This document shows positions 1-58,943 of a DNA stretch of 58,943 nucleotides, piece by piece. The position numbers were made by a program, and so were the translations under genes. Under the pieces are notes generated by a model, which did no database searches, had not been told where the DNA came from, and was given only the letters and a program-made list of their open reading frames with translations. The DNA comes from a virus (lineage: Duplodnaviria; Caudoviricetes). How positions within the stretch are numbered: the stretch's first letter is position 1; every line of letters starts with the position of its first letter. Location of the stretch: the IMG/VR virus record IMGVR_UViG_3300028883_000054, positions 1 through 58,943 of that record; one strand, 5' to 3'.

Positions 1-149
1 AAATTGTTGGTACCACTTGGAAATTAACTATAACTACGAAAAAAGACAATAAAACTCATGTCGAATTTAGGGAGAATGAATCCGCAAAATTGGAAATATT
101 AATGTTTGCTACATCAAGAGGATTTTTCAAAAATTTAGAAGAATTATAA
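1..149 (+). CDS. 3' part of second copy of early gene 54879..55187 (5' part at 58926..58943)
   Basis: 1-152 matches 55039-55190 with one synonymous change (TTC/TTT); TAA at 147-149. Confidence 0.85.
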   Translation, partial: IVGTTWKLTITTKKDNKTHVEFRENESAKLEILMFATSRGFFKNLEEL

Positions 150-160
150 TAATTTAATTA

Positions 161-198
161 AAACCTATTGCCCCGTCATTAAGACGGGACATTAATAA
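161..198 (+). repeat. intergenic hairpin repeat, copy A
   Basis: TGCCCCGTC-ATTAA-GACGGGACA; second copy at 56861-56898. Confidence 0.75.
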
Positions 199-211
199 GA
201 AGAATTGTGTT

Positions 212-403
212 ATGTTAACAGAAAATCTTAAAATAGGTGATCAAGTACGAGATAAATATGGAAATATAGGGGAAGTTATAGAATTACATGGCAATCGTTA
301 TACACGATGCAATGTATTAATAAAAAGAGGGAATAACAGCACTAATGATAAAATAATTGTTAAACAACTATGGTATATAATCAGGACTTTAGAAATAATC
401 TAA
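212..403 (+). CDS. hypothetical protein (possible SH3/KOW-like barrel)
   Basis: LKIGDQV...GNIGEVIE pattern. Confidence 0.55.
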   Translation: MLTENLKIGDQVRDKYGNIGEVIELHGNRYTRCNVLIKRGNNSTNDKIIVKQLWYIIRTLEII

Positions 404-418
404 ATTAGGAGTAAAGTC

Positions 419-640
419 ATGGATACAAGATTAAATAGAATTCGAGATTATTTAATAGAAACAGAATTGTTTGGAAAATATAATCCTCGCCATATACTTG
501 CATGGATGTATTCAGAGAACAATACGCTTAATAACTTAACACAAATCGAGTTTACAAATGAAATTAAATTAGCATGCAAAACAATTTCTATAGCAGGCAT
601 TGAATTTTCTGAGGATTTAGCGCAAACATTTGGAATATAA
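419..640 (+). CDS. hypothetical phage protein
   Basis: ORF with AGGAG RBS. Confidence 0.7.
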   Translation: MDTRLNRIRDYLIETELFGKYNPRHILAWMYSENNTLNNLTQIEFTNEIKLACKTISIAGIEFSEDLAQTFGI

Positions 641-670
641 TTACCACAAATTTAAAACGAGGAGAAAGTC

Positions 671-1063
671 ATGAAAACACAAAAATTTAATTATCGAGTA
701 GATGCTGAAAACATTAAAACTTTTTACGTCGTTGCTGAAGATTTACAAGAAGCTCAGAAAGAAGCAGTTCGAGAAATTTATAACATCAATCCAAAGTTCA
801 ACTTCGAACAAGACGAACACACCGTTATCAGAGTCCAAAAGTATGAAATCGTAATTGACGGTGAAGTTATTGCAGGTAAAGAAATCGAATTTGACGATGC
901 TTATGAATTTGACGACTCACCTTCAATTAATGAATTCGAGAACGATATTAGAAAATATGTAGATGCTGAAGATTTTGAAAAATTTTATCAAGATTGCGAA
1001 GCAGACGAAGAAGGTTGGTATTGGGTAGGTTATTCACTCTCAATTGAAATTCGAAAAGCATAA
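671..1063 (+). CDS. acidic early protein; C-half paralogous to 58063..58344, N-part similar to 57557..57991
   Basis: shared KYE[IL]VIDG, INEFE.DI, [IV]EIR[KR]A motifs; GAGGAG RBS. Confidence 0.8.
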   Translation: MKTQKFNYRVDAENIKTFYVVAEDLQEAQKEAVREIYNINPKFNFEQDEHTVIRVQKYEIVIDGEVIAGKEIEFDDAYEFDDSPSINEFENDIRKYVDAEDFEKFYQDCEADEEGWYWVGYSLSIEIRKA

Positions 1064-1068
1064 ACATC

Positions 1069-1113
1069 CGGGCAACTGCGTAAGACGCCGTCGGTTCATG
1101 GTTGGGTTGCCCG
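1069..1113 (+). ncRNA. candidate three-way-junction RNA/ssDNA element, copy A
   Basis: CGGGCAAC/GTTGCCCG closing stem, GCG-TAAGA-CGC hairpin, GTTCA-loop hairpin; within a ~120 bp repeat (1046-1166 vs 58327-58447). Confidence 0.6.
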
Positions 1114-1160
1114 CAAAGATCTATTAAATAAGAATATTAAATAAAATCGAGGAGAAAGCC

Positions 1161-1391
1161 ATGGAACAAGCGAAAGAACCCAAGAAAGGATTTAAAGGGA
1201 TTAAGTTTTATTCATTGATACACGAGGGGAGTCGATTTTATACTCAAATGGCTTTTAGTTTTAATGACGACCCAGCGCCTCATGAATCTGTATTTATGTA
1301 TGCCTTAAAAGAAAAAGAATTTAAAGAAAAGCTTAATGGGTTAAGTTGGACCCAATATGCTATCAAGCATATCAATTTTAAGACATCTTAA
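1161..1391 (+). CDS. hypothetical protein
   Basis: ORF with GAGGAG RBS. Confidence 0.7.
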   Translation: MEQAKEPKKGFKGIKFYSLIHEGSRFYTQMAFSFNDDPAPHESVFMYALKEKEFKEKLNGLSWTQYAIKHINFKTS

Positions 1392-1452
1392 AATTGATAA
1401 ATAAAAGAGTAATTTTATGATAAATTTATTAAAAGAAATAAAGGAGTAAATT

Positions 1453-1728
1453 ATGAAACGAGGGAAAATAGCAATCGCAAACTTAGAAAAAAACAATTCT
1501 TTAACCCTATATGAGCCTTGTTGTTGTAGCGATAAGTCTCCGCAGACTCCGACAAGTCATTACCATGAGGCTATTGATATAAAGTTAAAGAATGGAAAAT
1601 ATTATTATAGAGTAGATTCAACAGCCTCCACGATGCTGCGTCTTCATGAACAAGAAGATTTCAAGGAAATATCAAAAGATGATTTAATTAGCCTTATAGA
1701 TAATGAATATAGGGATTATACGTTTTAA
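1453..1728 (+). CDS. hypothetical protein
   Basis: ORF with AAGGAG RBS. Confidence 0.7.
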   Translation: MKRGKIAIANLEKNNSLTLYEPCCCSDKSPQTPTSHYHEAIDIKLKNGKYYYRVDSTASTMLRLHEQEDFKEISKDDLISLIDNEYRDYTF

Positions 1729-1759
1729 ATTTCCTAACATCCAGCGGCGGGAGGAAAAA

Positions 1760-2314
1760 ATGATTAATGCTGAAAAATATGCAGGCTATTTAAGATATTA
1801 TAGTTTTACGACTTGGAAAGTTAATGTATTGACTTTTGAGGAGACCGTACAATTTGTATATCTTGCTTGGGTAGAATTAGGACAACCGAAGGACAAAGAA
1901 AATGAAATTAATTTTGATGTCCTTAATAAAACAAGAGAATATCTTTATAAATTTTCAAAACATTATCGTATTGAGAAATATTATAATGACAAGAAAGATT
2001 TTTCATCTTCTGATTCTGAAAATGATAAAATGCGCTTTGTAAAAATGATATTAAAGTTTTATGAAACGCATACGGCAACAGAAACAATTAAGTTTTTTAA
2101 TCTTAAGGATACACGAAAAATAAGAAAGACATTATCTGAACTTTTGCCGAAACCTCAGAGAAATTCCGGAAAAAAATTTGGAGAAAAAAGGAAGAAAATT
2201 AACACCAATGAAACATATAATCAATTAATTAAACGAGGTATCCCAAAAGCGACGGCATGGAGAGCGTCGCAAAGAGGATACTATTATAAAAAATGCGAGG
2301 AGAAATTATCATGA
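1760..2314 (+). CDS. basic hypothetical protein, possible C-terminal HTH
   Basis: start moved to ATG 1760 after GGGAGG; C-terminal LIKRGIPKATAWRA. Confidence 0.6.
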   Translation: MINAEKYAGYLRYYSFTTWKVNVLTFEETVQFVYLAWVELGQPKDKENEINFDVLNKTREYLYKFSKHYRIEKYYNDKKDFSSSDSENDKMRFVKMILKFYETHTATETIKFFNLKDTRKIRKTLSELLPKPQRNSGKKFGEKRKKINTNETYNQLIKRGIPKATAWRASQRGYYYKKCEEKLS

Positions 2315-2964
2315 GATATTGTATTCAATGCGGAGACGAAATTAAAGATACTGGACACTTAAAAGAAGTCCTTGGACTAAAAAACGATCCGAAATATTGT
2401 GAAAAGTGCAGGCGAAAAATTCGCGGATACAGGAATAAAAATACCGTTGAAAGAATAGAAATTAAAAGATGGGATAATTGTATTTTTAGGAACTTCCCAT
2501 TTAAACCCGAGAAGTCAACTAATGACGTATATGATATTTATTACATCGGAGGGCGTAATTGGGGAAATTGGGGAGGCGTTGAATTTAAGGAGAAATATCT
2601 AATTTTTATAAATAAAGGCCTCGATCCCGAGAAACCAGTAATGATTAGGAAAATGGAAAAAACTTGGAAGAAAATAAATACTGTTAATAATAAAGAAATT
2701 ATCACAACCGGGACAAATGAATATTTAACAATCGATCAAGCACAAGATACAGAGTTGCCTAAAAAAAATATTTATTATTTCTGTGATTATTATAAGACCA
2801 CCCTTAAAGGCAATGGTCGCGACAGGAATTTAAAGCATCAAGTTTCAGGAGAATATGATATTATTCTTAATGGAAATTCATCCTGTCGATCAGGCCGACA
2901 TGGGAATTCATGGGAATTAATAGTCGGCAAGAATCTCAAAATTACAGAAACAGGAATTTCTTGA
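2311..2964 (+). CDS. hypothetical protein with N-terminal Zn ribbon
   Basis: CxxC...CxxC; GAGGAG RBS before ATG 2311. Confidence 0.7.
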   Translation: MRYCIQCGDEIKDTGHLKEVLGLKNDPKYCEKCRRKIRGYRNKNTVERIEIKRWDNCIFRNFPFKPEKSTNDVYDIYYIGGRNWGNWGGVEFKEKYLIFINKGLDPEKPVMIRKMEKTWKKINTVNNKEIITTGTNEYLTIDQAQDTELPKKNIYYFCDYYKTTLKGNGRDRNLKHQVSGEYDIILNGNSSCRSGRHGNSWELIVGKNLKITETGIS

Positions 2965-3148
2965 TAGTTAATTATTATATCTTTATCAAACACAGTCTCA
3001 ATCCTTTAAATACCTAACCGGATTCTCGAAATAGCCCGCGCAGAAATCGAGGATCCGAGTTTAAAAAATATTTTTAATAATATAAACAGAATCCAATATC
3101 AAGAACGATTTTAATTAAAGCCTCTTGATGTATTGGGAAAGGATTAAA

Positions 3149-3358
3149 ATGCCAAAAAAACTCACGGAAAAAGTACAAAAACAGATAACCTTTTCAGTAA
3201 ATTTAAGCGTTATCGAAAGATTTCAAAATTTATATCCGGATTTAAACAATCCAGCATCATTTATCCAGCTGGTGAATGACTTTGAAAACGTTAAGGCTGA
3301 AAGAGATAGACTCTTAAATGAGCTTATTGAAATCGGCAAAATAGGAGCTGCGCAATGA
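3149..3358 (+). CDS. small hypothetical protein (possible ribbon-helix-helix plus coiled coil)
   Basis: QITFSV strand followed by helices; AAGGA RBS. Confidence 0.5.
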   Translation: MPKKLTEKVQKQITFSVNLSVIERFQNLYPDLNNPASFIQLVNDFENVKAERDRLLNELIEIGKIGAAQ

Positions 3359-4134
3359 AACCAATAAAGCAAATTACTGTTGAGAGTCTTTTCCAAGTTC
3401 GCAAAGATATTTTAAAGCGCTTGGAAAATATCAGACAGTTAGAAACTGAAATAAACCAAATTTGTGATTCGCATGGTCTGTCCACAAGTGCGGACAGATT
3501 ATTGAATCGAGGTCAATATCATCATCACTCAGAAAATGACCTTGATAAATCGCTATGGTATCTATTAGCTAATATATCAAATTTAAACGGAACTATGTCA
3601 AGAAAAGCAAGAAAGAAGTTTGATGATATGGTTGAGGGCAAAACACCTAAATTTGAACGTGAGAAGGTGTGTGAAATTACTCAAAATATTAAACAAATAT
3701 ATTCGGCCAATATCAATCAACTTCTTCACGAAGTTTACAGTAGCTTGATCGGCTGTTGTTACCATGGATCAAGCTGCAACCACAAAAGACATAATCTGAC
3801 AAAAGTCAACCAAAAATTTAGAATTTGGTACAGCCGTCACTTTGACTGGGCGCAGTTAGGGGATAGCGTGTTCCCTGACCTCTACAAATTATGTAAAATC
3901 CTGGATGGTAAAAATGAGTCCGCGAATTATGCGGACAGCCCTTTTAAAAATTATATAAAAAAGTTAGACCCTATTGAAACAGATTATTTTGATTTAAAGC
4001 TTTATAAAAACGGCAACGCCTTAGTCACGTTCAAGCGCTTGGACATCCTCCAAATAATCAATAAGTACGGAGGAGGAAACGCATTGCCGGATGTAATGGG
4101 GAAACGGTATAAACAAGAACATTTTAATTTATGA
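3355..4134 (+). CDS. DUF4942-like protein
   Basis: DLYKLCKILDGK and ETDYFDLKLYKNGNALVTFKRLD motifs. Confidence 0.7.
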   Translation: MKPIKQITVESLFQVRKDILKRLENIRQLETEINQICDSHGLSTSADRLLNRGQYHHHSENDLDKSLWYLLANISNLNGTMSRKARKKFDDMVEGKTPKFEREKVCEITQNIKQIYSANINQLLHEVYSSLIGCCYHGSSCNHKRHNLTKVNQKFRIWYSRHFDWAQLGDSVFPDLYKLCKILDGKNESANYADSPFKNYIKKLDPIETDYFDLKLYKNGNALVTFKRLDILQIINKYGGGNALPDVMGKRYKQEHFNL

Positions 4135-4145
4135 GGAGATATATA

Positions 4146-4466
4146 ATGGATTGTTTGTATAAGACAACTTACGAGGATAAAAAAATTTGGGGAGATTCTT
4201 TTTGTGGACCAACAAAATTTATTCACGGAAAAGAAACATTAATCTCGAGAATAATTAAAAGATCTCCAGATGGCCAGACTGTTGAGGTCTATTGTACTGC
4301 CATGCCGGCAAGATTTTACACAATAAAAGTTCTGGAAGGGGAAAAAAGCGTATATGCCTATAAAAAACAATTTGAATTTAGAACCGGATCGGGATATGGA
4401 ATGCAAGAACTTTCGAAATTAATAGCAAATGCCATTGCTGAAGGGATGCTTAATCTAACCAAATAA
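4146..4466 (+). CDS. hypothetical protein
   Basis: GAGGAG RBS before ATG 4146. Confidence 0.65.
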   Translation: MDCLYKTTYEDKKIWGDSFCGPTKFIHGKETLISRIIKRSPDGQTVEVYCTAMPARFYTIKVLEGEKSVYAYKKQFEFRTGSGYGMQELSKLIANAIAEGMLNLTK

Positions 4467-4512
4467 TTTTTTGATTTCTATATTATAGAATTTAATTTCC
4501 TGTTTTTTTCTC

Positions 4513-4541
4513 TTGACATTTATAATTATTATTATTATATT
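4513..4541 (+). promoter_or_regulatory. sigma70-type promoter for the replication/middle operon
   Basis: TTGACA-17-TATATT in an AT-rich gap. Confidence 0.75.
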
Positions 4542-4591
4542 TTATTATTATAAATACTTATTCATTTTATTAAATATTCAAGGATATTAAC

Positions 4592-4771
4592 ATGAAATCA
4601 AAAAAAAAGGTATTGCAAATCCAATTACCCGCTAAAGAATTGGATGTTCTCGATGGGATGGCGGAAAAGGTTTTCTTAAATAGGGCTTCTTTTGCAAGGA
4701 ATGTCTTATTAAAAACAATACAGACAATGCCAGAGTACAAGAAAGTCAAGGAAGAATTAGGTATTATTTAA
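4592..4771 (+). CDS. ribbon-helix-helix (CopG/Arc-like) regulator, 59 aa, below ORF-track cutoff
   Basis: MKSKKKVLQIQLPAKELDVLDGMAEKVFLNRASFARNVLL; first gene after promoter. Confidence 0.7.
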   Translation: MKSKKKVLQIQLPAKELDVLDGMAEKVFLNRASFARNVLLKTIQTMPEYKKVKEELGII

Positions 4772-4954
4772 TCTTTTATATATGGGAGGAAAAGTGTTAT
4801 CAAATATTGATCGAAAAATATATTCAAAGCTTTTCAGTCTTTATAGGAACGAGCATTATGATATAGTGAGTTCTATTAGACGAGCGGTAAGAGCAATCCA
4901 AGAAGCGAAAAGAAGGTCGGTAAGATAATATAAATAAAAGTTAGAGGGTTAGAA

Positions 4955-5140
4955 ATGATTTTTATATCAATCCTGATTTACTTCATTACGCACATACATA
5001 TATATATTATTGTCGCGTCTGTATGTGCAATGTTCCTGCCATTTCTTCTTATTGGCAGTCTCGTCTTTTTTTGGCGGTTTGGTGGATATACCTATGTCGC
5101 CGTAAAGAATGATGAGTTTAAAAAGGATCAATTTAAATAA
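4955..5140 (+). CDS. small membrane protein
   Basis: long hydrophobic stretch. Confidence 0.5.
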   Translation: MIFISILIYFITHIHIYIIVASVCAMFLPFLLIGSLVFFWRFGGYTYVAVKNDEFKKDQFK

Positions 5141-5167
5141 TTTATAAAAAATCAAAACGAGGGAAAT

Positions 5168-6502
5168 ATGACAAATAATGATTATATGGAAGTCTATCAG
5201 GTCGGGGGAGTCCAAGAGGTAGACGAGAGAAACCTGCCTCAAGAAAGCAGGTCTGATCATGGTTCTGCTGTAATACAAACAGACTCGACGCCTTCATTTG
5301 CTGAGCTTTATAATGGCATTGCGAAAGATGCTTTCTCAAGAAAAGTAACGGATATTTTAACTGCTAATATAGATCCTTTGACAGTTGAAATTAAGCCTGA
5401 TGGTTTGATTTATTTGCCTGAAATCAAGTATAGGCAAATTCTAAATGAAGCTTTTGGGGTTGGAGCCTACTCGTTTCTAATTCGGGATAAAAAATCAGAA
5501 ACGATTTCCGGGAAACAAATCAGAGTGCACATCAACCTTATAATGTACATTGAGGGGCGTTACCACTCTGAAGCATGGGGAGCGGCTGATTACTGGCAAA
5601 ATAATTCAAACAGCGATTATTCAACCGCATTTGAAAGCGCGAAAAGCGTTGCAATCCGGAGATGTTGTAAAGATCTTGGGATCGCCTCGGAGTTATGGGA
5701 TCCTCAATTTATTCGAAAGTGGAAAAAAGAATTTAGTATTAAAGTCTTTTGTGATAATCAAAAAACCGGAGAAACGAGAGTCCTTTGGCGACGAAAAGAT
5801 GTTGATCCGTTTGATTATCCATGGAGAGAACGGAGTAACGGATTAAATCAACACAAACCGAAGAATCAACAAAATCCTCGACAGGAACCTCAACAAAATA
5901 CTACTATTCAGTCACAGAAATCAAGTAAAAATTTACCAGTAGTAAAAGGCCGGAAAATCAGTTTTGAGTCTGATGGCGAAAAAGTCTCCGGTTATTGGAA
6001 TGGGAAAACATATCCATCCAATAAAAACGATTATCGAATTTATATCGGTCAAAAACAATATCACATCGATAAAAATCTTTTAACCGAAATAAGTAAGGAT
6101 CCAGAGTCACTACCAAAAGAGGAAAATAAAAAACAACAACCTATGCCCGATAAGGACTCACCAGAATATTTTAGAAATAAAATTCGAAATTTCTTAAAGC
6201 CTATGGTACTTTCGGAATTTATTGATCAAAGTTATTATGACTCGATTGATCAATTAATTTCAAAGATTAATGACATTGACGAATTAAAAAAACAGATCCT
6301 CAACGTTAATAATCAGATGGTAAGTAGAGCCCGCTCGCATACGACAGCTCTACTCACTAATTATCACGATCAAGGATCTATTCGTGATCCATTATACAAA
6401 AAATATTGCGTTGAGTTAGAAGAAGCCAATACATTAGATATCATTAGGGGAATATTGGGCGATATGACCGCCGAGGTAAATCGTATAAAAGAGCGAGGAT
6501 AA
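5168..6502 (+). CDS. Rad52/Rad22-family single-strand annealing protein, Mgm101-like
   Basis: EIKPDGLIYLPEIKYRQILNEAFG and RCCKDLGIASELWDPQFI match the Mgm101 core as I recall it. Confidence 0.85.
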   Translation: MTNNDYMEVYQVGGVQEVDERNLPQESRSDHGSAVIQTDSTPSFAELYNGIAKDAFSRKVTDILTANIDPLTVEIKPDGLIYLPEIKYRQILNEAFGVGAYSFLIRDKKSETISGKQIRVHINLIMYIEGRYHSEAWGAADYWQNNSNSDYSTAFESAKSVAIRRCCKDLGIASELWDPQFIRKWKKEFSIKVFCDNQKTGETRVLWRRKDVDPFDYPWRERSNGLNQHKPKNQQNPRQEPQQNTTIQSQKSSKNLPVVKGRKISFESDGEKVSGYWNGKTYPSNKNDYRIYIGQKQYHIDKNLLTEISKDPESLPKEENKKQQPMPDKDSPEYFRNKIRNFLKPMVLSEFIDQSYYDSIDQLISKINDIDELKKQILNVNNQMVSRARSHTTALLTNYHDQGSIRDPLYKKYCVELEEANTLDIIRGILGDMTAEVNRIKERG

Positions 6503-6631
6503 AATGGAATTATACTGCGAACAATGCGGGAGGAAACAGGGGGCTAATGAAATATTCTCTGATGAACTAATTTGCTTTGATTGTCGGCTCAATAATTTAT
6601 ATGAAGGTAAAAAAAACTTACGAGGAAGAAA

Positions 6632-7021
6632 ATGCATAAGGTTGAATTCTACATACAGGCGAACCGAAAAAAAGAAATAGTTGTACTTAACGGTGAACCT
6701 AAAAAAATTATTCATATAGGTCTAAATCAAGAAATTGATGGTGAAGTTTTAAGAAGAGATTCAATTATAAAAATACGGAAAAATGATTATCCGTTTATTT
6801 ATGATGGACATTATTATGAATTAATAGAATGCCCGTACTGTCATGGACGTTCTATTACAGAAAATAGATATTGCCATTTCTGTGGACGAAGTGGCTGTTT
6901 TGTACAAATAAGAAATTTAAACCCGAAACCGGATGACTCGATGAAAAATTATCTTTTAAAAGATTTAGGGGAAGATGACTGGAAAAATCGAGTCTTGCGG
7001 CAAAATATGAACATTTGGTAA
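6632..7021 (+). CDS. hypothetical protein with DnaJ-type Zn-finger repeats
   Basis: CPYCHG...CHFCGRSG. Confidence 0.65.
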   Translation: MHKVEFYIQANRKKEIVVLNGEPKKIIHIGLNQEIDGEVLRRDSIIKIRKNDYPFIYDGHYYELIECPYCHGRSITENRYCHFCGRSGCFVQIRNLNPKPDDSMKNYLLKDLGEDDWKNRVLRQNMNIW

Positions 7022-7032
7022 GGAGAAAAAAT

Positions 7033-7605
7033 ATGGCAAAAGAAATTTGGGTCGATACCGAAACGACCGGGACAGATCCATTAAAGCACGGACTTATTCA
7101 ATTGTCCGGAATTGTAGTAATAGATAATATCGAAAAAGAGCGATTTGATTGGTTTATCAGACCTTTCGAAGGTGACGTAATTGAAGAACAGGCCCTTGAG
7201 CGAAATGGAATCAAAAAAGAGGATTTCTCTGATTTCAGAGAGCCCCGAGGAGCGTTTATTGATTTCATCAACCTTCTTAATAGATATGTTGACAAGTATG
7301 ATAAGAAGGATAAATTTCATTTTATCGCGTATAATGCGCGATTCGATGATGATTTTTTAAGAGCATTTTTTAGGAAAAACGTTAATTTATATTACGGAGC
7401 ATATTTTTTCTTCCCGCCGCTTGATGTGATGGATAAAGCGGCGTGGGAGTTTAAAGAAATTCGTGCGTCATTACCGAACTTCCAACTTGGGACGATTGCA
7501 AAATTCCTCAAGATTGAAATCGATGAAAATCGTCTCCACGATGCGCTTTATGACATCGAGACGACAATGAACGTATATAAAAGACTTCAGGAAATTAAAC
7601 AATGA
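7033..7605 (+). CDS. DEDDh 3'-5' exonuclease (DnaQ-like)
   Basis: DTETTG, YNARFD, LHDALYD motifs. Confidence 0.9.
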   Translation: MAKEIWVDTETTGTDPLKHGLIQLSGIVVIDNIEKERFDWFIRPFEGDVIEEQALERNGIKKEDFSDFREPRGAFIDFINLLNRYVDKYDKKDKFHFIAYNARFDDDFLRAFFRKNVNLYYGAYFFFPPLDVMDKAAWEFKEIRASLPNFQLGTIAKFLKIEIDENRLHDALYDIETTMNVYKRLQEIKQ

Positions 7606-8375
7606 GGCATGAAAGATTAGGAATTCTTCCAAGACGGAAAAACTGGCAAAGTATCGTGGATGATATCAGGCTAGCATTAGATGGTGATCTTTCTGAAACT
7701 GCAATACTTATTTCAAATACATTAGATAAAGTTAGTGATCGCTACAAGAAAATTTTTAACGACTCTGGTGTGCAGGCAGCCTTTGCATATCTTGTCGCTT
7801 TATCGACAAAGGATTTACCTTTAGAAACTGGGCTTACTTCTGTAGAAATTAATCTAGATAAAAATCCTTCAATTTTTCGGATTACTGCTGATCTTTCAAG
7901 CTGGGTCGATGCACACGCAAGCTCAAACGAATATGCTGAACTTGCTTGCCGTGCAGCAGCTGATACAATAACTAAATGGTCTCGCCAAAAATCAATTCAA
8001 CAGAATTTATTTGATGATTCATCAAATGCAAATAATGTTTGGTCGGGAATTGATGGAAGAGGATTTTGTGACATTGCACGAACTTTTTTTGCAAAATTTA
8101 CTGAAAGGTATATCAAATATTTTATTGAAAGAAGTGCTTCTGCCGAAACTAAATCTTTGCATGATAGAGAGCGATTTGAAAATGTTTTATCAGAACACAT
8201 TGAATCGATTTCTCAACATGCTTTTGAAACATCAAAAATCACACAATCTTTTTCTACTGGGTGGTTCAATAAGACTGCAAAGAGTCATAGACCTACAAAT
8301 GATGAAATTTCTGGATTTTTAGCAGTTGCCTTTGGCAAATTGCATGAAGAATTATCTAGGGAGGGTGTTAGCTAA
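7602..8375 (+). CDS. helical protein resembling partners of QueC-like defence genes (QatB-like, tentative)
   Basis: N-terminus M.H.RLG.LPR...W..[IV]V; ...AFGKLHEEL end; family call from memory. Confidence 0.45.
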   Translation: MRHERLGILPRRKNWQSIVDDIRLALDGDLSETAILISNTLDKVSDRYKKIFNDSGVQAAFAYLVALSTKDLPLETGLTSVEINLDKNPSIFRITADLSSWVDAHASSNEYAELACRAAADTITKWSRQKSIQQNLFDDSSNANNVWSGIDGRGFCDIARTFFAKFTERYIKYFIERSASAETKSLHDRERFENVLSEHIESISQHAFETSKITQSFSTGWFNKTAKSHRPTNDEISGFLAVAFGKLHEELSREGVS

Positions 8376-8707
8376 TGCGTCATCCTTCCAATTATTTAGT
8401 TCTTGCCAATGGAGCAACAAGCGAAAATTATGATCATAGGGGATTATATGATTTTGATTTTATAACTCAGCCACTAAATCCACAAACAAAAACAGTTGCA
8501 CTTGATTACATTAGGCAAGCAATATCTTTTACAAATAATACTCCTGATATGTTTTATGACGAATATTGTTTTGAAATTTCACAATTAATTGACTACATTT
8601 CAACAGAAGAAAGTGATTTAGAAATAGCTGAGAAATTCTTCGAATTAAAAAAACAATATATTGATTCAATTATCCATAAGAATCAAATATCATTATTTGA
8701 GGAGTGA
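8375..8707 (+). CDS. hypothetical protein, possible chimeric remnant
   Basis: coupled to upstream gene (TAATG overlap). Confidence 0.55.
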   Translation: MRHPSNYLVLANGATSENYDHRGLYDFDFITQPLNPQTKTVALDYIRQAISFTNNTPDMFYDEYCFEISQLIDYISTEESDLEIAEKFFELKKQYIDSIIHKNQISLFEE

Positions 8708-8710
8708 ACC

Positions 8711-8899
8711 ATGGAAAAGACAAAAAAGAAAAAAGTAAAGAAAATTAAACCGCCTCCGACACTACAAAATAAGCCCGGCAAAGGCATTTGTCCTGTCCAT
8801 GGCAAAGTTAAGCCGAAATGGGATAAATGTAAATTATGGTACGCGTGCCCGTCATGCGGAGCGCGTATTAAGATCGAGGAAAAAGCTATTTATAATTAA
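8711..8899 (+). CDS. small Zn-ribbon protein
   Basis: CPVH...CPSC; GAGGAG RBS. Confidence 0.6.
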   Translation: MEKTKKKKVKKIKPPPTLQNKPGKGICPVHGKVKPKWDKCKLWYACPSCGARIKIEEKAIYN

Positions 8900-8957
8900 T
8901 CTTGAGAGAAGTGAATAAATAATTTTGATTATTCATTTATTAGAGAAGGCATAGCTT

Positions 8958-9866
8958 ATGAAATATCAACTGAATATCAATCAAAAGGCGTGGCAGAAAC
9001 ATTTTCCTGATGCGAATCTTAATCACGCGGTTATTTTAGATACGATACAAACGATGTGTACAATCCAGGGACCAGGATTGTTAAAAGACGAACAAGGGTT
9101 CACATTTATTTCTCTCAACCTCATAATTAAAGAAATACCTATGATGAGTATCAATTGCAAATCCGGAGTTTCAAAATATATACAAGATTTACAAAATTGG
9201 GGATTAATTGATACAAAAATTAACAAACGAAATCAATACATCAAGGTGACTGCAAAATATCATAAAATATTTGTCACAAATTATAATCAAGGTCAAGAAC
9301 GAGGTGTTCACTCAGATGAACAAGGTGTTCACTCAGATGAACAAGGTGTTCACTGTGGTGAACGAGGTGTTCACTCAGATGAACAAGGTGTTCACTGTGG
9401 TGAACGAGGTGTTCACTCAGATGAACCTATAAGTAATACTAATATAAGTAATACTACTATAAGTAATGTCGATGAATCAAAAAAAACAAGAACTTTAAAA
9501 TCTGATAAAATAAATCCAGTTAAGGAAGGAGAAACTGTAGGAACGAAACGTCCGTCCAGGATAAGTATCTTTAGGAAGAAATATGAAGATAACTTCTTAG
9601 ATAAATATTCGGAGCCTTATAATTGGGGCAATTTTGCTAAATCAGGACAACAGATTAAAAATCTTTATTCTTTCCTTGATAAAATATACGATTATAATAC
9701 TTCGGTTGAAATTATGGATAAGTGTATAGAAATATTTTTTAATAAACCAGACAGATGGGCAGAGGATGAGAAGCACCCTCTTTATATATTTATTAACAAA
9801 TTTAACAAACTTCATATTGAGTGTAAAAGTTCAGATGATAGAGTTTTGCTATTTAACGTAAATTAG
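8958..9866 (+). CDS. phage replication initiator (lambda O/DnaD-like organisation)
   Basis: N-terminal winged-HTH-like segment, central iteron-encoded repeats, upstream of DnaC-like ATPase. Confidence 0.8.
   Translation: MKYQLNINQKAWQKHFPDANLNHAVILDTIQTMCTIQGPGLLKDEQGFTFISLNLIIKEIPMMSINCKSGVSKYIQDLQNWGLIDTKINKRNQYIKVTAKYHKIFVTNYNQGQERGVHSDEQGVHSDEQGVHCGERGVHSDEQGVHCGERGVHSDEPISNTNISNTTISNVDESKKTRTLKSDKINPVKEGETVGTKRPSRISIFRKKYEDNFLDKYSEPYNWGNFAKSGQQIKNLYSFLDKIYDYNTSVEIMDKCIEIFFNKPDRWAEDEKHPLYIFINKFNKLHIECKSSDDRVLLFNVN
9297..9426 (+). repeat. six 21-bp tandem iterons (likely replication origin)
   Basis: GAAC(G/A)AGGTGTTCACT(CAGAT/GTGGT) x6; TGAAC-N5-GTTCA palindromes. Confidence 0.85.
9428..9467 (+). 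repeat. AT-rich 15-bp repeats (candidate unwinding element)
   Basis: TATAAGTAATACTA(A/C) x2 plus partial copy, adjacent to iterons. Confidence 0.7.
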
Positions 9867-9874
9867 AGGATTAA

Positions 9875-10768
9875 ATGAAAAATTCATCACGAGGGGAGAG
9901 GACAACTAATCAAATTCTTTCGGTACTGCCAGAATATAACCAAATTAAATACCAATCTAAGAAACCTGAAATATATTGCATTTACTGTAATAGAAGAATA
10001 GAGCCCGGAGGGTTCTGTAGCAAGGGATGGCCTGTAAATCAATATCTAATCTGTCCCGCTTGCGACAAGAAAGAAGAAAAGAAAAACAGTGAAATACTTT
10101 TAAAAAATCTTCAAAAATACCGTAGAAAAAGAATACGTGAAATTGCTCTTCGAAGGGGAGCGCCTCCGGATAAAACGTATAAAGTTAATATTAAAGATTT
10201 TCCTGAAATTATTATCTCGGTTAAAGGTCAAAAATCTAATGTAACCTTTGATAGACTTTTTAATATGTTTATCGAAAATAAAAGCGTGCTTATTATTGGG
10301 GGAAGCGGATCGGGAAAGAGTCATTTAGCAACTATGCTGTTCATGATGTCAATATACCATTTTGCCCAGGACGCTGAAGAGTACTTTCAATGGATATCTT
10401 TAAAGGATTTACATAGGGAAATAAGTACAAATTATTTTAATGAGAAATATATTTTACAAAAAGTCTACCGGAAAAGAGTTTTATCGTTTGTTTTTGGGGA
10501 TTTTTCGGATGATGTAAAGGGGAGTATCGCAAAAGAGACAAGATTAAAAGATTTATTATTTTCAGTTTTTGATAATCGTTACGAACGTATGAAAACATAT
10601 AATCAGTATAATATATGGATGACGACACTTACTGAATTACAATTACAAGACATCGGTTGGGAGTTTTACCGGCGCTTAATTGAGATGTCTTTTATAATTG
10701 ATTTAGGTAAGAATAAAGGTTTCTCTGAAGAAACATTTAAAGAGAGACCAAAAGTCCTAATTCATTGA
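9875..10768 (+). CDS. DnaC/IstB-like ATPase (helicase loader)
   Basis: Walker A GGSGSGKS, N-terminal CxxC pairs, VFDNRY and RRLIEM motifs. Confidence 0.8.
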   Translation: MKNSSRGERTTNQILSVLPEYNQIKYQSKKPEIYCIYCNRRIEPGGFCSKGWPVNQYLICPACDKKEEKKNSEILLKNLQKYRRKRIREIALRRGAPPDKTYKVNIKDFPEIIISVKGQKSNVTFDRLFNMFIENKSVLIIGGSGSGKSHLATMLFMMSIYHFAQDAEEYFQWISLKDLHREISTNYFNEKYILQKVYRKRVLSFVFGDFSDDVKGSIAKETRLKDLLFSVFDNRYERMKTYNQYNIWMTTLTELQLQDIGWEFYRRLIEMSFIIDLGKNKGFSEETFKERPKVLIH

Positions 10769-10796
10769 CAATTTGAAATAAAATAAGGAGAGACAA

Positions 10797-11690
10797 ATGG
10801 GAAATCAAGACGTAATTATTTTAAATTTCAACAAACAACTCAATAATTTAAGCAGCGATATGTCCTTAAAACTCCGGAGTGAATTTGAGAGTTCATTAAC
10901 CGATATGGCAGACCTCATTGAGAGTGTCTACCAAATTAAAGTCACTAATGTAAGTCAAGAAGATTTAATGAAAAAAGCCGGAGAGAAAGCAAAAAAATTA
11001 AAAAAGCTCCGAACTCTTGTTGAAAAAAGAAGGAAGTTTTTAAAGGAAGATTCTTTAAGGACTGGTCAAGCTATTGACGGGATAGCTCGCCTCATACGGA
11101 CAAATATAGAGGATGCTGAAAGTTACGCGATTGAACAAAGGGACTTTGTGAAAATAGAAGAAAAAAAACGACAACAAGAAAGAATTAAAGTTTGGAAAAA
11201 ACGGATTGCCGAACTCGGAGAAGATCCTGATAAATATGGACTGGTTTACCAAAACGAGGCTAATTTTGAAATATTTTATGAAGGATTAAAAAAACGGATT
11301 GCCGAAGAGGCGGCTCAAAAAGAGAAAGCAGAAAAAGAGCGAATTGAGCGAGAAAAACGGGAAGCTGAGCTTCAAAAAGAATTACAGGAAAAAGATGCTC
11401 TCCTCAAAGCAGAGCAAGAAAGACGGGAGCGCTTAGAGGCTGAAGCGCAACAACGTATAGCAAGAGAATGTGAAGCAAAAAAAGCCGCGGAGCGTGAGGC
11501 AAGGCAAAAAGAATTAGCGCCGGATAAGGAAAAACTCCTACAATTGGCCTTAGATATCGCATCCATAGAATTCCCTCAATTAGAAAATTCGGGATTAAAT
11601 ATCATTCTCTCAAATGTGAGAGAATTATTGGTGAAGGTCGAAACTTATATTAAAAACAAAGTCAATGCAATTGACGATTGCCCATTTTAA
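10797..11690 (+). CDS. coiled-coil phage protein (DUF1351-like) with acidic DDCPF tail
   Basis: LKKLRT.VEK.RK.LK...IDG pattern; E/K-rich coil. Confidence 0.6.
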   Translation: MGNQDVIILNFNKQLNNLSSDMSLKLRSEFESSLTDMADLIESVYQIKVTNVSQEDLMKKAGEKAKKLKKLRTLVEKRRKFLKEDSLRTGQAIDGIARLIRTNIEDAESYAIEQRDFVKIEEKKRQQERIKVWKKRIAELGEDPDKYGLVYQNEANFEIFYEGLKKRIAEEAAQKEKAEKERIEREKREAELQKELQEKDALLKAEQERRERLEAEAQQRIARECEAKKAAEREARQKELAPDKEKLLQLALDIASIEFPQLENSGLNIILSNVRELLVKVETYIKNKVNAIDDCPF

Positions 11691-11715
11691 AAAAACGAAA
11701 CCGGAGGGAAATAAA

Positions 11716-12228
11716 ATGAAGTGTGTTATTTGTGAGAAAGAAGTGGGAGAACAATCTGAGGAGTTATGTGAGGAATGTAAGAAACAGAAGTGTTCATTAT
11801 GTAACGGTCCAATAATGGTTGATTATGATGGGGGAAGTATTTACTGCGGGAGATGTGGTATCATCGGGAATATAATCCTAAAAAAAATTATTGATCTAAC
11901 CTATAGAGATTTAATCCATATTCAAAACAAATGGATAGAAAATTCTCAAATAATAAGGGATCAAATTAAAGATATATATAAGAGGTTTGCTAAGGGGAAA
12001 ACTTCTTATAATTATAAACAGTCTGAGATAATAAGGCGTTTTAATCCTGTCGAAGACAAATATTATCATGAAATTTATATTAAAGACAGGTTATTATATT
12101 CAAAGGATTTCTTTATTTTCGGGGATTGGGTCGATAATGAATTTAAAGAACTTATTAAATTCTACCAAGAGACGATTAAAAAGGATATTAGAGACAGACT
12201 TTTTGGAGGGATTAATGGATCTAATTAA
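11716..12228 (+). CDS. hypothetical Zn-finger protein
   Basis: four CxxC motifs; GGAGG RBS. Confidence 0.65.
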   Translation: MKCVICEKEVGEQSEELCEECKKQKCSLCNGPIMVDYDGGSIYCGRCGIIGNIILKKIIDLTYRDLIHIQNKWIENSQIIRDQIKDIYKRFAKGKTSYNYKQSEIIRRFNPVEDKYYHEIYIKDRLLYSKDFFIFGDWVDNEFKELIKFYQETIKKDIRDRLFGGINGSN

Positions 12229-12514
12229 AAAATATAATTTTAAAACAAGAAAATATAAAGACGAAAGAATTTATATAGCCTCAAACGGCGTTATTAAAAT
12301 AACTGTATTCCAGAGTCCGACAAGGAGAGATCGTTTTCTTGTGGTTATTAATGATTATCAAGATAAAATTCTCGGAGAAATCGAACTTAAAAATCAGTTT
12401 CTTTTTACAAAATTAAATTGCATTAATTTCATTTTAAAAGATTATATAAATTATGTTAATCAAATATCTCAAAATAAAGATAAAAAATTCCGACTGGTTC
12501 GGATGGCTGTCTGA
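12215..12514 (+). CDS. hypothetical protein
   Basis: GGAGG RBS before ATG 12215. Confidence 0.6.
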   Translation: MDLIKKYNFKTRKYKDERIYIASNGVIKITVFQSPTRRDRFLVVINDYQDKILGEIELKNQFLFTKLNCINFILKDYINYVNQISQNKDKKFRLVRMAV

Positions 12515-12695
12515 TTATCTTAATTTAAAATTTATTATATATGCTATCAGATGGCAGATCCCTTCATTTTTAATATATTTTCCATTAGTGAAATGTTTCG
12601 GGAAGTTAATTGGAAATATATTAGCTGGTTGCGTCGGATGCCTGATTTTTTATTTTGTCGATAAAAGGTTATTGAACAAACAGGAGAAACCATGA
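12453..12695 (+). CDS. small membrane protein (GtrA-like, tentative)
   Basis: YAIRWQI...GNILAGCVGCLIFYFVDK; start uncertain. Confidence 0.5.
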   Translation: MLIKYLKIKIKNSDWFGWLSDYLNLKFIIYAIRWQIPSFLIYFPLVKCFGKLIGNILAGCVGCLIFYFVDKRLLNKQEKP

Positions 12696-12988
12696 GAAGA
12701 AATAATGTCGCAACTAAAAAAATAAAAAGATTTTGTTATAGATTTTTATTCACGATAAAAGGGATTAGACCTAATTATTATCAGTTATCGTCTCTGGATC
12801 AAAAACATATAATTGATGTCTTTGAAAGCGAATATTTTAAAGATTCGTTTTCAATAGATATTAGACTATCTGGGAAAACGGTTAAAACGGTTTCTCTTAT
12901 AGAGCAAAATGTAAATACCATTGATAATGCAATTTTATCCGGGATTGATCAATATAAAAATCTAATGAAGGGGAATGTCAATGGATAA
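12692..12988 (+). CDS. hypothetical protein
   Basis: AGGAG RBS; ATGA overlap. Confidence 0.65.
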   Translation: MRRNNVATKKIKRFCYRFLFTIKGIRPNYYQLSSLDQKHIIDVFESEYFKDSFSIDIRLSGKTVKTVSLIEQNVNTIDNAILSGIDQYKNLMKGNVNG

Positions 12989-13514
12989 CGCGCGGCGGAC
13001 ACCGTTTAAATCTGAGACGAAAAATGTAAATAGAAATTGCCCATTTTTTTCAGAAAAAAAAGACACCGAGTTTCAATATATTAGATTTATGTATTGCACT
13101 AATCCGGCGGTAATAAATAAATTAGGGACAAACGATCTATTGCACGGTTGTGATCCTACAAAATGTATCCAGGATGGATCCTGCGCGATCATCCCAAAGA
13201 AAGATAAGATTGTTGTATCAAAGAATAAGCGTAAGATCGTTGTTAGGTACGTAAAAAAACCGAAAAATGAAATCAATGAAGATGAATATTTTAAAGCCTT
13301 AAAACAATTCCTTCGACAAGAGATTGTTATTGAATCGTTAGAATCTCGATTCTATCGGTCGGCATCATTAATTAATAGAGATTTTCATAAAATACTAAAA
13401 AAGATCTATGGGCATGATGTTTCGTTAAGAAGCAAGCCCAAATATTTGAAAATCTTAAAAAAAGTAGAACAGTATGAAAAGAGAATGAAAGGAAAAATGG
13501 AAAATGCCGCTTAA
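12975..13514 (+). CDS. hypothetical basic protein
   Basis: ORF in operon; Cys cluster. Confidence 0.65.
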   Translation: MSMDNARRTPFKSETKNVNRNCPFFSEKKDTEFQYIRFMYCTNPAVINKLGTNDLLHGCDPTKCIQDGSCAIIPKKDKIVVSKNKRKIVVRYVKKPKNEINEDEYFKALKQFLRQEIVIESLESRFYRSASLINRDFHKILKKIYGHDVSLRSKPKYLKILKKVEQYEKRMKGKMENAA

Positions 13515-13674
13515 TCCTAATATACCTATAGGTTATATTCGATTAGAAACAGATGCTTGTATTAAGAAAGACGATTGGAAATGGAATCCGTTAACAAGTG
13601 CTTGGGAGATTTGTCGGCATTTAGTTTCTCAAAAAGTTTTAGAATCAGATATAATAATTAGGAAAATTAAATAA
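13504..13674 (+). CDS. 56-aa protein of the P.G[WY].R repeat family (not in ORF track)
   Basis: MPLNPNIPIGYIRLETDACIKKDDWKW...IIIRKIK; stop overlaps methylase ATG. Confidence 0.55.
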   Translation: MPLNPNIPIGYIRLETDACIKKDDWKWNPLTSAWEICRHLVSQKVLESDIIIRKIK

Positions 13675-14552
13675 TGATTAAAATGTTAGATTTGTTCTCA
13701 GGGATTGGAGGTTTTTCTTTAGCCGCAACATGGACATGGGGCAATAAACTTGAAATTGTTTCGTTTTGTGAAATAGATAAATTTTGTCAAAAAGTATTAA
13801 ATAAGAATTTCCCAAATATACCAGTACATGACGATATTAAAACATTAAAGGGGGATAGTTTTGGAGCAATTGACATTATTACAGGCGGATTCCCATGCCA
13901 ACCATTTAGCGTTGCCGGGAAGCAAAAAGGCAAGCAAGATGACCGTTATCTCTGGTCAGAAATGTTTCGCATTATACAAGAAGCGAGGGCGACTTGGGTC
14001 ATTGGTGAAAATGTGCCTGGAATTATCAACATGGCGCTCGACGACGTGCTTGCTGATTTGGAAGCCGAAGGCTACGAAGCACAGACGTTTATTGTTCCAG
14101 CTTGTGCCAAAGATGCTCTGCACCGAAGGGACAGGGTCTGGATTATGGCTTACTCCGAGTGCCACGAACATCGGAACAAGAAGCGACGAATCATTACAAA
14201 AACGCAAAGAATACAGAAACAAATCAAAGAGACAGACTGTTCCACCAGGCAATCTGGCAGAACAGGTTCAATACGGATATCCAATAAAAAACATGTACCC
14301 AACATTGACGACGAACACAGCAAAAAATTATTCAGAAGGAATAAACTGGAAGAAACGACTCGAAAAGAAACACTTGGACGGCGTAATAAAAGCAATAGAT
14401 GGAAGTGGCAGACTGAATCCAGACTGGTGCGAGTGGCTCATGGGATACCCAATCGGGTGGACAGACTTAAATCGTTAGGCAATGCAATCGTTCCACAGAT
14501 AGCATGCGAATTATTTAACATTATAAAAAAAATCTATGAAAGCGAGGAGTAA
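13674..14552 (+). CDS. dcm: DNA (cytosine-5) methyltransferase, main chain
   Basis: DLFSGIGG (I), GGFPCQ (IV), ENV (VI), HRRDRVW (VIII), LGNAIVP (X). Confidence 0.92.
   Translation: MIKMLDLFSGIGGFSLAATWTWGNKLEIVSFCEIDKFCQKVLNKNFPNIPVHDDIKTLKGDSFGAIDIITGGFPCQPFSVAGKQKGKQDDRYLWSEMFRIIQEARATWVIGENVPGIINMALDDVLADLEAEGYEAQTFIVPACAKDALHRRDRVWIMAYSECHEHRNKKRRIITKTQRIQKQIKETDCSTRQSGRTGSIRISNKKHVPNIDDEHSKKLFRRNKLEETTRKETLGRRNKSNRWKWQTESRLVRVAHGIPNRVDRLKSLGNAIVPQIACELFNIIKKIYESEE
13861..14478 (+). CDS. overlapping alternative-frame methyltransferase beta-like subunit
   Basis: 205-codon nested ORF ending GRLNPDWCEWLMGYPIGWTD (motif IX-like); true start uncertain. Confidence 0.7.
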   Translation: MEQLTLLQADSHANHLALPGSKKASKMTVISGQKCFALYKKRGRLGSLVKMCLELSTWRSTTCLLIWKPKATKHRRLLFQLVPKMLCTEGTGSGLWLTPSATNIGTRSDESLQKRKEYRNKSKRQTVPPGNLAEQVQYGYPIKNMYPTLTTNTAKNYSEGINWKKRLEKKHLDGVIKAIDGSGRLNPDWCEWLMGYPIGWTDLNR

Positions 14553-14796
14553 AATGGATCAAACTATTATGGAGTCATGCGAATTAACATTTAACAAAAA
14601 CAGATGTTCGGCGTGTCCGAGATTTAAGGAATGTAGGGGAAAAGAACTTCTTAAATTAATGCCATTTCTCGAGGAAGCTGAAAATTTAACAGAAAAAAGA
14701 CCTTTCAATACCAACGGGGAAAATGATGGTAATTTTGACTATATCCACCTAACAGATGTATTTAATATTATTAAAAAAATGGGTGAAATCATATGA
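14536..14796 (+). CDS. hypothetical protein
   Basis: ORF in operon; start possibly 14554. Confidence 0.6.
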   Translation: MKARSKMDQTIMESCELTFNKNRCSACPRFKECRGKELLKLMPFLEEAENLTEKRPFNTNGENDGNFDYIHLTDVFNIIKKMGEII

Positions 14797-15026
14797 CAAT
14801 CAAAAAAATTAAAGAGACGATTGAAATTGAGATCCGGCTTCTTGGCTCGATCGGTTCTCACATTCCGGCTGAAGCTGATACGACGATCTACAAAAAAGCC
14901 CAGTGGGTAATAGCGGAAATGAAAGAACTTATTAAATATAGCGTATTAAGCGAGGACAAAGAAAAAGATTTAATAGAAAGATTAAATCTTTACGAAGAAC
15001 ATTTAAAATTATTAAAGGAGGCCTAA
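14793..15026 (+). CDS. hypothetical protein
   Basis: ATGA overlap. Confidence 0.6.
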   Translation: MTIKKIKETIEIEIRLLGSIGSHIPAEADTTIYKKAQWVIAEMKELIKYSVLSEDKEKDLIERLNLYEEHLKLLKEA

Positions 15027-15028
15027 TT

Positions 15029-15340
15029 ATGCAAATAGTATGTGCCGAATGTGGCGACGCTTGGATCATGGAAGAGCCGCTTTTAAATGGAGACGCGGAG
15101 CCGGTTTGTCCTCCATGTGCAGAAATGAAACCTTATCCAAGCGAGGTAAAGGTCTCAGATAATAAGAATTATTTTTTATGTGAAAAATGTCAAAAATATT
15201 TTCATGTTTCAGATATGAAATTTAAAGGATGTTCAATTTGTCGAAAATGTTTCAACAATATATTATATGAAATTGGGCGTCAATGGGCAAATGAAAATAT
15301 TAGCCAATTAAACAATCCACTTGAGTTAGGAGAAAAATAA
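15029..15340 (+). CDS. Zn-finger hypothetical protein
   Basis: four CxxC; AAGGAGG RBS. Confidence 0.65.
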   Translation: MQIVCAECGDAWIMEEPLLNGDAEPVCPPCAEMKPYPSEVKVSDNKNYFLCEKCQKYFHVSDMKFKGCSICRKCFNNILYEIGRQWANENISQLNNPLELGEK

Positions 15341-15675
15341 TGGGAATGAATGCTCAATTATTTGCTATCGGTCGTTATAATTCAGATCTAAAAAGAGATC
15401 TGGATTATCCCTCTCATTATTATAATGATTTAAAAGAAGATGTTATTATAATGACTGAATTTGTGCGATGTAATACAAGTGATCAAAGTTATCAATTATC
15501 AAATGCCCTTGGAATCGATCCTTGGGATTTTAATAAACATTTTATCCCAAATAAAAAAGCGAAAGAAATTAGTATTGAAGCCCTTGATCTTAATTTTACA
15601 GGCGGATCTCTTTGCGAAAAATTTGATACATTCGTTAAATATGGTTTTAGTTTTATTTATATACCAAATGGATAA
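15340..15675 (+). CDS. hypothetical protein
   Basis: AGGAG RBS; flanked by imperfect direct repeat. Confidence 0.7.
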   Translation: MGMNAQLFAIGRYNSDLKRDLDYPSHYYNDLKEDVIIMTEFVRCNTSDQSYQLSNALGIDPWDFNKHFIPNKKAKEISIEALDLNFTGGSLCEKFDTFVKYGFSFIYIPNG

Positions 15676-15737
15676 TGAAAATATCAGTCAATTAAAAAAT
15701 CAAATAGAGTAATGTAAAATATCACGGCTGATAAAAA

Positions 15738-15797
15738 TCTCCGGGCGGGCAATTAAATTAACAGTCAAACATAAATGGTTTCACGCTTGCCCGGAGA
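15738..15797 (+). other. GC-rich 13-bp intergenic stem with 34-nt loop
   Basis: TCTCCGGGCGGGC...GCTTGCCCGGAGA. Confidence 0.6.
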
Positions 15798-15817
15798 ATA
15801 TTAATAGGAGAGAAATA

Positions 15818-16045
15818 ATGGAAATAACCGAATTTTATAAACTCCAATTCAGATATTATGATAAAGGTGGCTGGTATGATGATCCTGTTATCTTGCCAGA
15901 TAACTTTTATATTTTGATCGATAAAATTAAACAAGATAAGAGGATAAAAAAAGGTATTGAAATGGGCATTGTCTATAGAATAATTAAAGTCGAAATAACA
16001 GAGACAATAATTCATTATATTCATAAAGGTTCAGACTTAGCATAA
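15818..16045 (+). CDS. hypothetical protein
   Basis: AGGAG RBS. Confidence 0.6.
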   Translation: MEITEFYKLQFRYYDKGGWYDDPVILPDNFYILIDKIKQDKRIKKGIEMGIVYRIIKVEITETIIHYIHKGSDLA

Positions 16046-16077
16046 TATTTTCTTTTATTTAGGGAGGTGAATTTATA

Positions 16078-16269
16078 ATGGATATTTTATTAATTCTATT
16101 TTTTGTTTTTATAATTTTATTGATAGCCACATATTTTAATATGTATTATATCGGTTCTTATTATGATAGATCAATTCTTTTATATGAGCTTAAAATAGCT
16201 TTAAATCAATTAGCCATTATTATACTTAAATCGAAAATTAACAAAATAAACAAGAAAGATGAGGCTTAA
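16078..16269 (+). CDS. small membrane-anchored protein
   Basis: GGAGGTG RBS; N-terminal hydrophobic helix. Confidence 0.6.
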   Translation: MDILLILFFVFIILLIATYFNMYYIGSYYDRSILLYELKIALNQLAIIILKSKINKINKKDEA

Positions 16270-16702
16270 ATCTAAAATGGCATACTCAATAAGATATGAG
16301 GGGAAAGTTCCCTCGAAAAAAAACCAATATGAAATTAGGTTCTCGCGATTATTCTTAAATCAATTTTATCCTCAAATAAAAAAATTAAAATCAACTGGAG
16401 CGAGACAATTGTATTGGATCACTCCATCGAAACAAGTGAAAGAGTTTGAAAACTCTCTTGCAACAATAATTTTCGCGAATTTTGGGGCTCGGGAAAAACA
16501 GAAATTTGAGAACAAAGAAATTGCGGTAAAGGTCAGGATTCAACAAACTCGATCCCGAGACGCAGATAATGCCCTCGGAGCGATCGGGGATGCGATCCAA
16601 GCTGGGATCCCGGGCTTTAACGATAGAAATATTAAAAAATGGGATATCGAGATTGAGAAAGGTCTGAAGGATCTTCTTGATATTGATATTGAAATATTAT
16701 AA
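16259..16702 (+). CDS. rusA: RusA-family Holliday junction resolvase
   Basis: G..PSKKN, RDADN...IGDAI...ND..I pattern. Confidence 0.75.
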   Translation: MRLKSKMAYSIRYEGKVPSKKNQYEIRFSRLFLNQFYPQIKKLKSTGARQLYWITPSKQVKEFENSLATIIFANFGAREKQKFENKEIAVKVRIQQTRSRDADNALGAIGDAIQAGIPGFNDRNIKKWDIEIEKGLKDLLDIDIEIL

Positions 16703-16730
16703 TAAGAAATTTCTATAAGGATAGTAAATT

Positions 16731-17057
16731 ATGGATACTTTCATAAATGCGTGGAAAATTATACAAGCTGAAGTCCATGAAACAGCAAAAGATAAAGGCT
16801 GGTGGAAGGATAAAAGAAATGACGGGGAGATCATTGCCTTGATTCATTCAGAATTATCCGAAGCCCTTGAGGCTTTAAGAGAGGAAAAAAGATCGGATAA
16901 AATAACAGGATTCTCCGGGATTGAAGAAGAATATGCAGACGTAATTATTCGTATAATGGATCATGCTGGGGGGAGAGGTTATCGGATAGCAGAAGCCATT
17001 ATTACGAAAATAGGATATAATAAAAAAAGGGGATACAGGCATGGAAAAAGATTCTGA
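16731..17057 (+). CDS. MazG-like nucleotide pyrophosphohydrolase
   Basis: LIHSELSEALEA...EEYADVIIRIMD...YN..R.YRHGK. Confidence 0.85.
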   Translation: MDTFINAWKIIQAEVHETAKDKGWWKDKRNDGEIIALIHSELSEALEALREEKRSDKITGFSGIEEEYADVIIRIMDHAGGRGYRIAEAIITKIGYNKKRGYRHGKRF

Positions 17058-17367
17058 CATCAAAGAAAAAGTAATAATTATGTTATATGAAAGTATATTA
17101 GATAAATTTAAGCCATGTATAAAATATCCAAAAGGGAACGACAAAAACGATTATCTCCGAATTTGTTGGATAATCCAATTTCATAATAAACTCCTAAAGG
17201 ATATTAAGAATTATGCAAATTTAAAATATTTTGCAGGAGGTAACATCCAGAACGAGGCGTTAGAGAAGATAACAGAAAAAGATATTAATTTAATCAAATC
17301 TAATCTAAGATGGATGGTTTTAAACCTTCCAATTTTAAGAAAATCAGTAAATAAAAAAAACCTGTAA
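17041..17367 (+). CDS. hypothetical protein
   Basis: ORF in operon. Confidence 0.55.
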   Translation: MEKDSDIKEKVIIMLYESILDKFKPCIKYPKGNDKNDYLRICWIIQFHNKLLKDIKNYANLKYFAGGNIQNEALEKITEKDINLIKSNLRWMVLNLPILRKSVNKKNL

Positions 17368-17411
17368 ATGACGATTACAGGGGAATAAACCGATAAATTG
17401 AGGAAAAAATC

Positions 17412-17783
17412 ATGGTTATACTTATAATTATTGCTTTTGGGATTTTAATAATTAATGTATCCACCCTTCTGATTAGCAAACAAAAATTAGAAAATCGCTT
17501 AAATCGCGCTTATAATGAACGAAATTATGCCGCAATATTAGCGGCGGATTTAGCCTTAAAATGCGGGATGAAGGCAGGTTATACAATAGATAAAGAATGG
17601 AAAAGAGGCTGGAATCATCTAGTTAGAATCCAGCTTGATGAATGGACTCAGGTAAGCTGGCATATGAATCCAGAAACTGAAGCGATGGTTAAAGATCTTC
17701 CGGAGACGGATATTGAATGGGATGGGACATTCCATAGCAGAACAGGCGCGTTTTTAAATTATAAGAAACATTTAAGGAGATAA
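17412..17783 (+). CDS. membrane-anchored WDGH-like domain protein
   Basis: AY.ERN, QVSWH, EWDG motifs. Confidence 0.55.
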   Translation: MVILIIIAFGILIINVSTLLISKQKLENRLNRAYNERNYAAILAADLALKCGMKAGYTIDKEWKRGWNHLVRIQLDEWTQVSWHMNPETEAMVKDLPETDIEWDGTFHSRTGAFLNYKKHLRR

Positions 17784-17787
17784 TTTT

Positions 17788-18060
17788 ATGTATTTACAAT
17801 TAAGTGAAGACGAGGCTTTTTCTATCACGAATACCGAAGAAAACCTATGGTTAGGAATTCATGCTCTCGAGAACGGGCAAAGCTTTGGTATTAATTTATT
17901 GCCGTCCAGGGAGTCTAAGCCCCATAAATATATTGAAATAAGACAAGGCGTTTTGGGGATAAAAATATTCTTTTTTATAAACAAAAAAGCTAAAAAGGAT
18001 ATTGATCTTGGGATATGGGAGCACGCCGAAATTATTTGGTCAAAAAAATATTCAAAATAA
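17788..18060 (+). CDS. hypothetical protein
   Basis: AAGGAG RBS. Confidence 0.6.
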   Translation: MYLQLSEDEAFSITNTEENLWLGIHALENGQSFGINLLPSRESKPHKYIEIRQGVLGIKIFFFINKKAKKDIDLGIWEHAEIIWSKKYSK

Positions 18061-18076
18061 ATCGAGGAAAGAAATT

Positions 18077-18412
18077 ATGATATCTATTTTGATATTATCC
18101 ATTATTTTAATCATTTATTCTATTTCTATGTATTTAATAAAAAATTACATCGATTTAGAAATTAAGGATGAATTATATTATTTTAAAAACTATGAGAAAA
18201 ACGTGTTTTATAGTATCCTAATGGTTTCTATTATTTGTTTTTTATTATTCAATATAATCGATCAAATTATTCATACTAATTTAGCGTTTAATATATTTCA
18301 AGGATTATTAGCTATTTCGGCTTATGGAATCATATATATAAAATTAATTAAATTGTATGGTATTGTTTATGAAATGAGTAAAAAACACAAAGGGGAAAAG
18401 GACAAACCATGA
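18077..18412 (+). CDS. three-TM membrane protein
   Basis: three hydrophobic segments; GAGG RBS. Confidence 0.65.
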   Translation: MISILILSIILIIYSISMYLIKNYIDLEIKDELYYFKNYEKNVFYSILMVSIICFLLFNIIDQIIHTNLAFNIFQGLLAISAYGIIYIKLIKLYGIVYEMSKKHKGEKDKP

Positions 18413-18765
18413 TAAAGAGAACAGAAAGAGGATGGCCGGGACATTTTATCCTTGCTGACCTTTGCAATTTTCGACGTAATACTTTAATTGAAAAAGAAGA
18501 TATAAAAATAATTATATCAACGATCGGGGCTATGAAACGTGATGATAATTATTTGGAAATAAGACATGATGTATTTTATGAGACGCTGGTTTTTTATGCA
18601 AAGCGTCAGGATAACTACTGGGAAATAGATCCTGCAAAACAGATTTTTATTGACACAGGATATTTTATTTATAATATAGGTGAAAATACAGATTTACAAG
18701 CGAATAAAATGCACGAAGATATTGTCAATATTATCGTTTGTAAATTAGAAGCGGGAGAGTTATGA
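18409..18765 (+). CDS. hypothetical phage protein
   Basis: RTERGWPGHFI...C.FRRNTL motif; ATGA overlap. Confidence 0.7.
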   Translation: MIKRTERGWPGHFILADLCNFRRNTLIEKEDIKIIISTIGAMKRDDNYLEIRHDVFYETLVFYAKRQDNYWEIDPAKQIFIDTGYFIYNIGENTDLQANKMHEDIVNIIVCKLEAGEL

Positions 18766-18802
18766 TAAATTAAGTCAAAAAAGATATATAGAAAGGGATA
18801 AG

Positions 18803-19018
18803 ATGGAGAAATTAGTTAGACTTAAAAAAGATATTATTGTAAAAAAATCTGGTAACAATCTAAATAATACTGTATGGAAAAAAGATACTCTTATGATTGA
18901 GAGCGGGAAAATGCCGGGATTGTTTTATAATCTTCTTGTAAGTGACATATATGTAAAATTATCAAAAGATGATTATAATGAAATCACAAATTATTATAAA
19001 ATAGAGATATGTAAGTAA
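18803..19018 (+). CDS. hypothetical protein
   Basis: ORF in operon. Confidence 0.55.
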   Translation: MEKLVRLKKDIIVKKSGNNLNNTVWKKDTLMIESGKMPGLFYNLLVSDIYVKLSKDDYNEITNYYKIEICK

Positions 19019-19028
19019 GGAGTCTGAA

Positions 19029-19280
19029 ATGAGCGATTTTTTACATATCGATCAAAACGGGGGAAAATGGGAGCTAACCAACATGACAACGAGACATCTA
19101 AAAAACGTATTGGCTCTTCTCCGCCGAAGAGCAAGCGAGGGCGTTAAAATAGAATTTGGTTGCCATGATTTTGGGAATAATCCGTATTATGATATAGATT
19201 ATCTTTATGGTAATGATGCTCTTAAACACCTTAATTATCAAAAATATGAAAATGAATTAATTCGGAGGAGAAAATTATGA
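19029..19280 (+). CDS. hypothetical phage protein
   Basis: MTTRHL.N...ELIRR motif; AAGGAG RBS. Confidence 0.65.
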   Translation: MSDFLHIDQNGGKWELTNMTTRHLKNVLALLRRRASEGVKIEFGCHDFGNNPYYDIDYLYGNDALKHLNYQKYENELIRRRKL

Positions 19281-19618
19281 TAATTAATATCCTAAAAGAA
19301 ATTAATAGCAATGCAGCTACGGGGATAAATGATGGGAAAAAAATCTTTAATGTAACAAATAGAGCTTTAAAAGATGGTAAGAACGTCATACTTGATTTTA
19401 AAAAAATTAAATTTATCTCACCGACATTCTTAAACATAGCTATTGGGAGATTATATGGGATATATGAGAAGTCCTTTTTGTCGAGTAATTTAAAAGTAGT
19501 TCATATGAATAATAATGATTTAATAATGCTGAATAGAGTTATTAAAAACGCTAACGAATATATAGATAAGTTAGCTAAAGAATATCTTGATAGGTTTATG
19601 AATTGGCTTAGTGGATAA
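19277..19618 (+). CDS. STAS-like DUF4325 protein
   Basis: DG..IF...V.LDF..I..ISPTFLN.AIG.LY. Confidence 0.8.
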   Translation: MIINILKEINSNAATGINDGKKIFNVTNRALKDGKNVILDFKKIKFISPTFLNIAIGRLYGIYEKSFLSSNLKVVHMNNNDLIMLNRVIKNANEYIDKLAKEYLDRFMNWLSG

Positions 19619-19762
19619 AATTAAGGGAAAGATGTAAATTATGATAATTTTAACAAAAATATTATTAATCTTGGCGGAAATAATCCTGACAATTTGTGTT
19701 CTGATATTAGGATTATCTTTATCGATTTTAATAAAATACTTACTTAAGAACAGGAGTAAATC

Positions 19763-20020
19763 ATGGAACGTAAATTAAATGATGGGAGAATAGAAATATA
19801 CGAGAGTGAAACTCGGGGAAGATGCAGATACTGTAAAAGAGATATAATTAGAGTAAATGGAAGCAATCAGACTCTAAATAAAGATAAAACTCGATATCGT
19901 TATCCCAATAATATGTCGTCATGGTGCATTTTTCGATGTAAGTGTGATGCAGTTATTTCGTGTTCATTCATAGAGGGGAATACGAAAATGGATGAAATAG
20001 AGAGGAGAAATAAATCATGA
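19763..20020 (+). CDS. hypothetical Zn-binding protein
   Basis: CRYC...C.C; AGGAG RBS. Confidence 0.55.
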   Translation: MERKLNDGRIEIYESETRGRCRYCKRDIIRVNGSNQTLNKDKTRYRYPNNMSSWCIFRCKCDAVISCSFIEGNTKMDEIERRNKS

Positions 20021-20298
20021 AAAACTTATTTAAAGTTTTTGTCTGTATTATAATTATTGTATTAATTTTAGGTTGTGACATGCTATCGCCGGATGAATAT
20101 TGCGGCGAGATCGTCGGAAAGTATCAACAGATCGATAAAACATATACGGTTACATTGCGGCTGGACCAAGAGGAACTTGAATATATAGTGATCGCTGTAT
20201 CAAAGGCGGTCTATACGAACTCAATGACATTCGGGATCGGCGATGTCGCCTGTTTTCCGAAAAGTGATGAATACAGACCTAAAAAAAATATTTTATAA
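20017..20298 (+). CDS. putative lipoprotein
   Basis: hydrophobic leader ending ILG-C lipobox. Confidence 0.65.
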   Translation: MKNLFKVFVCIIIIVLILGCDMLSPDEYCGEIVGKYQQIDKTYTVTLRLDQEELEYIVIAVSKAVYTNSMTFGIGDVACFPKSDEYRPKKNIL

Positions 20299-20341
20299 AA
20301 ATAATGAAATAACTTAAAAATTAAAAAACTGGAGAAATAAT

Positions 20342-20767
20342 ATGGAAATAAGGCATAGAGGTTTTAGCAAGGAATTAAAAACGTGGATTTATGGATATTA
20401 TGTAAAATGCCGGAATAAACATTACATCCTTGAGGAACGTGATGAGCGTGGGTTTGATGAGCGTTGGTCTGAGTGGGTAGAAGTTTACCCAGACTCAATA
20501 CAACAGTATATAGGGATTGATTTATATTATGACCCCTTGTTTGAGGGAGATATCCTCCGAGTATATACTTATTACGATAAAAAAGAACCGGCGCTGAGTG
20601 AATACACTGACCATAGAATAGAATATTGCGGGGGAAGAAATTATCCGGCATTTGAGTTGAAGCCTGAGATAGAGAATTGTGAATGCAATGGCATTTCATA
20701 TATAAAGGGCTCGAATGCAATTGCTCGGGTGGAAGTTATTGGGACTTTTTATCAAAACAAGAAATAA
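20342..20767 (+). CDS. YopX-family protein
   Basis: MEI..RG...W.YG, QYIG.D...LFEGDIL, EVIG motifs. Confidence 0.85.
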   Translation: MEIRHRGFSKELKTWIYGYYVKCRNKHYILEERDERGFDERWSEWVEVYPDSIQQYIGIDLYYDPLFEGDILRVYTYYDKKEPALSEYTDHRIEYCGGRNYPAFELKPEIENCECNGISYIKGSNAIARVEVIGTFYQNKK

Positions 20768-20787
20768 ATCATAAGGACTTTAACATT

Positions 20788-21042
20788 ATGCGAAAAATAA
20801 TAAAAGAGACCCGACCGGTTAAATTCAAGCAAGCCAATGCAGAATTAACCAAAAACAATGAAATATCAATGCCTGTTTATATTGATCATGAAATAGGTTG
20901 TATTATTTCCTGCTGGAAAATGCCTTTCATAAGAAGGCTAAAAGTCTTATTTACCGGCAGGATCTGGCTGAATGTCCTATCTAAGAAGCATCCGCTTCTT
21001 TACATTGAGAGTTCAGTTTTTGAAAATAAAAGAAGGGACTAA
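20788..21042 (+). CDS. hypothetical phage protein
   Basis: PV.F..AN...ISCWK...RL..LFTGRIWL motif. Confidence 0.7.
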   Translation: MRKIIKETRPVKFKQANAELTKNNEISMPVYIDHEIGCIISCWKMPFIRRLKVLFTGRIWLNVLSKKHPLLYIESSVFENKRRD

Positions 21043-21049
21043 ATTAAAA

Positions 21050-21379
21050 ATGAAAACATTAATAATATTCTTAATATTGATATCGATACCAGTTTCAATA
21101 TCCTCTCAAGACATAAATTATGATTATGCCGTTATTGATACGACAACGTCTATTTCTTGGTCGGGCTATTATGCAATAAATTTCGGAAATACAAGGTTAA
21201 TTTTTAGAAATGATTCTTTATTAGTAGAAACGACCGATAAAATGGACCAAGCGGCAGAAGATTTTCTAAAAGTGTTAAGCAATATATATTACTCAAAAAT
21301 AGATAGTTTAAGGGGAGAAATAAGAAAATTAAAACAGGAGAAAAACCATGACAGTAAAAGAATGCGCAGAAATATGTAA
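21050..21379 (+). CDS. secreted hypothetical protein
   Basis: signal peptide MKTLIIFLILISIPVSISS-Q. Confidence 0.65.
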   Translation: MKTLIIFLILISIPVSISSQDINYDYAVIDTTTSISWSGYYAINFGNTRLIFRNDSLLVETTDKMDQAAEDFLKVLSNIYYSKIDSLRGEIRKLKQEKNHDSKRMRRNM

Positions 21380-21974
21380 CGGGATGGATATTGATACTGG
21401 GGGATTTCATAGAGATTTTATCAAAAAAATAGCTGAAAATAATCTTGTTATCGTCTTTGGAGAATCTGATGATTTATGTGAATTCCGGGGGGCTATTTTT
21501 GATGAAATAGGTTGTTACAGTGGGGCAACAATTTCATTAAATAATAAAGGCAAAATTTTTGAAAATTTGTGCGAGAATGAAGATTGTCCATATTTTTTTG
21601 AAATGGCTGAAAATGCCCAATATAAAATAACGATAACGCCTAATTGTGACGGAGAATATTTTTGGACAATTGACACTAATATCCCCCATGAGACATTTGA
21701 TATTTTAGCTGATGGGGAAAAATATTGTAAAGGTATTGTTTTTTCTTTAAATGATATTAGACGACCAAAAGAAAAAAAACCAGCCATTATTTGGCACAAA
21801 TGGCCGGAGGAAAAACCGGAAAATGACGGGCGATATCTAATTTACTATGAAGCCGGCCATACAAGAAGCTGTTTTATCGGCGATTACACAGCATTTGAAG
21901 ATAGATGGCTAAGCATTAATTCTGCTATCATTCGTATGTGGGCAGAAATCGATAAACCTGAAAACGTAGAATAA
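21348..21974 (+). CDS. phage protein with C-terminal DUF551-like domain
   Basis: LVIVFG.SDDL.EFRGA N-domain; WHKWPEEKP...G.YL...W. Confidence 0.7.
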   Translation: MTVKECAEICNGMDIDTGGFHRDFIKKIAENNLVIVFGESDDLCEFRGAIFDEIGCYSGATISLNNKGKIFENLCENEDCPYFFEMAENAQYKITITPNCDGEYFWTIDTNIPHETFDILADGEKYCKGIVFSLNDIRRPKEKKPAIIWHKWPEEKPENDGRYLIYYEAGHTRSCFIGDYTAFEDRWLSINSAIIRMWAEIDKPENVE

Positions 21975-22004
21975 AGAAAATTAAATAAATATTAAGGAAT
22001 AACT

Positions 22005-22343
22005 GTGAGAAAAACTGATATAATTATTAGAGTCTCAGTTCCTGATGGATGGGAAAGAATAAAAACGGGGGATTTAGAGAAAGAAGATATGTATTTTTCA
22101 ACTTATTTTTACGGTTGGAGCAAAATCCCAGAAGACTGGATTGGTAAAGAAATAAAAGAATCTTTTGCAATTATCCGGAGAATTAAAATACCTGAAGGGT
22201 GGAAGCGTATTAAAACGGGAGAAAAGCTAATTCATGGAGATAGGTATTGGTCGGAATTAAGCCGACTTTGGATAAATGTAGTTATATATCCTGAACCTGA
22301 TAATCATGTAAAAGAGGATGAATTCTGTATTAGGAAAAAATAA
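22005..22343 (+). CDS. protein of two tandem P.GW.RIKTG domains
   Basis: VPDGWERIKTGD / IPEGWKRIKTGE internal duplication. Confidence 0.7.
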   Translation: MRKTDIIIRVSVPDGWERIKTGDLEKEDMYFSTYFYGWSKIPEDWIGKEIKESFAIIRRIKIPEGWKRIKTGEKLIHGDRYWSELSRLWINVVIYPEPDNHVKEDEFCIRKK

Positions 22344-22373
22344 TCATTAAATAATTTTTACAGGAGAAGAATA

Positions 22374-22850
22374 ATGGAAATAGAAAATTTAAACGTAAGG
22401 ATAACTGTAGAAGAATATCTTAACCTTCAACTTAATCAGGAAAAATTAAATCGTCTTGAAGCTGGTGGCGTGGATAATTGGGAAGGATACGAAGATTCTT
22501 TAAATTTACCTTCAGATTCTCTTAAAGATTATGAAATATCAAACAAAGAGAAATTAATAGAAAGTGGGAAAATCGAGATAATATCTTTCGATTTTATCCA
22601 AAGGATTAAAAATAATATAAAACCTATGAAAACAGAATTAATCCAGTTAGAATTTAATAAAGAAAATAAGAAATTGATATTTAGTTTTCTTGAAAATGAA
22701 GATATAACTTCAAAAAAGATGTATTTTTATTTAATCCAAATTATTATGAATGTCATAAATGGTTTTATAGAGATGTTTGATACTACAATTCAAATTAATT
22801 TTGTCAGGAAAAATAATTCAGGTGGATACTCTGTAATTGAAGAAAGATAA
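22374..22850 (+). CDS. hypothetical phage protein
   Basis: LEAGGVDNWEGY motif; AGGAG RBS. Confidence 0.7.
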   Translation: MEIENLNVRITVEEYLNLQLNQEKLNRLEAGGVDNWEGYEDSLNLPSDSLKDYEISNKEKLIESGKIEIISFDFIQRIKNNIKPMKTELIQLEFNKENKKLIFSFLENEDITSKKMYFYLIQIIMNVINGFIEMFDTTIQINFVRKNNSGGYSVIEER

Positions 22851-22898
22851 GTATTTAAAAATTACTTAATAACTCAGAAGAGCGAGGGGAAATATTAA

Positions 22899-23123
22899 AT
22901 GAGAGTGAATATTAATTTAACAGAACAATGTCCTTACTGCAATTCAGAAATTGAAGTCTCAAATATAAATGGTTTATTATTCTGTTATTGGATCCATTGC
23001 ACTAATGAAAAATGTATATTCAATGACAGGGGAATGATGTTTGAAAATACTGATTTGTCAGAATTAAGAATAAAATGGACTCAATTTTGTACTACAAAAC
23101 AACTTGAAATGCCGTTCGCATAA
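22899..23123 (+). CDS. Lar-like Zn-ribbon protein
   Basis: CPYC...I.C...C...W. Confidence 0.55.
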   Translation: MRVNINLTEQCPYCNSEIEVSNINGLLFCYWIHCTNEKCIFNDRGMMFENTDLSELRIKWTQFCTTKQLEMPFA

Positions 23124-23174
23124 TTGATAATATGCGAATTAATTATTATAATTAATAATAATAAGGGTAATATC

Positions 23175-23360
23175 ATGGATAAAGAAATTAAAATACCTAA
23201 TGGATGGGTAAAAATGAAAAACACAAAAAACAGAAGGATATTAAACGGGGATCAAGTCTATAACTATGGAAAAAAAGAATTTGAAAAAGTTACGGATGAA
23301 ATAAAACCATACATAACCAGTTTTTCGATCGTCATTAGAAAAATAGATAAGATAATATAA
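23175..23360 (+). CDS. P.GW family small protein
   Basis: IPNGW...NGD...IVIRKI. Confidence 0.55.
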   Translation: MDKEIKIPNGWVKMKNTKNRRILNGDQVYNYGKKEFEKVTDEIKPYITSFSIVIRKIDKII

Positions 23361-23381
23361 TCGAGAAGAAAGAAATACATT

Positions 23382-23603
23382 ATGGCTGATTATAAGAATC
23401 AAAAATTTTACTGGTTTCTAATTGTTTACATGCTTCAGGCGAAGAACGGGGATATCGTTTTTACGTCAAAGATTATTAATAATACAAAAAAGAGATTAAC
23501 AAAAAAACTCCTCGAGGGCAACGAAAATAACATGACTGCGATTATCAATATATCATATTTAGGTTATATGACCGAACCTGAATATATTAAATCTCATTTT
23601 TAA
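23382..23603 (+). CDS. hypothetical phage protein
   Basis: IINISYLGYMT..E motif. Confidence 0.65.
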   Translation: MADYKNQKFYWFLIVYMLQAKNGDIVFTSKIINNTKKRLTKKLLEGNENNMTAIINISYLGYMTEPEYIKSHF

Positions 23604-23610
23604 AAAAAAC

Positions 23611-23639
23611 TTGACTTTATTCAAATAATTTTGTATTAT
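23611..23639 (+). promoter_or_regulatory. sigma70-type promoter with no downstream ORF
   Basis: TTGACT-17-TATTAT. Confidence 0.7.
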
Positions 23640-23644
23640 TAGTA

Positions 23645-23762
23645 TGAACGACTGAAAGCGTGAATGCGTCGTAGGTCGTGTTCCTTATAAAGTTAAAAAT
23701 CTTATTTGGTGGTATAAGCGGAATAAAAAGGCGACCAGAGTAAATCATGGCCGCCTTTTTTT
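23645..23762 (+). ncRNA. candidate small RNA (~118 nt)
   Basis: promoter, two hairpins and terminator; the first ATG reads M-N-D-stop. Confidence 0.5.
23725..23762. terminator. bidirectional intrinsic terminator between the two arms
   Basis: AAAAA-GGCGACCA-loop-TGGCCGCC-TTTTTTT. Confidence 0.8.
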
Positions 23763-23784
23763 GGTGAGGAGAGAGGGCTAATTT

Positions 23785-24420
23785 TTATTTCATTTTCTGT
23801 ATTCGTGCATTTAGCGCATCTACTTTTTCCGCTAAAACTTCATCATTCTTACTTAACGCTGCCAAAATTTTCAAAATTAGTCGCCAGAACCTTAAGACCA
23901 ATTCAGCGGCTTCTTCAACTATGTTTTCAACGTCCTCATCTTCTACATCGAACTTTTGAATTTCAGGACGAAGATATTCATTTAATTCGAAATCTTCCAT
24001 ATCTTCTATTTCGTCCGGGATCTCAGAAATACCTCTGATAGCATCGCCAAGCTTCATGAACGGTTGGAATAAATTTGTCAAGACCTGCATCCAATTCCAT
24101 CTCTCTTTTATTGCTTTGACCATCGTTTCAATTAACGACATAATAAAAGCAATAAATTCTTGTGTTTCTTTTACGTTATACATAATCCATTCTCCTGTTT
24201 TTGAGTTAAAATTCTCCTCACTCTTTTTCTTTTTATAGTGCTTTATGCCTTTGTGCGTAATCCCACCAATAAAAGCCGTTACTCCGATCATTAGGACTTT
24301 CTCCGCTGCTGGAGCGGTAACTGGATTCAATAACATTAAGAGTCCGCCACCAGTAACTATTACTCCCGCAATTGTTTTCCGCCCATCAATCGCTCTCCAT
24401 GCTTTTTTGAAAATATTCAT
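23785..24420 (-). CDS. holin-like two-TM domain fused in frame to an acidic helical domain
   Basis: start moved to 24420; GRKTIAG..two TMs; internal AGGAG+ATG at 24183. Confidence 0.55.
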   Translation of the reverse strand: MNIFKKAWRAIDGRKTIAGVIVTGGGLLMLLNPVTAPAAEKVLMIGVTAFIGGITHKGIKHYKKKKSEENFNSKTGEWIMYNVKETQEFIAFIMSLIETMVKAIKERWNWMQVLTNLFQPFMKLGDAIRGISEIPDEIEDMEDFELNEYLRPEIQKFDVEDEDVENIVEEAAELVLRFWRLILKILAALSKNDEVLAEKVDALNARIQKMK

Positions 24421-24424
24421 AACT

Positions 24425-24823
24425 CTATACCTCACTTTTACCATTCTTGTTTTTATTAAGTTCTTTCCGAATAGATTTAATATCAAAAGTAATTGTTTGC
24501 AGGCAATTACCGTGCTCTGCAATTTTTTTTTCAAGGGAATAGAGTCGATTTGTATGATTTTGAAGTGTAATATCATGCCTTGAAATAATATCCTCGATCT
24601 GGTCTATTTTGTTACAATTCTCTTTCGCAATTGTTTTTAAATCTTGAATAAATGACATAAAAAGTTCTTTTTGTGATTCGAACTTTTCATCAAAATAAGA
24701 TTTGAGCGGAGTGTTAATCATTTTTTTTACTCCGTAAACAAGGACCAATATAGAACCAATAACGCCGGATAAAATTGTAAGATAATGACAAATTTCTTTG
24801 ATTATTTCTGTATAATTTATCAT
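24425..24823 (-). CDS. single-TM coiled-coil protein (holin/lysis-associated candidate)
   Basis: N-terminal TM plus heptads; position after tail genes. Confidence 0.55.
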   Translation of the reverse strand: MINYTEIIKEICHYLTILSGVIGSILVLVYGVKKMINTPLKSYFDEKFESQKELFMSFIQDLKTIAKENCNKIDQIEDIISRHDITLQNHTNRLYSLEKKIAEHGNCLQTITFDIKSIRKELNKNKNGKSEV

Positions 24824-24831
24824 CCACGCCC

Positions 24832-25242
24832 CTATGGAGTATTAGTTTTGACGAATACCAATGTAATTTCATTAATAACCCGCCTTGATTTATAATAATT
24901 TTTTCTGTATGAATTCCGGTCCATCATTACATAGGTTGACGTCCCGGATGCAATCAAATATTTCCAATAAAGTGTTAGAACTTCGGGCTGCTTTGTCGTT
25001 GAGTCAATCGCATCGAAAAGCGTTTTTGTATCTGTAAGGATCTCCTGAGTAATATTTTTTAATGTAACATAAAAAACGTCAAAATCTTTGCCGATCAAAT
25101 ATTGATGAAAATAATTGTCCTGGTCCCAAAATCGATCGCAATTTTGAACGTGAACCCGTCGAACCTGTTTCACTTCAGTTTGATCAAAATCTATGTTTCC
25201 GCCTGTGTGCGTTATTCTTATCGCTGTCGCCATTATGCCCAT
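24832..25242 (-). CDS. minor tail protein, paralog of 28750..29166
   Basis: shared [LI]Y[WY].YLI...T and L.F end. Confidence 0.55.
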   Translation of the reverse strand: MGIMATAIRITHTGGNIDFDQTEVKQVRRVHVQNCDRFWDQDNYFHQYLIGKDFDVFYVTLKNITQEILTDTKTLFDAIDSTTKQPEVLTLYWKYLIASGTSTYVMMDRNSYRKNYYKSRRVINEITLVFVKTNTP

Positions 25243-26450
25243 GCCTCGTCTTCGTCTTCGATAAATCCGCCTGCCAGTGCTTTGATCGTCACTCGATATC
25301 TATCAAGAAAGTGGCGCGAAACCTCATAAACAAGAGCCTTTGTGAATTGTTCTTTAGGTCTGCCAATATCGATCGTGATCCGGTCGCCGACATCGCTCAT
25401 GATTTCTCTAAAATGACATTCCGCTGTAATAAGTACCAATCCGTTCTTGTGAATCGAGTGAAATCTTTGTGCAACAATATTCGACATATCGGTCGTATAT
25501 CCTGACACCTGATCCGCACCGATCTCCCAATCACCGATACGATACTGCCATTCATAGTCCGTGTCAAATGCAAAATTAACGTCGCTCGATAAATCGTCTC
25601 CGGTACCATATATATCTGCTGTTGCACCTTTGCAATGGAAATCCTCTGTACCTGCGCCGACGTTGGTAAAATTGTCTGTATCTGTTTTATTCGTGAGTGA
25701 ATTTCCGTTGTCCGGCGCTGTTGCATCACTTGAACAATTATAATCGCTTGCCGCTGCGAAATTTCCTGAGAAATCAGTGTTATAGCATTCAAACACTGCA
25801 TTATTAATCGCCAGAGTCGTTGCCGGATCTGATTTAATACCATCATAGCATTTGTACACAGTGTTATTATATATTATTGCAAGATTCGCATCGTCGATAT
25901 AAATACCCTCTTTATTCGCTGCATTTCTGAATCTATAAATAACATTATTATAAATTGTAATATTCAAATCCGCATCGCCTCCGTAAATTGCATCTTCGCA
26001 GAGCGAATCATCGTCACCGTAAAAGAGGTTATTAAAAATTCTTACGTCGTTAGATGCGTCTTGATCATAGACATAAATACCATATTTGCCTGCCGTTACG
26101 CCGTTATAAGGATGAAACTCACATCCTTCGATTCTTACATAATTTTCGCGTACCTGAATGAACGAATTAAATGTAAAATCGGCTGATCGTGTGAATTTAA
26201 CTCCGGTATTAATTACGCCTGCATGACGTTCTCCGAACGCTGCGTATATATGGATGTAATTACTCGCTCCGGTTGTCCATCCGAATAATGCTGTACTGTC
26301 ATTCAAAAATGCAGAGTCATTGTAAAGCTCAGCCAGTTCGACATAATCATTCGTGACTAAATCAGCCTGTCGTCCGGCCTCCCATGCTGTTAATGTCGAA
26401 TAATCTCGTCCGGCTGCTGATCCGACGGTATATGTATTGACTGCGCCCAT
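25233..26450 (-). CDS. parallel beta-helix (pectin lyase-like) receptor-binding/depolymerase protein
   Basis: DYSTL.AW start; repeated I[FY]NN.[FIV]Y rungs; W.IGAD motif; extra C-terminal ~90 aa. Confidence 0.75.
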   Translation of the reverse strand: MGAVNTYTVGSAAGRDYSTLTAWEAGRQADLVTNDYVELAELYNDSAFLNDSTALFGWTTGASNYIHIYAAFGERHAGVINTGVKFTRSADFTFNSFIQVRENYVRIEGCEFHPYNGVTAGKYGIYVYDQDASNDVRIFNNLFYGDDDSLCEDAIYGGDADLNITIYNNVIYRFRNAANKEGIYIDDANLAIIYNNTVYKCYDGIKSDPATTLAINNAVFECYNTDFSGNFAAASDYNCSSDATAPDNGNSLTNKTDTDNFTNVGAGTEDFHCKGATADIYGTGDDLSSDVNFAFDTDYEWQYRIGDWEIGADQVSGYTTDMSNIVAQRFHSIHKNGLVLITAECHFREIMSDVGDRITIDIGRPKEQFTKALVYEVSRHFLDRYRVTIKALAGGFIEDEDEAWA

Positions 26451-27241
26451 TAGCTTGATTTCTCTTTAATAATGGCTTTGCTTAATTTTGTAATAAATCT
26501 ATTATAAAATGGTATGCGTCGATCATGGACTATATTTAAAAGCGTTGTGTCCGTATTGATATATCCTTTATTGAATAAAAATAATAAATATTTTTTCATT
26601 TTCTCCGGCGCGACATCGCTTTGAAATATCTGTTTCGCCGTATAATTAAGTTGCAAATCAGATGATTTTGAAATATAATCAATATAATATTTTCGCTTTT
26701 TAACTATTGCATTTTTTTTAATAATTGGATCTTTGAGACCTTGAATAATCCTGTCATCCCGATTAAATTCACTGTCAGGAATATAAACAGGCAAAAAATT
26801 ACGAAGCTCTTCTTTCCCCCAATTCCAGCATTCATATATTCGACGGTCCGAAAATTCTTGAAATTCATTCATGAATGAAAAATATTTTATCATGTCAGAA
26901 ATATTTTCTGTCGTGATAGGAAATGTGATTTTTTTTACAGGTTGATCGACGGATCTTAATATATTCGATTGTGCCAATGCTTTTCTGAAATTCTCTACTG
27001 GTTCAGGATCTTCAGTGATCGATCCGTCGTAATGGATGATAAGTCTGCGATAATATTTCTTATAAAGTTTCGGTATAAATGGAATGTTCCTGCCATGTGT
27101 ACCACGCACCAACATATCAAACCAGCTATAACTTATATGTTGATCCGATACCGCTTCGATAATATCGCCTTGCTCAAATTCTTTTGACGGATCGATTTTT
27201 TTTGAATTTACTTCTTTTGAATATATTAAAAGCTCAGCCAT
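26450..27241 (-). CDS. hypothetical tail-region protein
   Basis: MAELLI...GDII start; coupled to beta-helix gene. Confidence 0.65.
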   Translation of the reverse strand: MAELLIYSKEVNSKKIDPSKEFEQGDIIEAVSDQHISYSWFDMLVRGTHGRNIPFIPKLYKKYYRRLIIHYDGSITEDPEPVENFRKALAQSNILRSVDQPVKKITFPITTENISDMIKYFSFMNEFQEFSDRRIYECWNWGKEELRNFLPVYIPDSEFNRDDRIIQGLKDPIIKKNAIVKKRKYYIDYISKSSDLQLNYTAKQIFQSDVAPEKMKKYLLFLFNKGYINTDTTLLNIVHDRRIPFYNRFITKLSKAIIKEKSS

Positions 27242-27249
27242 AATACTCC

Positions 27250-28749
27250 TTAATTCACAAAGCCCGGAAAGTATACATCAAGACTTCGTTTTTTGCCATG
27301 CAATAAATACGACGCGTTTTCATCATCTGATGCCGGATAGGTGTACATCTTTCCTATATACTCATCCTGAAAATTCGCGTGAGCCCAACGAAAATACGCA
27401 TTAATTTCGTTGTATAGTTCGGTTCGTGATATTTGTGGTGATCCGATCACGTATGGAGTAAATGAATCAAGATAAAAATCAGGATTAAATGAAAAAATGC
27501 GAATATTGCCGGTCAGCATCTGTCCGATGTGTGCGATTTCATGAGGAAGAACGGTAAGAATCGCTTCAATCACCGAACAAGGTTGATCAAATGTCATATT
27601 AATAATATCATTACTACACAACGAATATAACTTATTAAAACTATATGACGTTGCCCCGGTATCGGTCACGCCTGCGCCACCGACATCGACATCACTCGAT
27701 GTTAAGTCGGTATAATCGACCAGCAAATTATAAACGATCTCCGGTACGGTCAAGCCTCTGAAATTCACAGCGACACGAAAGTCAAGCGAATCACCTTCCG
27801 CGATTGTACCGCCCCACGATGCACTTGCGATATACATATATGAGTCGGTCGCGTCTGTATGTGTATAGAAATTTGAAGCAGTAGATCCATTATATTCGTT
27901 ACCGTCCGGATCAGTTAATACAAATCGATATGTTCCAACGGATCCGGCGCCAATTTTGATATTCCAATCACCAATCGGGCATCCCGCATAAGTAGTTACT
28001 CCGGATAACGTTGTTGTATCACTTGATCCCCAACGGAACGACGTGACGTAATTTCCACCAAAATCGATATAATCGGTGGTATGTGTCAATCCTGTAATAA
28101 CTTTAAGCGGAGTATCGAGCACATCAACAAGTAGATTTGTTATTTTGAGCGTGGCTCTTTTCCCGTCCCACTGAAACGGTTCTTTGATAATGCCCTTGAA
28201 AATTGTAAGTGAATTCGCGTTGCCGTCGAGTTTAAGAATGACATTGCATTGCTTTCCCATAAGTGGGAACGTTGAAACAATCGAACCAGCATTGTAAACA
28301 TTTGCAGGACCAGCCGCCCATCCGATAGAATTCGCTGCGGCGGAGTTGAGTGTAATTGCTTCGCTATTTGTGCCATCCGAAAACCATACTTTATCAGTTG
28401 ATTCAAATTCACCTAAGCCGGCGCGCAGGTCACAGGGATTATTAGTTGTGTCTTCATCTAAGACGCGCTGAATGATTCTAAATGCGTTTGTTTTAACAAC
28501 TAATGTCGAATAGACTTGATTTGGATCGGCAAATGAAAGTTGAATGTCTTTAAGCAATAATTGATTTGAATAATTTGGATCAATGTCGATACCTGATACG
28601 ATGTCACTCATACCGATCAATCCGTCCTCAGCATTCAACGTGAAATTCTCCCCGCTCGGATCAATATTAACCTCGAGATATGGTCTACATCCCTGCGGAT
28701 TGTCGAGTAAAGCTAACCAACCAGCTGGTAAATTTGTTGTATCACTCAT
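27250..28749 (-). CDS. tail tip / baseplate hub protein
   Basis: second gene after tape measure; IF.G.I and PEIVY.LL hub-like motifs. Confidence 0.7.
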   Translation of the reverse strand: MSDTTNLPAGWLALLDNPQGCRPYLEVNIDPSGENFTLNAEDGLIGMSDIVSGIDIDPNYSNQLLLKDIQLSFADPNQVYSTLVVKTNAFRIIQRVLDEDTTNNPCDLRAGLGEFESTDKVWFSDGTNSEAITLNSAAANSIGWAAGPANVYNAGSIVSTFPLMGKQCNVILKLDGNANSLTIFKGIIKEPFQWDGKRATLKITNLLVDVLDTPLKVITGLTHTTDYIDFGGNYVTSFRWGSSDTTTLSGVTTYAGCPIGDWNIKIGAGSVGTYRFVLTDPDGNEYNGSTASNFYTHTDATDSYMYIASASWGGTIAEGDSLDFRVAVNFRGLTVPEIVYNLLVDYTDLTSSDVDVGGAGVTDTGATSYSFNKLYSLCSNDIINMTFDQPCSVIEAILTVLPHEIAHIGQMLTGNIRIFSFNPDFYLDSFTPYVIGSPQISRTELYNEINAYFRWAHANFQDEYIGKMYTYPASDDENASYLLHGKKRSLDVYFPGFVN

Positions 28750-29166
28750 TTATCGAACCTGTCCATAAAAAGTTAATTTCATCAAATGATCGTAAGCCTC
28801 CATTCCATAATGATATATTTCTTCGTACTGAGGATCCAGGAGGCACTCAAGATATGTCGCGTTATTTATTAAGTATTCATAATAAATTTTGAATTTATAC
28901 GTATTTGCCAAAATAGAGTCAACATCCGTTTTCGTCGCTCGTTTATGGATCCTAAATGTAATATTGATTTGATACCGATCTCTGCTTGCATCTTCATTAA
29001 TTCGATCGAGATCATGCAAAAGCGGATAGATATTTCCGGTCGGTTGGATTTGTTCGAGATCGATTAAAGGAATTACGTCAAGTTCCCTTAATTCATTCTC
29101 TTGAAAATATATCGTCGTCGCATATGCTGCACCATTATAAAGTTCTATTTTGAGGCAATTGTTCAT
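28750..29166 (-). CDS. distal tail (Dit-like) protein
   Basis: immediately downstream of tape measure; size. Confidence 0.6.
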   Translation of the reverse strand: MNNCLKIELYNGAAYATTIYFQENELRELDVIPLIDLEQIQPTGNIYPLLHDLDRINEDASRDRYQINITFRIHKRATKTDVDSILANTYKFKIYYEYLINNATYLECLLDPQYEEIYHYGMEAYDHLMKLTFYGQVR

Positions 29167-32100
29167 CTAAAAATACCTACATTTATTAGATTCCGGTCAC
29201 GCCTGCGCATCCATGATTCCCCTTCATCCTGAAATATTTCCAGTGCCGTATTAATGCCCGGATCATGAACCAGAACCTTGACGTTTTTCCCTTGCCCTTG
29301 AGATCCGAGTATTTCCTTTAGTAATGAAATTACTTCTTTTTGGTCGCCGCCCAGATCCTGAACGTTACCAGACTTAATAAAACTATTCCATTGAGCGGGA
29401 GAAAATTGCGTTGATACATCGCGCGGGATAACGACTTCGCGATCTTGTAAAATCGCCATTAATTCATCATTCGCTAACAGACCGGAATGCGCGTAAACAA
29501 TGCCGCCAGTATGAAAATTAGGAGGTTCTGTTTCATTAAATTGATTATACCATGCCTCAAGATCTTCAAGTTTAAGACCTAATCCAAGTAAAAGCTCCTC
29601 TAAAAAACCAGTATCCATTTCCATCGTTGACATCGCTTGAAAGGCCTCATATATTTCAGATATTAAATCTTGGAATGCCGGTATTGTAACATCCCAATCG
29701 CCTTCAACCTGAAGTTCCCCAAGAAGAGAAACAGCCTGTCCAATCGTATCTTCAATAATTCCCATTAATGGGCCAAAATCAATATAACCACCGAAATATT
29801 CATAACTTTCAAGTATACCCTCCATTAATTTTTCAAGCTCAGTGATCGCGCTTGTTACGCCAGATTTTGCTCCGAGTGCTTCGTTGAGCGCCTCCCATGC
29901 TTCGGTTAAGCCAAGTATCTGGTTTTCTAAATCTTCCGCTTTTTGTGTTAGAACTTCATAGGAATGGGAGCTTGTTTGTCCTCGTCCCTCCATAAGAGAA
30001 AGCTGTACATATAAATCCTCTAATTCTGTTGTTAATGATTCTATTTGTCTTTCATAATCTTCCGCTTTTTGATCTATAATTGCACTCTCAAAATCATGCA
30101 TTGCATTTGTAGCAACATCAATTCTTCCTGCTAATTTTGGAAATTCACTTGAAAATGATTTCAACTGTATGGTATTATCACCAATAAGTGCAGGAGCGTG
30201 CTCGATTAGCAAATAAAACCCCTCCAACGCTACATTGACAGGATTAAAACCGGACATTGCCAGCTGGCTGAGATTATGAACAAGTTGAGACCCGATAGGA
30301 CCAAATGATCCCATAGCCCCGACAACAGACTCCAGCCCTCTTGTAAAGGCTCGAACGTCGGCCTCACTCGATTCAAATTTAAGGGCAACATCTTCTATTG
30401 GTTTTTTAGCATCAATAAATATTTCTGTAGCCATTGCCGTTTCGAGATTCATGTCTTTCAAAGAATCTATGACTTCACGGGAAGCGCCAGTTAGATTAAT
30501 ATTTTCTTTAGCAACCTCTTTTGTAGACTCTAACCATCGTTCAAGAGCATTCGCCGTATTATCTGCCGCCCGGGCTGTCTCGTTTTGCTCTTCTTTTTCA
30601 ATTTTTAAATCGAGGTTATATGCTTTTAAAACCTCATCAAGTTCGGCAATTTCTTTTTCTAATGCTTTTACTTTTTGATGTTTTTCTTCATCGGCTTCCA
30701 AACTCCCAAAAATAGCGTCGGCGGCGGTTTTAACTGCCCCACCAAGGCCTATTTGCTTTGTAGCAACCAATCCCGCTTGGAACCCAACTAATTCCATAGA
30801 TTTAGTATTGGCTAACCATGCCTCTTTTTCTTTTTTTAATTGCTGTTCTAATTCTTTTTTCTGTAATTGAATCTTTTTTGCAATTAATTGTCCGGAGACA
30901 TTATCATATTTAACTAATTCTTCAACCGTAATTCCTAATTGTTCAGATAATTGAGCTTCATATTCCGCTAAAGTTTTGCTTTCTTCAGCACTTAAGTTTT
31001 TCTTACCTTTCAATTCATCATATTTTTTGCCTAAAACAGTTAATTCTTCGGCTTCTTTTGAAATATGGTCATATTGTTTTTTGGCTATTTCCGCATAAGA
31101 TTCGGTTGTTTCACTTAACAACGCAATTGCGGCAACCGCCCCGACGACAATTGCCCCAATAGGCCCAAGAGCTGTAGCCCAAAGAGCTGTAGCGGTTTTT
31201 GCTAATTTTGTGGCAAGCGTGTACGCTTTTATGCCTGCTGTTATCGCTCCGAGAGGTACAATAAAATTAATAAATATAGAAACGACCGATCCAATTGTTT
31301 CGGGATACTTATTTAATGTCTGAAGTAAGTTAGTTAAAAAAGGTAAAAAATTCTTTTGTCCAAAATCAATTAATTCGGCTTGAATAGTATTTCTAAATAA
31401 CTTTAATTGAGATCCAAAATCTTGCATTTTGATGTCAAACGCGGCCATCATTGACCCCTGAGCCTCATACATCATTTTCGTTTTTTCAGCTGCTGAGTCT
31501 GCCAGTTCTCCAGTTATTGAAAAATACCCGACCAGAGCTTCTTTTCGACCGATTAAATCTCCGATCCCTATTCCATATTGCTCAGTATAATCTTTGAGTG
31601 CGAGCATAGCTCCCTGGAGCCCGCCCATTTTTTCAATTAATTCTTGTCCGCTTACGACTCCTAAATTCTCAAAGGCATCTTCAAGGTCGCTTGTTGGTTT
31701 TAATAACGCGGACATCATACCTGTTAATTGAGTCGCCGCCTCGCTTGTTGTCCCTGTGACTCCTGACATCGCCGCCATAATACCAGCGACTTCTTCAAAT
31801 GCGACGCCCATACTCGTCGCAATTGGGATCGCTCCCCCCATCGCTGATGCAAGCTCCGGCATAGTCGTAACGCCTTGTTCAATCGTTTTAAAAACAATGT
31901 TATAGATACCTTCTAACTCTGAATATTCGTATCCATAAGATTTTACAATAGTCGATCCCAATCTAAAGGTTTCGGTTAAACCAGCAACGCCGGCAATCGC
32001 GGCCTTTGATGATAATTCGAGGGCGTTCATTTGTTCTGTTGGAGGAACGGTTGCAGAAACAACATTATACAAACCAGAGGCAAGATCTTCTATTATATCA

Positions 32101-32402
32101 ACAGGCAATTCTCTACCAAGGTCAAGAATCTCTTCTTTATACTGGGCAATACGATCGGCTCCCTGCGGTCCCAATAAAGTATGAACATTACTCATTTTTG
32201 ATTCAAATTCTGAGGCTTGAATCGTTACAAGCCCGAATGTTGCCGCCGCTGCGGCCATCGTAATATTAAGAGCTTGACCAAATTGTTTTGATCTGTTTTC
32301 AGCACTATTTATTGTTCCATCGAAATCCGTTGCATCAGCTCCGATTCGTGCTATAATATCATAAACGCCTGAAGTTTTTCCCAAATCTGTCTCCGTGTCC
32401 AA
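29163..32402 (-). CDS. tail tape measure protein (TP901-type domain)
   Basis: 1079 aa helical; FE..M.NV, LA.GLY...SA, G.TT..ELA, SEAATQL; FHTGG near C-end. Confidence 0.93.
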   Translation of the reverse strand: MDTETDLGKTSGVYDIIARIGADATDFDGTINSAENRSKQFGQALNITMAAAAATFGLVTIQASEFESKMSNVHTLLGPQGADRIAQYKEEILDLGRELPVDIIEDLASGLYNVVSATVPPTEQMNALELSSKAAIAGVAGLTETFRLGSTIVKSYGYEYSELEGIYNIVFKTIEQGVTTMPELASAMGGAIPIATSMGVAFEEVAGIMAAMSGVTGTTSEAATQLTGMMSALLKPTSDLEDAFENLGVVSGQELIEKMGGLQGAMLALKDYTEQYGIGIGDLIGRKEALVGYFSITGELADSAAEKTKMMYEAQGSMMAAFDIKMQDFGSQLKLFRNTIQAELIDFGQKNFLPFLTNLLQTLNKYPETIGSVVSIFINFIVPLGAITAGIKAYTLATKLAKTATALWATALGPIGAIVVGAVAAIALLSETTESYAEIAKKQYDHISKEAEELTVLGKKYDELKGKKNLSAEESKTLAEYEAQLSEQLGITVEELVKYDNVSGQLIAKKIQLQKKELEQQLKKEKEAWLANTKSMELVGFQAGLVATKQIGLGGAVKTAADAIFGSLEADEEKHQKVKALEKEIAELDEVLKAYNLDLKIEKEEQNETARAADNTANALERWLESTKEVAKENINLTGASREVIDSLKDMNLETAMATEIFIDAKKPIEDVALKFESSEADVRAFTRGLESVVGAMGSFGPIGSQLVHNLSQLAMSGFNPVNVALEGFYLLIEHAPALIGDNTIQLKSFSSEFPKLAGRIDVATNAMHDFESAIIDQKAEDYERQIESLTTELEDLYVQLSLMEGRGQTSSHSYEVLTQKAEDLENQILGLTEAWEALNEALGAKSGVTSAITELEKLMEGILESYEYFGGYIDFGPLMGIIEDTIGQAVSLLGELQVEGDWDVTIPAFQDLISEIYEAFQAMSTMEMDTGFLEELLLGLGLKLEDLEAWYNQFNETEPPNFHTGGIVYAHSGLLANDELMAILQDREVVIPRDVSTQFSPAQWNSFIKSGNVQDLGGDQKEVISLLKEILGSQGQGKNVKVLVHDPGINTALEIFQDEGESWMRRRDRNLINVGIFR

Positions 32403-32403
32403 T

Positions 32404-32802
32404 TTAGTTTACCATTTGGATCGGGCCTATACCAAACGGTACATTAAAGATCCCAATTACTTCTTCTTTTTTTTCTTTTTTAGACTTTTCTCTATCGATC
32501 CAATGTTTTATAGGTGGTGTGTCTGGTTTTCTGTTTATATTCGCCAATAATGTACTGACAATATCAGTACAATTTATAAATGTTTCTCTTGTTTTGTGTT
32601 CTTCAGAATCTATTTCATTTAATAATTTTATGTAAATTTCAAATCGATATGGATTTGAAATTTCCTCCCAAAGTTTTGGATCAAATATTGATTTATAATT
32701 GGTGAATCTTTTCCATATTTCTATAACCGCGAGAAGAAAATTAGCTATTTGCTCGTTTTCTCCTGTGAAGCTTCCGTTTTCTCCTCGCTTGAAAAGTTTT
32801 TT
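32404..32802 (-). CDS. tail assembly chaperone -1 frameshift extension (gpT-like)
   Basis: slippery A-AAA-AAC at 32802-32796; -1 frame open 130 codons to TAA 32406-32404. Confidence 0.8.
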   Translation of the reverse strand, partial: KKLFKRGENGSFTGENEQIANFLLAVIEIWKRFTNYKSIFDPKLWEEISNPYRFEIYIKLLNEIDSEEHKTRETFINCTDIVSTLLANINRKPDTPPIKHWIDREKSKKEKKEEVIGIFNVPFGIGPIQMVN

Positions 32803-33314
32803 ACTGATTCTTCTATATCAACATTAAGATCATGAAGCTCAATATACATCTCAAAAACTTTCTTATAGAGTTCAGGATCATTATTGAGGATATAAATAAA
32901 GTTTTTTCGACTCTCCTCGTCTTTTGCAAATAAATATTCTTTCCCATCCTCAACGAAATATAACTTTTCACAAATTACAGTTTTCACCAGTTCATTCCCG
33001 ACCAAAGATCTGGCTAATTGCTCCGCGTAATTTGCAGGTTTATTCTTTTTTGCTTTTTCTTGTGCCTCTGTGTCTTTAATAGCTTTCACTTGCTTTTCAA
33101 ATTCGGTTTCATCGATCGGTTGATTATTATATCCTTTTTCAACTAAAGACTCCATAATCCTTCGATTTAGAGCTTTTTGGTTCATGCTCATTTCGATAGG
33201 ATCCATTTTATATAAGCGGCAAGGGATTAATTGACCGGAAAGTTCAATATCAAAATCAATATAAACTTTGACATCTTTTACGGCATTTTTGAGCAATTCA
33301 GCAGTATTAATCAT
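32745..33314 (-). CDS. tail assembly chaperone (gpG-like)
   Basis: between tail tube and tape measure; slippery site near 3' end. Confidence 0.8.
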   Translation of the reverse strand: MINTAELLKNAVKDVKVYIDFDIELSGQLIPCRLYKMDPIEMSMNQKALNRRIMESLVEKGYNNQPIDETEFEKQVKAIKDTEAQEKAKKNKPANYAEQLARSLVGNELVKTVICEKLYFVEDGKEYLFAKDEESRKNFIYILNNDPELYKKVFEMYIELHDLNVDIEESVKNFSSEEKTEASQEKTSK

Positions 33315-33348
33315 ATCTAAGATCTCCTTTAATATTTAATCATATCAA

Positions 33349-33627
33349 TTATTTTCTATCTTCTAAATTTCTTTTTCTAATATCAAGAACCTCAATTGTA
33401 AGTTCTCGATGTATTTTTTGGATGTCTCGAATTGCAAACTTAATTTCACCATTTTCAATTTCCTGAAGTGGGAGATTTGCTCTATTGTTCCAAACAAACC
33501 GAATAAAGCAATTGTCTTCTACTTCTATAATATAATAACTATCAGGTTCTGTACCTGACAAGCTTAATGCCGCTGTCAGATACAGATCCTGAGTTTCAAA
33601 ACTTTTATTTAAATTTTTAATATTCAT
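33349..33627 (-). CDS. DUF5659-like protein
   Basis: FET.DLYL.AAL...G...F.[FW] motif. Confidence 0.6.
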   Translation of the reverse strand: MNIKNLNKSFETQDLYLTAALSLSGTEPDSYYIIEVEDNCFIRFVWNNRANLPLQEIENGEIKFAIRDIQKIHRELTIEVLDIRKRNLEDRK

Positions 33628-33650
33628 GTCTATTATGTCCTTACAATATT

Positions 33651-34454
33651 TTAGGCATCAACAGCCACGTAGCCGGCAAATATATCCGTTGTCGCTGCCG
33701 GAGCCGCCGTAGCGGTGATTTTGGGAGTCGCCGGAGTAACTGTATAGGTTGCCACTCGTGTCCCGCAATCTTCGCCTGTAAGCTGTTCTTTTATGTAACC
33801 CATATCGACATAATCCCACTCCAGTTGATGCTCGCCAGTCAAAGCCGAAACCATATCCAGGGGAGTTTCTGAAAGGTTAAAATCGACCGCTGCGCCATCA
33901 CCGTCGAACTTATCCAAAACCCAATGAGTATTACTGGGGATCCAAAAAAACGGATATTCGGTATGTAAATTTAAAACGCCCTCAAGCTCTTCCAGTGATC
34001 CCATGTCGTTTTTCCATCCTTTAATCTGGACATCGGGAATAATTAAAGATGCAAGTGCAGTGCTGTTATTATGGTCTCTTGCGATTAATTCGAGATCAAA
34101 AAGAGGATATGACGGGCATTCATTTAAAAGTGCAACCGTTCCGGCATTTGTCCATGTTTGGCCCATAAGTGCCGCGACCAATGTATCCAAATAACCGGGC
34201 AACATTTTAATACTAAAGTCCATCTTCCCACTGTCTTTGATCGTCCTTTTTACGTTTCCACCTCCAAAGTGGAACACGTCTTTTTCCGTAAACGCTCTAT
34301 CTCCGAAACTAATTCCTTGAATACCTTCAATATTCACACTTACCACAGGAGCCGCAACTGCAGCGGCGTGTAAATGATACTTTGCAAGGGTAAACTTGCC
34401 CTTGCGGACGGTATTGCGATCGGGAGCGGCGTGTTGAGTTGTTTTTGCTGTCAT
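33651..34454 (-). CDS. major tail (tube) protein
   Basis: synteny; beta-rich; AAGGAG RBS. Confidence 0.75.
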   Translation of the reverse strand: MTAKTTQHAAPDRNTVRKGKFTLAKYHLHAAAVAAPVVSVNIEGIQGISFGDRAFTEKDVFHFGGGNVKRTIKDSGKMDFSIKMLPGYLDTLVAALMGQTWTNAGTVALLNECPSYPLFDLELIARDHNNSTALASLIIPDVQIKGWKNDMGSLEELEGVLNLHTEYPFFWIPSNTHWVLDKFDGDGAAVDFNLSETPLDMVSALTGEHQLEWDYVDMGYIKEQLTGEDCGTRVATYTVTPATPKITATAAPAATTDIFAGYVAVDA

Positions 34455-34502
34455 TAGGATAATCTCCTTTTCAGATCCAATTCTAATCCATTTTTAGGTT
34501 TT

Positions 34503-34991
34503 TTAAACCGTGAATTCAATTTCAATTTCTGCTCTGTAATTATTAATCGTGTCCGGGATCTCTTGAAATGGTCCCAAGTTTAAAACGGTAATCCCGAACC
34601 AACTCAATGTCTTGTTGCTATATGTCACGCCGCCAAGTTCGACGGTGAATGTCTTCGAATATAATGTTTGAGGATTCTCGAAAGTATTATAAAACGCACT
34701 TTCTAAAACCTGTAACTCCTCATCTCCTCCATGAATGTCGTTCAGCCAAAACCCCACGGTCATAATTAGCCCGCGCTTTTTTAGTCCGCCAAAATGGTTC
34801 ACGTCTAATTGTCCTTGAGGTTTTGGTCTTAATATATATATTGTTTTGTTGGTCAATTCTTTAAATACATTCTCTGATAGTTCTCCAAAAATAACATCGC
34901 AATCGGAGAAACAATCCGTAAACGAATCGATTAATGCTCGAAATACACGTGCGCTATCAAGAATATATCTATTGTCTCGGATCCCACTCAT
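34503..34991 (-). CDS. tail terminator/completion protein
   Basis: synteny before tail tube. Confidence 0.55.
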   Translation of the reverse strand: MSGIRDNRYILDSARVFRALIDSFTDCFSDCDVIFGELSENVFKELTNKTIYILRPKPQGQLDVNHFGGLKKRGLIMTVGFWLNDIHGGDEELQVLESAFYNTFENPQTLYSKTFTVELGGVTYSNKTLSWFGITVLNLGPFQEIPDTINNYRAEIEIEFTV

Positions 34992-35458
34992 GCGAGGCCT
35001 CTTCTCCTAATTTCAAGTAAAATGGCTCTTCCCATACGATTAAAAATCGCCGGCCTGCACTGTTCAACAGCATCTTGGATAAAGCGCCGGGCTTTCATTT
35101 TGTTTGTGCCATAATGCACAAAAATATTATGAGGAGCGACGTGACCGTCACTCCAAATTTTATAAAATCGTTTAAATGCGAATCCAGTTTGCACCATAAG
35201 GGATTTAATTGAATGGGCAAGCCTAATAGATACACGCGGGATTGGAGTGTTACCGATATAGGGACGGGCTTTCTCAATTGATTTTTTATCACCCGGATTA
35301 TAATGAGGACCGGAAACATTCTGAGTTACTTTTTCTTTAACTTCGTCATGCCCCTCAGTTACAATCTGAGGCAATACTTCATTGTAAAGATGCCCCCGAG
35401 TCCCTCCGAGTTTATCCATCCATCTTGTTATATCACTATATTCATTAATTTCAGGCAC
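34988..35458 (-). CDS. HK97 gp10-like neck protein
   Basis: APH..FVHYGT.KM.AR.FI..A motif. Confidence 0.8.
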   Translation of the reverse strand: MPEINEYSDITRWMDKLGGTRGHLYNEVLPQIVTEGHDEVKEKVTQNVSGPHYNPGDKKSIEKARPYIGNTPIPRVSIRLAHSIKSLMVQTGFAFKRFYKIWSDGHVAPHNIFVHYGTNKMKARRFIQDAVEQCRPAIFNRMGRAILLEIRRRGLA

Positions 35459-35915
35459 TTTCTTTCTCCACTAAAATCGCCGCATTGTCTACCACAAAAA
35501 GCACTTTATAATATTTCGAATTCCAAATTATTGTATCGGCATCCAGATCAATCGAATTAAGATCCACCAAAGAATAATCACTTGATTTTATCGGCGGATA
35601 CATAATACAATAATTGTTTTTCATATTACCAATTTTTGATTGGATTCGATTTTTGAGATAATTGGATAAAGTTTCAAGTTCCATTGAAAAGACGGCAATA
35701 ATCCCGGTATCAGTCGATTCACTATCGATTAGTCCGGTTCCTCCGCAATCATCTTCGTCCGGATTAAGACGATGCCACTCAGCGCTATATTGAGATGATC
35801 CATCGCCGCGCGAAGTAAGGCACGGGCACGAAGTCCCTGTAACGTGTCTCCATGTTGCCGAGGATCCGACATCTTCAATATGACGTTTATATATAGTGTC
35901 ATTTAAAAAATTCAT
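35451..35915 (-). CDS. head closure/stopper protein
   Basis: synteny; CPC...C.GTG; D.I.W....Y.V. Confidence 0.6.
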   Translation of the reverse strand: MNFLNDTIYKRHIEDVGSSATWRHVTGTSCPCLTSRGDGSSQYSAEWHRLNPDEDDCGGTGLIDSESTDTGIIAVFSMELETLSNYLKNRIQSKIGNMKNNYCIMYPPIKSSDYSLVDLNSIDLDADTIIWNSKYYKVLFVVDNAAILVEKESA

Positions 35916-35920
35916 TATCT

Positions 35921-36397
35921 TTACCTGAAAAATGATAATATTTTTTCATTACTCGTAAATAGGACATTAGTTAGTGATTCGCCGTCATGATCATAATCAT
36001 CACCACCAACCGCTGAAGCTCCGAAACCAGACCATTCATTATATCCAAGTTCGTTCATTAAAAATTTTACCGATGTTTTTAATTCATCAATAAAATCCTT
36101 TACGTCACCGGATTTAAGAGGCTTAATTTCAATCGGTCCTTCTTTTCCTCCGGGCTTCGGATAAAATATCAAAGAACGACATGCCGCCAGATCAATGGCG
36201 GCCGCTTTAGCGATTACCTTTTCATTTGAATCTAAATCATCGTATTCGTTTGGACCTCCGGAATCGAGCATTTTATTAATCAAGGCAATTGCCACCGGAA
36301 TTTGTCCGGCGCTGTTAAGTACAGTGTCGGACAAATCCAAAGTCGTACATCGGGCAAGACGATTTCTAACTTCCGTTGCTGTTATCGATAATGCCAT
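35921..36397 (-). CDS. head-tail adaptor
   Basis: synteny; IT..EVR...A.I.LAA helical pattern. Confidence 0.6.
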   Translation of the reverse strand: MALSITATEVRNRLARCTTLDLSDTVLNSAGQIPVAIALINKMLDSGGPNEYDDLDSNEKVIAKAAAIDLAACRSLIFYPKPGGKEGPIEIKPLKSGDVKDFIDELKTSVKFLMNELGYNEWSGFGASAVGGDDYDHDGESLTNVLFTSNEKILSFFR

Positions 36398-36401
36398 TGG
36401 C

Positions 36402-38492
36402 TTAATCGTCTCCTAAAAGAATCCACGTAATTGTTACGGTCCCGTCAATCGTTAACGCATCATTGCCGTCGCAATCTGCTTCGGTAATTGCCACATTAAG
36501 ATAAGCGTCTGACGATGTAGCCGAACCGTCAATCGTTTGATCTGTTGAATTAATAATATCGGCGGTAACCGTACCAGCGACCAAAGCAAGATCGTCTTTT
36601 GCGGTCAATACGGCTTCATTACCAGCGAGGACATCGTTATCCGTACCAACCGCTTCAGTACCGACACCAGCATCAAAAATAGCGTCCGCGTGAATATCCG
36701 TTCCTACTCGCGTGCAGGTCAATACTTGATGTGCACCGATCATTTTTATGTGACCCTCGGGAAAATCAATTAACTTTACTGAACCATGGGCTCCATTGCC
36801 GGCGGCATCTGTAATTGTCATTGAATAGCTTGAAAATGTCATTACTGATTTATGCACCGTATAAGCCGCATTATTTACACCACTTAATCCGGTTGCACTC
36901 GCCAGAGTTGGAGCGCCTGAATTACTATTTATTATTGATCCGTCTTCGAGGCGGATATCAGCCTCCTCAACAGTCGTTCCATGTCCAGCATCATCATAGA
37001 GATCAAGACCATAATCGAAACCATCGCCGGTCGTCGATCTTACTGATGTTGCCTTGAAAGCGGCGGGAATTGATATTCCATTCCCGTTATCGCCTTCGGC
37101 AAATGCCATAACCGCCGCATGAGGGGACGTGTTTGCCGCATCTTTTACAATACCAATAACTGCGGCCTTTGCTCCGGGAGTCGTAAGTGATACAGTTGGA
37201 TTAATTCCTTCGGTTTCGTAAATACCCATTAATCCGGCAATATATCCGGTCGGATCATCTCCGGCATCGGTTTCATCTATGGCGAGCCATCCCATTACTC
37301 CGTACATATTTGAGCGAACTTTTCCGCCATCCGCAAGAGTCGAATAAAATGAACCGCCGTATAATTCTGCTAAATCTGAAGAAACATCCGCCGTCGCGCT
37401 TGCCTGAATTGGCCTTAATGCACCATTGCCATCTCCAGCAGTAGCTTTTATTGTTGATGAGATACCATCTGTATATCCTGTCCCAGTCTGATCATCGGCG
37501 TATATGCCAAATATATTTGCTCCAGTTGTGACAGTATAATAAGAACCAGATGCTCCTACATTTACTAATCCGGCAATATCAACATTATCGTCAATATCAA
37601 CCGCATCAAAATTAGCAGTCCCATCAACATCAAGATCATCCGCAATATCAACGTTTCCATCTTCAACGTCGAGAGCATCTTGACCATTAGTGCCAGTAAT
37701 AATTAATGCTTCTTCCGAGGCATCCCATAGAAGATTATCGCCAGCGGTAGACGAATACAATAAAACGTCAACTCCGGTTCCATCTGCTCCGCCTGTGATT
37801 TGATCCAAGAAAGTAAACCCAGGAGTCCCATCACTTACAGAATTAAACGTAACAAGCCCACCATCGGCTTGAGTAGCAGACCAATAAGCCGCTGCATCAA
37901 ACCCATGTTTTAAGACTCCGGCCGTTATATTTACAGTCCCGTCCGTTGCATTGTCGATTGTCTCATCATTTTCTAATGTGATCGTTCCGTTAATTTCGAC
38001 ATCATCCGCAAATATAGCATCATCCCCTGATAATTGTAGAGGAGTTGCGCTCGAATTCGCTGAATACGTCTTAAACTGTAATTTTGAATCTTTTGAATCA
38101 TTAGTTACATCTGTAATTACCATTTCAATTTCGCTCCACGTGACATTATTTTCGTCATCGTCGTTTGCTTGAAATAGTATTTCCATTAGAATGTCATCGT
38201 CTTCCATCGGACCGTATGAATTTTGTAATATAAATTGTCCAATGGATTCCGTGGCTGAATCCGTAAAAACGACCGTCATTAAGGAATCATATGAATACAG
38301 GGGATTGTACAACGTTTTATTGTACATATCATATTCCCCATACCATATATATCTTTTGATTTTATTCCAACCGGTCATCCAAAGGCCCGGATCCGCCTTA
38401 TCGACTGCACTTGTCTGAGCGGATAAGATCTCCGGTCCGATTAGGAATGTAATAATAATCGCTAAGAGAATATATATAATTACTTTTCTCAT
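36402..38492 (-). CDS. fibre/decoration-like protein with Sec-type signal peptide
   Basis: MRKVIIYILLAIIITFLIGPEILSA-Q; Gly/Asp/Thr-rich beta repeats; compact beta C-domain. Confidence 0.7.
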   Translation of the reverse strand: MRKVIIYILLAIIITFLIGPEILSAQTSAVDKADPGLWMTGWNKIKRYIWYGEYDMYNKTLYNPLYSYDSLMTVVFTDSATESIGQFILQNSYGPMEDDDILMEILFQANDDDENNVTWSEIEMVITDVTNDSKDSKLQFKTYSANSSATPLQLSGDDAIFADDVEINGTITLENDETIDNATDGTVNITAGVLKHGFDAAAYWSATQADGGLVTFNSVSDGTPGFTFLDQITGGADGTGVDVLLYSSTAGDNLLWDASEEALIITGTNGQDALDVEDGNVDIADDLDVDGTANFDAVDIDDNVDIAGLVNVGASGSYYTVTTGANIFGIYADDQTGTGYTDGISSTIKATAGDGNGALRPIQASATADVSSDLAELYGGSFYSTLADGGKVRSNMYGVMGWLAIDETDAGDDPTGYIAGLMGIYETEGINPTVSLTTPGAKAAVIGIVKDAANTSPHAAVMAFAEGDNGNGISIPAAFKATSVRSTTGDGFDYGLDLYDDAGHGTTVEEADIRLEDGSIINSNSGAPTLASATGLSGVNNAAYTVHKSVMTFSSYSMTITDAAGNGAHGSVKLIDFPEGHIKMIGAHQVLTCTRVGTDIHADAIFDAGVGTEAVGTDNDVLAGNEAVLTAKDDLALVAGTVTADIINSTDQTIDGSATSSDAYLNVAITEADCDGNDALTIDGTVTITWILLGDD

Positions 38493-38776
38493 TTTTCTTT
38501 ATTCTCCTCTTGTTTAGAATTTTCATTAGGCTTCGGATCTGGATCCTTAACCTCTTTTGTTTTTTTTGTTGTTTTTTTGGCAGGAGCCAAATCATATCGT
38601 CGCCGATGATCCGGCCAACTTAATTCAGCCCGCCAAAAAGCGTTATCGGGGACTGATCGAACTTTTTTTGGGTTTTTTTCGTATTCAGGACGATCTACCT
38701 TTAAGATAAATTTACCGTGCATTTCAAATTTGCAGATAGATTTTCTCAATACAATATCCATCATTTTTTGAGCCAT
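38489..38776 (-). CDS. small basic head-region protein
   Basis: GGAGGT RBS; after capsid. Confidence 0.65.
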   Translation of the reverse strand: MAQKMMDIVLRKSICKFEMHGKFILKVDRPEYEKNPKKVRSVPDNAFWRAELSWPDHRRRYDLAPAKKTTKKTKEVKDPDPKPNENSKQEENKEK

Positions 38777-38811
38777 TTAATAACCTCCATTTAATAAATT
38801 TTCTTATACAA

Positions 38812-39921
38812 TTAAGCGGAGACTAAGCTCAATGCACCAATTGCCTCCCGATCATTCACTTCTGTTAAGATTTGCATCGATATTGTCGTATGCACTTCCT
38901 GGACTTTCGTGAATTGCTCAGTTTCCTGAAGCATTAATTGATCATCCGTAATCAGATTAATTGCTTTTTTTGTATCAATTCCAATTATCTGATCTGTTGA
39001 CAATTGCGTTGAATCCCATCGTTCACCAGCAGGGAAAGGCAGTCCGATAACATTCGTAACCTCTGATTTAGAATCCTTTGGATTTGTCATCGAAGCGAAT
39101 GCCTCAGCATACAATCTCAACGCTTCTACACGTGCAAAATATTGATTAATTTTATAACCTTGGCTTAAACACGTTATAAATTTTATAATATCTTTTGGTA
39201 CGACGGCTCCAGTTGTCGTCACATTTTCTTGATGGTTATCAGTGTCAAGTCCATTTGTGACTCCATCGCCGTTGATCGCTGTATAAATCAACAGATCCAG
39301 AATATCAATTGCCAATTGACGACCCATGTCATCCAGCACCTTTGATTTCAATGCAGAAAATCTCATTGATTTCATCGTATTGTAATCAAATGATAAAGTC
39401 GCACCGTATTGCTTTTTATGAAGTGCATCTTCGGCGGCTGTCACATGAATTTCCTTAAATGGAGCCCGATCACCGCGACGAGCCAAACTCCGATTATGTT
39501 GATCACTCGTATAAGTTAACGTTTGATAATTTTGATCATTTGACCGGATGATATTTGCAAAAAACCTTGTATAATCAAGCGTATACAGAGCCTCTGCATG
39601 AATTGTCTGAGAAATTAATTCGGGAAATAACACGTTCGGCCCGGCTGTCCAGATTGTTTTAATCGTTGAATTATGATTAATACCAAAATGAGATAGCATT
39701 TTCTCAAATATATGTTTCGGTATCGGTTCACCATTTTTTTTCATTTCTTTACGAGCAAGGAAAATATCAGTCTTACTCATATTTCTATAAATATCATGAT
39801 CTCCATTAAAATTATTTTCGATGGCCAAATCAGTTAAAACCTCTAAGACGGTTTTCTCGTCTGATACGGCTCTTCTGTAAATATTGAAATCAAGATTTTT
39901 TGCGAATTCTTTAAGTTCCAT
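38812..39921 (-). CDS. major capsid protein (HK97 fold)
   Basis: 369 aa; LFPE.I, K.YG......Y, AINGDG; synteny. Confidence 0.85.
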   Translation of the reverse strand: MELKEFAKNLDFNIYRRAVSDEKTVLEVLTDLAIENNFNGDHDIYRNMSKTDIFLARKEMKKNGEPIPKHIFEKMLSHFGINHNSTIKTIWTAGPNVLFPELISQTIHAEALYTLDYTRFFANIIRSNDQNYQTLTYTSDQHNRSLARRGDRAPFKEIHVTAAEDALHKKQYGATLSFDYNTMKSMRFSALKSKVLDDMGRQLAIDILDLLIYTAINGDGVTNGLDTDNHQENVTTTGAVVPKDIIKFITCLSQGYKINQYFARVEALRLYAEAFASMTNPKDSKSEVTNVIGLPFPAGERWDSTQLSTDQIIGIDTKKAINLITDDQLMLQETEQFTKVQEVHTTISMQILTEVNDREAIGALSLVSA

Positions 39922-39994
39922 TTTCGTTTCCTTTTTAATTCAGGTTTATTGTCTCTAAAAACATATCTTGTTTAAATTTTAATTTAAATAGGGA

Positions 39995-40453
39995 CTATAC
40001 TATTGCGTGGACGACTGAGTTTGTCGTATCTACATTGATAATTTTACCAATTCCACCGGACGTAACACCATCCACGACATCTCCATCCGTACCATCCATT
40101 TGAATTTCTTCGCCCAATGAGGGTGCGGTATTCTCACCATAACTAAATTCAAAAATCCCTATTGGAGTATGCAAATTTCCTTCATAGTCAGCATATTTGA
40201 ATAAGGATACAGATAAAATATATCCGTATGTCTTATCTTTCTTGTAATTGACTATTTTTCCATTCGGAGCCACACCATTGCCCGCGAGAGAAACTTCGTT
40301 ATTATTCGAAGTGCTGATTACTATATAAATATCTTGCAATTCCGGAGTACCGGCCGTCTCGTAGCCTTCTAATGTGTCTTTAAGAGATGAATCCGGATAG
40401 AATTCATGCACGACTGGGCTTTTTACCCGTTGTCCGCCAATATCTTCAAACAT
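39995..40453 (-). CDS. head decoration/cement protein
   Basis: between protease and capsid; Gly-rich beta protein. Confidence 0.65.
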   Translation of the reverse strand: MFEDIGGQRVKSPVVHEFYPDSSLKDTLEGYETAGTPELQDIYIVISTSNNNEVSLAGNGVAPNGKIVNYKKDKTYGYILSVSLFKYADYEGNLHTPIGIFEFSYGENTAPSLGEEIQMDGTDGDVVDGVTSGGIGKIINVDTTNSVVHAIV

Positions 40454-40537
40454 CTTTTTGTCCTTTCAATTCAGGTTTATTTTCTTAATTAACTGGTCCG
40501 TATTCGGTCCTAATATATGGCAATCAAAAAAAACATA

Positions 40538-42331
40538 TTACAAAGAAATCTGATTCCTTAAATAATTCTTTTTCTCAGGCTTTTCTTCGTCTTCTGGATT
40601 CGTGCTATCATCGACTTTTGCAGGCAACTGTTTCAACATGAACCCGTCGAACTCAAATCCCTGTTGCGTATTGTTGAAAAGATTTTTGACATAATTAAAT
40701 TTCTGTAATAGATCATCGACTAAATTCTTTTCATACATCGCTTTCGCGGCTTCAACCTTCTCATCGTTGTCATAAACTTTCATAAGTCTTTCGAGCTTAA
40801 TGATATTATTGATAACCTGAGATTTATATTTCTTTTGATCGTTTAATGCGGCCTTAACTTCATCGACGGATACGCCCGATTCCAAAGCCTTAATACTTTT
40901 TGCAAATTCAATATTTTCTTGATCCTCTTTTGAAACAGGAGTATCTTCGCCTCCCTGTCTTTCAATAGAATCTAATTTTGCTTGGATATCATTATCCAGT
41001 GTTTTTTGCTGTTCTTCATTTCCCTCAGTCAATTCGTATACGACATCGCCAAGGCTTTTTAATTTAATTTTCATTCGTTCAACTCCTTCTATTGGTTGAA
41101 TATTGTTTCCTTGCTCAATTAATCCAAGCTGAGCCAAGTATTTATTAATTTCTGAATAATCCCTTTCGCCCGCAGTTTTGTCGATTTTGTCGATCTTTAC
41201 TCGGAGCGCCGAAAGATTAATCAAACCATCATTCTCAATTTTTTCGGTATATTCAAGATCCTGGTCATCTTCGGTTCTTTCGAGATAATATTTTCGTGTC
41301 CCGTTGTGGCCAACAAAAAGAATCCCTTTTTCAATCAAAGCATCAATTTCTTTGCAAAAATATTTCAAACTTGGATCATGAATTTGGTTTAATCCTGACC
41401 AAAATTTAATATAATTAGGCGGCAAATTTGCTAATACATCTTGGCTGAAGAATTTACCGCCTACTCCCTTTTGGTTTACAATCCCGTATTGGGACCCTAA
41501 CCAAACGCCGGAGCCCTCCAGCGCTTCAGCTCGCATATCTTTACTTGATTTCCATTCCCAAAAAAGGACATTGGAGCCGCCCTCTTCGTAATATGGATCA
41601 CAGACCGGACAATTAAATCGAATGGACGTATAGTAATCAATCCCGGCCTGAATGTCTGAGACTCTTTGTTTTTCAAGTTCTGATCGATTCATTACGTAAA
41701 ACTTTACTTTAAGCCAATATATCCCACCGTCGATCTCTCGAACTTTTTCGAGTTGCTTTTGAATGTCCTTCCTTGGATTATATCCAATAAGTTTTCTCGC
41801 TTCTTCAATTGTCGTTTCCATTAGTTCCGCATCATAAAATTTCCCTGTCTTAATAGAAGTATTATGATCATGGAGCCTTAACTTTCCTACAATCGACGTT
41901 TTAAAATCCTTAACCGTTTGTAAAGTAAACCGTTCATCATCTCGATCAATAAAATTATTACACAAAAACATCGAGAAAGCTTTAACATCTTCCTGAGAAA
42001 ATGCGTCCGGCTCGATCATTTGCCTTTGGATCTTCCTCCATTCAGCCGAATCTTCAGCGAGATTGACCGCCTTTAACTCCGACGATACGGAGTTGATCTT
42101 CTCAACCGGCTCCATATTTTTTCGAACATTCATTTTAATCAACTCCAAATAATTTAAACATTCATTTACGTTTTTAAATATCAGGTTATCCCTTTCAAGA
42201 TGATCTTTGTGTTTACGAGGGAACCAAGCACTCTCATTATCAAAGGATACGCCCCGATATTTCATATTAATGTTAGGTCCAACATCAACCTTAAATTTAA
42301 AATATCGTTGTGATTTCTGGACAAGCTCCAT
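40538..42331 (-). CDS. prohead protease/scaffold protein
   Basis: N.IDRD.ERF, DH, GI....SI.F, EALEGS.V; acidic coiled C-terminus; start may be further downstream. Confidence 0.75.
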   Translation of the reverse strand: MELVQKSQRYFKFKVDVGPNINMKYRGVSFDNESAWFPRKHKDHLERDNLIFKNVNECLNYLELIKMNVRKNMEPVEKINSVSSELKAVNLAEDSAEWRKIQRQMIEPDAFSQEDVKAFSMFLCNNFIDRDDERFTLQTVKDFKTSIVGKLRLHDHNTSIKTGKFYDAELMETTIEEARKLIGYNPRKDIQKQLEKVREIDGGIYWLKVKFYVMNRSELEKQRVSDIQAGIDYYTSIRFNCPVCDPYYEEGGSNVLFWEWKSSKDMRAEALEGSGVWLGSQYGIVNQKGVGGKFFSQDVLANLPPNYIKFWSGLNQIHDPSLKYFCKEIDALIEKGILFVGHNGTRKYYLERTEDDQDLEYTEKIENDGLINLSALRVKIDKIDKTAGERDYSEINKYLAQLGLIEQGNNIQPIEGVERMKIKLKSLGDVVYELTEGNEEQQKTLDNDIQAKLDSIERQGGEDTPVSKEDQENIEFAKSIKALESGVSVDEVKAALNDQKKYKSQVINNIIKLERLMKVYDNDEKVEAAKAMYEKNLVDDLLQKFNYVKNLFNNTQQGFEFDGFMLKQLPAKVDDSTNPEDEEKPEKKNYLRNQISL

Positions 42332-42561
42332 TATTTTTTGTAACCTTTTTCAAACGGTTTCTTTTTTGAATCCTCGATAAAATTCGATTTTTCTTTCAAT
42401 GGTTCGCCCGGATCCTTTTTGAGATCGATCGGCGTCTTTTTTGATTCTTCGAATTTCTTTTTTACATCTGGATCGCATACGTGCATTTTTACTATTTGCA
42501 TTAATGTGAGGCTTTTACCTCCGTTAATAACTTCGCCGCAATTTGGACATACATATCTCAT
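42331..42561 (-). CDS. small Zn-finger protein
   Basis: CPNC...H.C; AGGAG RBS. Confidence 0.55.
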   Translation of the reverse strand: MRYVCPNCGEVINGGKSLTLMQIVKMHVCDPDVKKKFEESKKTPIDLKKDPGEPLKEKSNFIEDSKKKPFEKGYKK

Positions 42562-42564
42562 AAT

Positions 42565-42765
42565 TTAATCTCCTTTGTCTTCTAACATTTTAACAGTTAT
42601 CAAATTCGGTTTCATAACTAAAAACACTTGTTGTGAATCAGGATTTACATCAACTGAAACAGTTGAAATAAAATTAGTAATGTCTAAAATAAGTTCATCC
42701 TTTTTTAAAATAACTGATGTTATTTTAGAATGTTTGTTTCTTAAAATTTCAACATCCATTATCAT
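42565..42765 (-). CDS. hypothetical protein
   Basis: ORF in late operon. Confidence 0.5.
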   Translation of the reverse strand: MIMDVEILRNKHSKITSVILKKDELILDITNFISTVSVDVNPDSQQVFLVMKPNLITVKMLEDKGD

Positions 42766-42794
42766 GCCCTCTCTTCAGTATAGAAATTTATATA

Positions 42795-43043
42795 TCATTC
42801 TGATTGATCGATATTTATATTTATTCCTCTATTTATTTTTACTCTTGATATCCAAGCCGCTAACCATAGCAAATCATCGGCAAATTTAATAATATATCTT
42901 GATATGATAAATCGCCATTGATATTTACCGGCTTCTTTTTCAATCGCTTTTTTTAAATCCTCATTTATTTCGTATTCAAAAGTAAGTTGATTAAACGAAC
43001 TTCTAACCATTTTTTCGAGACCTATATTTTTTAAAGTGACCAT
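42795..43043 (-). CDS. hypothetical protein
   Basis: GGGAG RBS. Confidence 0.5.
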   Translation of the reverse strand: MVTLKNIGLEKMVRSSFNQLTFEYEINEDLKKAIEKEAGKYQWRFIISRYIIKFADDLLWLAAWISRVKINRGININIDQSE

Positions 43044-43053
43044 ACTCTCTCCC

Positions 43054-44145
43054 TTATAATAACTGACTTAACACAATTGGTAGTTCTTCGCGCCCCTCCT
43101 GAGTATACGGATTGTTATTCCATCTTTCTTGAACCGGCCGCCCTTGATTTGTGTACCTTGAGGATCTAATACAACAGCAGTGAGGATGAGTAGAAGAAAC
43201 CGGTTCCGGACCTTCCCCTAATTTCCACATTTTTCCATCCAGCGCTAAGCAAATTTCACAAGCTGTAAGAGCCGCAGACCAGACCTCATATTTTGTCCCT
43301 GAAGCTTTTGACTGGACATTAAATCCTACATTTGCCGCTAACACTGGTTCTGACCTTGCAATTCGTCGCCAGTACCATAATTCCCCGCCGTAATTTTTGT
43401 GTAAAAATCTCGCCGCCGCCCATGGCGATTTCCCCTCTTTTGCTATCTCAATTAATTGTTTCTTAACTGCTTTCATATTTTTAATGGCGAGTTTTGTCGT
43501 AATCCTGTTTCCACCGTCTTTAATAGCCGCTTGAAGATAATAATTTTCAAGTTGTGCAGCGAGTTCCGTCTGATTAATTGCTCTTGGATCAAAACCTTCC
43601 GGCGCGTGCCTTATAATATCCTTAATTACCCGTCCAATCGTCATGCTATATGAGTTAAACATAAAATAATGGAGGATAGGGAGCTCAGCACTTATTTTAA
43701 TACTTTTCTCTTCAAGTTTCTCATTCCCAGTTATATCAGCGTTTAAGTCCTCAATAATCCTCTTCATTGCCTTAAACTGTGAATTATTTACCGTAAATGG
43801 AGATGATGGAGGATCTTCCTCTTCGTTTAATAATGAATTCGTAACTTCATCAAACGACGGTAGATTAAACGCCTTTAGGATATCTATTTCTGCGTTAATA
43901 ACTTTATCCGCAAGATTTTCATAGAAATCTTTTTGAATTTTCCTCATCTCTGGCCATCGATGTTGATGCGTGGCCAATTCGGCTTCGACAAGGGATTGAG
44001 TAGGAACTTTACAACATATATCATCTATCGGATCCGGGATCATTGATAAAGCATAGGGGACAATTTTACCCTTAAAATGTTTTGAAAATATCGGATCTTT
44101 TCTCAATACTGAGATTGGGATATATATGTTGTTCAATTTAAGCAT
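43054..44145 (-). CDS. head morphogenesis protein (Mu gpF / SPP1 gp7 family)
   Basis: RIARSE, W......C..C..LDGK, HPHCCC. Confidence 0.88.
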   Translation of the reverse strand: MLKLNNIYIPISVLRKDPIFSKHFKGKIVPYALSMIPDPIDDICCKVPTQSLVEAELATHQHRWPEMRKIQKDFYENLADKVINAEIDILKAFNLPSFDEVTNSLLNEEEDPPSSPFTVNNSQFKAMKRIIEDLNADITGNEKLEEKSIKISAELPILHYFMFNSYSMTIGRVIKDIIRHAPEGFDPRAINQTELAAQLENYYLQAAIKDGGNRITTKLAIKNMKAVKKQLIEIAKEGKSPWAAARFLHKNYGGELWYWRRIARSEPVLAANVGFNVQSKASGTKYEVWSAALTACEICLALDGKMWKLGEGPEPVSSTHPHCCCIRSSRYTNQGRPVQERWNNNPYTQEGREELPIVLSQLL

Positions 44146-44393
44146 AATTTATGAGCCGTATTAATTTTGCCGTTTTTAATTAAAACTGCTTGATCGAAAT
44201 CGCCTTGTATAACCTGAATAGCCTTTAGGATATTTTCAAATTGATATTCTTTTTTTGCATACAACCGCGCGGCTGTTAAAATAAGATCTTCGCGGTTCGT
44301 AATTTTTAGGACGATCCCGATTTTCTTATCTTTGAATATAGCCGGATAAGATTCTTTTAGAATTAAGAGATATTCAACTAAATTATTATTCAT
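44133..44393 (-). CDS. hypothetical protein
   Basis: ORF overlapping both neighbours. Confidence 0.55.
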   Translation of the reverse strand: MNNNLVEYLLILKESYPAIFKDKKIGIVLKITNREDLILTAARLYAKKEYQFENILKAIQVIQGDFDQAVLIKNGKINTAHKLCLN

Positions 44394-45423
44394 GTAAAGA
44401 ATACTCGATATAAATGTCTAAACTTCCCGCACTTGCATCTGTATTTTGATCAAAATACTGTGCAATTATTTGCGTACTACCGGCCATCTTATTCGGGATG
44501 TTTCCGTCCATAGTCGTCGTCCATCCTGCGCCTGATATATCCAGATTATCCTTATAATAGTTGCCCGTTCCGGTAACTCCGATATCCAATAAATCGGTAC
44601 CGCTCCCATTAAATAGAGTTGTGACTTCTACCTTAATCGACCAAATAACTGCGCTCGCTGGTAATTGGAGAATATTAACCGCTCCGCTGGCATCGCTGTA
44701 AGTTATTGTCTTTTTCTCGATTAATTTAACTGAACTATTATTTACTTTTATATTTTGATCAAAAACATATGAACCAGCATCAATAAATTTCATTGTCCCA
44801 TCTTGTTGAAGATAAATCTCCATTGTCGTTTGAGCGCCGCTGTTAGATTCAGAATGTAAGACAAGATGCCGTAAACTATCAACAACGAGACCAGTTGAAT
44901 CATCAATTATGATATATACGCTTCCGCCTGTGTACGGCGTCGACGATCCCGCTCTAATCTCCCATGATCTCCCACCACCCTGAGCGGCGTCACCCGCTTT
45001 AATATTGTTCCTATTTTTTGAGCCATAGCTATAAAAACCGTCATAATTTCTTAAGGTATAGGGATAAGTTGAAAAGTATCCTGATGCAATAATATTCCCA
45101 CTTACATCGATCTCGGCTCCCGGTGTCTTATTAATGCCTATAAAAGCATCACTTATAATTATATAATCTTTAGCGCCTGCTTCGGTGAACACTATCCGCC
45201 CGTCACTTGCACCTAATCCGATATATTCCGCTGTTGTCATAATAATTTCATTATGGACATTAATTCCACTCGAATTATAAAGATGCGTGGGATAAAGCCG
45301 GTTCACTGTGAGCCCTATATAACCAGTCGAGTCCGGTTGTACGGATGCACCATGCCCCCACTGAGAGAAAACAGAAAGGGGGATTAATAATATAAAAAAT
45401 ATTACAAAAAATATTCGTTTCAT
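44386..45423 (-). CDS. signal-peptide protein with fibre-like repeats and capsid-decoration-like C-domain
   Basis: MKRIFFVIFFILLIPLSVFS-Q; IGIN..P..EIDVSGNI repeat; LPA.A......V.V.T.FNG...L.IG. Confidence 0.65.
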   Translation of the reverse strand: MKRIFFVIFFILLIPLSVFSQWGHGASVQPDSTGYIGLTVNRLYPTHLYNSSGINVHNEIIMTTAEYIGLGASDGRIVFTEAGAKDYIIISDAFIGINKTPGAEIDVSGNIIASGYFSTYPYTLRNYDGFYSYGSKNRNNIKAGDAAQGGGRSWEIRAGSSTPYTGGSVYIIIDDSTGLVVDSLRHLVLHSESNSGAQTTMEIYLQQDGTMKFIDAGSYVFDQNIKVNNSSVKLIEKKTITYSDASGAVNILQLPASAVIWSIKVEVTTLFNGSGTDLLDIGVTGTGNYYKDNLDISGAGWTTTMDGNIPNKMAGSTQIIAQYFDQNTDASAGSLDIYIEYSLHE

Positions 45424-45857
45424 TATTTCCACTCCTCCCAAAAGTTTTTCCTTACTGTTAAAATATTATCCGATCCAACAATTGAACCGATTTCAGCAAT
45501 TGCTCTAATTCGTGTCCATTCTTTTGGCGGGATTGCCGACGCTGTTAAGCAATAGTCGTACCACGTATAATCACTATTATGATAACACGTTTCCTCCAAT
45601 GTTATAGAATCAACCGGAGTCCACCGTGATTGATCGTCACTCATTTCAAATATAATTTTATGACAAAGCGTACTAACATCTGAAAAATTAAAACTATAAC
45701 TCATATGAGTTCGCGATCGATGGATTACGCTCGTAGTATCTGCGCCGACTCGGAAAGTGTCGATTAATACCGTTGCGGTATCAAAGACCGCTTTTTGAGC
45801 AAACACGTTTGAAGCGACCAAAATTAATATGATAAAAAACATTATGTATCTCTTCAT
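45423..45857 (-). CDS. secreted beta-sandwich protein
   Basis: MKRYIMFFIILILVASNVFA-Q; E.S.D...W..V; R.R motif. Confidence 0.65.
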   Translation of the reverse strand: MKRYIMFFIILILVASNVFAQKAVFDTATVLIDTFRVGADTTSVIHRSRTHMSYSFNFSDVSTLCHKIIFEMSDDQSRWTPVDSITLEETCYHNSDYTWYDYCLTASAIPPKEWTRIRAIAEIGSIVGSDNILTVRKNFWEEWK

Positions 45858-45859
45858 AA

Positions 45860-47260
45860 TTAATTCTCCTGTAAAATATTCTTAACCGTAAGACCGATCA
45901 GGCCCTTAATACCTTTATTTCTTATATTTTTAATAAAATTTTCATAACCATAATTTTTAATATTCTCTATATCGATAATTTCAAATCGAGTCAGTTCTTC
46001 AATGAGTGTTTCTTCAGGGATAATCGCACTGGAATAAAGATTTATCAAAACCTCTGCTTTTGCCTTTTGAGCCTGTGCATTCATGAGAGCCGCCCGGGCT
46101 GTTTCGACGAGATCCTGGAGCGATACTCCATCCCATTCGTACTGATAATCTGTGTCGGTGATATTTGTCATAGTTAATTGTTGATTGTGAATATATCGAA
46201 GATTTGATGTAATATCTTCGCGATAGTTCTTAATTCTCTGATTCAGGATATCGCTTTGATGCTGGGTAAGTCTGAAAGATGAAGCGCCTCCGTAATATCC
46301 AACAAGAAATCCCGGAAGCCCAGTTGCGGCTTCAAAACCACTCATAACCATCCGCCACGGAATTGTCATATCCATGAGTTGAGCTTCTCCGCCTACAACC
46401 TTTAGATCGACCTCGCACCCAGGAAGAGCCGGCATCATAATATCGGTAACTTCTCCGATACTCTTCCCTTTTTGCCACTCTTTGAGCGCTAACTCAATTG
46501 AAGCATAAAAATCTTTAATCGCTGCCGGCTGAACACCTGAGTCTTTATCAGTTTTCGATTTTGTGTAAAAACTAATATTTTGTAGTCGCTCCGCTTGGCT
46601 TTCAACCGCCTTTATGAGTCTGAAATTAATTTGTCCTACAATTGGGAGGGAGTCAAAAATTGACCGGCCGACCGGATCACCTTTCCGAAGATCATGAGCG
46701 CAATAAACAATCCACTCTTGATTTTCGAACGGCTCCGGAGTTATGGACATTGGAGTTGTTTGGGCGTATTGCAATTGTCCGGTTGATTTATCTCTTACAA
46801 ACCGCATATTTTTTGTATTACAAATAAGTAAACGATTTATATTCTGAAGAAATACGTCCGGGACGATCTCCGTGAATGTCATACCCGTTTCAAGATATGA
46901 GTCAATGACTTGCTTTATATAAGTGCTGATTCCCTTTTGCAGGTCATTAATTTTAATTTTTTCGTTGAAATCGTTTAAGGTATCAGTGATTTTCTGATTC
47001 TCTGAAGTTACGCGGGGAGATCCCACCAGATAAGTATATAGAAGTATCGACGCGTTAAGCATCGGAAAAGCTTCCCGGAGTGTTTCATAAAGTCCGTAAA
47101 TCCTTGTATTTCTTTGATATTGGAACTCTCCGAAAATATTAACGTCGGATCTTACCGATTGTCTCGGATTATCATTTCCTTTGTATATATACGTCTCGTT
47201 TGATACGCTTCTGCCTCGAAGCGCATTAATGCTATTTGAAATTCTTTGTCTTAGATTCAT
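45860..47260 (-). CDS. portal protein
   Basis: 466 aa directly after TerL; P.GRS, ATGLP.FL.G motifs. Confidence 0.85.
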   Translation of the reverse strand: MNLRQRISNSINALRGRSVSNETYIYKGNDNPRQSVRSDVNIFGEFQYQRNTRIYGLYETLREAFPMLNASILLYTYLVGSPRVTSENQKITDTLNDFNEKIKINDLQKGISTYIKQVIDSYLETGMTFTEIVPDVFLQNINRLLICNTKNMRFVRDKSTGQLQYAQTTPMSITPEPFENQEWIVYCAHDLRKGDPVGRSIFDSLPIVGQINFRLIKAVESQAERLQNISFYTKSKTDKDSGVQPAAIKDFYASIELALKEWQKGKSIGEVTDIMMPALPGCEVDLKVVGGEAQLMDMTIPWRMVMSGFEAATGLPGFLVGYYGGASSFRLTQHQSDILNQRIKNYREDITSNLRYIHNQQLTMTNITDTDYQYEWDGVSLQDLVETARAALMNAQAQKAKAEVLINLYSSAIIPEETLIEELTRFEIIDIENIKNYGYENFIKNIRNKGIKGLIGLTVKNILQEN

Positions 47261-47285
47261 GCCCGGTTCCGTATTAGTACCCGTA

Positions 47286-48761
47286 TTATCCTCTTTTTGA
47301 GGCTATCGCTCCCACTCCTGACCAGTCTTGAATATTATTAATTGTTTCTGCAATGCCGGTTATCGTATCCGGGCCATCGTCATATTTATTCTTGCCCTCT
47401 TTTTGATACGATGAAAGGTCCCGGTAAAACTCCGGCCATTTATCCGCCCAATTCGACGGGAAATATATATGCTCTTGTACGAAAGAACTATTTGAAAGAA
47501 TTCTACTCTTTTTGTTACCTGACTGATGAAACCATTTAACATTGACACTTTTTGTATGATGTCTTTCCCATATTAACCGCTCAACGTTTCGCGCGAACCC
47601 TCGCCCTCCATTATTGCTTTCTATATGTGCCTGGTTCACTTTTCCGTTAACAAGCATATCTGCGGTTTGAGCCTCCGTGATTTCCATCCCATCTTTCGAG
47701 TAAAGTACATCTAAAACATAAGCTTCTCCACGATAAATGCCAAAATTAATCGAACATAAATAATGCGATCCTTCATCTGCCGTATCTGTGTAATTTGCAA
47801 CCTGCTCAAACAAGATTTGACTTTGATTATCGCGGGGAACATCTGTATATGTTTTAAACGATTTATAAAGCCGCCCTTTAATATCGATCGGTTCTTGATT
47901 ATAATTTGCTTCTAAAATCTCCGGGACCATAACCTTTTGAAGACTGGCATATCGTTTTTTTCCAAGAAGCGAAGGACATAACATCTCGTCCTTTTCAGGA
48001 TCATATGCCTTCATTGTAATTTTGTACCAATCATCCGGATCTGAGTGTAATATGCGCCCGCATAAATCATTCTTTGACCATCGCGTCATGCAAATGATTT
48101 CAAGCGGTTCACCCGCCTTGGCCGCAACCCGAGATAAGAACGTCCCTGTATACCACCGATACACTTTTTCAAGATGATTCTCGTTGAATGCTTCTTCTGC
48201 CCCCTTAATCGGATCGTCGATAATGAGAATCGTTCCGCCTTTTGATGTTATCGATCCATGAATTCCGGCTCCGAGATAATTAAAATGCTGCCCTTCGAGA
48301 GCCCATTTTTTAAACGCCGCGTTCCCCTGCTTGATTTTAGTTTCTGAAAATATATCTCTGTAAACAATCTCATTTAAATTCTTTTGAGTCTCGATCCCGT
48401 CCCGAGTATATCTCGAAAAGTCTGAAGCTGTATCATCATTATAACTTCCCAAAATAATGCGCTCTTCGTTATCCCGACCGAGTACCCATTGACAAAAATG
48501 AATTAGAGTCCGAGTTTTCCCATGCTGCGGCGGCATATTAATCATGAGCTTTTTGAATGGCGTGCCGTCCGGTTTCTTCAGTTTGCCAAAGTACAAATTT
48601 TCTAAAGTATCACATAAATATATTAAATGATGATTTCCTCTTGTATAGAATCGAGGAGACAGAGTACGGCAGAACATCCAAAAATCATTCCTACTTTGGA
48701 TAATTCGCGCCTGAGCTTTAATATACTTTCGCTGTATAAGTCTAATTTCACTCTTCGTCAT
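47286..48761 (-). CDS. terL: terminase large subunit
   Basis: INMPPQHGKT, IIDDPIK, TRWSKNDL, YNQEP, IESNNGG, YDDGPD. Confidence 0.95.
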   Translation of the reverse strand: MTKSEIRLIQRKYIKAQARIIQSRNDFWMFCRTLSPRFYTRGNHHLIYLCDTLENLYFGKLKKPDGTPFKKLMINMPPQHGKTRTLIHFCQWVLGRDNEERIILGSYNDDTASDFSRYTRDGIETQKNLNEIVYRDIFSETKIKQGNAAFKKWALEGQHFNYLGAGIHGSITSKGGTILIIDDPIKGAEEAFNENHLEKVYRWYTGTFLSRVAAKAGEPLEIICMTRWSKNDLCGRILHSDPDDWYKITMKAYDPEKDEMLCPSLLGKKRYASLQKVMVPEILEANYNQEPIDIKGRLYKSFKTYTDVPRDNQSQILFEQVANYTDTADEGSHYLCSINFGIYRGEAYVLDVLYSKDGMEITEAQTADMLVNGKVNQAHIESNNGGRGFARNVERLIWERHHTKSVNVKWFHQSGNKKSRILSNSSFVQEHIYFPSNWADKWPEFYRDLSSYQKEGKNKYDDGPDTITGIAETINNIQDWSGVGAIASKRG

Positions 48762-49152
48762 CCTCTAAGACTTTTCTAATTTGATCTCTATCTAAATTAT
48801 TTAAATATCTTTCAATTGTTTTAAGTAGTTTACTATCTGGATCTGCTGTAATTTCAACTTTACTTTCATCATTATATCCACGTTTCTTCCCTTTAGTAGC
48901 CAAATGAAATTTAATCATCTGATCACTGCCTTCTTGTATCCGCTTCAACAACATTGATTCACTGAAATCAAGGCTCTTTTCATTTTCTTCGTCAAGCGCT
49001 TTTTTTGTACATTCCCATTTATTAACATATTTCCGTGCAGTTGCCCACGAACAATTTAAATTTTCAGCAACTTGGGAGGTAATCCCATATGAATCTTTTA
49101 TAGCTTTCAATACTTGTTCTTTAGAATAATTTATTTCTTTACCACTTCTCAT
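48748..49152 (-). CDS. terS: terminase small subunit (HTH)
   Basis: G....VA..L.CS..T...Y HTH; F.L.TKGKKRGY; upstream of TerL. Confidence 0.8.
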   Translation of the reverse strand: MRSGKEINYSKEQVLKAIKDSYGITSQVAENLNCSWATARKYVNKWECTKKALDEENEKSLDFSESMLLKRIQEGSDQMIKFHLATKGKKRGYNDESKVEITADPDSKLLKTIERYLNNLDRDQIRKVLEDDEE

Positions 49153-50000
49153 TTTTCTAATTCTATCTTGTTTTTTAATACCATCCCATAATTATTAATG
49201 CCTTTAGGAATTTTTATATCATCTTTAAGTATTAATTTATTATTTTTAAATGGTCTATAATTTACTTTATGATGCCAACGATTAAATTTCCATACAACTT
49301 CCGCGACATCAGGATGCTGTCGTTGTAAACTTTTAGCAAATTCTAATCTTTTATCATCTGTATTATATATCGTATCTGTATTCCCACCTTTCATAGTTAA
49401 TGTAGCATGTTTTTTACATACAAATACTTGCAATAAAAAAGTACAATATCTTGCTTTTAAAATTCTTAATGATAAATCAGTATCTTCATTATATCGTCCA
49501 CGCCAACGAAAATCAATGTTATTTAATAATAATATACATGAATATATCCTAGTATTTAATATAAATGGATTTATTTTAGATGATGTTGGTGTAAACATTT
49601 CATATTGTAATCCTGCCATTGCAATATTTTTATATCGATCTACAATATCTTCACATACTTTAAAACAAATACCATTATTAATCAATGTTTTTTTATTTTT
49701 ATGTAATCGCGCAAACCATCTAATATTATCATCTAATATCCAATGACGATCAAAACCTTTTTTTATTGAATCTTCCCAAACCCAATTTCTAACTGGAATT
49801 GAACCTTGCCCACGTTCGCTAAAATTTTCTGGTAATTTAATAATTTTTGAATCATCTATAACAGAAGCATAATTATCATATTCGCCTGGTTCAACAACAA
49901 TAGAATACGGTACATTCATTTTTTCTAATGCTTTACTTGTAAGCCGTGATTCCCATCGACCCTTAGAAATAATATATATCGGATATTTAGGATTCGTCAT
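49149..50000 (-). CDS. GREB1-like / TET-associated glycosyltransferase (TAGT-type)
   Basis: YPIYIISKGR, VVEP.EY..Y, RHWILDDNI, WRGRYNEDTDLSLR, MKGGNTD. Confidence 0.85.
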   Translation of the reverse strand: MTNPKYPIYIISKGRWESRLTSKALEKMNVPYSIVVEPGEYDNYASVIDDSKIIKLPENFSERGQGSIPVRNWVWEDSIKKGFDRHWILDDNIRWFARLHKNKKTLINNGICFKVCEDIVDRYKNIAMAGLQYEMFTPTSSKINPFILNTRIYSCILLLNNIDFRWRGRYNEDTDLSLRILKARYCTFLLQVFVCKKHATLTMKGGNTDTIYNTDDKRLEFAKSLQRQHPDVAEVVWKFNRWHHKVNYRPFKNNKLILKDDIKIPKGINNYGMVLKNKIELEK

Positions 50001-50946
50001 AATTTAAATCGTACCATTTTCCATTTAAATAATATTTATTAACTTGATTATCTTTCCAATGTTTAAAATCACATCTTGAGAAGGTGACATTACATTTAGC
50101 GCAAGCATATTTTGTTGCTGCTCTATTTTTATTTCTTAATCTGGTCCTAATGGTTTGCATCTCTTTACCAAACCAAAAATTCAAAAAACCTTCTAAACCA
50201 TCATTTACGTTTCCAAATTTATCTTCTGTTATATGCATTCCATCTTGACAACATAATAAATATTTGCCTTTTGCAGATACAGTTACATATAAAAACGGTT
50301 GATTGCATCTTCTCGTTAATGGTTTTTCCAAAGGTTTCATATAAAATCTTTTCGCTTTTTCCCAATTAAGGTTTCCATACCAATTCCCTAATAATCCCGC
50401 TTTAAATCTTGATTGAGGCCAATTTTCTGGTTGATCTTGCAATACTATTATTTTTAATTCTGGACCTTTATACGTCCATGGTGACGGCGCATTTGCAGGT
50501 TTATTATAATATTGATAATAAGGATATCCTGATTCTTTCGCTAATTTTTCAAATGTTTCTTTTGGCCCGTATTGATCTGTATAAACAATATTCAAACCAT
50601 TATCTAATAAATCCTTATATTTTAATTTACCATTTTTAATCATAGTACCGTTAGTTGTTAATTGTATTTGACTTAACGGTGCTATATTTCGTGCAATACT
50701 TACAAATTCTAAAATATTTGGATGTAACGATGGTTCACCGACTACTCCTGTAAGATCTATTCTACATGTTGGCGATATTTTATTTATAAGTTTCCAAGTT
50801 TTAATCCAAATATCTTTTTCCATATAGATTTTATCACCTTTGATTAATTCCGCACAACAATGTCCGCATTTTAAATTACATCCATGGACAGGTTCTAATA
50901 TCCAAGCCCAAGGAGTCATATTACCCAAATATTTAATTTTCTTCAT
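49987..50946 (-). CDS. radical SAM protein with SPASM/twitch domain
   Basis: CNLKCGHC, GEPSLHP, TTNG, C..PF......G...CC.D, C..C. Confidence 0.9.
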   Translation of the reverse strand: MKKIKYLGNMTPWAWILEPVHGCNLKCGHCCAELIKGDKIYMEKDIWIKTWKLINKISPTCRIDLTGVVGEPSLHPNILEFVSIARNIAPLSQIQLTTNGTMIKNGKLKYKDLLDNGLNIVYTDQYGPKETFEKLAKESGYPYYQYYNKPANAPSPWTYKGPELKIIVLQDQPENWPQSRFKAGLLGNWYGNLNWEKAKRFYMKPLEKPLTRRCNQPFLYVTVSAKGKYLLCCQDGMHITEDKFGNVNDGLEGFLNFWFGKEMQTIRTRLRNKNRAATKYACAKCNVTFSRCDFKHWKDNQVNKYYLNGKWYDLNYDES

Positions 50947-51601
50947 TTTTACTTTCTATTATATATATTTTATCTCTATTATTTGAATCTAAATCACGTT
51001 TTGGGAACCAAATCGCTCTTGTTTTTTCAGTTATTTTTTGATCAATTAATTTAGCAAAACGGTTTACATCTTCATCATTATCAAAATGGACTTTAATCAT
51101 TCTACCAGTTATATCTTCATTTTCAAATTCTGGTAAATCTTGCCAAACTTCATTTATTATATTTTTATGATCTATATTATTTTGATTATAATTAATTAAT
51201 GGAAGATTAATCTTTAATTTAGGAATATTAATTTCAAACTTTTCTGTAAATTTAAAAAGTCCTTCATTTGCAATTCGATGCCAAAATGATGAATAATATA
51301 AAACATTTTCTGCTGCTTGTTTTTTATTATCGCATTCGATAAATTCAGCACTCAATAAATCCGGTACATTATCAAGCGACAATAATACTTTTTGTAATAA
51401 ATGACCATCCAGTATATATATTTTATCTTCATATTCCCATACTTTAAAACTGCGAATAATTCCTCTTTCTTTGATAATTTCTTTTAGATTATCGAAATCT
51501 TCATCTGTCACTGCTTTTAAATTATCAGGCTGAAACCATTTACATTTTCGCCAGTTTATTTTTTCGCTTTTAATGACTCGATCTTTTATTTTGTTTTCCA
51601 T
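50933..51601 (-). CDS. ParB/Srx-like nuclease-domain protein
   Basis: L...I...G......VW...ILDGH; C-terminal W..LPEF..ED, V.F....D...FA, IWFP. Confidence 0.75.
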   Translation of the reverse strand: MENKIKDRVIKSEKINWRKCKWFQPDNLKAVTDEDFDNLKEIIKERGIIRSFKVWEYEDKIYILDGHLLQKVLLSLDNVPDLLSAEFIECDNKKQAAENVLYYSSFWHRIANEGLFKFTEKFEINIPKLKINLPLINYNQNNIDHKNIINEVWQDLPEFENEDITGRMIKVHFDNDEDVNRFAKLIDQKITEKTRAIWFPKRDLDSNNRDKIYIIESKNEEN

Positions 51602-51616
51602 GTTTATTTTTCCATA

Positions 51617-52147
51617 TTATTCAAATATAAGCTTAAAGATAATCGTCGATTTGTCTATTGGAAATTCATTTAGAAATAATCTATTCTCCGGATTTTCTAC
51701 CTCGATAACATCACACGCCTCCGACAAGGATTTATATCCGATCGCTTTCGTGATTTTTACAAATGTTGTCCCCGACTGAACCGGTTGAAACCCAATTTCA
51801 TAAATATTATTGTCGACTCTTTCAATAATTCCCTGTAGTGGACAGCCCAACATCATTTCGACGAAACCAACGCTATCGTTTACAGCACGATATTCAAACG
51901 GATTTGAATTATACTCCCCTAATTTTTCAGGATAAATCGTATATGATAGATATTGCAGGAACGCCGGATCATAGCTTACTTTTGTTTCAAAACCGTTGAT
52001 ATTATTACCTTTTACGTTCATAACGGCGACAAAAGTGCTATCAAGATTAAAATTAAATTCCGGCATTTGGGCGAATAGCTGAGGAGCCCAGCCGGTCAAA
52101 AATAAACATCCGAAAATTATGAGCAAAATATAAATCGTCTTTTTCAT
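51617..52147 (-). CDS. secreted cohesin-like domain protein
   Basis: signal peptide ..LFA-Q; F...MNV...NI.GF...VSYDP..LQY, I.F.....G.T. Confidence 0.65.
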   Translation of the reverse strand: MKKTIYILLIIFGCLFLTGWAPQLFAQMPEFNFNLDSTFVAVMNVKGNNINGFETKVSYDPAFLQYLSYTIYPEKLGEYNSNPFEYRAVNDSVGFVEMMLGCPLQGIIERVDNNIYEIGFQPVQSGTTFVKITKAIGYKSLSEACDVIEVENPENRLFLNEFPIDKSTIIFKLIFE

Positions 52148-52467
52148 GAGAGCCAATCCTTTTTGTGTTTTCCAATAATTGTAGATATTCGTTTTCGTTG
52201 GTTGTCTATAGCTTGCGATAAAATATCATCATTTACGCCTGCCATAATTATCCGCAAATTGCCATAAACTTCAATTAACATCCTTAAATCTTCTTCACTT
52301 AAACGGTTCGGATAGACATTTAGATTTTCAATCGTTGTTTTAATATCGTTATAATCTGTTCTTAATAACAGATCTTTAATTATTTTTTTAACCTCTTTTT
52401 TTGCAAAATCTATAATAACGTCACTTAATTGCGCTACAAAATCATCTGATAATTTAATATCTTTCAT
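52144..52467 (-). CDS. hypothetical protein
   Basis: GAGGAG RBS. Confidence 0.65.
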   Translation of the reverse strand: MKDIKLSDDFVAQLSDVIIDFAKKEVKKIIKDLLLRTDYNDIKTTIENLNVYPNRLSEEDLRMLIEVYGNLRIIMAGVNDDILSQAIDNQRKRISTIIGKHKKDWLS

Positions 52468-52487
52468 TTGTCTCTCCTCGTAATTTG

Positions 52488-52559
52488 TAGCGGGAGAGGG
52501 ATTTGAACCCTCGACCTTCAGGTTATGAGCCTGCTGAGCTACCGCTGCTCCATCCCGCG
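52488..52559 (-). tRNA. tRNA-fMet (CAU), CCA not encoded
   Basis: CGCGGGA-TG-GAGC-AGCGGTA-GCTC-A-GCAGG-CTCATAA-CCTGA-AGGTC-GAGGG-TTCAAAT-CCCTC-TCCCGCT-A; C1:U72 mismatch. Confidence 0.92.
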
Positions 52560-52564
52560 ATATA

Positions 52565-53494
52565 TTATTCTTTTTTATAGCCCTTTTTACCCAGATCTGC
52601 TAAAAAATTAAAAAACTCAACGGAAGTGACTTTGTTATCTCCATCAATATCATATTGAGGCGCGACCTGTCCCAGATACGCGAGAATAATAAAAAAATCT
52701 TTACTGTCAACCGAAAGATCCTTATTGATGTCGCCCGGATAATATTCTTTTGTCTCTGCCGCCAAAAATACTTCTTGACTATATCCGGATTCGTTATTGG
52801 CTGTATCATATGCGGTTACTGCAAAATAATATTTTTTATTTGGATCTGTTAACAATGCCCTTTGGTTATATTTCGTTTCTATCCTATATTGATAATCGCC
52901 AGATCCATGGCCATAATAAACCATATATCCGGCAAGATCATTTTCAGTATTAGGATCCCATTTTATAGTTATTTCGCGTGTATCGTTTGATATAATTGCA
53001 CCTGTGTTTCGATATGTAAGTGCAATTTTATCAATATACAAATTTCTGTCTTGATACTGTCCGGATCCCAAATACGCCGCATTATCAAATCGGAAAGCGA
53101 TTTTCTTTGAATTAACTCCCTCAATCGTTTGAAAGAAATTTTCAAAAATCGTCGAGTTTATTTTCATTTTGGCGATTTGATTGTCAAACTCAATTGCTAA
53201 AATTGCCGATTCGTTTGGCATTGAGTCCTGTTTTGCAATTACTTCGATATCTATTGCATAAACAGAATCCTGATGAAACGGAAGATCAAATATAATAGCC
53301 GCTTTTTGATTTAGAAGTGCGGAATAATAGACATAATCCCGGACATCGTTCTCAATTGTCACTTGATTTGACGGTAAATCAATTTTAATTTCTTCGCTGT
53401 ATAAGCTTGTAATCCAAAGAATAAATATTAATGCCAATACTAATAATAAAAATTTAATTAGATCCCTATTTTTATGAAATTTATAATGCTCCAT
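52565..53494 (-). CDS. exported protein: CBM-like domain + fibronectin type III + dockerin-like duplicated EF-hand
   Basis: DRNLYIDKI; W.PNTE.DLAGY.VYYG...YYFAVTAYD.A.NES.YS; GDINKD..VD..D / DIDGD..V...E. Confidence 0.8.
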   Translation of the reverse strand: MEHYKFHKNRDLIKFLLLVLALIFILWITSLYSEEIKIDLPSNQVTIENDVRDYVYYSALLNQKAAIIFDLPFHQDSVYAIDIEVIAKQDSMPNESAILAIEFDNQIAKMKINSTIFENFFQTIEGVNSKKIAFRFDNAAYLGSGQYQDRNLYIDKIALTYRNTGAIISNDTREITIKWDPNTENDLAGYMVYYGHGSGDYQYRIETKYNQRALLTDPNKKYYFAVTAYDTANNESGYSQEVFLAAETKEYYPGDINKDLSVDSKDFFIILAYLGQVAPQYDIDGDNKVTSVEFFNFLADLGKKGYKKE

Positions 53495-54413
53495 TCGACA
53501 CCTCTATCTTTACGCCCGTTGGTATTGCCGGCGGGATAATATCCTTTTCTTCTTGCGGTTCTGTTGCGCTCTCATCTATTTGAAATATTCGAGGATTGCT
53601 TGTATTGCAAACGCCCCACTGATCTATCATCCAAAAATATAATAAATAATGCCCTGTATTGCTGGGGACACTTGTGAGATCTTGTTCAAAAATAACACCC
53701 TGATAATCGTAATAATCCCTGAAGGTTTCGGCTTCAGTCATAACACGACCGCCGCCTTCTGAATATATTGGATGGTTTCCATGGCTTTCAATGCACCAAA
53801 GAAACAATCCTTTTTGGAGATCCTGAAACCCGTTTGGATCATAAGATCGATCCGTTCTAAATTTAACCGTTTTACTATTTATTATATATGGATCTCCGTA
53901 TTTACCCGCCCCACTTACAACATTGAGAATGTCAATAACTTCAACCGGTTTTTGATTATTTGCCGGTGGTGTGTAAGGTTGTGTATAGTTATTGATGGGA
54001 GGAGTCTCAACGTAGACGTGCATATAGTATTTTTCAAAATCTTGGATGTAATATCCAGATCCTGGATTTATATCTACACGAATATAAAACCAACCGGGAA
54101 GGTTAACGGTATGAGAGAACGGGTACTTAACCGCCTGATTATACGAAAGATCTTTTACTTCATACATAATTGAACAATTACGGTTCCCGTCCATGTGCAT
54201 ATTTGGGTAATAGAGACAATCCTCTTTATTTTCGCCACTAATATCAAGTTTAAAATCGATCCTGTTTGTATGTAGTACATACGGATCGCCATACGTTCCC
54301 GATCCTCTGGCGATGGGAGACATAATTATTACACGTGCCTCGACTCCAAATATACTTGAAATAGAAATTGATACCAAAATTAAAGCAATAAATAATATTT
54401 TAATATTTTTCAT
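53481..54413 (-). CDS. secreted protein with two Ig/PKD-like repeats
   Basis: signal peptide; GSGTYGDPY / GAGKYGDPY; SYDPNG; DIIPPAIPTG. Confidence 0.7.
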   Translation of the reverse strand: MKNIKILFIALILVSISISSIFGVEARVIIMSPIARGSGTYGDPYVLHTNRIDFKLDISGENKEDCLYYPNMHMDGNRNCSIMYEVKDLSYNQAVKYPFSHTVNLPGWFYIRVDINPGSGYYIQDFEKYYMHVYVETPPINNYTQPYTPPANNQKPVEVIDILNVVSGAGKYGDPYIINSKTVKFRTDRSYDPNGFQDLQKGLFLWCIESHGNHPIYSEGGGRVMTEAETFRDYYDYQGVIFEQDLTSVPSNTGHYLLYFWMIDQWGVCNTSNPRIFQIDESATEPQEEKDIIPPAIPTGVKIEVSNGAL

Positions 54414-54429
54414 TTAAAAAATCCTTGCC

Positions 54430-54466
54430 AAAATAAAAATGACCAGGGACGGGGGACCCTGGCCAT
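54430..54466 (-). terminator. intrinsic terminator at end of late leader
   Basis: ATGGCCAGGG-loop-CCCTGGTCAT-TTTTATTTT on - strand. Confidence 0.7.
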
Positions 54467-54635
54467 TGTACGAGGAAAAAATGTTTTTAAAACCACAAAG
54501 AGAACTATGACGATAAGAGGGATAATATAATGAATTGTCGTTGTAATCTCTGTATGCGCTACCTGTTCTCATTACATTACCCTTTGAGTTGCACAACAAG
54601 GAGTAAGTCAGTTCAAAAAGCATTATCGTCCATGC

Positions 54636-54664
54636 AATATAAAAAATAACTTTCATTAAGTCAA
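54636..54664 (-). promoter_or_regulatory. promoter of the leftward (late) arm
   Basis: TTGACT-17-TATATT on - strand. Confidence 0.75.
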
Positions 54665-54773
54665 GAATATTTATGTTTTATTTAAATTATTTTTTGCCTG
54701 CAAACCTGTCAAACTCTTTATATTTTTATATTTATTATACTTATGTCGTATTATTTATTTTACTGTTTTATAT

Positions 54774-54881
54774 ATTTTTTTTTATTTTTTTTTATTTTTT
54801 GCTTGACTTTTTCAAATAAAATGTTTATATTAATAATAGATAAAGGGAATAATAAAACAAACCAAACGAGGTGAAAAAATG
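54774..54881 (+). promoter_or_regulatory. early promoter/RBS repeat, copy 1
   Basis: phased AT9 tracts, TTGACT(54803)-17-TATATT(54826), CGAGGTG RBS. Confidence 0.88.
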
Positions 54882-55187
54882 AAAACATCAAAATTTCAGA
54901 TAGCAGACGCTTTAAGTTCTAAGATGGTTGACGTAACTGCTTGGAATGTTAAATATTTAGAACATGCTAAAAAAGCAATATTTGAAAATGATGAAAAAAT
55001 CATGACAATAGAAGAAATAAAATTAAAGGTTGAAAATGAAATTGTTGGTACCACTTGGAAATTAACTATAACTACGAAAAAAGACAATAAAACTCATGTC
55101 GAATTTAGGGAGAATGAATCCGCAAAATTGGAAATATTAATGTTTGCTACATCAAGAGGATTTTTTAAAAATTTAGAAGAATTATAA
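54879..55187 (+). CDS. first early gene, hypothetical (duplicated)
   Basis: ORF after promoter; second copy spans the window ends. Confidence 0.8.
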   Translation: MKTSKFQIADALSSKMVDVTAWNVKYLEHAKKAIFENDEKIMTIEEIKLKVENEIVGTTWKLTITTKKDNKTHVEFRENESAKLEILMFATSRGFFKNLEEL

Positions 55188-55223
55188 TAACTTAATCAAG
55201 ACCTATAAACGAGGAGATACAAA

Positions 55224-55397
55224 ATGAAGACAATGACATTCACAAAGAGAGAATTAGACATGTTAAGAAGAGCGACATTTTCATTCATGGCTAGTGATGA
55301 TAGCGAAAAGTTTCAAAATGATGAAATGAATGAAATGTTTAAGAGGTTGACTAAGGCATTTAACGAAACAGAAGAAAATTCAAGCGAAGCAGCCTAA
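55224..55397 (+). CDS. 57-aa early protein ([LF]T..E...L family), not in ORF track
   Basis: GAGGAG RBS; MKTMTFTKRELDMLRRA...; TAA lies in hammerhead stem I. Confidence 0.7.
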   Translation: MKTMTFTKRELDMLRRATFSFMASDDSEKFQNDEMNEMFKRLTKAFNETEENSSEAA

Positions 55398-55443
55398 CTG
55401 ATGAGCTTTCAATAAGCGAAACTCCCTGCGGGGAGTCTTAGGC
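55392..55443 (+). ncRNA. hammerhead ribozyme, type I
   Basis: GCCTAA-CTGATGA-GCTT(TCAAT)AAGC-GAAA-CTCCC(TGCG)GGGAG-TC-TTAGGC; predicted cut after C55437. Confidence 0.93.
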
Positions 55444-55468
55444 AATTAAACAAAACGAGGAGAAAGCC

Positions 55469-55660
55469 ATGAAAACGATTAAAAATAAAGAAGAATTAGA
55501 ACACGAAGCATGGAGAATAATTCTAATTATAACAGATAACTCAATACGCGGTAGTTTACCAACGGAGGGAGAAGTTAGAAGTCTTGTAATAGAAATAAAA
55601 AAATGGAATAAATGTTATAAAGATATATCTGCAGACAATATAATTAAAAATTATTTATAA
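55469..55660 (+). CDS. small early protein
   Basis: GAGGAG RBS. Confidence 0.7.
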   Translation: MKTIKNKEELEHEAWRIILIITDNSIRGSLPTEGEVRSLVIEIKKWNKCYKDISADNIIKNYL

Positions 55661-55678
55661 GTCTAACTGATGAGCTTT
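55661..55678 (+). repeat. hammerhead 5'-half repeat
   Basis: GTCTAACTGATGAGCTTT; 16-nt identity to 55394-55409. Confidence 0.8.
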
Positions 55679-55703
55679 TAATTAAACCAAACGAGGTAAA
55701 AAA

Positions 55704-55889
55704 ATGAAAGAGAATAATTACAATTTAACAGTTGAAGAAGCTAAGGTTTTAAAGTCTGTCTTGTTAGATAAAGCGTTGAAACTTACTTATAGATGTAAAT
55801 CTTTATTAAGTCCTGATCAATTAACAGAATTGGATATTATGAATAAACAAATAGATAAATTAAGTAAATTAATTAAATCTTTTAAATAG
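55704..55889 (+). CDS. small early protein ([LF]T..E...L family)
   Basis: LTVEEAKVLKSVLLDK. Confidence 0.7.
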   Translation: MKENNYNLTVEEAKVLKSVLLDKALKLTYRCKSLLSPDQLTELDIMNKQIDKLSKLIKSFK

Positions 55890-55901
55890 AAGGAAAATAA
55901 A

Positions 55902-56132
55902 ATGGAAAATTTAAAAAATCAAGAAAATAAAGATCGAATTCCTTTAATTTTTACAGTAAAAGAAATTGAAATTTTAAAATCAATATTAATTGATAAAGTA
56001 AACGATCTCGAGTGGTTAAATCGTCCTTTATTTTTATCGGAAAAAATGCAAAAAGAATTCATCAATAAAACAATAGAAGAGATAGAACTTATAAAATCGA
56101 TTTTAATTAATACGGAAACAGATATTAAATAA
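55902..56132 (+). CDS. small early protein ([LF]T..E...L family)
   Basis: FTVKEIEILKSILIDK. Confidence 0.7.
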   Translation: MENLKNQENKDRIPLIFTVKEIEILKSILIDKVNDLEWLNRPLFLSEKMQKEFINKTIEEIELIKSILINTETDIK

Positions 56133-56156
56133 ATAATATAAAACGAGGAGAATAAA

Positions 56157-56660
56157 ATGGAGAACTATTTTAAAACCTGTGAAACCGTTGCTGATGTTAA
56201 AAAACTTTATAGAGAACTCGCGAAAGAAAATCATCCAGATCATGGCGGATCTACTCGAACAATGCAAATCATTAATGATTTGTATCATGCAAAATTAAGA
56301 AAACTGGATGGTCAAACTTCAATCGGGACAGATAAGAAAAAACATCAATATCATTATAATCACGTTGTCGAACAAGAGTTAATTGATAAAATTAACGAAT
56401 TGCTAAAAATTAAAATGATTGATGTTGAGATGGAATTAATAGGGACGTGGCTATGGGTTAAAGGAGATACGAAAAAATACAGAAAAGAATTTAAAAAATT
56501 AAAATTATGCTGGCATCCCAAGCGAAATGCTTGGTACTATCGCAAATATGATTATCGCCGAAAAATGAGCAATTTGAGCTTTGATCAATTGCGTCAGATG
56601 TACGGTTCTAAAGATATTGATCAAGAAGAGAAACAGATGAAAAAAGCTTTAAAAAAATAA
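56157..56660 (+). CDS. J-domain (DnaJ-like) protein
   Basis: VKK.YR.LA...HPD.GG....MQ.IN..Y; ELIGTWLWV.G.T C-domain. Confidence 0.85.
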   Translation: MENYFKTCETVADVKKLYRELAKENHPDHGGSTRTMQIINDLYHAKLRKLDGQTSIGTDKKKHQYHYNHVVEQELIDKINELLKIKMIDVEMELIGTWLWVKGDTKKYRKEFKKLKLCWHPKRNAWYYRKYDYRRKMSNLSFDQLRQMYGSKDIDQEEKQMKKALKK

Positions 56661-56673
56661 GCGAGGTGAAAAG

Positions 56674-56853
56674 ATGAAAACGTATAAAATTGAATTAACA
56701 GAAGTTGAAGCCGCTGTCATTAAAAATGTGCTGCAAAATACAGAGCACGATTTAGATAAATGGACAGAACCTGATGATGAAGATCTTTTAATGATTAAAG
56801 TCTGTAATAATGTTTCAAAAAAGATTTATAATACTTTCTGGGGAAAAAACTAA
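56674..56853 (+). CDS. 59-aa early protein ([LF]T..E...L family), not in ORF track
   Basis: GAGGTG RBS; MKTYKIELTEVEAAVIKNVL. Confidence 0.7.
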   Translation: MKTYKIELTEVEAAVIKNVLQNTEHDLDKWTEPDDEDLLMIKVCNNVSKKIYNTFWGKN

Positions 56854-56860
56854 CTACCAT

Positions 56861-56898
56861 AAACCTAATGCCCCGTCATTAAGGCGAGGCACTAATAA
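56861..56898 (+). repeat. intergenic hairpin repeat, copy B
   Basis: TGCCCCGTC-ATTAA-GGCGAGGCA; matches 161-198. Confidence 0.75.
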
Positions 56899-56912
56899 AC
56901 GAGGAGAAAATT

Positions 56913-57440
56913 ATGGCAACTTATAAAGAATCAATAAATAATTTAAGCGATTTAGTTAAATCGCCTCAATCTAAAATTAAAGATGCGCTTAGTGACGGTT
57001 TTTATATTAAAAATAGATGGATAGAAACAGTATTTAAGCGAGTTCCGGATAGCTTAAATTTAAGTCGGAAATATTCTCAAAGTGATGAGATAATAAATGA
57101 TTTTAAATTCCTTGCCGACTTACCGATTGAACATTTCTACGTTTTCTATCTTACCACTCGATTAGAAGTTTTAGGACTTCAATTAGCGGGAATTGGTTCA
57201 GTATTAGGAACAGAAATTGATATTCGAAATGTAACTTATAACGCCATACAATTAGGAAGCACTGCTGTTATTTTCCTTCATAATCATCCAAGCGGAGATT
57301 CTGAACCATCAAAGCCCGATAAAATTATTACAAATAAATTTAAAGCTATTTTTGAATTATTTGGAATAACTTTGGTTGACCATATAATTATTGCTTATAA
57401 TAATTATTATTCATTTGCGGATAATCGTTTAATTACATAA
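56913..57440 (+). CDS. radC: RadC-family JAB domain protein
   Basis: E.F....L, HNHPSGD..PS..D, LVDHIII, YYSF. Confidence 0.9.
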   Translation: MATYKESINNLSDLVKSPQSKIKDALSDGFYIKNRWIETVFKRVPDSLNLSRKYSQSDEIINDFKFLADLPIEHFYVFYLTTRLEVLGLQLAGIGSVLGTEIDIRNVTYNAIQLGSTAVIFLHNHPSGDSEPSKPDKIITNKFKAIFELFGITLVDHIIIAYNNYYSFADNRLIT

Positions 57441-57450
57441 TATTTTCTTT

Positions 57451-57559
57451 ATTTTTTTTTATTTTTTTTTATTTTTTGCTTGACTTTTTCAAATAAAATG
57501 TTTATATTAATAATAGATAAAGGGAATAATAAAAACAAACCAAACGAGGTGAAAAAATG
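57451..57559 (+). promoter_or_regulatory. early promoter/RBS repeat, copy 2
   Basis: TTGACT(57480)-17-TATATT(57503); near-identical to copy 1. Confidence 0.88.
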
Positions 57560-57991
57560 AAAAATTTATATGAAATAAGAACTAGCAGACATAATTTCAG
57601 AATATTATCTAATAACCTACAAGAAGCTGAAGAACAAGCTATTGAAATTATTAAAGTTAATGACCACAATCCTAATTTTTGCGGAAAGAATATGATCGTT
57701 CATCAAATTGAGAATGATACTAATTCAAAAATTTTTCAAGAAGCTTATTATAATGAATTTTTAGCATTTTTAAATAATATCGCAGGCGAAAAACTGGAAG
57801 TTATTGTTTTTGAAATTAATTATTTAGTTGTAAATATTAAGGTTTTAGGATCGGAATTAGGTACATTAAGACTTTTTAAAAATTATTCAACCCTTACTAC
57901 TCGCGATGGAATAGATCAAGGAAAATCACCTGTAACAGGACAATTTTATTTTCAACTGCAATTTGTTGAAAAAGAAGAAAATTTCAAATAG
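57557..57991 (+). CDS. hypothetical early protein
   Basis: ORF after promoter; LQEA...A..I...NP.F shared with 671..1063. Confidence 0.75.
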   Translation: MKNLYEIRTSRHNFRILSNNLQEAEEQAIEIIKVNDHNPNFCGKNMIVHQIENDTNSKIFQEAYYNEFLAFLNNIAGEKLEVIVFEINYLVVNIKVLGSELGTLRLFKNYSTLTTRDGIDQGKSPVTGQFYFQLQFVEKEENFK

Positions 57992-58008
57992 ATAAAAACC
58001 TGAATTAA

Positions 58009-58034
58009 TCGAGACTCCTCGGAGGGAGTCTCGA
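58009..58034 (+). repeat. hairpin derived from hammerhead 3' half
   Basis: TCGAGACTCCT-CGGA-GGGAGTCTCGA; flank matches 55418-55466. Confidence 0.65.
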
Positions 58035-58062
58035 GCAAATTAACCAAAACGAGGAGAAAGTT

Positions 58063-58344
58063 ATGATAATGTCATACAAAAGAGGATACCAAATAAAACC
58101 TAATAAAATAAACGAAAAGAAAATCATAAAAAGAAAGTATGAATTAGTAATTGACGGAAAAATCATCTGTGCTGATAATGTATATCATTATCAAGCTATT
58201 AATGAATTTGAATGGGATATTAAAGCATTTTTTTCACCTATGAATAAAACAGAATTTGAAAACTTATACAACGACTTTCAATCAGATGGAAATGGATGGA
58301 CCGCGGTGTATTTCGACCATATCGTCGAAATTCGCAGAGCGTAA
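58063..58344 (+). CDS. early protein, paralog of 671..1063
   Basis: KYELVIDG, INEFE.DI, VEIRRA. Confidence 0.75.
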   Translation: MIMSYKRGYQIKPNKINEKKIIKRKYELVIDGKIICADNVYHYQAINEFEWDIKAFFSPMNKTEFENLYNDFQSDGNGWTAVYFDHIVEIRRA

Positions 58345-58349
58345 GCACC

Positions 58350-58394
58350 CGGGCAACTGCGTAAGACGCCGTCGGTTCGCGGCCGGGTTGCCCG
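58350..58394 (+). ncRNA. candidate three-way-junction element, copy B
   Basis: same fold as 1069-1113 with GTTCG loop. Confidence 0.6.
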
Positions 58395-58441
58395 CAAAGA
58401 TCTATTAAATAAGAATATTAAATAAAATCGAGGAAAAAGCC

Positions 58442-58807
58442 ATGGAAACAAAAGATCAAAACAGAGCTATAATAATTAATATGATATCTTTTAATGCGAG
58501 AAAAAATCGGTATGTCTGTAAACACTGCGGCAAAAGCTATAAGACAGGGACGGGTTGCTTTAATCATATTAAAAATAATCATATGGATCTTGTCGTTAAT
58601 GTTAGACATCAAATGATTACAAAGGAACATGGATTAGAATCCGACGATGTACGACATAGAGAACCTAAAATAAATCAATACATGATCTCAGGCGAAAGAT
58701 TTAATTTATACTTTGCAGGAAAAGAAAGTAAAGAAGCATTTAAACAGGTTATAACCGAATTAGAGGAAATGATTAAGAAAAGTGAAGTAAAAATTAGAAA
58801 AGTATAA
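58442..58807 (+). CDS. C2H2-type Zn-finger protein
   Basis: YVCKHCGKSY.......HI...H. Confidence 0.7.
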   Translation: METKDQNRAIIINMISFNARKNRYVCKHCGKSYKTGTGCFNHIKNNHMDLVVNVRHQMITKEHGLESDDVRHREPKINQYMISGERFNLYFAGKESKEAFKQVITELEEMIKKSEVKIRKV

Positions 58808-58820
58808 ACTTATGTGGTTT

Positions 58821-58928
58821 ATTTTTTTTTATTTTTTTTTATTTTTTGCTTGACTTTTTCAAATAAAATGTTTATATTAATAATAGATAAAGGGAATAAT
58901 AAAACAAACCAAACGAGGTGAAAAAATG
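58821..58928 (+). promoter_or_regulatory. early promoter/RBS repeat, copy 3
   Basis: TTGACT(58850)-17-TATATT(58873); followed by ATG AAA ACA TCA AAA TTT as in copy 1. Confidence 0.88.
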
Positions 58929-58943
58929 AAAACATCAAAATTT

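Follow-up and report, generated by a model that had tools for sequence, protein, structure and literature searches.

A duplicated GC-rich stem-loop in the early operons of an uncultured phage, a candidate mRNA processing or stability signal within a shuffled intergenic cassette

The window considered here (the whole stretch of DNA that was analysed, a 58,943-bp virus record that IMG/VR lists as linear, with a completeness estimate of 79%) carries two copies of a GC-rich stem-loop element, which we read, with a probability of roughly one-half, as an intercistronic mRNA processing or stability signal that is part of a shuffled regulatory cassette. We infer its action as RNA, and the nuclease mechanism behind it, from a set of observed features: its position and strand, its stability, the lack of a U-tract, the equivalent hairpins and the hammerhead found nearby, and three precedents from other systems. 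The element matches no known family, yet it is ordinary in kind.

The window as a whole has a GC content of 34.7%. Its large terminase is 54% identical to the counterpart in Geobacillus phage GBK2, with further relatives found mostly in phages of Firmicutes and Fusobacteria, and a Mgm101-type annealing protein is also encoded. A single tRNA gene, for tRNA-Met, is present at positions 52487 to 52559; it was reported by ARAGORN and, as the same gene only, by the Rfam tRNA model. Genes on the + strand run from ~54.8 kb to the contig end and from position 1 to ~23.7 kb, and terminators with a U-tract mark the ends of strand blocks (23716 to 23765 and, on the - strand, 54467 to 54438).

A duplicated cassette in probably consecutive early transcription units

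Two 45-nt copies of the element had been reported by an earlier, sequence-only reading of this DNA, and both are found exactly where that reading placed them (Table 1). From copy 1 to copy 2, the element differs at positions 30, 31, 34, and 35 (A>G, T>C, T>C, and T>C, respectively), all of these being transitions. The 22-nt 5' part of the element occurs exactly twice in the window, against 0 occurrences expected on the basis of 100 shuffles, and no other 45-mers of the early region are as rich in GC as the two copies (0.64 and 0.73). The actual unit of repetition, however, is wider than the 45 nt initially proposed: the duplication (family D5) takes in the full cassettes listed in Table 1 and thereby reaches through the spacer and ribosome-binding site to codon 2 of the next gene (the shared ATGGAA). 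Broken down by part, identity between the cassettes is 15/18 for the last six codons plus stop, 3/5 for the 5-nt linker, 41/45 for the element, 46/47 for the spacer plus Shine-Dalgarno (SD) site (an AT-rich stretch of 47 nt that includes the SD site GAGGAG), and 6/6 for ATGGAA.

Beyond ATGGAA, identity between the two loci falls to 19/53, and their upstream coding DNA is 42 to 51% identical in register. Across the cassette, the block from 1068 to 1166 contains 5 differences in 99 nt (~95% identity), where unrelated 100-mers from the early region average ~30% identity, with a maximum of 47/100 in 2000 draws; the two copies are alike far beyond chance. The conserved unit is the cassette, and the hairpin is its least conserved part. 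Since the cassette is ~95% identical, with upstream proteins sharing 35% identity and downstream proteins being unrelated, the pattern suggests that an intergenic module was recently copied or underwent gene conversion. The four differences within the element are clustered (P = 0.003 for at least 4 differences within 6 nt, in the 100-nt block from 1068 to 1167 with its 6 differences), a pattern that a single local event could explain, as could relaxed constraint at sites that tolerate wobble pairing. Among the runs listed as containing the sequence, two are DNA runs and none is an RNA run. An additional variant, G>A at 58386 (element position 37), was present in 2 contigs from one DNA run, at a depth of 28 of 63.5, with its locus or strain of origin being ambiguous.

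Table 1. Positions of the element, the cassette around it, and the neighbouring genes, promoters, and third stem in the window
Feature	Position	Strand	Remarks
Upstream ORFan gene of copy 1, 130 aa	671..1063	+	Paralogue of 58063-58344
Full cassette, copy 1	1046..1166	+	Last 6 codons plus stop of paralogue, 5 nt, element, spacer, ATG
GC-rich stem-loop element, copy 1, 64% GC	1069..1113	+	9-bp closing stem (positions 1-9 with 37-45), 27-nt interior
Downstream gene of copy 1, 76 aa	1161..1391	+	Unrelated to downstream gene of copy 2
Third intergenic stem, arms CGGGCAA...TTGCCCG, AT-rich 34-nt interior	15738..15797	+	Covariance model 13.3 bits, E = 0.47
Sigma-70-like early promoter, TTGACT-17-TATATT	57480..57508	+	Heads transcription unit with copy 2
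Upstream ORFan gene of copy 2, 93 aa	58063..58344	+	Paralogue of 671-1063
Full cassette, copy 2	58327..58447	+	Family D5; 92% identity to copy 1 over 121 nt
GC-rich stem-loop element, copy 2, 73% GC	58350..58394	+	Four positions unlike copy 1
Downstream gene of copy 2, 121 aa	58442..58807	+	Weak zinc-finger-like matches below cut-off
Sigma-70-like early promoter	58850..58878	+	Probably heads unit with copy 1, crossing contig end into 1-1391

That the copies directly follow the stop codons of paralogous genes, as described earlier, was confirmed: each begins 5 nt past a TAA, and the paralogues share 35% identity (E = 6e-14). Neither of these upstream paralogues belongs to a family above threshold in Pfam or PHROGs; the protein encoded at 671 to 1063 retrieved nothing but itself among 5.8 billion proteins, and the ESM Atlas gave nothing usable for it. 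The downstream proteins of the two copies showed no mutual alignment at E ≤ 100, and querying IMG/VR with the flanking proteins, and likewise with the Mgm101-like protein, returned 0 relatives.

The element is positioned intercistronically, between + strand genes and downstream of early promoters. These promoters belong to a sigma-70-like cassette (TTGACT-17-TATATT, behind a T-rich tract) that is found, near-identically, at 54803, 57480, and 58850 (family D2). The final 124 nt of the contig are the same as 54773 to 54896 (D2), the first 168 nt match 55039 to 55206 at 98% (D3), and depth over 54856 to 55159 is ~2 times that of the neighbourhood in both DNA runs. On the basis of these end repeats and the doubled depth, the contig ends are very probably adjacent, with ~140 nt of a collapsed paralogous gene between them, in which case the two copies of the element would lie ~1.7 kb apart in consecutive early transcription units.

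Fold of the element and searches for relatives

The sequence-only reading had pictured a three-way junction, consisting of a closing stem (CGGGCAAC/GTTGCCCG), a GCG-TAAGA-CGC hairpin, and a hairpin with a GTTCR loop. The closing stem is indeed present, with pair probabilities of 0.81 to 1.0 in both copies, and a U9-G37 pair can lengthen it from 8 to 9 bp. The junction as a whole is not favoured: at -11.0 kcal/mol for copy 1 and -18.0 kcal/mol for copy 2 (-12.4 and -19.4 kcal/mol, respectively, when the 9-37 pair is included), it is outdone by a single bent hairpin with the 9-bp stem (-16.7 and -21.7 kcal/mol), which is better by 2.3 to 4.3 kcal/mol. The two inner hairpins can be drawn, with 15/15 pairs being standard in both copies, but they are thermodynamically minor, their pairs having probabilities of 0.09 to 0.23 for the GCG/CGC hairpin and 0.00 to 0.07 for the GTTCR hairpin. 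The bent hairpin comprises, from its base, 9 bp, a 1-nt bulge, 2 bp, a 6-nt one-sided loop (UAAGAC), 5 bp, and a hexaloop (CGGUUC). Its upper stem has a pair probability of 0.30 to 0.35 in copy 1 and 0.50 to 0.74 in copy 2, and the interior of copy 1 is ambiguous, with several states within 1 kcal/mol. On the mRNA, folding energies would most likely favour a hairpin closed by the 9-bp GC-rich stem, with an interior that is bent or partly open.

The structure had also been considered preserved between the copies. In the three-way junction, this applies to two differences, both G-U/G-C toggles, with the other two being unpaired; in the bent hairpin, 4/4 differences fall in pairs and keep pairing (G-U/G-C three times and U-A/U-G once). 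The G>A variant at 58386 is likewise pair-keeping (U9-G37 to U9-A37). Preservation does not, however, extend to compensatory pairs, of which there are 0: with two sequences only, two-sided changes number 0 in either model and one-sided changes number 2 (three-way junction) and 4 (bent hairpin), and compensatory pairs in the bent hairpin number 0/16; with two sequences, the shuffle control (500/500) is uninformative. As for stability, the minimum free energies (MFEs) of the copies in 50-nt segments, -22.4 and -17.7 (the latter for copy 1), compare to a + strand mean of -5.3 (standard deviation, 3.5), and copy 2 represents the second most stable 50-nt segment on the + strand of the entire window. 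Against dinucleotide shuffles of the 45-mer, z was -1.2 and -1.6, and 21 and 13 of the 200 shuffles, respectively, folded equally well; with flanks included, z was +0.9 and +0.6. In short, stability is an outlier relative to the genome but unremarkable relative to shuffles of the 45-mer itself.

The motif had been called unrecognised, and it found no match in Rfam 15 (cmscan, 4227 families). At the element, no family reached its gathering score in a scan of the whole window, and none reached E ≤ 10 in scans of the 7.8-kb early region or of 121 nt around each copy; the sole match in one of the 121-nt scans was a 9-bit chance match to the ribosome-binding-site region. A T-loop consists of five nucleotides, of which the first, a U, forms a reverse-Hoogsteen pair with the fifth, an A, and in the T-loop of tRNA, the sequence UUCRA is found inside a 7-nt loop closed by G-C. 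The supposed T-loop of the element does not bear this out: the letters are G26 U27 U28 C29 R30 Y31, the fifth position after U27 is a U or C rather than an A, and the three-way-junction model pairs the fifth T-loop position with G25 and leaves a loop of 5 nt, not 7. Additionally, no tRNA-like gene was found at the element by ARAGORN, the Rfam tRNA model, or Rfam at E ≤ 10. The suggestion of a small ribozyme found no support either: the core letters of the hammerhead (CUGAUGA, GAAA, and the cleavage triplet) are in neither copy, and no ribozyme family matched at E ≤ 10. On one further point, the earlier description was accurate, in that neither copy is followed by a U-tract (3' flank, CAAAGATCTATT); the terminator scans list neither copy. 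Canonical hairpin-plus-T-run terminators do exist elsewhere in the window, and the element, lacking a U-tract, is therefore not of the phage's usual terminator type.

Searches for homologues of the element extended well beyond the window. A 131-nt blastn query had no match in 50,697 GenBank phage records, and an exact 29-mer had 0 matches in IMG/VR. A degenerate core gave 3 matches in IMG/VR, all in GC-rich, coding-like sequence without the closing stem; similarly, a core pattern with 20 specified bases gave 2 matches in JGI metagenomes, on near-identical GC-rich contigs without the stem, and a 21-base pattern gave 0 matches in GTDB genomes. A pattern of the arms plus the first hairpin, with free loops, returned 37 genome matches and 1 viral match, which we judged to be due to chance (52 to 76% GC, unrelated interiors). 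Within the window, a covariance model built on the two copies found only those copies, plus a weak match at 15746 to 15793; it found none at E ≤ 10 in 80 terminase-relative loci (1.19 Mb; the closest of these terminase relatives are 64% and 59% identical) and nothing in 3 whole virus records of 57 to 65 kb. The outcome is that these searches yielded no homologues, which amounts neither to a known family nor to absent covariation among homologues.

Several other identities were considered and rejected. A small riboswitch, preQ1-type or other, was rejected since there was no Rfam match, and a promoter in the spacer was rejected since no sigma-70-like site is present in 1064 to 1160 or 58345 to 58441. 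For an integron attC-like site (with AAC...GTT arms), the arms misfit RYYYAAC/GTTRRRY, and the third intergenic stem (Table 1) lacks AAC/GTT; the element is, moreover, shorter than attC sites are known to be. An extension of the upstream gene by stop-codon read-through was rejected, for although the frame is open for 27 codons past the TAA, the differences are not coding-like. Mutagenesis of the diversity-generating-retroelement type was rejected because the changes are not adenine-specific. In connection with a spacer promoter, the sequence TATTAAATAA exceeds the AT-rich background only slightly (53 matches against 38 ± 6, with 1/100 shuffles scoring as high), and its sites showed no placement pattern.

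Neighbouring cassettes and the role of the element

The pattern GGGCAA-N20-45-TTGCCC, which describes the arms of the element, has 3 matches in the window against 0.05 expected. The third of these, at 15738 to 15797, is an intergenic stem of 13 bp (z = -5.3). We rejected homology of the element to this stem, as the alignment shows the arm letters alone and the interior is unrelated; kinship between the two is possible.

A hammerhead had been noted previously in an equivalent intergenic position, at 55392 to 55445. With 16.8 bits, against an HH9 gathering score of 52, it is absent at gathering thresholds, but its core and stems are canonical: stem I (GCCUAA/UUAGGC), CUGAUGA, stem II, GAAA, and stem III, with GUC before the cut, make up a type I core of textbook form. 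All three stems recur in the MFE fold, and the site follows a stop codon. Other GC-rich hairpins lacking a U-tract are found directly after stop codons at 169 to 191, 56869 to 56891, and 58009 to 58033. According to the alignment, the last of these (the 58.0-kb hairpin), together with its spacer and ribosome-binding site, is homologous to the 3' half of the hammerhead cassette, from stem III onward, so that a plain hairpin replaces the self-cleaver in an equivalent gap. The gap at 55663 to 55690 retains only the 5' half of that cassette (CTAACTGATGAGCTTT). Repeated modules in the early region further include the promoter cassette D2 (3 copies), the ribosome-binding-site modules D4 and D6 (7 and 5 copies, respectively), and D10, a CCCGTC-ATTAA-GACGGG hairpin (2 copies).

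The early operons, then, are assembled from repeated intergenic modules, and the truncated hammerhead derivatives, along with the shared modules, indicate that cassettes in this region were duplicated, truncated, and exchanged. On this one contig, a hammerhead cassette occurs together with two derivatives of it that are half-deleted and with a hairpin cassette unrelated to it, which suggests that a plain hairpin and a self-cleaver may be able to stand in for each other functionally at cassette joints. We consider this cassette system, with its minimal hammerhead and decayed copies, to be of greater interest than the element alone.

Under the reading as a processing or stability signal, the element would be the structured core of a cassette of ~100 to 120 nt, made up of a gene 3' end, stop codon, stem-loop, AU-rich spacer, SD site, and ATG. 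Recombination between two sites in early operons of this uncultured tailed phage, transcribed by the host RNA polymerase (RNAP), may have copied the cassette or homogenised its copies, and recombination or gene conversion between cassettes might also maintain the copies. Tentatively, the hairpin could form a barrier to 3'-to-5' exonucleases that, after cleavage in the AU-rich spacer, would fix the 3' end and the stability of the message of the upstream paralogue. A less probable route is that the hairpin itself would be cut by a double-strand-specific enzyme of the RNase III type. Either way, neighbouring cistrons would be uncoupled. Processing had been among the roles first suggested; as processing of polycistronic early mRNA, it is plausible, with a hammerhead and two remnants in equivalent gaps, but in the form of a tRNA-elbow mimic it did not hold up.

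The processing reading is favoured by the placement of each copy, 5 nt past a stop codon and 47 nt before the next start in a + strand operon, and by the fact that all four differences, as well as the 58386 variant, keep pairing in the favoured fold. Substrates of RNase III, on the other hand, usually contain roughly two helical turns of mostly double-stranded RNA, and the 16 interrupted pairs of the hairpin (9+2+5) may fall below that. The fold being unexceptional among its own shuffles, without homologues or compensatory pairs, also speaks against processing, as does the conservation of the spacer (46/47), which exceeds that of the hairpin (41/45) and fits recent copying over selection on structure.

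The same difference in conservation between spacer plus ribosome-binding site and hairpin would be expected of a passenger, carried along in a tract of recombination or gene conversion, or of a relic of a small palindromic DNA element, with no RNA function of its own. This is the rival that fares best, although we regard it as unlikely. The stretch of high identity ends precisely at codon 2 of both downstream genes, which are unrelated, and repeated modules and half-deleted hammerhead cassettes make the region a mosaic. The clustering of the four differences could stem from one local mutational event, and the third site has the arm letters alone in common with the element. However, a palindrome-closed island of 64 to 73% GC would hardly be expected to last without use in a window of ~35% GC, and the strand of the element agrees with that of five further hairpins that follow stop codons in these operons. 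All observed variants keep pairing, there is no target-site duplication, and no further copy was present in any collection searched.

An operator for an RNA-binding protein seems improbable. Such a protein might be the product of the upstream paralogue itself or a phage translational repressor or endonuclease that would read the invariant, unpaired letters UAAGAC and CGGUUC. The gene preceding the element is always from a single ORFan paralogue family, whereas the gene following it varies, and the arm letters of the element recur at the third intergenic site, but no RNA-binding domain was detected in the paralogues, and the SD site, 47 nt from the element, is not occluded. Variable sites are never at unpaired positions of the favoured fold; five such sites would, however, miss the 13 unpaired positions by chance in ~18% of cases ((32/45)^5).

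We give still less credence to control of transcription, whether the element would act as a non-canonical, U-tract-less terminator or attenuator or as a processive antitermination signal for the host RNAP. A stable GC-rich stem in the nascent early transcript, and the position of copy 2 before the final gene of its unit, would be in line with such a role. However, the element lacks the T-run of the canonical terminators of the window, lies mid-operon directly before a gene with a strong SD site, and matches no Rfam cis-regulatory family. Antitermination, which was among the initial suggestions, is not supported either: the terminator scans found no + strand terminator-like site in 1 to 5200 or 54400 to 58943 that would have to be overcome.

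New ribozyme classes have turned up near hammerheads, and a hammerhead with a canonical core lies 3 kb away in an equivalent gap. This precedent, the invariance of junction and loop letters between the copies, and the fact that the three-way junction can be drawn with 15 standard pairs are the points in favour of a compact three-way-junction RNA that would fill the niche of its hammerhead neighbour, either as a new small ribozyme that cleaves itself or, by mimicking the tRNA elbow, as a target of RNase P or RNase Z. We nevertheless hold this to be highly unlikely. The junction is 2.3 to 4.3 kcal/mol worse than the bent hairpin (hairpin probabilities ≤0.23), the A that defines a T-loop is missing, neither ARAGORN nor the Rfam tRNA models report anything at the element, ribozyme families give no match at E ≤ 10, and there are no homologues to reveal conserved catalytic letters. 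There is only a slim chance that the element represents a new catalytic or nuclease-guiding RNA of ~45 nt that would cut early polycistronic mRNA, interchangeably, in the cassette system of this phage, with the minimal hammerhead of a neighbouring gap, using the invariant, unpaired UAAGAC and CGGUUC as active site or recognition surface. Confined as it is to one uncultured marine-sediment phage, the element is of small wider significance unless catalytic.

Comparison with known systems

The REP hairpins between malE and malF and the hairpins of the puf operon are barriers to 3' exonucleases that bring about differential stability of cistrons. Like the element, they form stable GC-rich structures past a stop codon within an operon and do not function as terminators; unlike it, they are host elements with measured effects, whereas the element is phage-specific, has two copies, and is known from sequence alone. 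The R-sites of phage T7 and the sites of Bacillus phage SP82 are irregular intercistronic stem-loops with an internal loop and no U-tract. The element resembles such RNase III sites in being an irregular intercistronic stem-loop with an internal loop, in lacking a U-tract, and in recurring with similar sequence at several junctions of the early transcripts that the host RNAP produces, but differs from them in having only 16 pairs, broken by a 1-nt bulge and a 6-nt one-sided loop. For SP82, RNase III sites in early mRNA go back to Panganiban and Whiteley (1983), as cited in PMC4838370.

Hammerheads located near phage and prophage genes have been proposed, in Perreault et al. (2011, PMC3088659) and PMC6765202, to cut long transcripts into gene-length mRNAs. 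Like these hammerheads, the element occupies an intergenic gap directly after a stop codon in a phage operon; unlike hammerheads, it has neither the core (CUGAUGA, GAAA, and the cleavage triplet) nor a match to an Rfam ribozyme.

The cassette as a whole can be compared to the PeSL (promoter-early stem-loop) cassettes of T4-type phages, which are reportedly also dealt with by Comeau et al. in 2014. According to Arbiol et al. (2010, PMC2839356), PeSL cassettes combine a strong sigma-70 promoter with a stem-loop that is an effective terminator. The cassette described here differs in that it has no internal promoter-like site or U-tract and in that what stays constant in it is the spacer together with the ribosome-binding site. 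What it has in common with the PeSL cassettes is that both are short, repeated, intergenic regulatory cassettes with a stem-loop, located between small ORFan genes in a plastic early region. In both, furthermore, copies recombine and shuffle the neighbouring genes, with a paralogous upstream gene here being joined to two unrelated downstream genes. If the reading as a processing or stability signal is correct, this phage would provide another case of early operons built from interchangeable cassettes (hairpin or ribozyme, spacer, and ribosome-binding site), and such cassettes would both set mRNA ends and double as recombination joints for ORFan genes.

Contig ends and the early promoter cassette

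An internal promoter-plus-gene unit (54773-55206) is repeated at both contig ends, at 58820-58943 (100% identical) and at 1-168 (98%), and in both DNA runs this unit has approximately twice the contig depth. Since the ends repeat an internal unit at which depth is about doubled, the window record probably represents a circle or a permuted genome rather than a 79% fragment, with the break lying in a collapsed paralogue of ~140 nt. The promoter part of the unit is one of three copies of a cassette in which a T-rich tract is followed by TTGACT-17-TATATT and then by a conserved ribosome-binding site (RBS) module, AAACCAAACGAGGTGAAAAAATGAAA.

Features located in the window
Feature	Position	Strand	Basis or remark
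Minimal type I hammerhead-like ribozyme (predicted)	55392-55445	+	core letters and minimum free energy stems
Decayed hammerhead-cassette derivative, 5' half only	55663-55690	+	alignment
Decayed hammerhead-cassette derivative, stem III half	58005-58035	+	alignment
124-nt early promoter cassette, three copies	54773-54896, 57450-57573, 58820-58943	+	
Second duplicated post-stop hairpin module, CCCGTC-ATTAA-GACGGG	161-198, 56861-56898	+	
Intergenic 13-bp GC-rich stem, AT-rich loop of ~37 nt	15738-15797	+	z=-5.3
J-domain-like protein and RadC/JAB-like protein, early operon	56157-56660 and 56913-57440	+	
Mgm101-family single-strand annealing protein	5168-6502	+	Pfam PF06420, E=8e-53
Tandem 21-nt repeats (six to eight), GAACAAGGTGTTCACTCAGAT	9276-9443	+	inside ORF 8958-9866

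A hammerhead-like site and its derivatives

Overlapping the stop codon of the gene at 55225-55397, the hammerhead-like site carries the canonical core (CUGAUGA, GAAA and GUC), and its three stems were recovered by the minimum free energy fold. Rfam gave no match to this site at gathering thresholds, the score for the hammerhead family model HH9 being only 16.8 bits versus a gathering score of 52. As judged from an alignment, two further sites are decayed derivatives of the hammerhead cassette: in one, the 5' half alone remains (CTAACTGATGAGCTTT), joined to the RBS module, and in the other, the stem III half is retained and lengthened to a hairpin of 11 bp, and the spacer and RBS are those of the cassette.

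Other hairpins and variation in the element

The two copies of the CCCGTC-ATTAA-GACGGG module are 87% identical, and the differences between them in the 3' arm re-pair in part; a terminator scan found the module to be terminator-like on the minus strand only. The 13-bp stem, directly 5' of the gene at 15818, has its arm letters, CGGGCAA/TTGCCCG, in common with the 45-nt duplicated stem-loop (the element). At 58386, a position of element copy 2, a G>A population variant was carried by two contigs of run X2, from marine-sediment DNA (depth, 28 of 63.5), and was not seen in the other DNA run. A second X2 contig shows the letters of copy 1 at just two of the sites, 58379 and 58380, and may be a chimeric haplotype or a short contig.

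Coding genes

A 7-residue protein repeat is encoded by the 21-nt tandem repeats. The Mgm101-family protein, whose C-terminal half is long and of low complexity, had no tblastn match among 50,697 GenBank phage records. In the early operon, an HPD motif can be read by eye in the translation of the J-domain-like protein, the PHROG matches of which are function-unknown entries, and the RadC/JAB-like protein matches phrog_10276, annotated as "DNA repair protein."

Follow-up and report, generated by a model that had tools for sequence, protein, structure and literature searches.

The text of Perreault et al. (2011; PMC3088659) describes hundreds of bacterial hammerhead ribozymes, many of them within prophages, with several hammerheads often flanking single genes or short gene blocks, and proposes that long phage transcripts are processed in this way into operon- or gene-length mRNAs. 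Clustered prophage hammerheads in three tandem arrangements are reported there to cleave in vitro in polycistronic constructs of ~2 kb, and one triple arrangement to cleave in vivo after cloning into E. coli; the same text mentions a hammerhead in a halovirus, located in an early polycistronic transcript with 13 nt between it and the start codon that follows, and another hammerhead upstream of ardA in Legionella. The idea that clustered phage hammerheads process mRNA has been in print since that paper (PMC3088659). A 2019 review (PMC6765202) states that the purpose of such hammerheads is still undefined and that additional work is needed, and our literature search found no later paper testing the function of phage intergenic hammerheads.

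The element described here resembles the clustered phage hammerheads of PMC3088659, as these are presented in the text of that paper, in having a consensus core, in lying between co-oriented phage genes, in occurring in multiple copies in related contigs, and in suiting the processing proposal. By the same textual comparison it differs in being single in its genome, where it lies beside two decayed copies.

Among Rfam families, Hammerhead_1 (RF00163) shares with our element the type I topology and an identical core, while RAGATH-1 (RF03152), which gives the best Rfam bit score, shares stem I (cuUAa/UUAag-like) and the start of stem III (ACUCCC/GGGAGU). The stem II region of RAGATH-1, however, is very short, whereas that of our element is a normal 4-bp stem with a 5-nt loop, and the upstream hairpin of RAGATH-1 aligns poorly to our sequence.

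Engineered insulators of the RiboJ type offer a further point of reference. These place a hammerhead just before the ribosome-binding site (RBS), where it trims variable upstream RNA and leaves a defined leader. They are synthetic, having been built from a satellite-RNA type III hammerhead and an added hairpin, whereas the phage element is natural and its role is one that we infer.

The locus and its predicted hammerhead

The window analysed is the whole of IMG/VR record IMGVR_UViG_3300028883_000054, a stretch of 58,943 bases with an estimated completeness of 79%. Two DNA sequencing runs found to contain it carry the label marine sediment metagenome and may be its source; none of the runs listed for it is an RNA run. 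A minus-strand block from ~23.8 to 54.4 kb contains genes for the large terminase, the portal and the tape-measure protein, among others, which identifies the source, an uncultured virus, as a tailed dsDNA phage; genes on the plus strand extend from 54,879 to where the record ends, and others cover 1 to ~23 kb. Within the minus-strand structural block lies a tRNA-Met gene (anticodon CAT; 52487-52559, minus strand), and a terminator-like 11-bp GC-rich hairpin followed by a T-run (54438-54467, minus strand) is present in the divergent region between the two gene blocks.

A sigma-70-like promoter on the plus strand, TTGACT-17-TATATT at 54803-54831, was recognized as a consensus match only, and is likely, on the sequence, to be the start of the hammerhead-carrying transcript. 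It lies inside a 124-nt repeat that also carries the first 18 nt of a gene and that occurs at 54773-54896, at 57450-57573 (84% identity) and at 58820-58943 (100% identity to the first). Given that the third copy runs exactly to the contig end, the assembly probably broke at the repeat. Measured from the first copy of the promoter, the hammerhead site comes ~560 nt further downstream, where it separates the second small ORF of the unit from the third.

The ORFs that flank the site on the plus strand encode products of 57 aa (55224-55397, TAA stop at 55395-97) and 63 aa (55469-55660, ATG at 55469), and these, like most of their neighbours, matched no Pfam or PHROG family. The only recognizable proteins among the small plus-strand, probably early, ORFs were a J-domain-like protein with an HPD motif (56157-56660; Pfam DnaJ at 21.4 bits, below the cutoff of 27.8; phrog_15863 at 6.8e-30) and a RadC-like JAB protein (56913-57440; PF04002 at 9.6e-31). 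GenBank phages yielded nothing in a blastn search with 54800-56700 as query. Searches of viral contigs for relatives of the 57-aa, 63-aa and 167-aa neighbours confirmed none, and a search for the 167-aa neighbour in metagenome contigs likewise confirmed no relative. The preliminary description of this DNA had spoken of early, host-takeover genes downstream of the hammerhead. The second term finds no support, given the lack of family matches for the 57-aa and 63-aa products and most of their neighbours; the first can be kept in a weaker form, in that a site ~560 nt past a sigma-70-like promoter beside a divergent region is probably early, as judged from position only.

The intergenic element itself is a complete type I hammerhead (55392-55443, plus strand) with an open stem I and a predicted cut between C55437 and U55438. 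The 5' strand of stem I, GCCUAA (55392-55397), ends in the TAA stop codon of the 57-aa ORF and pairs with the 3' strand UUAGGC (55438-55443), which would form the 5'-OH end of the downstream RNA. The core, as read from the sequence, consists of C3-U4-G5-A6-U7-G8-A9 (CUGAUGA, 55398-55404) and G12-A13-A14 (55418-55420), and between these two segments stands stem-loop II, GCUU-UCAAU-AAGC (55405-55417), with 4 bp (55405-08 / 55414-17) and a 5-nt loop that matches the subfamily consensus U-N-A-W-U. Stem-loop III, ACUCCC-UGCG-GGGAGU (55421-55436; strands 55421-26 / 55431-36), extends from A15.1 to U16.1 and is followed by C17 (55437; H17 = C), the nucleotide 5' of the scissile bond. The element is flanked by A(-1) at 55391, which is nearly invariant in the subfamily described below, and by A(+1) and A(+2) at 55444-55445, which are conserved in it.

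Stems I, II and III comprise 6, 4 and 6 bp without mismatch, and the pairs adjacent to the core are all standard: G10.1-C11.1 (G55405-C55417), A15.1-U16.1 (A55421-U55436) and U1.1-A2.1 (U55438-A55397). Since stem I is the open helix and stems II and III are closed by loops, the topology is type I. The minimum free energy (MFE) and centroid folds of 55385-55450 were exactly the hammerhead three-way junction (-19.8 kcal/mol, z -2.2), a stability that was matched by 8 of 200 shuffles. In a 171-nt context, the MFE structure paired both stem I strands with upstream coding sequence and not with each other, but this alternative had an ensemble frequency of 0.017 and was not significant (z -1.0). The preliminary description, which had been made from the sequence, reported a canonical hammerhead with a full core and three perfect stems, and this is upheld by the sequence, the fold and the family comparison; it had also placed the upstream stop codon in stem I and the next start codon 31 nt beyond the cut, and both hold, with TAA at 55395-97 inside 55392-97, and 55438-55468 followed by ATG at 55469.

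To cleave the RNA at this site would be to leave a 31-nt A-rich leader (55438-55468, plus strand) carrying a Shine-Dalgarno sequence, GAGGAG, at 55457-55462. This leader/RBS module is repeated at five early gene starts (families D3, D5). In the 171-nt fold the ribosome-binding site was unpaired whether the RNA was cut or uncut, and cleavage therefore probably unmasks no translation.

The likelihood that such a motif would arise by chance was assessed with our own descriptor, which specifies CUGANGA, GAA, three stems and H17 and was scanned over both strands. The hammerhead at 55392-55443 was its sole site on either strand of the window. Stems of at least 6, 4 and 6 bp were found in none of 1500 simulated first-order Markov windows, and canonical 10.1/11.1 and 15.1/16.1 pairs together with at least 16 bp in total were found in one of 1500. 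At medium stringency, a relaxed descriptor gave 74 matches in 400 simulated windows; relaxed descriptors thus match random sequence, and a hammerhead-like motif alone is no proof across very many windows. We also built a covariance model, R2, for which the window was left out and 59 hammerheads were taken from other phage contigs; aligned over the full length (1-60), our element scored 74.1 bits (E 5.6e-16) against it. The motif in the window is not a chance occurrence, and by sequence comparison it belongs beyond reasonable doubt to a phage hammerhead family. Model matches at 42704-42729 (15.6 bits, E 0.24) and others at E >2 were AT-rich hairpins without stems II and III and were rejected, and a loose gapped pattern was uninformative (3 matches against 7.5 expected).

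Rfam was of no help in detection. The preliminary description had proposed a scan with the Rfam hammerhead models as a check, and no model reached its gathering score on the window; over the whole window, the only match at gathering score was tRNA-Met. In a scan by E-value, RAGATH-1 scored the window at 19.9 bits (E 0.69) against a gathering score of 56.3, and Hammerhead HH9 (RF02275), the best clan match, at 16.8 bits (E 0.23) against 52; Hammerhead_1, for which the gathering score is 34 bits, did not report the window at that threshold. When 60 descriptor-found hammerheads from 12 multi-copy loci were examined, Rfam at gathering score detected just one of them (L017:2233-2282, Hammerhead_1, 36.2 against 34 bits).

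Relatives in viral and bacterial contigs

Relatives were sought in IMG/VR with two patterns, both of which demanded the core. Pattern 1 added to it no more than the first pairs of stem III and matched 64 loci, and pattern 2 added three pairs of stem I and matched at least 119 stretches; the two together gave at least 177 loci. Our descriptor, applied to these viral loci and the window, returned at least 308 hammerheads, at least 262 of them different from one another; among the matches listed, a single locus carried as many as 9, which occupied successive intergenic gaps.

Stems left free by the patterns were almost always present in the raw matches. With pattern 1, stem I had at least 4 bp in 50 of 51 distinct sequences and stem II at least 4 bp in 49 of 51, and with pattern 2 all undemanded stems were present in 137 of 151 distinct sequences among the matches listed. 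Similarly, a pattern covering the 5' half only gave four metagenome matches, all four of which showed a stem III that is paired though of another sequence, followed by GUC and the 3' strand of stem I. A gap-free alignment of 60 hammerheads (A1) had changes on both sides in 14 of 16 pairs; its rows were pre-selected for pairing, and the percentage paired in it is meaningless.

Nine subfamily hammerheads each occupied successive intergenic gaps in loci L040 and L017, and four to nine hammerheads were present in L040, L017, L133, L195, L205 and L219, which comprise phage contigs and small contigs binned into MAGs. Pattern 2 also matched 44 stretches of bacterial genome contigs (L182-L225), 24 of them titled Legionella or Legionellaceae, with the remainder from Mucilaginibacter, Daejeonella and assorted MAGs.

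Among the matches listed, 184 distinct hammerheads share a stem I of 6 bp and a stem-loop II of 13 nt; they delineate a subfamily, and all of the following counts are given within that set. The CUGAUGA core is invariant except at N7. The base 5' of stem I, A(-1), is A in 182 of 184, and the outermost pair of stem I has G on the 5' side in 181 and C on the 3' side in 179; beyond stem I, the first base, A(+1), is A in 177 and the second, A(+2), is A in 151. Loop II has U at position 1 (182/184), A at position 3 (158/184) and U at position 5 (159/184), and H17 is C in 169 members and A in 15. None of these features outside the core was demanded by the search patterns save H17, which was C in both. 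The element in the window has every one of them: A55391, G55392:C55443, A55444-45, a 6-bp stem I and a 13-nt stem-loop II with the loop UCAAU.

Natural hammerheads need a tertiary contact between stem I and loop II for fast cleavage at the Mg2+ concentrations of the cell. The flanks, the outer G:C pair and loop II show conservation far above background, and the fixed length of stem I and the conserved unpaired bases may form such a contact in this subfamily. Mutual information between loop II and the flanks, computed as a sign of a pseudoknot, identified only A(-1) and U(L2.1) as covarying; the two co-change (A/U to U/A) in 2 of 183 rows, which is suggestive, though too few to show pairing.

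The placement of the family between genes is equally regular. Among the matches listed, an upstream ORF of at least 40 aa ends near 234 of the 262 distinct hammerheads, and in 161 of these 234 its stop codon lies between -9 and +1 relative to C3; of these 161 stops, 48 are in the UAA of stem I and 39 in the UGA of CUGAUGA, and the others abut stem I. The start codon of an ORF of at least 40 aa follows within 120 nt of the cut in 241 of the 262, and the resulting leaders are mostly 19-32 nt long, A-rich and G-poor, again among the matches listed. With an upstream stop codon that falls within stem I and a leader of 31 nt, the element in the window, on the sense strand, is placed as is usual in the family. 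Judged by these comparisons, the element is an ordinary member of a very large phage hammerhead subfamily that standard annotation has missed.

Altered copies in the same operon

The next intergenic gap contains the dead relic of a second hammerhead (55657-55691, plus strand), recognizable by an exact 16-mer repeat. The relic keeps A(-1), the 5' strand of stem I, CUGAUGA and GCUUU, after which a 34-column internal deletion extends up to the shared leader (alignment A3), so that what followed in stem II is lost together with GAAA, stem III and the cleavage site. Against model R2 the relic scores 18.3 bits (E 0.05) with 33 positions missing, and a stable fold is absent.

A third intergenic gap holds an 11-bp perfect hairpin (58009-58034, plus strand; -19 kcal/mol, z -2.85) that lies 28 nt before the ATG at 58063, has no U-tract and is followed by the same leader and RBS. 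The hairpin aligns to the 3' half of the hammerhead and its leader with 80% identity over 54 nt (BLAST, E 3.2e-8); in alignment A3, GAAAC has become GAGAC, changes on the opposite strand lengthen the helix, and CUGAUGA is absent. Model R2 gave no match to 58009-58034 at E <= 1. On this alignment the hairpin was probably derived from the 3' half of a hammerhead, and it may be a processing or stabilizing hairpin. The presence of a relic and of a plain hairpin in neighbouring gaps indicates that the hammerhead is dispensable at equivalent operon positions, and that these modules turn over.

Proposed role of self-cleavage

Hammerhead cleavage leaves a 2',3'-cyclic phosphate on one product and a 5'-OH on the other, and RNases that are stimulated by a 5'-monophosphate start decay poorly from a 5'-OH end. 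We consider it probable, from sequence and predicted fold, that the element in the window is a catalytically competent type I hammerhead in a plus-strand (probably early) operon transcript, which cuts itself and in doing so likely uncouples the neighbouring cistrons. Once transcribed, the hammerhead would fold and cut itself after C55437. The upstream RNA would then carry ~40 nt beyond the stop codon that closes the 57-aa ORF and gain a 2',3'-cyclic phosphate, and the downstream cistron would be freed with a 5'-OH end and a fixed leader, 31 nt of A-rich, unstructured RNA bearing the RBS. The likely result would be that the stability and translation of the two neighbouring cistrons are uncoupled, and the downstream gene would receive a standard leader whatever precedes it, making the element in effect a natural insulator. 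The analysis shows the motif, its fold, the family to which it belongs and the placement of that family between genes; from these we infer cleavage in vivo, the tertiary contact between the flanks and loop II, and a physiological effect. Separating the fates of the two RNA halves is more likely to be the function than unmasking translation, and the mRNA-processing role that had been suggested in the preliminary description fits the placement seen across the family, in which the stop codon abuts the ribozyme and a leader of 19-32 nt follows.

The position of the stop codon also raises the question of whether cleavage is gated by translation, such that a ribosome terminating on the upstream ORF melts stem I and the core, and the RNA is cut only when that ORF is untranslated or ahead of the first ribosome. 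The stop inside stem I in the window, together with the stops at -9 to +1 of C3 in 161 of 234 family members among the matches listed, speaks for such gating, as does the 171-nt fold, in which the strands of stem I may pair instead with coding sequence upstream of them, and regulated cleavage is raised for phage hammerheads in the text of Perreault et al. (PMC3088659). The tight packing of phage genes alone, however, would put stops beside the ribozyme, and the alternative fold is not significant (z -1.0); we regard gating by translation as unlikely.

Another reading is a competent but functionally neutral, decaying passenger, in which hammerhead-plus-leader modules travel with cassettes of small early genes and are lost by erosion wherever they serve no need, the copy in the window being intact by chance. 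Both the deleted relic and the probable hammerhead-derived hairpin in the same operon are consistent with erosion of this kind, and the identities of the flanking genes are not conserved, with no relatives of the neighbours found in the contigs searched. Against this, the element in the window matches all conserved positions, including the flanks and loop II, which would be expected to drift first, and placement is strongly constrained across the family, so that a neutral passenger seems to us quite improbable.

Finally, the motif could be due to chance, or could belong to a plain hairpin that serves as a terminator or as a protein-RNase site and only looks like a hammerhead. This might be argued from the failure of Rfam to match at gathering score, from the plain hairpin in the equivalent slot at 58009-58034 and from the 74 chance matches of relaxed descriptors in 400 simulated windows, but with none of 1500 simulated windows reaching such quality, a model R2 E-value of 5.6e-16, and neither a U-tract nor any called terminator-like site after stem III, this reading is close to refuted.

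Self-cleavage that separates neighbouring cistrons is thus the reading that we prefer for the element, and a broader proposal can be made for the subfamily, which we offer tentatively and hold to be possible rather than probable. The subfamily may constitute a distinct, very abundant and compact type I subclass unseen by Rfam, in which loop II (U-N-A-W-U) would make a fast-folding contact with the single-stranded A and AA flanks at the open end of a stem I of exactly 6 bp; it would serve as a portable insulator and leader module before phage early cistrons, and in this phage its turnover would be visible as one intact copy, one internally deleted copy and one copy converted by compensating changes into a plain 11-bp hairpin. 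The comparison of this proposal with PMC3088659 is with the text of that paper only. Were it true, it would suggest that ribozyme sites and hairpins that act as protein-RNase sites or stabilizers are interchangeable answers to one intergenic job.

On what bacterial and phage hammerheads do, the copy in the window alone sheds little light. The family picture is more useful, in that a fixed 6-bp stem I with invariant flanks, a short leader of fixed kind, an abutting stop codon and the existence of decayed copies lead to hypotheses that are cheap and testable. The near-invisibility of these hammerheads at Rfam gathering thresholds implies that routine annotation pipelines overlook most such elements.

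The leader that follows the cut is itself a recurrent feature of this phage. An A-rich leader with a Shine-Dalgarno sequence (AAUUAAACAAAACGAGGAGAAAG-like; families D2, D3 and D5) precedes many of the small plus-strand genes, at sites that include 55444-55475, 56132-56163, 58038-58069 and 58417-58448.

Follow-up and report, generated by a model that had tools for sequence, protein, structure and literature searches.

The locus described here raises the question of why a small phage gene should be preceded by what looks like a complete hammerhead ribozyme and followed by the 5′ half of a second one. The initial annotation of this DNA offered three readings: an alternative type II hammerhead holding the entire gene in its loop I, ribozyme sequences serving as the boundaries of a gene cassette, and a duplication that had decayed. 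The last one is the best supported of the three, in view of a clean 33-nt gap that removes all the catalytic 3′ parts and of a half copy that starts right after a stop codon. The locus is a real, ordinary example of a known phage hammerhead arrangement in which one member has decayed, and arrays of hammerheads flanking genes have been known since 2011. It adds one more phage operon with predicted hammerhead cutting and would be a clear case of array decay by a single small deletion that left a recognisable 5′ half.

The early region of the phage

The window, that is, the whole stretch of 58,943 bp that was analysed, is an IMG/VR virus record classed as linear, with a completeness of about 79%. 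The stretch is present in two DNA sequencing runs of marine sediment metagenomes, either of which is possibly its source, and no RNA run is listed as containing it. It belongs to a tailed phage, whose minus strand encodes the terminase large subunit, portal, major head and tape measure proteins in the interval from 25 to 49 kb. The ribozyme locus is located within a block of small plus-strand genes at the right end of the window. A tRNA gene with the anticodon CAT was found between the structural and early regions (52488-52559, minus strand, 61.1 bits).

An early promoter, P1, was predicted by its consensus match alone at 54803-54831 on the plus strand (TTGACT, 17 nt, TATATT). No plus-strand terminator-like site was found between P1 and the next promoter copy at 57480, and P1 is predicted to drive the operon that carries the ribozyme. 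P1 is part of a block of about 115 nt, a promoter-plus-leader repeat with three near-identical copies in the window (54773-54896, 57450-57573 and 58820-58943), which are composed of A/T tracts, the promoter, a leader and a start codon. Two of these copies are 100% alike and the third is 84% alike over 124 nt. The repeats look like early promoter cassettes of the PeSL type, and they may be the reason why the assembly ends at the last copy. This copy reaches the contig end, and its first codons are the same as those of the gene at 54879.

The locus itself comprises three small plus-strand ORFs. The upstream one (55224-55397) encodes 57 amino acids, and its TAA stop codon, at 55395-55397, is inside the 5′ strand of hammerhead stem I (a stop-to-hammerhead distance of -6). 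The bracketed ORF (55469-55660; 63 amino acids) has the ribosome-binding site GAGGAG at 55456-55461 and is an ORFan. Its product showed no Pfam or PHROG match, and among 5.8 billion clustered proteins it matched itself alone. The following ORF (55704-55889; 61 amino acids) comes after the half copy and a leader of the TAAAC..AAACGAGG type that is common in this phage.

A tandem duplication of the whole unit, gene included, was considered and rejected. The small proteins align weakly, with 11-25% identity to the first one, and this provides no support for the 63-aa gene as a paralogue of its neighbours. A weak N-terminal motif, (L/F)T..E...(L/I)(K/R)..L, was observed in the proteins encoded at 55224-55394, 55704-55886, 55902-56129 and 56674-56850, and these small early proteins may be distant paralogues; the bracketed 63-aa protein is the poorest fit to the motif. 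The same operon region encodes a DnaJ-like J-domain protein of 167 amino acids (56157-56660), with a Pfam score of 21.4 bits (below the cut-off of 27.8) and a match to PHROG 15863 at E 7e-30, and a RadC-like JAB domain protein (56913-57440; Pfam, 106.7 bits).

Relatives of the phage were sought in several collections. None was found among viral contigs with the 63-aa and the 167-aa DnaJ-like proteins, or among metagenome contigs with the DnaJ-like protein. The 21-nt promoter stretch was found in 0 stretches of the viral contigs, and a blastn search of the phages collection produced no match. A 20-nt repeat pattern identified one stretch among the metagenome contigs, L079, which is an unrelated marine scaffold with a hammerhead of the type present in L015.

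The upstream hammerhead and its compact family

The upstream element, at 55392-55443 on the plus strand, is a complete type I hammerhead as judged by its core, its predicted fold, a covariance model and the covariation of its family. It consists of an open stem I of 6 pairs (55392-55397 with 55438-55443), the core CTGATGA (55398-55404), a stem II of 4 pairs closed by a 5-nt loop (55405-55408 with 55414-55417), GAAA (55418-55421), a stem III of 5 pairs with a 4-nt loop (55422-55426 with 55431-55435) and the cut triplet GTC (55435-55437), the predicted cut being after C55437. The conserved core is complete, including CUGANGA, GAAA, the A15.1-U16.1 pair (A55421 with T55436) and the NUH triplet. 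Both the minimum free energy (MFE) fold and the centroid fold are the three-way junction (-19.8 kcal/mol, z = -2.25). The element scored 61.3 bits (E 4.4e-16) against a covariance model, R1, made from twelve 50-nt hammerheads that all came from other phage contigs, the window's own element having been left out. At the Rfam gathering level it was not reported in the window, and its scores are below threshold (HH9, 16.8 bits vs 52; RAGATH-1 hammerhead, 19.9 vs 56.3). Apart from the Rfam thresholds, all criteria that can be tested identify the element as a hammerhead. The Rfam 15 gathering thresholds applied to 63,996 bases of seven loci of other phages (L015, L018, L020, L023, L024, L026 and L033) likewise returned no hammerhead, a tRNA being the sole match.

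The intact element most likely cuts the polycistronic early transcript after C55437. Such a cut would part the upstream 57-aa gene from the message of the 63-aa gene, which would then carry a 5′-OH end and a leader of 31 nt, the predicted distance from the cut to the start codon.

To place the element in context, a family was gathered by pattern. A 16-mer that occurs twice at the locus was found in 18 IMG/VR stretches, in 6 of which it opens a complete type I hammerhead, and a core-plus-stem II pattern was found in 65 stretches. With E no higher than 0.001, R1 matched 108 times in 78 sources, and 71 of these matches are distinct. When the 71 distinct rows were aligned, 98.7% of the cells were paired and 13 of the 15 pairs had changed on both sides, in an alignment that was itself fitted to R1. 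The covariation score was reached by none of 500 shuffles, and slid controls dropped to 30-38% paired. The family is compact, with a 6-pair open stem I and a total length of 47-66 nt in most members. Hits in a scan for the three topologies numbered 99 for type I, 10 for type II and 15 for type III, with near-identical contigs counted as well. Two to five copies, spaced 245-1682 nt, are present in 32 of the 60 hammerhead-bearing loci, and the spacing of 269 nt found in the window is therefore typical.

The position of the ribozymes relative to the genes is also regular. Among the 71 distinct type I members, the hammerhead starts at a median of 0 nt past the upstream stop codon (83% within -9 to +30) and the cut is a median of 31.5 nt ahead of the next start codon. 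Both the complete copy in the window (-6 and 31) and the half copy (0 nt past the stop) fit this placement. Since the ribozymes are flush with the stop codon and often extend across it, the 5′ strand of stem I and the core would be hidden under a ribosome that is terminating there, a hint that cleavage may be coupled to translation of the upstream gene.

Hammerheads of types I, II and III share core and stem II within the same arrays (L033/L036/L049 and L024/L029/L057/L062). Examples of mixed topology are found in L033 (3679-3736 and 4813-4866), on the minus strand of L024 (3814-3876) and, as type III copies, in L024, L029, L057 and L062. The sharing suggests that the topologies are related by rearrangement and not by convergence. 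In stem III, 1 nt separates the type II copies of L033 from the type I copies of L026. The apparently orphan CTGATGAG sites in L033/L036/L049 and L024/L029/L057/L062 were examined as candidate decayed copies and rejected, as all of them are complete type II hammerheads. In other loci, a search for orphan 3′ halves returned as candidates 37 hairpins that follow CGAAA, and on visual inspection none of them had a hammerhead context.

Neighbouring copies were compared in 19 distinct pairs of adjacent type I hammerheads (loci L004-L076). Stem I is cross-compatible at 5 or more of its 6 pairs in 10 of the 19, and full cross-compatibility of stem II, and likewise of both stems together, is present in 2 only, these being counts taken without a null model. 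Stems I that are alike combined with stems II that differ would suit either pairing of the 5′ end of each excised message with the next ribozyme or avoidance of mispairing between neighbours.

These arrays resemble those described in prophages by Perreault et al. (2011, PLoS Comput Biol; PMC3088659). According to the passages of that article cited here, hammerheads of mixed types flank single genes or short blocks and three arrays cleaved in vitro, and the authors raised the processing into single-gene mRNAs, possible circular products and the possibility that some copies are non-functional. The hammerheads studied here agree with those passages in being intergenic and encoded on the same strand as the genes of a phage operon, in enclosing small genes whose identity varies and in combining different topologies within a cluster. 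In contrast to the arrays in the same passages, the window has one intact copy and a 5′ half, and the family is compact and scores below the Rfam gathering level. The family-level results may outweigh those on the locus itself: the scores below Rfam thresholds, the placement flush with stop codons, the three topologies per array, the like stems I and unlike stems II, and the homology breakpoints described below. If confirmed on independent data, they would bear on why phages carry gene-by-gene arrays of ribozymes and on whether ribozymes also shape the exchange of modules.

The downstream half copy

The 16-mer reported by the initial annotation at 55394-55409 and 55663-55678 occurs exactly twice in the window, and allowing up to 2 mismatches added no further match. 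Chance would give an expected count of 0.07, and 0 of 100 shuffles contained two matches, which excludes a chance origin of the pair. The bare motifs are not significant, since 28 of 100 shuffles contained CTGATGAG twice and 23 of 100 contained a gapped core pattern once. Beyond the 16-mer the similarity continues, giving a repeat of 23 nt (55391-55413 and 55660-55682) in which 21 of 23 positions are identical and the starts are 269 nt apart. The two copies flank the gene at 55469-55660, so that the 63-aa ORF and its ribosome-binding site are between them, as had been noted. The pairings named in the same annotation were also found, with 6 pairs, one of them G-U, between 55438-55443 and 55661-55666 and 4 pairs between 55414-55417 and 55674-55677. 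This complementarity is not an independent coincidence, because the downstream element copies the 5′ half of the upstream one.

The downstream element (55661-55682, plus strand) has the features of a vestigial 5′ half of a second hammerhead, as judged by the repeat, the 33-nt gap and the model score. It keeps the 5′ strand of stem I (55661-55666), CTGATGA (55667-55673), the 5′ strand of stem II (55674-55677) and a portion of loop II. It has neither GAAA nor a stem III, a cut site or a 3′ strand of stem I, and the defining features of a hammerhead are thus absent from the half. On 55661-55687, R1 scored 13.5 bits (E 0.18) with 31 of the 50 model positions deleted. The intergenic regions that contain the complete and the half copy align with a single gap of 33 nt, equivalent to 55414-55446, which takes out the 3′ strand of stem II, GAAA, stem III, the cut site and the 3′ strand of stem I. 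Past the gap, both regions share the leader motif and the ribosome-binding site. The edges of the gap in the upstream copy have the same 4 nt on either side; with the upstream copy taken as a proxy for the lost sequence, we infer that this would fit a slippage deletion. A downstream 3′ half hidden behind a giant stem II insert was considered and rejected: the window has no other exact 3′-half motif (stem I or stem II 3′ strand) outside 55414-55443, and R1 run with its filters off found nothing else above 13.5 bits.

The half copy also retains the marks of its family. The distance between the stop codon of the 63-aa ORF and the half is 0 nt, which is the placement of intact type I members, and over its 23 nt the half does not differ from the 5′ half of an intact hammerhead present in L015 and L079. 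The two positions at which it differs from the upstream copy are thus in states found in working relatives, and one of these states would have had its own stem I partner. Taken together, the sequence features make it probable that the half is a decayed second member of an array, and the locus is likely to be a short hammerhead array in an early operon that has lost one of its two members. A second, paralogous hammerhead would once have been located after the 63-aa gene, with 55661-55682 as its 5′ half. As judged from the alignment, a deletion of about 33 nt between short microhomologies of the AAT type would have removed the 3′ parts and fused the remnant straight to the leader of the next gene. 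The half would not be catalytic, and its complementarity to the upstream 3′ half would be inherited and not selected.

Several observations weigh against decay. The collections searched yielded no relatives of the phage that would display the ancestral complete copy or the deletion directly. Clean 5′ halves seldom occur. The 567,435 nt of hammerhead strands contain 36 CTGANGAG sites outside complete hammerheads, where about 35 are expected by chance, and the one in the window is the sole clean half; one in L023 is ambiguous, and three are complete copies missed by the scan or cut by a contig end. Full cross-fit between neighbours, at 2 of 19 pairs, is not automatic, which slightly favours a relationship that is selected or very recent. 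The complete copy is also below the curated Rfam thresholds (HH9 and RAGATH-1).

The initial annotation had proposed that the two elements form an alternative type II hammerhead with the gene inside loop I. The pairings and the topology of this proposal stood, and its predicted population turned out to be negligible. The parts between 55414 and 55677 are in the natural order of a type II hammerhead, with 6 and 4 pairs around an intact core and cut site, and the topology is legitimate because real type II members occur in the same family. When a 477-nt context was folded with ViennaRNA, the local type I fold had a probability of 0.07 and the permuted fold one of 2e-6, about 35,000 times less. 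Removal of the upstream half raised the latter to 5.6e-4, still not as the MFE fold, in what is a thermodynamic prediction only.

A functional discontinuous hammerhead, with 55414-55443 as its 3′ half and the downstream segment 55661-55677 as its 5′ half, assembled around the 63-aa gene, would provide a second route to the cut after C55437, for instance when a ribosome on the stop codon in stem I blocks the local fold. The upstream stop codon does overlap stem I, the helices of 6 and 4 pairs exist, and neighbours are seldom cross-compatible in full. In the arrays of other phages, type I is accompanied by type II and type III forms with the same core and stem II, and split hammerheads with hundreds of nucleotides between their parts are known in mammalian mRNAs, as summarised in PMC2920678. 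The predicted populations argue against this form. In addition, the bond that it would cut is the one that the local ribozyme cuts, and transcription completes the local fold about 230 nt sooner. Just 4 pairs would form the open stem II, where natural type II hammerheads have longer ones (6 pairs in L033), and the downstream half abuts a stop codon as well and is equally open to occlusion by a ribosome. The 567 kb of hammerhead strands yielded no second example. On this balance, the model of a functional discontinuous hammerhead is highly improbable. The slightly broader proposal, in which the half is not debris and acts as part of a discontinuous type II hammerhead or at least of an end-to-end helix enclosing the gene, used when termination at the stop codon blocks the local fold, is only marginally less so and still very unlikely.

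The nearest model for such a permuted arrangement would be the split hammerhead in the 3′ UTR of rodent C-type lectin mRNAs (Martick et al. 2008, as summarised in PMC2920678). In that summary, as in the window, two segments of one transcript, hundreds of nucleotides apart, are able to form a complete core. The rodent ribozyme, as presented there, has no complete local competitor, conserves its tertiary contacts and has demonstrated activity, whereas in the window a complete local ribozyme uses the same 3′ half and the long-range fold is predicted to be negligible. Permutation by duplication, a model for circularly permuted enzymes, is mentioned as applicable to ribozymes in a passage of PMC10085705. 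A complete copy followed by a distant 5′ half is the layout expected halfway from a tandem pair to a permuted type II hammerhead, and if the broader proposal were true the locus would represent such an intermediate of permutation by duplication in nature and would link the coexisting types I, II and III. Unlike in that model, the parts in the window are 217 nt apart with a gene between them.

Another possible use of the half is as a site for end pairing, in which the 5′-OH end of the cleaved message (55438-55443) would pair with 55661-55666 past the stop codon and loop the message, which is also what a stem I shared by intact members of an array would permit. The six pairs exist at the locus, and the cross-compatibility of stem I in 10 of 19 neighbour pairs, though stem II usually differs, suggests that the identity of stem I is maintained. 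However, the helix has a predicted probability of 3e-3 in the cleaved product and, as there is no downstream cut, no ligatable 3′ end would be formed. Spliced or circular products were sought and not detected by Perreault et al., as stated in the part of PMC3088659 cited. We regard retention for end pairing as extremely improbable, below any of the discontinuous forms, and the decay of a second array member is still the preferred explanation of the half.

Hammerheads as possible boundaries of single-gene modules

The initial annotation had also pointed out that a crossover between the repeats would free a 269-bp circle carrying one complete hammerhead, and the geometry of the locus agrees with this, the hammerhead in the circle being a permuted one. 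Deletion between the repeats would leave only half a ribozyme in the genome, and the reverse event needs a target that already has only a half. The closest precedent for such exchanges is found in the PeSL cassettes of T4-type phages, for which the passages of Arbiol et al. (2010; PMC2839356) cited here describe how recombination between neighbouring copies deletes, inserts and circularises single-gene modules. In the region of those cassettes, a hyperplastic early region, repeated intergenic regulatory motifs flank ORFans, and in the window direct repeats (23 nt, 21/23, 269 nt apart) flank a single ORFan. By the same passages, PeSLs differ from the repeat in the window in being promoter-terminator DNA motifs, with mini-circles shown by inverse PCR, whereas the repeat consists of 23 nt of ribozyme sequence. 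The closer analogue of PeSLs in the window is its own set of promoter repeats of about 115 nt.

These considerations lead to a further explanation of the half, as a recombination scar left where hammerheads serve as crossover points for the swapping of single-gene modules. The half would be the trace of an inexact exchange by which the 63-aa ORFan was either acquired or left behind, and the 23-nt repeats could still mediate its loss. The ORFan nature of the bracketed gene and the PeSL precedent, mini-circles included (as given in the cited passages of PMC2839356), are in line with this idea, and comparisons between other phages add to it. Collinearity of L026 and L035 ends 3 nt before the hammerhead, the identity between L024 and L029 jumps from 81.5% to 97.8% exactly at the hammerhead, and in L033 and L049 the gene between two hammerheads has been replaced. 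Internal HSP ends no more than 20 nt from a hammerhead numbered 102 of 676, against 33.7 expected. In dereplicated contigs of other phages (45 of the 60 loci, 83 pairs), a breakpoint was found in 35 of 64 intergenic gaps with a hammerhead and in 56 of 210 without one (odds ratio 3.3, Fisher p 6e-5).

The breakpoint enrichment is to be taken as suggestive, because the counts are non-independent and confined to variable early regions; they may also reflect the general variability of those regions and of gene boundaries. A role of hammerheads as cassette boundaries has suggestive support at the level of the family, in other phages. As for the scar in the window, a homologous crossover between hammerheads restores complete copies, and an illegitimate step would still be required to produce the half. 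Entry of the 269-bp circle by a Campbell-type event needs a target that already holds only half a ribozyme, and 23 bp with 2 mismatches is a poor substrate for recombination beside the region's three promoter repeats, each about 115 nt long. An origin of the half as a recombination scar is accordingly unlikely, if the most plausible of the alternatives to simple decay.

The contigs assembled from the two sequencing runs were inspected for rearrangements at the locus. One contig of 2342 nt in each run spans 55136-57000 with zero differences from the window. At the 269-nt repeats, no joint, deletion, back-joint or circle junction was found in the contigs of the two runs, which are blind to rare variants. 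The joints listed in these contigs are 54885>55444, 55206>55452 and 55993>56475, with sides of 23-28 letters, and they are located at shared leader motifs. One run contig diverges from the window after 55206 (region 55136-55206). Run contigs also carry variants of the first early gene, with 8 differences in 128 nt (55022-55149), which means that the samples also contain a related strain or phage.
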